In this document: piece after piece, positions 1 to 39,423 of the stretch
How positions within the stretch are numbered: the first letter of the stretch is position 1
Layout: the number at the start of each line of letters is the position of its first letter
Source: Eledone cirrhosa
Taxonomy: Eukaryota
Direction: 5' to 3'
Assembly: GCA_964016885.1 (NCBI GenBank)
Contig: CAXHJY010001402.1
Span: 1 to 39,423, forward strand
Length of the DNA: 39,423 nt
Translations under genes and position numbers: made by a program
The notes under the pieces: model-generated
What the model was told of the DNA's origin: nothing
The model's input: only the letters and a program-made list of their open reading frames with translations
Database searches by the model: none

Positions 1-43
1 TGGCCACATCTTGCCATTGGTGCAGTCAGTATTGGTAGCTGTA

Positions 44-120
44 GTTGTTGCTGTTGTTGTTGCTGTTGTTGTTGTTGCTGTTGTTGTTGCTGTTGTTGTT
101 GTTGCTGTTGTTGTTGTTGT
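44..120 (+). repeat. (TTG)n/(CTG) microsatellite, with a complementary (CAA)n tract at 242-290
   Basis: Direct reading. Confidence 0.9.
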
Positions 121-246
121 CTATTACTGAAATGGAACAGATGCCACCTACATGTGAAAGAGATATCAGTACTGAGGAATTTCTAAGAACAGAAAATACT
201 GATGCATTTTACTTCGCCATCGACATTTCTATCATCATCATCAACA

Positions 247-281
<35 letters not shown>

Positions 282-555
282 AGCAGCTGCAACTGCTGCA
301 ATTACAGTTGCAACCACCTTTATATCCCTATTATTATTATTATTTTGAAAGGTGGTGGATTGACAGTATTGGTAGAGCGTCAGACACCACCATGCTTTGC
401 AGCATATAGTTACATCCCTTTATATTCTGAGTTTAACCTATTGACTGCCGTGTATATTTTACTCAGCTACAGTTCCTGTGCCTGGTTTTTCTTTTCAGTA
501 AAATAGCTATTTTGATTGACAAAACATCACATCAATAAACTAGTAACCCCATCTA

Positions 556-655
556 GCTTTGAAGTTATGAACTGTTGAAAATGAGTTCATAACTTTGAAG
601 TTATGAACTGTTGGAAACGATTTCATAACTTTGAAGTTATGAACTGTTGGAAAGG
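556..655 (+). repeat. 36-bp tandem repeat, about 3 copies
   Basis: CTTTGAAGTTATGAACTGTTG recurs; contains the hairpin TCATAACT ttga AGTTATGA. Confidence 0.8.
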
Positions 656-940
656 AATGCATACATGTTAGGGCAAGTTATCTCATCCATGGCACTGAAG
701 AGGTTCAATCCCACCAAGGTTACATGATTCTGAGCAGAGGAAACTCTCTGAAGTCAATTGCCAGGATCAGCACTATGTTCTAAAACTGTATTACTGCTAA
801 CATCTATAGATCTGGTAACCATATCTCGGGTAATGAGGTAATTATACTGTGTTATTTATTATACATTAAATATTTAGCTCTGTTACTTACATAGAGCACT
901 CTTCATTCCTTTTACTTTTTCCACGGAAACTTCAACACTT

Positions 941-1242
941 CATTATCATCATCATCATTTCATTTTACGTCCGTTTTTTCCCTGCTTGCAAGGGTGGGAC
1001 GGGAACTTGATTCTGACTTGATTTCTACAGCTGGATGCCCTTCCTAACACCAACCTCATTTACAGTGAGTGCTGGGTGCTTTTTTGCCGTGGCACCTCCA
1101 CGACCACTTTGCAGTGGAGTGATATGGACCCCCAGTCCCTATCATCTCATTTCTACAGCTGAGTAAACTGGAGCAATGTGAAATAAAGTGTCTTGCTCAA
1201 GGAAACAACAAGATACTTTATTTCACATTGCTCCAGTTTACT
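941..1242 (-). mobile_element. 5'-truncated SINE with an inverted terminal piece
   Basis: Reverse complement of the 19865-20212 element body; 1208-1241 is an inverted copy of 1162-1195. Confidence 0.85.
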
Positions 1243-1262
1243 TATTTATATATATATGTATA

Positions 1263-1298
<36 letters not shown>

Positions 1299-1644
1299 AC
1301 TCAAAGTTACTGTAAAATTATAGCTAGTTTATTTCATTGTCAAGGATATTACATTACAAAACCTATAAAAGTGGGAGGTTACGTCTCAGTATCATTTAGT
1401 AATATATACATACAAGTGATAGAAATCACATCCGTGTCATCATTATCATAGCTTTTATGTCAGCTTTTCATAGCTAATATGGATTGGGAAAAAGACTTTT
1501 TAGGGGCAGTTTTTCTATATCTAGACACCATTCACCATCATCATTGTTTAACGTACATTCTCCATGCTAGCATAGGTTAGACGGGTTGTGCCATTTGAGG
1601 TAAATTGGGTCAGGTGACTGTCTTGCTCATATGGATCTGTATAG

Positions 1645-2600
1645 CGTGTGCTGGGTGTTTTTTGTCGTGACACCTACATGACCACCTTACAGTGTGTGCT
1701 GGGTGCTTTTTGTCATGACACCTACATGACCACCTTACAGTGTGTGCTGGCTGCTTTTTGTCATGACACCTACATGACCACCTTACAGTGTGTGCTGGCT
1801 GCTTTTTGTCATGACACCTACACTACCACCTTAGAGTGTGTGCTGGGTGCTTTTTGTCATGACACCTACATGATCACTTTACAGTGTGGACTGGGTACAT
1901 TTTGTCATGACACCTACATGACCACCTTACAGTGTGTGCTGGGTGCTTTTTGTCATGACTTCTACATGACCACCTTACAGTGTGTGCTGGGTGCTTTTTG
2001 TCATGACTTCTACATGACCACCTTACAGTGTGTGCTGGGTGCTTTTTGTCATGACTTCTACAGGACCACCTTACAGTGTGTGCTGGCTGCTTTTTGTCAT
2101 GACACCTACATGACCACCTTACAGTGTGTGCTGGCTGCTTTTTGTCATGACACCTACACTACCACCTTAGAGTGTGTGCTGGGTGCTTTTTGTCATGACA
2201 CCTACATGATCACTTTACAGTGTGGACTGGGTACATTTTGTCATGACACCTACATGACCACCTTACAGTGTGTGCTGGGTGCTTTTTGTCATGACTTCTA
2301 CATGACCACCTTACAGTGTGTGCTGGGTGCTTTTTGTCATGACTTCTACATGACCACCTTACAGTGTGTGCTGGGTGCTTTTTGTCATGACTTCTACAGG
2401 ACCACCTTACAGTGTGTGCTGGGTGCTTTTTGTCATGACACCTACATGACCACTTTATAGTGTGGACTGGGTACATTTTGTCATGACACCTACATGACCA
2501 CTTTATAGTGTGGACTGGGTACATTTTGTCATGACACCTACATGACAACTTACAGTGCATGCTGGGTGCTTTTTGTCATGACTTCTACAGGACCACCTTA
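1645..2600 (+). repeat. 48-bp minisatellite, about 20 copies, derived from the RTE/SINE tail
   Basis: Unit CAGTGTGTGCTGGGTGCTTTTTGTCATGACACCTACATGACCACCTTA; preceded by an RTE tail at 1533-1645. Confidence 0.9.
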
Positions 2601-2805
2601 CATATATTTTTAAGTATGGTATGTATATACTCCTCTGGCTCTGTACTCTGAGTTCAAATCTTCCAACCTGTTCAATTATTTTAAGTATTGTGTGTATATA
2701 TTTCACTGACTCTCTGTGCTAAAAAGCTGCTTATTATCCATAAACATTTCTTATATGCTTCAATATACAACTGTGTGTGCGCGTGTGTGTACATATATTT
2801 GTAAA

Positions 2806-2921
2806 GGCGCATGGTTGAGTGGTTAGAGAATTGGATTCGCAATCGTGAGGTTGTGAGTTTGATTCCCGGACCGGGCGACGTGTTATGTCCTAGGGCAAGA
2901 CACTTTATTTCACGTTGCTCC
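2806..2921 (+). mobile_element. SINE 5' (tRNA-like head) fragment
   Basis: GGCGCATGGTTGAGTGGTTAGAG...GAGTTTGATTCCC...GCAAGACACTTTATTTCAC. Confidence 0.7.
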
Positions 2922-3487
2922 TTCTACCTGGAGTTGTGACGATAGATAGTATTTACAATTGGAAAAAACCAATCGAAACATTGTTTCCTCGGACCAATTC
3001 GACAAAAATTGATCGACTGTCAATATATATATATGTGTATGTGTGTCCGTGTATATATATATATACTATTAGATATTTTCTAAAATATCATCTAACCAAT
3101 TCTTTTATTTACCTAAAGCCTTTTTTTCATTTGACGTGGCCTGCTTGCTCATCGATTTAACAAAAATAATCAAATCCATTGTTTCTGAGGATTGACAGAA
3201 GAATAGATATACTTTTTAAGGCTGCTGGCATCAATAATTTTGCTCTCTTAAACGACCATAAACCAATGAATTAATCAACCATTTCATCTTGTTTTTCTTA
3301 TTCTTTCATTGTTTAACATCTATTGGCTTTTATTTGCTACTTTGCTAAATTGAGAGTTTATGAACAAACTGAGTGTTTGTGAGTTGTTTTGTGATTAACT
3401 AGACTAGGTTTTCAAGGTAAACTAGGTTTTCAAGGTAAACTAGGTTTTCATTCATACAAGTTACTTTCTCAATGATTCTGTAAATTT

Positions 3488-4428
3488 TGTGTGTGTGTGT
3501 GTATATGAATGTGTGTGCGTGTGTGTATATGAATGTGTGTGCGTGTGTGTATGTGTGTGCGTGTGTATGATGGTGTGTGTGTGTGTGTGTGTTTTCGAAA
3601 TATTTGTAAGTGAAGTGTATGTAGGTTAAGTGCATGACAAGCGACAATTCTTAACCATTCAACCAAACTGTATTCACATATGTATGTATATGTGTATGTG
3701 TGTGTATGTACATATGAGTGTATATACATGTATGTGAATGTACATATGTGTGTGTGTATGTATGTGTGTGTGTGTATATATGTGTGTGTGTGTATGTATA
3801 TATATGTGTGTGTCAACTGTTCTGTAAATTTTGTGTGTGTGTGTATGAGTGTGTGTGTATGTGTGTGTATGTACATATGAGTGTATATACATGTATGTGT
3901 ATGTACATATGTGTGTGTGTATGTATGTGTATGTGTGTGTATGTATATGTGTGTGTGTGTGTGTGTACATGAGTGTATATACATGTATGTGTATGTACGT
4001 ATGTGTGTGTATGTATATATGTGTGTGTGTGTATGTACATATGAGTGTATATACATGTATGTGTATGTACATATGAGTGTATATACATGTATGTGTATGT
4101 ACATATGTGTGTGTGTATGTATATATGTGTGTGTGTGTATGTACATATGAGTGTATATACATGTATGTGTATGTACATATGTGTGTGTGTATGTATGTAT
4201 GTATGTGTGTGTGTATGTATATATGTATGTGTGCGTATGTACATATGAGTGTATATACATGTATGTGTATGTACATATGTGTGTGTGTATGTATGTGTGT
4301 GTATGTATATATGTATGTGTGTGTATGTACATATGAGTGTATATACATGTATGTACATGTACATGTGTGTGTGTATGTATGTGTGTGTGTATGTATATAT
4401 ATATATGTGTGTGTGTGTGTGTATGTAT
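3488..4428 (+). repeat. Complex (TG)/(TA) microsatellite-minisatellite
   Basis: Recurrent GTACATATGAGTGTATATACATGTATGTG unit. Confidence 0.9.
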
Positions 4429-4429
4429 G

Positions 4430-4745
4430 CTCAAAATGACTGTGTGCAATGTGTGTGGCCAAATTTGCCTCAGTAAAGCTGGTCTTAAAAGTCACCAGAG
4501 AAGCCAAGTACAAAATGTTACCAATTATCGTCTCTTTGACATTTCTTCCTGTCGGAATTGTGGAAAACAATGTGTCTTGACTGGTGGACCCCTACGTCAT
4601 TTGAAGGCTCACCAAAACAAAACAGGGAACCAAAGTGGAAGACCATCACTACAGCATATGGAGAAAGGAAGTACCCATGTGTGAGAGGGAGATCAGAGGA
4701 TGGAAATTCTTGAGATCGAGATGCAGCCATCATGTATGTATGTAA
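4430..4745 (+). mobile_element. 3' end of a LINE (RTE-like) with C-terminal C2H2 zinc fingers
   Basis: VCNVCGQICLSKAGLKSHQRS and SCRNCGKQC...LRHLKAH, a short 3' UTR and an (ATGT)n tail. No ATG or splice context. Confidence 0.6.
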
Positions 4746-4929
4746 TCTGTGTGTATCTGGTTTAGAATAGGTACACAGTATCTTGGTGTATCGTAAGAAA
4801 CAACCCCAAAAAGGCTGGTGCCAGGAAAGGTATCTGGTTGTAAAACATTACCTCAAAAATTCCCGTCCAACCCATGCCAGTATGGAAAAGTTAACATAAA
4901 GACAATGATGATGATGATATATCCTCATC

Positions 4930-4960
<31 letters not shown>

Positions 4961-5009
4961 TAGATAGATAGATGCAACTCCAGTTGCATTTTCAATTTCT
5001 TTCCTTTAT

Positions 5010-5316
5010 AGAAAGGTTGGGAGTTCAATTCTCAGACCGGGTGATGTGTTGTTTCCTTGAGCAAGACACTTTATTTCACATTGCTCCAGTTTACTCAGCT
5101 GTAGAAATGAGATGATATGGACTGGGGTCCATATCATTCCACTGCAAAGTGGTCGTGGAGGTGCCACGGCAAAAAAGCACCCAGCACTCACTGTAAATGA
5201 GGTTGGTGTTAGGAAGGGCATCCAGCTGTAGAAATCAAGCCAGAATCAGTTCCCATCCCACCCTTGCAAGCAGGGAAAAGCGGACGTAAAATGATGATGA
5301 TGATGAAAAATGATGA
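5010..5316 (+). mobile_element. 5'-truncated SINE
   Basis: Near-identical to 19909-20212. Confidence 0.88.
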
Positions 5317-6149
5317 TATATATATAAGGAAAAGAAATTGAAAATGCAACTGGAGTCTTTTAAGAATATTTATTTACTTTACCAGTTTCACAGTTCTTAT
5401 GATTTTCAAAAGAAAAATTGAGATGGAGTGTTTGTGTTTCTGTTGTGGTTTGTCTCGTATATATATATATATATACACACATACATATACATATATATAC
5501 ACACATATATATACATATACATATACACACACACACATATATATATATACATATTTATATATCTGTATGTGTGTGTCAGTGAATGTAGTTAACAGGTCAA
5601 GTATATATAATGTATATTATATATAGTCACTAACTCCACATATCTCAAAGCCCCTGATTTTCTTTCTTTAAACACACCATTTTCTGTTTTCTTTGTTCTC
5701 CCTTGTCAGTTTAGATTTAAGGTAATCAGCTAAGATTGACAGTACAATCTGGGGTTTGCTTTTCATTAGTAATTGTGAAAAGGGGCCAATTTAATTTGAT
5801 CACTTCATTGCCATATTTTTAATGAAAGACACACTGCCTATTATTTTCAAACTAGAGAACTCGTGTCGTCAATAATGATGGCAACAGTGTTAAATGTATT
5901 TAATATTTGGAGTTCTGGATTGGTATGCCATATGATGGCTGCCCACTCGTTATCGAGTATGGCCATTGCACAATATACCATTATTAATAATTATTAATTA
6001 ATTCTATTGTGCAATGCCTGTGCGTGAAGATATTTTTTAAAGTGAGGAAAGACTGTGCACTGAACCAATCCCACTCTCTGAGCGACAGAAGCTATAACCT
6101 GAAAAGAAGAAAAGATCAACATCATCGGTAACTGCAGGTTTTATATCGG

Positions 6150-6460
6150 AGTTATCCCAGTTTCCTGAGTTGCCTTCTCCTAGAAGAATGCCCTGACAAA
6201 GGCTAGGGGTCCTTCACTCCCAGTGGTTTAACCACGCGGTACATGTGTATATACATATTTACACACTTCCGGATGGCCGTTGACTCTTATGAGTTCTTCC
6301 GCCCTTTGTCAGGTTTTGTTTTTTGCCCTGCAGGGTGTCCAAAATCACCCTCCTCACCAAGTAAACTTGGTGGGGGTTGCCGGTTTAGTCGACGACGACC
6401 CGACTATGTGACAGGTTGTACTGGGTTACATGTTACCAGTAGCACTCAAGAGTGACCCAA
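6150..6460 (-). mobile_element. Probable LINE (RTE-like) 5' UTR fragment, GC-richer and structured
   Basis: TTGCCTTCTCCTAG...CCCTGACAAAGGCTAG resembles RTE leader sequences as I recall them; several local hairpins. Confidence 0.4.
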
Positions 6461-6645
6461 CATATGGTATGCCATATATATCCAGTACAACTGGACATAT
6501 GAACAATCATACAAACTGGGAAATTTCTGTTTTAATGAATTTATGGTTTACAGAAGAGAAACCTTATAGTTTATGTTGATTACTGACATGTGGAAGTGAT
6601 TAAAGATAAGGATGATATTTTAATAATTTATTTCTAAGACATAAT

Positions 6646-6683
<38 letters not shown>

Positions 6684-6690
<7 letters not shown>

Positions 6691-7083
6691 AATGAATAAT
6701 AACAGGTAGACATCTTAAAAAAGGTAATTTATTCCGTGTGCTTATAGGTGTTTCCACGGTGGTACTACAGCCTAGTTATGCTATGTGCAAATTCACAAGT
6801 ACTTGCAGAACTCAAATATCCAATGCTGTGACCACTGTTTCCTCAGAGCATAACTAGGCTGTAGTACCACCGTGGAAACACCTGTAAGCACACGGAATAA
6901 ATTACCTTTTTTAAGATGTCTACCTGTTATTCATTCTTTATATACACTCCGGAATACAGAAGGATCAGGATCTAAGTTTCTTCAACAATTCTTCCATAAC
7001 TCGTAGAGTAACCTCTTACCGTATGTCAACCATATCCAGTGTAGTAATTAACCATTACTACATCTTGGATAATCCTATACCTA

Positions 7084-7084
<1 letters not shown>
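6684..7084. mobile_element. (TA)n-flanked fold-back element, Penelope pLTR or retrozyme-like
   Basis: About 97-bp inverted arms at 6684-6782 and 6847-6943, plus a unique extension to the TA tract. Confidence 0.65.
6739..6850 (-). ncRNA. Type I hammerhead-like motif with long stem II (family C)
   Basis: TGCT-CTGAGGA-aACAGTGGTcACAGC...GCTGTagtACCACCGTg-GAAAC acct ATA-AGCA; the opposite arm retains GAAACACCTGTAAGCA. Confidence 0.6.
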
Positions 7085-7114
<30 letters not shown>

Positions 7115-7315
7115 ATATACAGCATGTATGTACAAATGTATGAGTAACTTTGAAGAAATAACTAGTTACAGGAATAAATGTAGAGTTAGAACTCAGAACC
7201 TTGTGTGATTGGACAGTTAACTCATTGTAGAAATTTGACTGAGATAGGAAATGTATATGTATGTGTATATATGTGTGTGTATATATGTGGGTATATATGT
7301 GTGTGTTACAGACAT

Positions 7316-7793
7316 CACCATCGTTTAACGTCCATCTTCCGCGCTAGCATGGGTTAGACGGTTTTGTCTAACTGGCAGGTTTTTTTTACAGCTGGATGCC
7401 CTTCCTAACATCAACCACATTTACAGTGTGGACTGGGAGCCCTTTTCACCGTGTCTCCTACACGGCCACCTTACAGTGTGGACTGTTGCGTCATCGACAC
7501 AGTGGACGGAACGGGAGAGGGAGGGTGGAGTAGGGTGTGGCGGTGGGGTGTACATTGAGTTAAGAGGTGCCTATTGGCTGTAGGTTTGTGGCGGCGGGGT
7601 GTACATTGAGTTAAGAGGTGCCTATTGGCTGTAGGTCTGTATACAATGGTAGTCAGGTCTTCTGTACAATTGCATGGCGCCAAAGGTCTCGATCCAGTGT
7701 CATTGTCTTAGAGAGGTGTAGGTGGGCAAGGTCAGTTTTTATCACCTCGTCCCAGGTTTTTCTTGGTCTACCCACTCCGCAGCTTCCATCAAT

Positions 7794-7798
<5 letters not shown>
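7316..7798 (-). mobile_element. RTE LINE 3' fragment (ORF C-terminus plus 3' UTR)
   Basis: IDGSCGVGRPRKTWDEVIKTDLAHLHLSKTMTLDRDLWRHAIVQ closely parallels the C-terminus of the 8265-9494 ORF; tail motifs match 9640-9790. Confidence 0.85.
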
Positions 7799-7833
<35 letters not shown>

Positions 7834-7869
7834 ATAAATATACAAATGCATGTATTATTGTAATGTGGA

Positions 7870-8031
7870 TGACAAGACAAAAAAGCCCTCAGTTCACCTT
7901 GTAAGGTGGTTGGCATTATAAAGGGCATCCAGCCATAGAAACCAAGCCAGAATCCAGATCCGTATGAGCAAAACGAGGTCACCTGGTTTGACCTGTCCCA
8001 TGTGACAACCTGTGTAAGCCATGCAAGTATA

Positions 8032-8061
<30 letters not shown>
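7870..8061 (+). mobile_element. Diverged RTE/SINE 3' tail fragment
   Basis: AAGGGCATCCAGC..TAGAAA motif and (GAT)n tail. Confidence 0.6.
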
Positions 8062-8063
<2 letters not shown>

Positions 8064-8174
8064 CGTTGATGATTGCTGCAGTATGACTGAGATAGGAAAT
8101 AGACCGTGCATATGTATGTATATACATTTTAAAGAAATACATACATATATATATATACATATATATATACATAC

Positions 8175-8225
<51 letters not shown>

Positions 8226-8264
8226 CATATATATACATACATATATATATATACATATATATAC

Positions 8265-9494
8265 GACCTTGAGAAAGCCTTTGACAGAGTTCCACGTGCA
8301 GTAATCTGGTGGGCTCTTAGAAAACTAGGAGTAGATGAATGGCTTGTGAAAGCGGTACAAGCCATGTATAGGGGAGCAGTCAGCAAAGTTAGGATTGGCA
8401 ATGAGTATAGCGAGGAATTTAGCGTACAGGTTGGGGTCCACCAGGGCTCTGTTCTTAGCCCTCTCCTGTTCATCATAGTCCTGCAGGCAATAACGGAGGA
8501 GTTTAAGACCGGATGCCCATGGGAACTCCTGTATGCTGATGACCTCGCACTCATAGCTGAATCTATGGTAGAACTAGAGAATAAATTCCAAACCTGGAAG
8601 CAGGGACTAGAGAGAAAGGGCCTCAAAGTCAACATGACAAAGACTAAGGTCCTTATAAGTAGACGAGAAAACAGAACCCAGATCCCCTCAGGGAAATGGC
8701 CTTGCTCAGTATGTAGGAAAGGTGTAGGTAGGAACTCCATTCTTTGCCCCAAATGCAAACAATGGGTACACAAGAGATGTAGCGGGATCTCAGGAAGCTT
8801 AATTAAGAATGTAGGATTCACATGCAGCAGCTGTGCTGAAACAGCAAGCAAACAGCCACAGGAAACAAGTACCACCAATCTCTGGGAGGGCCCTGTAGAA
8901 ACAGTAGACAGCTTCTGCTACCTAGGTGACCGAATTAGCAACGGAGGTGGGTGCTCAGAAAGTACAATAACTAGGGTAAGAACGGGATGGAAGAAGTTTA
9001 GGGAACTACTACCACTGCTAGCTGCAAAAGGCTTCTCCCTCAGAATGAAAGGCAGACTGTATGATGCGTGTATCCGAACAGCGATGTTGCATGGTAGTGA
9101 GACCTGGGCGCTGAAGGTGGAAGACTTACGTAGATTAGAGAGAAACGAAGCCTGCATGCTCCGATGGATGTGTAACAGTAATATACGTGAACGACAAAGC
9201 ATAAATGAATTGAGAGAGAGACTGAGCATAAGAGGAATCAAATGCTGCGTGCAGGAGAGGCGGTTACGCTGGTATGGACATGTGATGCGTATGAAGGATG
9301 ACAGCTGCATAAAAAGGTGCAGAGCACTAGAAGTTGATGGAAACCGCGGAGTGGGGAGACCCAAGATGACTTGGGATGAGGTGATAAAAGCCGACCTTAC
9401 CCAACTACACCTCTCAAAGTCAATGACACACGACCGTGACTTCTGGCGTCACGCAGTAATACAGGGTACCCGACCTCCCATGGGTACATGCTGA
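8265..9494 (+). pseudogene. Truncated RTE reverse transcriptase ORF, uninterrupted, with an internal Cys/His PHD-like insert
   Basis: 8265 is in frame with track ORF 8346-9494. No stops. The N-terminal endonuclease and early RT are missing. Confidence 0.85.
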
Positions 9495-9800
9495 AGCATA
9501 TAAACAATATGCCCCCCCCCCCCCCCCCCCACCGCAAGGTGGTCGTGGAGGTGCCACGGCAAAAAAGCACCCAGCCCACACTGTAAAGTGGACGTGTAGG
9601 CGCCACGAAAAAGCACCCAGCACTCACTGTAAATGAGGTTGGTGTTAGGAAGGGCATCCAGCTGTAGAAATCAAGCCAGATCAGTTCCTGTATGAGCAAG
9701 GCATGGTCAGCCGACCAGACACTGCCCACAACAGGACAACCCGTCTAACCCATGCTAGCGTGGAAGAACGGACGTAAAACGGTGATGATGATGATGATGA
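8265..9800 (+). mobile_element. 5'-truncated RTE-clade LINE with 3' UTR and (ATG)n tail
   Basis: Begins at a TA-rich tract with [10 protein letters not shown]. Contains GVHQGSVLSPLLF, LLYADD, FCYLGD, LRWYGHVMR and GRPKMTW. Stop at 9494, tail GATGATGATG near 9785-9800. Confidence 0.92.
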
Positions 9801-9811
9801 CATATATATAT

Positions 9812-9935
9812 AGATGGACCTCACGGAGGAGATGATGAAGGACCGTGACAAGTGGAGAGATGCTGTGCTGAAGAGGACCCGTCCCACCCTTGTAAGAATG
9901 GAAAAGCGGATGTAAAATGATGATGATCATGATGA
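9812..9935 (+). mobile_element. Short 3' end of a second RTE subfamily
   Basis: MDLTEEMMKDRDKWRDAVLKRTRP followed by the CCCGTCCCACCCTTG..GTAAAATGATGATG tail shared with the SINE. Confidence 0.7.
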
Positions 9936-10119
9936 TATATATATATATATGTTATATTGTGTGTGTGTGTGTGCATATGTGTGTGTGTGTGTGTGAGCAT
10001 ATGTGTGTGTATATGTCTGTGTTTACATTTACTATTTGTTTATGTTCTATAACTCATCAATTTGGCAAATAAAGATCAATACATTATAAACTGGGCCAGC
10101 GACGTCAGATCAATAGTAA

Positions 10120-10640
10120 AAGAATGTCAGAATGTCAGAATGTCACAAGTTTCCTGAACACATATCACCAGGTTTAAAGAATGCCAGCATGTCACAACTT
10201 TCCTGAGCACATGTCACCAGGTTTAAAGAATATAAGAATGTCAAAATGTCACAACTTTCCTGAACACAAGTCACCAGGTTTAAAGAATAAAAGAATGTCA
10301 GAATATCACAACTTTCCTGAACACAAGTCACCAGGTTTAAAGAATGCCAGCATGTCACAACTTTCCTGAGCACATGTCACCAGGTTTAAAGAATATAAGA
10401 ATGTCAAAATGTCACAACTTTCCTGAACACAAGTCACCAGGTTTAAAGAATAAAAGAATGTCAGAATATCACAACTTTCCTGAACACAAGTCACCAGGTT
10501 TAAAGAATGTCAGAATGCCACAACTTTCCTGAACACATATCACCAGGATTAACAAGTAAAAGAATACAAGAATGTCAGAATTCCAGAATGTCACAACTTT
10601 CCTGAACGTCACCAGGTTTCCACATGTCACCAAGTTTAAT
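10120..10640 (+). repeat. Minisatellite with 43-60 bp subunits and a 163-bp higher-order unit
   Basis: TCACAACTTTCCTGA.CAC..GTCACCAGGTTTAAAGAAT recurs; identical track ORF starts at 10181 and 10344. Confidence 0.85.
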
Positions 10641-10842
10641 GAACCAATTAATGGATTCCATAATTTAGTCAACAGATATTTTATATAGAATTTAATTGAT
10701 TTCATCCTTTCTCTGTCAATCTGTTTCTGTGAGAGAATGTTTTAACAAGTCTGGAATTGGTTATTGAAACAGCAAGAGCTCAGCCATTGGGTCCTGACTC
10801 ATGTGTGTATGTATATATATATATATATCCCATGCATCTTAA

Positions 10843-11050
10843 CCCTTTAGCATTTACATTGCTCTATATATACTATTGTATTTTTTCAGTAAAGGCTTTA
10901 TCTCACATAATATCGAATCTATGAGACTTTCATATTATTTATTTTGAGAACAATACCCTAACATCAGTATGAGCGGCCAGTTACAGTCAGTTTGAACAGA
11001 AAGAGATGAAAGAATTCTGGCTGGATACAGCTGGTTTAAATGCTAAAAGG
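10843..11050 (+). mobile_element. piggyBac-like MITE
   Basis: TTAA-CCCTTTAGCATTTA ... TAAATGCTAAAAGG-TTAG terminal inverted repeats. Confidence 0.7.
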
Positions 11051-11233
11051 TTAGAATAGATAATCACTTTCATTACCATATTTATAATGAAATGTTCTGT
11101 ATTTGAATTTGGAGGTATTTACGAAAATAATTAACTATTAGTTATTAAGATGTTATTTATAATAAAAATTTAGCAAAAGGTTTTTTATGTCAAATTATGC
11201 TGGAATATTTGCATTCAAATATGAACCCTTTAA

Positions 11234-11446
11234 CCCTTTAGCATTTAAACCGACCATATCCAGCCATAATTCTTTCACCTCTTTCTGTTCAAACTGGCCG
11301 CAACAGGCCACTCATACTTCTGTTAAGGTACTGTTCTCAAACTAAATAGTAACAAAATCTTGTAGATTTGATATATGATAATTATGTGAGGTAAAGCCTT
11401 TACTGCAAAAATATAACATATATAGAGTAATGTAAATGCTAAAGAG
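11234..11446 (-). mobile_element. piggyBac-like MITE, same family in the opposite orientation
   Basis: TTAA-CCCTTTAGCATTTA ... TAAATGCTAAAGAG-TTAA; the interior is the reverse complement of 10843-11050. Confidence 0.7.
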
Positions 11447-11614
11447 TTAAACCCTTTCATAAAACCAGAGGGGTTTTGGGTGGGTGGGTATATTTCTGCT
11501 ATAATCCTATGAGGTGACTAAATGGGTTGGTTATAAGAAACAACATCGAGCCGTAAGACATGGTCTCAGTAAACCTGCCTAACTCATGCCAACATGGAAG
11601 AACAGACATCAAAC

Positions 11615-11654
<40 letters not shown>

Positions 11655-25035: not shown

Positions 25036-26296
25036 AAGGCTCATTTGACCGGTGTTTATCCTGGTTTTATGGCATGAAGCAACTGAGAGGACAAGACTCC
25101 CCCTGAGTTCAAATCTTGCCAAGATTAACTTTGGCGTTCATCCAGTTATGTTCTGCAGTCGATTTAATCGACTTCCCCTGCACACCAGGTCCGAACACTG
25201 AAGAGCCAAACTCCCACTGCCATCACCTCCATCTCCCTCACCCCTCCCCATCTCTCATATACACCAGGTCGTTTGAACACAGAAGAGCTGAACTCCCACT
25301 GTCATCACCTCCATCTCCCGCACTCTCCTCGTCTCTCTCTATTATGAGCAAACGGGGTCCCAAGTGCTGGCCACCCCACGGCCCTGGCGGAAAAAATGGA
25401 GGAGGCGTTTGCAGTCTCATGACTCAACAACCCTCTACATCACTCTCAGAATTCCTGCACACTTCCTCCAATCACTTCCTCACCACGTTTTCCTCACCAC
25501 ATCATTATCTATCTATATCTTCTTATGTCATACATCTATTGACTCATGTCTAAGTATTTCTGTATATTCAGTATAATTGCTGCACCAGGAATTTTGTATA
25601 TTTTGGAGGGGGTGACTATCTTCTCATGTCAAGTGCTATGGAAGGTGTGAACCCAAACATGTATATTTTGGAGGGGTGACTATCTTCTTCTTTTAGCTCT
25701 TGCTCAATGAGGCCAGGGCCATTCTAAGCCAGCGATCCCAAAGCCAATCACTAATAAATTTTTGGGGGTTGGGGATGGATTTTATTTATTTATTCATTCA
25801 TTCATTCATTCATTCACACTAATAAATGAATGAGTGAATACATAAAAATATAATACCCCCCGCCCCAAAAAAACGTTTCACAAGGAAATTACCGTATTCT
25901 TCTGTGTATTGTGCACATTCATATACAACGCTCACCCCCCCTCCCACTTTTTTGGCCAGAAAGAATGTCTAGAAAATCCTAGTTGCGGTGTATAAACATT
26001 TAGTTATGGTGTATATCACGTACCCCCAAAACAAACAAGGAAAAAGTGAAAGAAACTGTGCGCTATACACACGGAAGAATATAGCTTAGAATTTCATGCC
26101 AGCTGGCATTGTTGGTTGAAGTTGAAGTAATTATGATGTAAAATTTTAACTCTTTCGTTACCATAATTATAATGAAGAACACTGTGGTTTTCAAATAATT
26201 CTGAGAATAATCAAGAATTTGGAGGGATTTGGTGAAAACTTAGCAACTTTATCATTACCAAGGTTATATTTGGAACATAGCTTAACAAAGGTTCTT

Positions 26297-26545
26297 CATC
26301 ATCATCATCAACGTTTAACGTCCGTGTTCCACGCTTGCATGGGTTTGGACAGGGGTATTCCCACTTGAGGCAAGAGTGATTGTCTTGCTCGCATAGGACT
26401 GTCTGGCAGGTTTTCTACAGTTGGATGCCCTTCCTAACACCAACCACGTTTACAGTGTGAGTCTGGGAGGTTTTTACCGTGTTGCCTACACGGCCACATT
26501 ACAGCGTGGACTGTGTGTTTTTTTGTCGTGACACCTACACAATCT
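26297..26545 (-). mobile_element. RTE 3' UTR fragment
   Basis: (CAT)n, CGTTTAACGTCCG and GGATGCCCTTCCTAACACCAACC, as in 7316-7470. Confidence 0.7.
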
Positions 26546-26770
26546 CATTTGTTTCGGCCTGGATGGTGTGGCACCAACATAACTTTACATAGAAGGGGGC
26601 GGTGTGGATGGGGTGGTGGTGGTGGGACGGGGGTGTATTTTGTTCTTACATAAAATTATTATTATGGAGGGTTTTAAGATAAATATAAACATATACACAT
26701 TTGAATAAACATTTCTGTTTAATTGAGCTAAGTCTGGTTTGAGGAGGTTTAGTATAAAAAAAGGCTAAAT

Positions 26771-26824
<54 letters not shown>

Positions 26825-26882
26825 TATATATACACCCATGCACATATCTATAGGATAGTTTATTAAATGAATTGTGGCTGTA

Positions 26883-26918
<36 letters not shown>

Positions 26919-26925
<7 letters not shown>

Positions 26926-27150
26926 TAACAGATAAAAGTTTAAGCAAAGAATCGCTGCTTTCACCCTTAACGGGATCTTCTGAAACTGTTTCAGAAGATC
27001 CCGTTAAGGGTGAAAGCAGCGATTCTTTGCTAAACTTTTATCTGTTATTTTAATAAATATTTGCTCTACGGTTCTTATATATTTGATATATATTTATCCT
27101 TATCGAGCCCTCTTTGGATTTTAGGCTTCACATTTATTATTATTACTGTA
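26919..27150. mobile_element. Family A fold-back element
   Basis: About 66-bp near-perfect hairpin centred near 26987, plus a 3' extension; TA flanks. Confidence 0.7.
26937..26987 (-). ncRNA. Hammerhead-like motif with variant core CAGAAGA (family A)
   Basis: Identical fold to 24166-24216, on the minus strand. Confidence 0.6.
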
Positions 27151-27312
27151 TCTATATCTATAGAGAGAGATGAACCCGACCGTGACACCATGAGGTTTTG
27201 GTCCATATCTCTCTCTCTATATACCCACTCTACACCTCATCATGCATTGAGTACACCCATGATTTGTGGTCACTCTAATCTCAGCACCACAGACTTTCTC
27301 TCTTTCTCTCTC

Positions 27313-27349
<37 letters not shown>

Positions 27350-27656
27350 GACAAACCATCCCATTCCTTATACAGGTTGGACCTTAATAAATCTGGCAGC
27401 ATTGATTTGGGACGGAGATTTGAATATGGCGGTCATTAGTTTGTAAGACTACCACTTGGCCAGCTGTGGCAGCACCATCGCTATATATTATTTACGCCCA
27501 TCACAGTTTATTTACACTTGTTGATAGATGCTACTACAGAGGTTGAGATGTGTTACCTTTGTTTAGTTTTACTGTTATTTTACATTTAACATTTTACATT
27601 TACTTTCGTTACCATATTTATAACAACGCTACCGTTTATTTGGGGTGGGGTTTAAG

Positions 27657-27803
27657 CAATGTCGGATTTACCATTGTGCTTAGCTGTGTTTAAGCACAGG
27701 GCCTCGTTGGCCAGGGAGTGGGGGTCCATCTTTCAGCTCCCCAAAATGTTTACGATGAATTTTTCAAATATTTGGGGCCTCATTTGTTTTAAATCTAGCA
27801 GTG
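27657..27803. mobile_element. Diverged copy of the hAT-like MITE, opposite orientation
   Basis: CAATGTCGGATTTACCA ... GGGCCTCATTT...TAAATCTAGCAGTG mirrors 28967-29113. Confidence 0.55.
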
Positions 27804-27831
27804 TATATACTATACATGTATATTATTATTT

Positions 27832-27966
27832 TGGCGATATCGGTAGAGAGTTGGACGCCATCCTTTGCAACATAGAGTTACGGCCCTTTACGGTCTGAGT
27901 TCAAATCCCACCGAGGTTAACTTTGCCTTTCATCCTTACGGGGGTCGATCAAATAAAGTACCAGTA
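27832..27966 (+). mobile_element. Older SINE family fragment
   Basis: CTGAGTTCAAATCC...AACTTTGCCTTTCATCCTT..GGGGTCGAT.AAATAAAGTACCAGT. Similar pieces at 22108-22265, 14395-14500, 29217-29330 (+) and 14600-14710, 28315-28450 (-). Confidence 0.65.
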
Positions 27967-28966
27967 AGAAAGAAATTATAAACACGACCATACTAACATA
28001 TTTAGAGTTAATAGAAAACCAAAGAACAAGTATATTGAAACAAATTATTGGAGGGGCTTAAGCGCTAAAAGACTCTCAGAACAGGAAGGTGTGTCTAATG
28101 AAATATAATGTAATTGAATTCATTTATGAAGGATTTTAAAAGGATTTCATAAAATTCTTTCTTTTTTTAACCTGTATTGACACACGGCATTTCTTGATCA
28201 TTTTAAAACCTGGTAGATCCCATGTCATTCCTAGGTCTAAACACACCAGATTTCTTCCAGAGAAAGATAGGGAGTGAGACAAAGAAAGTAAGAAAGAGAT
28301 ATAGAGGAAGAATCAATCCCAGTACTTGACTGCTACTTTTTTTGTTTGTTATCCACCTCGAAAGAATGAAAGAAAAAGTTAGCTCCGGTGGGATTTGAAC
28401 TTAGAGAGTAAGGCATTCTATCTGACATTCGGCTACCAATTCGTTGCCGACTAAAATTATTAGTTACTTCATTATTCAGATGATATTACAGTGCAAAGCA
28501 TATAAATAAATTTACAGTAGAATAACATAACAAATATGTTTTAAATATATACATAGATAACATTATAAATTGCTCGCAATTCTTTCAGAAGGATATATTC
28601 TTTTAATGTTGCAATATCAAAGAAAATGTAAAGGAAGATATTCAAGGCAGAGAATTGACAGAATCGTTAGAGCATCGAAGTTCAACTTTGCTTTTCGTCT
28701 TTCTGGGGTTGATGAAATAATATAACAGTGAAACTCGTCTTGTTCCATGGTTACAAAGAATTAACATGTTTTTTTTAACAACAAAAGGTTCTTATATCAA
28801 ATTGCGTTGACAGATTTTAATTTACATAGGAACCCTTTAAAACGGGTGCTCACGTTTCATAGAACCAGACACTGTTTGGGCGGGTTTTTATCAAATGTGT
28901 TAAATATACCCTTAAATAAGCAGCAAGTAGTTCAAGTGGTAGTAAGACATAAGTGTATAGCATTGA

Positions 28967-29113
28967 CAGTGCCGGGTTTAGGATAAATGAGGCCCTGTAC
29001 TAGTTAAGTTATGAGGCCCCTTACTTGGGCCCTGAAGGAGGTAAAACATTTTTTGGGGCAGGAAGATGCCCCCTCTCCCCTGGCCACCTAAGCACATGGT
29101 AAATCTAGCACTG
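28967..29113. mobile_element. hAT-like MITE with 8-bp target site duplication
   Basis: TIRs CAGTGCCGGGTTTA / TAAATCTAGCACTG; flanks AGCATTGA / AGCACTGA. Confidence 0.7.
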
Positions 29114-29559
29114 AGCACTGACAGTTATAAAAGGTTTCGGTACTCAAGGAAAAGTACAAGATTATGGTATACTGGGGAGAGTAAGGTGTGCAGAATATAG
29201 TACCAGTAATACAGTATGGCGGCGAATTGGTAGAGTCGTTGGATAGAGTGCTTTGTGGTATTCGTTACGACTCTGAGTTCAAATCCAGCCGAGGTCAACT
29301 TTGCCTTTCATTCATTCAAGGTCTATAAACATTTTCTTCCTCTATTATCTCTTCCTCGCTTCTTTTCTCTCTCTCATCCTTCTCTCGAAGAAATCTACTG
29401 TATTTAGACCCGGGGAGGAGATGGGCTCTCCCGGGTTTATACAATGCCCTAGAAACGTTGTATGTCAATACGACACTCCTCCGCCTCCAACATGCAATAC
29501 AGCATTTTGCCGTACGCTTCACTGATTTCGGCAAATCCGCGGTAAATGTTTACAATTAC

Positions 29560-29670
29560 ACACGTCTCGCGTAGGCTTATAGAGAAGATACTTGTTCAAG
29601 ATGTCAGGCAATAGAATCGAACCCGTGACATCATCATTGAGAAATGAACTTCTTAACCACTCAGCCATAG
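29560..29670 (-). mobile_element. tRNA-like SINE head
   Basis: Minus strand TGGCTGAGTGGTTAAG...GGGTTCGATTC boxes without a full cloverleaf. Confidence 0.5.
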
Positions 29671-29877
29671 TCATCATCACATTCTTCTCAACTGGAACAT
29701 GTTGACACTAACATATATGTATGTGTTGCCTGTGTGGTGTGTCCATGCCTCTGTGTGGTGTGTATGTACCTGTCTGAGGATGTGTGTACCTGTGTGGTGT
29801 TTGTGTGTGTTCTTATGTGTCAGTATGCCTCTGTGTATGTATATGTGCGCGCGCACCTGTGTGTGTGGCTGTGTACC

Positions 29878-29913
<36 letters not shown>

Positions 29914-30011
29914 CATTGCCGCAGTGAAATACCTGTTCAACAACAAACAACGAAGTTTTCTAATTAAGGAAATAATGAAAATAATGATAAAATAATGAGA
30001 GTGAATCTTAC

Positions 30012-30735
30012 CTTGCAAACAGGTCTCCCGGTAAACACAATCACAGCCGTATCCATTATCCGTTTGAATACAAATACAACCTTTGTCACAGACCGAAGCA
30101 TTTTTACATGCTGGTTTAACAGCGAAGTCATCATCGATCGCACTGACAAGTTTGGCACGAACAGGAATACAAGAACAATTTCCATAGATCACATTCCGAA
30201 TTAAACCCTTAAAACGTGTGGAAGATTTTGCTTCTGGGTTGGAGACTTTACTGTTGTCAAGCCCTAACAACATGCCTCCGAAGTACACGTAATTATGGAT
30301 GTTTTCAGAACCGAATATGAAATCCGTTCCCTCGAATCGCATCTGTTTCGTGATTTTATCAACCGTGAAAGTAGTTATTTCGTTGTTTCGTTTCACAGTC
30401 ACACTGTGCCACTGATCGTTATCAAAATCTCCCGCGATTTTCAATGTTTTGGCCACATCAGGACGATTTGAAATCTTAATCGTCAATGATATAATTCCAT
30501 CGTTTAGATCGATCTGAAAGAAGTCCATTACACCATTGTCATCTGTGTACACGAGAAGAGAGGACTTTTGTTCGGTTTTGAAACTAAAAGAGAGACTGGA
30601 ATTTAAACAGACATTCCATAATGAAAATTGGGCATAAGATCTTTGTGTGCCCGCTAAATAAACACTAAAAACTGACGGACAAATGCATAGAAATGCCAGT
30701 CCGACCAGTGTCAATCGAGTCATTTGATTAGCCAT
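30012..30735 (-). CDS. First coding exon of an alpha-neurexin (Nrx-1-like): signal peptide, laminin-G/LNS1 domain, EGF-like domain
   Basis: ATG at 30735. Hydrophobic leader MANQMTRLTLVGLAFLCICPSVFS. LamG motifs FSFKTEQKSSLLVYTDDNG..DFFQIDL, DNDQWHSVTVKRN, VYFGG and FKGLIRNVIY resemble invertebrate neurexin LNS1. Cys pattern C..C..C.C....GYGCDC follows. GTAAG donor at 30011-30007 gives a 724-nt, phase 1 exon; the ORF read-through past it is microsatellite. Confidence 0.85.
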
Positions 30736-31067
30736 TATAGGGCTTTTATTTTTTCTACTGTAGCTCCTTGTTTAAACGGCTACCCACATTAAAGCTGTGA
30801 CCATATACAAACTTAATCAAAACATATTCAGATCTATAAATGTTCGCCCCACGATTGTGGGGTCGATAAAAATATAAAACAAATATATGGTACCAACAAT
30901 ACTAGGATGTGTGGATGTTATTGGTTGTATGTAATAATCCTTTTTATAATAGGTTTTCCTTTTTAAAAAAAATGTTATGATAGACTGGAAATATCCAAGT
31001 TTGTTTCAGTAGTAAAACACTCCTGTGTTCCTGCAGATTATCCGTTTATAAATATGAGTATTGATAT
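30736..31067 (-). other. Putative 5' UTR part of the neurexin exon, starting at a splice acceptor
   Basis: Minus strand TTTCTTTATTTCAG|ATATC polypyrimidine tract plus AG at 31081-31068, followed by unique sequence up to the ATG. Confidence 0.45.
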
Positions 31068-31145
31068 CTGAAATAAAGAAATTCAAAGACTCAATAAATA
31101 ACGTATTATTGATTGATTTATCCGAGAAATAAAAACAACCGAGAA

Positions 31146-31187
<42 letters not shown>

Positions 31188-31271
31188 AAAGGTAAACAGA
31201 AATAACAACACAATCGGTACAGTATATGGAAGGTATATATTAGGTTAACGCTTGATATAGCAGGAAGAAGG

Positions 31272-31307
31272 TCTTAACGTTTCGGACGCTAATCCTTCAC
31301 CAGAAGA
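31272..31307 (-). ncRNA. Minimal Penelope-type hammerhead with core mutation (CUGGUGA), probably inactive
   Basis: TCTT-CTGGTGA-a-GGA ttagcg TCC-GAAACGTT-AAGA, with the palindrome AACGTT in place of stem III. Confidence 0.55.
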
Positions 31308-31423
31308 AAGAATGAGAAATAAGATAGATTGAGGGGACGGGCGGGATGGAATTGGAAAAAATGTCTTTAGATAAAAATAACAGATTCATTCATGTTGACA
31401 TCTCTTAAATCCGTTGCTTTACT

Positions 31424-31467
<44 letters not shown>

Positions 31468-31661
31468 AAATGTGTGAGATCCTTGGTACAGTTAAGTATA
31501 TTTGAAAAAAAGGAAAAGAATGACTTCACTTGTAGTGTTAAAAGATTTTTGATTTAATTTTATAATATTATAATATCATGAGTTGGTAGATCCAGTTATA
31601 TATATATATATATATATATATAGTATAAGAATAAAGGAACAAAGAATCAGTGTTGAATCAT

Positions 31662-31755
31662 AACATATTACATATGTTTCACTGTCAATCAGCTCGAGGA
31701 ACGATCTATTATTGATCGAACCTGATTCTGGAATCGAAAGATCCTCAGATATGCT
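31662..31755 (-). ncRNA. Type I hammerhead ribozyme with long stem II and palindromic minimal stem III (family D)
   Basis: AGCATAT-CTGAGGA-[61-nt interrupted hairpin]-GAA-AC atat GT-A-ATATGTT. Confidence 0.75.
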
Positions 31756-31867
31756 TCAATATTTAAGCTCGTCTCGGATGTTGACTATATATATATATAT
31801 ATATATATTATAAAAAAAACGAAAAATCAGTGGTGCATACAGAAGCACCGTAGCTACCACTATACAC

Positions 31868-31922
<55 letters not shown>

Positions 31923-32088
31923 TCAAAGATGTATTATTCACACGAATTTCAGCAGGCCAAACACCTCGAGAGGATAGAATGTTACTCAAGTAGAAAAATA
32001 CTTTAAATATCTTTCATACATATTATATATATATATACATACTTTAATATGTATACATAATATTATATATATATATATATATACATAC

Positions 32089-32123
<35 letters not shown>

Positions 32124-32260
32124 CTTACATATGAATACATATTATATATTTATCTATTTATACATACACATACTTACATATGTATACATAATATTATATA
32201 TCTATCTATACATATATATATACACATACATATGTATACATAATATTATATATCTCTCTC

Positions 32261-32318
<58 letters not shown>

Positions 32319-32319
32319 G

Positions 32320-32361
<42 letters not shown>

Positions 32362-32535
32362 ATGTGTGTGTTTGTATAGGTATATACCGTTTGTATTTAT
32401 ATTTAGCGGTTAATATGCGTTAATTTATAAGTTTTTTAAGGTGAATTTTACCGATCTCATATAATAATATTATTTCATTGTAACATTGTCTCTTTGTGTG
32501 TGTGTATATATATATACATATATACACACATATAT

Positions 32536-32653
32536 AATTTAGTACTCGTCAATTAAGCTCACCGCTTCGACGGCGAGTGTATATATATATTCATATGTAT
32601 GTATGTATAAACTCGACGTCGAAACGGTGAGCTTAATTGACGAGTACTAAATT
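32536..32653. repeat. Inverted repeat (about 43-bp arms) in a TA tract
   Basis: AATTTAGTACTCGTCAATTAAGCTCACCG.TTCGACG.CGAGT versus ACTCGACGTCGAAACGGTGAGCTTAATTGACGAGTACTAAATT. Confidence 0.8.
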
Positions 32654-32677
32654 TTATACACATATATATATATATAC

Positions 32678-32737
<60 letters not shown>

Positions 32738-33189
32738 TGCCTCTGTGTATGTGTATATATATATACATATACACACACACACACACAGGCAATGTTTACA
32801 ATATAAAGAGAAACAATACAAAATAAAATAATAATAAGTTTAAGGTTACTTAAAAGAAAGATGGTTGAGATAGAGAAAGAAAAAATGACAACATACAAAG
32901 TAAAAGAGTATTCCACAAGTAGTTTTAACAGTAGTAAGTAATCCAAAGTGTTTGATTAAATATATTTAGATGAAAGGGCTTCTCAATTTCCGAATATAAA
33001 ACTTTGATGAGGGTTTTTTTTAAAGAAAAAAAACAAAACTAAAAAAAAAACAAGAGAAAACTTATCAGACGTACACAGTCGGTACTAAAAGCTCGTGTAT
33101 AAGTCGGTACCGTCACTTTAGACCCACTTCCCCGACGAACTAAGCACTAACTTGGTAACAATATTCTTTCGTTGTCTTCCCACCTCACA

Positions 33190-33715
33190 CTCTCTCCCAC
33201 TCTCTATCTCTAGATTCGTTGATAAGTTCTTGTGCCCCTCCCTCACATTTCCTCACATTTCCTCTCTCTCTCTCTCACTGTGTTTCTCAACTCTTTCTCT
33301 TTCTTTCCTCCCACTCTCTCTCTCTAGATTCGTTGATAAGTTCTTATGCCTCTCCCTCACATTTCCTCTCTCTCTCTCTCACTGTGTTTCTCAACTCTTT
33401 CTCTTTCTTTCCTCCCACTCTCTCTCTCTAGATTCGTTGATAAGTTCTTGTGCCCCTCCCTCACATTTCCACTCTCTCTCTCTCACTGTGTTTCTCAACT
33501 CTTTCTCTTTCTTTCCTCCCACTCTCTCTCTCTCTAGATTCGTTGATAAGTTCTTATGCCTCTCCCTCACATTTCCCCTCTCTCTCACTCACTGTGTTTC
33601 TCAACTCTTTCTCTTTCCTTTTCTCCCACTTTCACTCCTTGCTCTTAATTACCTCTCTTTCTCCCCCTCTCACTGTGTTTCTCAACTCTTTCTCTTTTCT
33701 TTCCTCCCACTTTCC
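33190..33715 (+). repeat. CT-rich tandem repeat of about 105-115 bp, 4 copies plus partials
   Basis: TAGATTCGTTGATAAGTTCTT at 33211, 33325, 33429 and 33535. Confidence 0.88.
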
Positions 33716-34085
33716 TGACTCTCAATTACTTCTATCACCCCCCCACCCCCTCTCTCTCTCGTTTAGTTTACCAACTCCTCCTACTCCCCTTATGTCAGTT
33801 CCACTCTATTCGCTCTTTCTATCTTTCTCATTTACTTTATTTGTCTCTATCTATCTATTTCTCACTCTCTCTGTTGTTTTCTCTCTTTTCCGCCACCCCC
33901 GTCTCCCACTCTCCTCTCACTTGTTATATATAGTAAGTCCCCACCCCCGCTCCTGCCACCCCTGCTTCTTTCATTTCACCCCAAGTGTTGAGGTATATGC
34001 ATATATGCACCAGTAATCTCTCGCTTGTGGGCGAATAATTTTTGTATACACACACACACATACACACATATATACACATATATAC

Positions 34086-34386
34086 ACCAGTTTAAGTTCT
34101 TATAGTATATATATATATATATACACACCAGTTTAAGTTCTTATAGTATATATATATATATACTAGTTTACGTTCTTATAGTATATATATATACTAGTTT
34201 AAGTTCTTATAGTATATATATATATACACCAGTTTAAGTTCTTATAGTATATATATATATATATATATACACCAGTTTAAGTTCTTATAGTATATATATA
34301 TATATATATATATACTAGTTTACGTTCTTATAGTATATATATATATATACTAGTTTGTTCTTATAGTATATATATATATATATATA
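34086..34386 (+). repeat. AGTTTAAGTTCTTATAG unit x8 separated by variable (TA)n
   Basis: Direct reading. Confidence 0.85.
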
Positions 34387-34425
34387 GTAATAATAATAAA
34401 TGTGAAGACTAAAATCCAAAGAGGG

Positions 34426-34495
<70 letters not shown>

Positions 34496-34503
<8 letters not shown>

Positions 34504-34742
34504 AAGGCTTTTACAGGACAAGACCTGTTTCATTCGGGAGAAATCATCAGGAAGCCTGATGATTTCTCCCGAATGAAACAGTTCTAGTCCTGTAGAAGCC
34601 TTTCTATATTAAATATTTATACTCTGCTTTGTATTGAGTACCTTACTTACTGTGGTTACCCCCGATTGAACCCGGGATATATAGTAGGCTGAGATACAAC
34701 CGGTACAACCGGTACATTGATTATACTGGGTCCGTCAACTCC

Positions 34743-34746
<4 letters not shown>
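34496..34746. mobile_element. Family B fold-back element
   Basis: Hairpin 34496-34610 with a 3-nt spacer, plus an extension; TA flanks. Confidence 0.7.
34505..34557 (-). ncRNA. Type I hammerhead ribozyme (family B)
   Basis: AGGCTTC-CTGATGA-t-TTC tccc GAA-t-GAA-ACAGG tcttgt CCTGT-A-aAAGCCT. One stem I mismatch; the opposite arm keeps GAAGCCT. Confidence 0.75.
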
Positions 34747-34800
<54 letters not shown>

Positions 34801-34809
34801 TTTCCTTCG

Positions 34810-34840
<31 letters not shown>

Positions 34841-34841
<1 letters not shown>

Positions 34842-35021
34842 GTTATTCCGGGTTGAATCGGAGGTAACCACAGTAAGTAAGGTACTCAATACATAGCAGA
34901 GTATAAAAGTTTTAATATAGATGAGATTCTACAGGACTAGAACTGTTTCATTCATTAGAAATCATCAGGAATCTCTGATGATTTCTAATGAATGAAACAG
35001 TTCTAGTCCTGTAGAATCTCA

Positions 35022-35027
<6 letters not shown>
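34841..35027. mobile_element. Family B fold-back element, opposite orientation
   Basis: Hairpin 34916-35027 with a 6-nt spacer; extension on the left; TA flanks. Confidence 0.7.
34923..34975 (-). ncRNA. Type I hammerhead ribozyme (family B)
   Basis: GAGATTC-CTGATGA-t-TTC taat GAA-t-GAA-ACAG ttctagtc CTGT-A-GAATCTC. Confidence 0.85.
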
Positions 35028-35049
<22 letters not shown>

Positions 35050-35052
<3 letters not shown>

Positions 35053-35248
35053 CGAAGGAAATGTGGTAAGGAACCAAGTGGACCATAACGCACCAAAGTA
35101 CTCAATACTTAGGGTAGTAGAGTGGGTAATAGGAACGAGTAGGACCCCGACGGCTGAGCTCAAGCCGTTTCGACGGTTAATTCTGGACTAAATGTCCAGA
35201 ATTAGCCGTCGAAACGGCTTGAGCTCAGCCGTCGGGGTCCTACTCGTT

Positions 35249-35253
<5 letters not shown>
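35050..35253. mobile_element. Fold-back element carrying a hammerhead 3' half
   Basis: 60-bp arms within 35129-35253, spacer TAAAT; GAA-ACGGCT tgagctc AGCCGT-C. Related copy at 37679-37735. Confidence 0.6.
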
Positions 35254-35303
<50 letters not shown>

Positions 35304-35657
35304 GTTTTTCTAGCAACGTACCTTCATAGCGTGCGTTGGGTGTTTTTGTTTCCTATTTCTTTTCTATTATGAGTGTTGTTTCGTGTTTATTGAGTGAGTA
35401 AAACTTTACAGAATTTGTGTGTGTTTGTGTAAAACCTGTTATGATAGGGGTGCGTCTGTGACTATAAATCAACTGTGCATGTCAGCGTGTGTGTGTATGT
35501 GTGTGTGTGTGGGGGGTGGGGTGTGGGGGGGTGTGTGGGTGTGTGGGTGTGTGTGTGTGGGTGTGTGTAAATAAACAAGAGAACATATCTAGGTTTGTGT
35601 ATGTGTCTGTATGTAAACACGAGAGAGTGTGGATGTTTGCGTTTATGTATATGTATG

Positions 35658-35689
<32 letters not shown>

Positions 35690-36329
35690 CAGGAGAATGT
35701 GACTGTTTGTGTGTGTATGTGTGTGTAAAGGGGGAAAGTATATGGATGTTTAGGTGTGTGTGAGACAACGGGAGAGCAATCTAGGTGTGTATGTGTGTGT
35801 GTCAACAGGAAAGCATATCTAAGTGTGAATGTGTGTGTGTGTGTGTAAACGAGAGAGCATATCTATATATATGTGTGTGTGTGTGTGTAAACGAGAGAGC
35901 ATATCTATATATATGTGTGTGTGTGTGTGTAAACGAGAAAATGTATGTGTTTGTGTGCATATTTGTGGGTGTGTAAACGGAAAAAGGTATGAATGTTTAT
36001 GTATGTGTGCACGTATGTGTGTGTGTGTGTGTGGATGCATATTTTTTCGCGCGAGCCTAGGAGCACGCAAATTGGAGAGAGAGTGAGGGATAATAGAGAG
36101 AGGGGGGGGGGGGCGAAAGAGAGAGAGAGAGAGAGAGGGGAGACGTGAGAGATGTGAGAAAGAGAGAGAGGGGGAGATGTGAAATAGAGAGAGAGGGGGA
36201 GATGTGAGATAGAGATAGAGAGATAGACAGAGAGAGAGAGAGAGAAGAAGGTTAAGTAATTATATACAAACAATTGTGAAAAAAATGGATGACAAACCGG
36301 CATGACAAGAAGAACATTTCAAAAACGTG

Positions 36330-36375
36330 AGGTGTGTATGTGTGTATATATGTGTGTGTGTGTGTGGGTGTGTGT

Positions 36376-36420
<45 letters not shown>

Positions 36421-39423: not shown

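What the first reader, a model, noticed from the sequence alone, without database searches (positions are those of the whole stretch)
34496..35027. Family B hammerheads show compensatory stem I changes between neighbouring copies
Seen: the copy at 34923-34975 (-) has stem I GAGATTC/GAATCTC, while the copy at 34505-34557 (-) has AGGCTTC/(G)AAGCCT. The core CTGATGA, GAAAC, GTA and stem II TTC/GAA stay constant while loop II varies (TAAT, TCCC, CTCT at 24360, CTTC near 39120). Inference: selection has acted on RNA structure, which is the strongest internal evidence for functional ribozymes in the source elements.
Basis: partly seen in the sequence, partly recalled or inferred. Interest (0 to 1): 0.8.

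Follow-up and report, generated by a model that had tools for sequence, protein, structure and literature searches.

The report
Penelope hammerhead at the transcript's start
These are dead, folded-back scraps of a very abundant jumping gene whose predicted self-cutting RNA keeps its six-pair stem matched as the family diverged, as already reported for such elements; the ends of the scraps suggest they were likely copied from uncut, capped RNA that begins exactly at that stem.

Summary
Partly confirmed. Both copies are promoterless palindromic scraps of a Hydra-clade Penelope-like retrotransposon (at least 24,564 core matches genome-wide). In 65 promoter-bearing copies stem I is 6 bp, not 7. 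It runs GGCTTC/GAAGCC, AGCTTC/GAAGCT, AGATTC/GAATCT: two pairs swapped on both sides, while the other 35 ribozyme positions outside loop II do not differ between subfamilies. So the covariation is native, but it rests on about two events. Such covariation in Penelope hammerheads is published (PMC4209133). Less ordinary: the first base of stem I lies 30 nt after a TATA box, truncated copies stop there, and an untemplated G often precedes it (42 of 62, against 2 of 63 at a control position). Copies starting at the cleavage site are rare (15 against 222). This suggests reverse transcription of uncut, capped RNA from both nicked strands, and that cleavage would remove the cap. Cleavage and start site are untested. 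The scan noted Penelope hammerheads elsewhere in this genome; look-ups found no note on this sequence or on the cap.

The parts
34924..34974 (-). Copy A, hammerhead with intact 6-bp stem I (AGATTC 34974-34969 / GAATCT 34929-34924), core from 34968, loop II TAAT, predicted cut between 34930 and 34929
   Evidence: same letters as native copy L013
34841..34923 (-). Copy A long arm: 5' UTR sequence running to the far 3' end (about 89 nt past the cut site), then (TA)n
   Evidence: end cluster at +88 to +94 in 51 of 113 copies
34975..35028 (+). Copy A short inverted arm: core to +15, lacks its own stem I 5' strand; supplies the G read as the 7th pair
34496..34556 (-). Copy B short arm: GGCTTC 5' strand, loop II TCCC, three substitutions (first stem I pair C-A, two in loop III), ends in (TA)n
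34556..34679 (+). Copy B long arm: unmutated core and GAAGCC 3' strand, no 5' strand of stem I
24349..24473 (+). Further 5'-truncated copy, loop II CTCT, lacks the first two core bases and the stem I 5' strand
39067..39230 (.). Further fold-back copy, 5' strand GCTTTC, core CTAATGA, loop II CTTC on the - arm; the + arm has an internal deletion
38662..38811 (.). Inverted duplicate of the 39.1 kb copy, with stem II deleted on the + arm

Best explanation
These palindromes are short, promoterless copies of the 5' end of a Penelope-like retrotransposon, whose predicted type I hammerhead kept a 6-bp stem I through two compensatory swaps, likely under selection in the source elements, and they were likely made by reverse transcription of uncut, capped RNA that starts at the first base of that stem. 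Shown: the motif lies about 140 nt upstream of an RT plus GIY-YIG frame with Hydra-clade motifs. Shown: native stem I covariation, the TATA box 30 nt before stem I, truncations piling up at stem I, an untemplated G there, and discrete 3' ends in (TA)n. Inferred: the endonuclease nicks both strands of a (TA)n target. Each 3' end primes inside the 5' UTR, near +15 to +24 or near +90 from the cut site. Each cDNA runs back through the uncut hammerhead to the cap, which is copied as an extra base. The two cDNA ends are then joined head to head. Inferred: if the ribozyme cuts a transcript from this promoter, probably as a dimer or with protein help, it removes a 45-nt capped leader.
For: Frames with YRDDG, RWR, DKT, CxCx5C, CxxC and CxH motifs follow the hammerhead in L151 and L152. 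Pfam GIY-YIG hit E=2e-4, just under its cut-off. Native stems: 27 AGATTC/GAATCT, 10 AGCTTC/GAAGCT, 9 GGCTTC/GAAGCC of 65. Subfamily majority letters differ at 18-20 of 73-74 promoter columns for two of three comparisons (2 of 71 for the third), at 0 of 35 core, stem II, stem III and loop III positions, and at matched stem I positions only. First T of the TATA box to stem I is 29-31 nt in 53 of 65. Among 112 copies not scored as promoter-bearing, the native upstream match peaks at 6 nt (36) and exceeds 7 nt in 14. With AT-only flanks, G precedes GGCTTC in 42 of 62. In the 38 with an intact GAAGCC strand it does so in 24, none of which has C at +7, so stem I self-copying cannot supply it. Controls at position -4: 2 of 63 and 1 of 100 listed. 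Cut-site starts: 15 against 222 at the stem I start. Of 58 palindromes with unequal arms, the long arm keeps more of the 5' strand in 28, the short arm in 24, tie 6. In vitro, an anole Penelope protein nicks and extends both strands, initiates at two internal sites and mostly uses unprocessed RNA (PMC11167929). An extra 5' G marks capping in full-length L1 insertions (PMC11702581).
Against: No cleavage or RNA-end data. Only about two independent compensatory events; pair 6 states are not resolved on the flank tree. Monomer folding is no better than shuffles (z from -0.7 to +0.4 for three native types); stem II is 3 bp closed by U-U. In AGATTC and AGCTTC subfamilies the G can also come from copying the C at +7: in AGCTTC copies G went with +7 C in 7 of 11 against 1 of 8 (p=0.06). 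C precedes AGATTC in 23 of 100 AT-flanked rows. For GGCTTC a GG-to-GGG slip is not excluded. The cut-site pattern was longer than its comparator, which lowers its count. Arm symmetry could also come from later flipping of the loop. Most copies were found with core-fixed patterns, so core constancy is partly built in. No fetched locus showed a hammerhead downstream of the frame's end.
Confidence: 0.65

Rival explanations
1. The stem I complementarity is made by the inversion junction in each copy.
For: True for the 7th pair. Copies exist in which stem I is extended by self-copying, such as L192 and L223.
Against: Promoter-bearing copies without a junction at stem I carry the same six pairs, 92.8% of cells paired in 51 distinct rows, with both swaps.
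Confidence: 0.03
2. Compensation arose without selection, by template-switch correction of a quasi-palindrome in a master element, and the structure is a non-cutting relic or protein-binding fold.
For: The enzyme switches templates at this very stem. Few events. Ribozyme-dead mutants still insert in vitro (PMC11167929). Minimal Penelope hammerheads cut poorly in vitro (PMC4209133).
Against: Correction should often extend pairing beyond 6 bp, but -7/+7 is Watson-Crick paired in 2 of 65. Unpaired catalytic bases are also fixed between subfamilies while the promoter differs by about a quarter.
Confidence: 0.15
3. The hammerhead is real, but copies stop at stem I because the three-way junction or cDNA self-pairing stalls the enzyme on long read-through RNA; the G is a junction by-product and not a cap.
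For: G follows +7 C in AGCTTC copies. Short microhomologies (AG, CAG, GA) explain many junctions. About a fifth of sampled copies (29 of 141) keep the upstream promoter, so read-through templates exist.
Against: G is commonest in the GGCTTC subfamily, where +7 is A or T (24 of 38). It is nearly absent three bases downstream. The stop coincides with TATA +30.
Confidence: 0.2
4. The short copies come from ribozyme-cut, circularised RNA (a retrozyme-like cycle), as proposed for Penelope elements.
For: Proposed in PMC4209133. Stem III has a self-complementary CTAG loop suited to dimers. A re-ligated circle would also carry an intact hammerhead.
Against: A circle has no end at stem I, and linear cut RNA would start at the cut site, where few copies start (15 against 222).
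Confidence: 0.07

Closest known systems
Hydra-clade Penelope-like elements and their hammerheads (Craig et al. 2021, PMC8557442; section 11, search passages, and part 2 of 59 of the supplement read)
   Same: C-terminal GIY-YIG; RW(R), DKT, CxCx5C, CxxC and CxH motifs; (TA)n targets; frame about 2.1 kb. Listed hammerheads such as Penelope-1_HM have the same layout: core CTGATGAT, short stem II, TGAA, short stem I.
   Different: The listed Hydra-1_Obim hammerhead has a different sequence. The motifs of this family gave 0 hits in the supplement text. Stem II is 3 bp here against mostly 4, and loop III is 8 nt against mostly 1-3. In the parts read, no start site or cap signature is described.
[quoted passage not shown]
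   Same: [quoted passage not shown]
   Different: Helix II is short here (3 bp, U-U closed) where theirs is usually long with G10.1-C11.1. Their cut-and-circularise model is not what the copy ends favour here.
Poseidon element PAc of Anolis carolinensis (Frangieh et al. 2024, PMC11167929; parts 1-2 of 4 read)
   Same: Both strands nicked and extended, internal initiation at two sites giving an optional tail, AT-rich targets, unprocessed RNA as main template.
   Different: Different clade. In PAc the hammerhead overlaps the start codon and initiation is inside the frame; here both lie in the 5' UTR. No cap signature in the parts read.
L1 twin priming and the 5' extra G (PMC11702581; search passages only)
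   Same: Extra G at 5' junctions of full-length copies ascribed to the cap; inversions from priming on both target ends.
   Different: L1 primes on the poly(A) tail and inverts an upstream segment; here both arms copy the same short 5' segment, giving a palindrome.

Membership tests
Type I hammerhead ribozyme | Core C3 U4 G5 A6 N7 G8 A9 ... G12 A13 A14, A15.1-U16.1, H17 | tested here: met
   Met in both arms of copies A and B and nearly invariant in 65 native rows; not met in the 24.3 kb and 39.1 kb copies.
Type I hammerhead ribozyme | Stems I (open), II and III in order, with covariation | tested here: met
   92.8%, 98.7% and 91.7% of cells paired; two stem I pairs change on both sides; stems II and III show no two-sided change.
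Type I hammerhead ribozyme | Purine-pyrimidine pair at 10.1-11.1 | tested here: not met
   U-U in nearly all rows. PMC3088659 (passages) reports natural U10.1-U11.1 hammerheads, and Hydra-clade motifs show the same layout, so it is a known variant.
Type I hammerhead ribozyme | Self-cleavage after H17 | not testable with these tools
   No assay possible.
Type I hammerhead ribozyme | Rfam hammerhead model match | tested here: inconclusive
   No hammerhead family among the 150 best of 183 matches shown at E<=1; 33 weaker ones were not shown.
Hydra-clade Penelope-like element | Single frame, RT followed by C-terminal GIY-YIG | tested here: met
   L151 and L152, each broken by frameshifts or stops; GIY-YIG E=2e-4, 21.9 bits against cut-off 22.6; no Pfam RT hit; 648 relatives at E<=1e-20.
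Hydra-clade Penelope-like element | RWK-like motif, DKT in place of DKG, CxCX5C linker, CxxC and CxH near the end | tested here: met
   RWR, DKT, CNCx5C, CDLC, CMH in L151; in the 120 best of 648 relatives RW[KR] 114, DKT 108, DKG 2.
Hydra-clade Penelope-like element | CCHH motif absent from the endonuclease | tested here: inconclusive
   Two cysteines do lie between the VYK and YIG motifs in L152; histidines were not aligned to a reference.
Hydra-clade Penelope-like element | Insertion into (TA)n | tested here: met
   3' ends run into TA repeats in most of 113 copies.
Hydra-clade Penelope-like element | Groups with named Hydra families on an RT tree | not tested
   No named reference proteins were on hand.
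Penelope-like element structure | Inverted 5'-truncated copy and optional 3' tail | tested here: met
   77 of 141 sampled copies have an inverted partner within 100 nt; ends cluster at +15 (16), +20 to +24 (35) and +88 to +94 (51) of 113.
Penelope-like element structure | Direct pLTR on both sides of the frame | tested here: inconclusive
   Hammerhead upstream of the frame in L151, L152, L116, L159; none found downstream of a frame end, where other insertions or a gap interrupt.
Non-LTR retrozyme | Tandem non-coding units each with a type I hammerhead | tested here: not met
   Window copies are single fold-backs, not tandem units; tandem arrays were not searched for genome-wide.

The most novel reading that the evidence does not exclude
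In this family the hammerhead is the first thing transcribed: stem I begins at the capped base. Cleavage would act as a decapping switch that removes a 45-nt leader, while only uncut, capped RNA serves as template. Thousands of palindromic copies record two-ended internal priming that runs to the cap, giving genomic evidence for how Penelope inverted repeats form and for what the ribozyme is for.
Probability: 0.4. Interest if true: 0.68.

Novelty: new member of a known kind. Interest (0 to 1): 0.38.

Why it matters
Compensatory change in Penelope hammerheads is known, so the finding as written is ordinary. What remains open in the papers read is what these ribozymes do and how the inverted repeats arise (PMC8557442, PMC11167929). 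This family offers three natural stem I variants for swap-and-rescue assays. It also gives a precise prediction: the start site is the first base of stem I, the template is uncut and capped, and cleavage removes the cap. That can be tested with CAGE, cyclic-phosphate sequencing and the existing in vitro system.

Tried and rejected
Rfam scan: only repeat-driven microRNA hits among the rows shown. Inverted-repeat finder: swamped by (TA)n. Pfam on the RT part: no hit. Monomer folding: not better than shuffles. Sequencing runs: no RNA holder listed; three contig runs of one sample add nothing on expression or ends. The 30 loci were meant to find other stem III types and gave single-base variants of the same family. 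The flank tree cannot order the pair 6 change. Scan look-ups by sequence, by words (cap, transcription start) and near this place returned nothing. Paper searches listed nothing that, by title or abstract start, reports a cap-derived G or a hammerhead at the start site of a Penelope element; most listed papers were not opened, and subscription papers and bioRxiv supplements are not covered. Rejected: 7-bp stem I; microRNA precursor (a by-product of the fold-back); function of these particular copies.

Full report
Observation. The window is repeat-rich animal DNA; scan notes call the genome octopus-type, which I did not test. The two cited stretches exist, but each is one arm of a fold-back palindrome. 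In copy A two hammerhead-like arms meet head to head around the loop AGATTC. In copy B they meet around GCTTC. The cited copy B arm reads AAAGCC on the 3' side, so its first pair is broken, and it has two more changes in loop III. The copy near 24350 lacks the start of the core, and the one near 39120 has CTAATGA.

Family. A 32-place core pattern matches 24,564 times in the 3.0-Gb genome, and its reversed control 0 times. [quoted passage not shown] The frame has RWR, DKT, CxCx5C, CxxC and CxH motifs, which PMC8557442 (section 11) gives as marks of the Hydra clade. Among the 120 best of 648 relatives, 108 have DKT and 2 have DKG. Published Hydra-clade hammerheads share the U-flanked short stem II; the listed octopus family has a different one, and this family's motifs gave no hit in that supplement.

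Is the covariation native? I collected copies that keep the upstream promoter, so the inversion junction is not at stem I: 74 rows, 65 after dropping second arms and near-duplicates. Thirty loci came from a promoter-only pattern; most others came from core patterns. Stem I is AGATTC/GAATCT in 27, AGCTTC/GAAGCT in 10 and GGCTTC/GAAGCC in 9; the other 19 are mostly single-change variants, three with an extra T. Position -7 is C in 55 and is Watson-Crick paired with +7 in 2. On 51 distinct rows stem I is 92.8% paired, and two pairs change on both sides (18 and 12 rows). The covariation score 0.127 was reached by 0 of 500 shuffles and exceeds all slid controls. The two measures that count pairs or types did not exceed shuffles (489 and 440 of 500), and stems II and III show no two-sided change.

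How strong is that? Rows are kin. A tree of the flanks puts the pair 4 change near one starred branch and does not resolve pair 6, so about two events are in hand. Subfamily majority letters differ at 18 of 73 and 20 of 74 promoter columns (2 of 71 for the closest pair), at 0 of 35 core, stem II, stem III and loop III positions, at 1-3 of 4 loop II positions, and in stem I only as matched pairs. A rough estimate of mine for two matched complementary changes by chance is about 0.004. Selection on structure in the source lineage is the simplest reading. It is not proof of cleavage: monomers fold no better than shuffles, and minimal Penelope hammerheads cut weakly (PMC4209133) or only with protein (PMC11167929). 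The self-complementary CTAG in loop III fits a dimer.

Why copies end at stem I. In 141 copies taken in genome order (88, 53), 29 keep the promoter and 77 have an inverted partner within 100 nt. Among the 112 not scored as promoter-bearing, the match to native upstream sequence peaks at 6 nt (36 copies) and exceeds 7 nt in 14, five of which are long matches that missed the promoter filter. The first T of the TATA box is 29-31 nt before the first base of stem I in 53 of 65, the usual spacing to a start site (recalled). I then looked at copies joined directly to AT-only flanks. G precedes AGATTC in 43 of 100 listed of 222 (C 23, T 22, A 12; counted by eye, first 30 confirmed). G precedes GGCTTC in 42 of 62 rows among 100 fetched of 131. 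Three bases downstream, G appears in 1 of 100 listed of 175 and 2 of 63, both counted by eye; Fisher p is below 1e-10, though some rows are duplicates or two arms of one insertion. For GGCTTC/GAAGCC copies the G cannot be a copy of +7, which is A or T (24 of 38). An extra 5' G is ascribed to the cap in L1 insertions (PMC11702581).

Results against this reading. In AGCTTC/GAAGCT copies G went with C at +7 (7 of 11 against 1 of 8, p=0.06), so self-copying at stem I may supply some of the Gs, and it could explain all of them in the AGATTC subfamily. A GG-to-GGG slip is not excluded for GGCTTC. Five copies read G-AGCTTC with a GAAGCC strand and are unexplained. No RNA data were available.

Template and priming. 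Only 15 AT-flanked copies begin at the predicted cut site against 222 at the stem I start; the first pattern was longer, so the gap is somewhat overstated. 3' ends cluster at +15, +20 to +24 and +88 to +94 from the cut site and run into (TA)n. Of 58 palindromes with unequal arms, the long arm keeps more of the stem I 5' strand in 28, the short arm in 24, with 6 ties (arm lengths are rough). One cDNA folding back on itself predicts a one-sided result. Two cDNAs primed from both nicks, or later flipping of the loop, fit. This matches the in vitro behaviour of the anole element.

Verdict. The window copies are likely dead: no promoter, and copy A folds as one hairpin of -90.4 kcal/mol. The part worth following is the likely coincidence of start site and stem I, with the cap-like G. 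Papers seen: PMC4209133 and PMC11167929 (parts 1-2 of 4), PMC8557442 (passages, section 11, part of the supplement), PMC3846280 (parts 1-3 of 5; reports TATA and Inr-like motifs and 5' palindromes in rotifer pLTRs), bioRxiv 10.64898/2026.07.22.740005 (part 1 of 5), and passages of PMC3088659, PMC11702581, PMC2377424 and PMC10018344. Supplements of the other papers were not read and may bear on the novelty of the cap claim.

Noticed in passing
window 35062-35250: A second fold-back element of another family: GAAAC, a paired stem with a GAGCTC loop, and GTC, with no CTGANGA just 5' of it; many copies in fetched loci. Scan notes describe a scrambled hammerhead of Naiad elements that may be this family.
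   Followed up: partly
window 34797-34816 and 35046-35065: The end of that second element is repeated in inverted orientation on the far side of copy A, so copy A seems to sit inside its (TA)n junction.
   Followed up: no
window 38662-39230: Larger inverted duplication with two damaged copies of this family around another short palindromic repeat; related flank sequence also lies next to the 24.3 kb and 34.4 kb copies.
   Followed up: partly
L025, L082, L085, L061, L065: A subfamily has an extra T in the stem I 5' strand (GGCTTTC or GGCTTT against GAAGCC); truncated copies again start with G before its first base.
   Followed up: partly
L343, L361, L365, L375, L388: TA-flanked copies read G-AGCTTC although the 3' strand is GAAGCC; either an unsampled intermediate subfamily or misincorporation next to the cap.
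   Followed up: no
window 29677-30771 (-): 364-aa open frame resembling a laminin-G domain exon of a neurexin-like host gene (resemblance recalled, not searched).
   Followed up: no
window 8133-9494 (+): Reverse transcriptase fragment of an abundant LINE, RTE-like by recall; near-identical to one inserted beside the element in L151.
   Followed up: no
L151 1348-1848 and about 2150-2200: GIY-YIG frame and a different CTGAAGA hammerhead of another Penelope family directly upstream, showing nesting of Penelope elements in each other's TA tracts.
   Followed up: no
G000:C1:348858919-348916482: Seven core matches with loop ATAA or ATGC spaced about 9.6 kb apart: a large tandem duplication containing the motif.
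   Followed up: no
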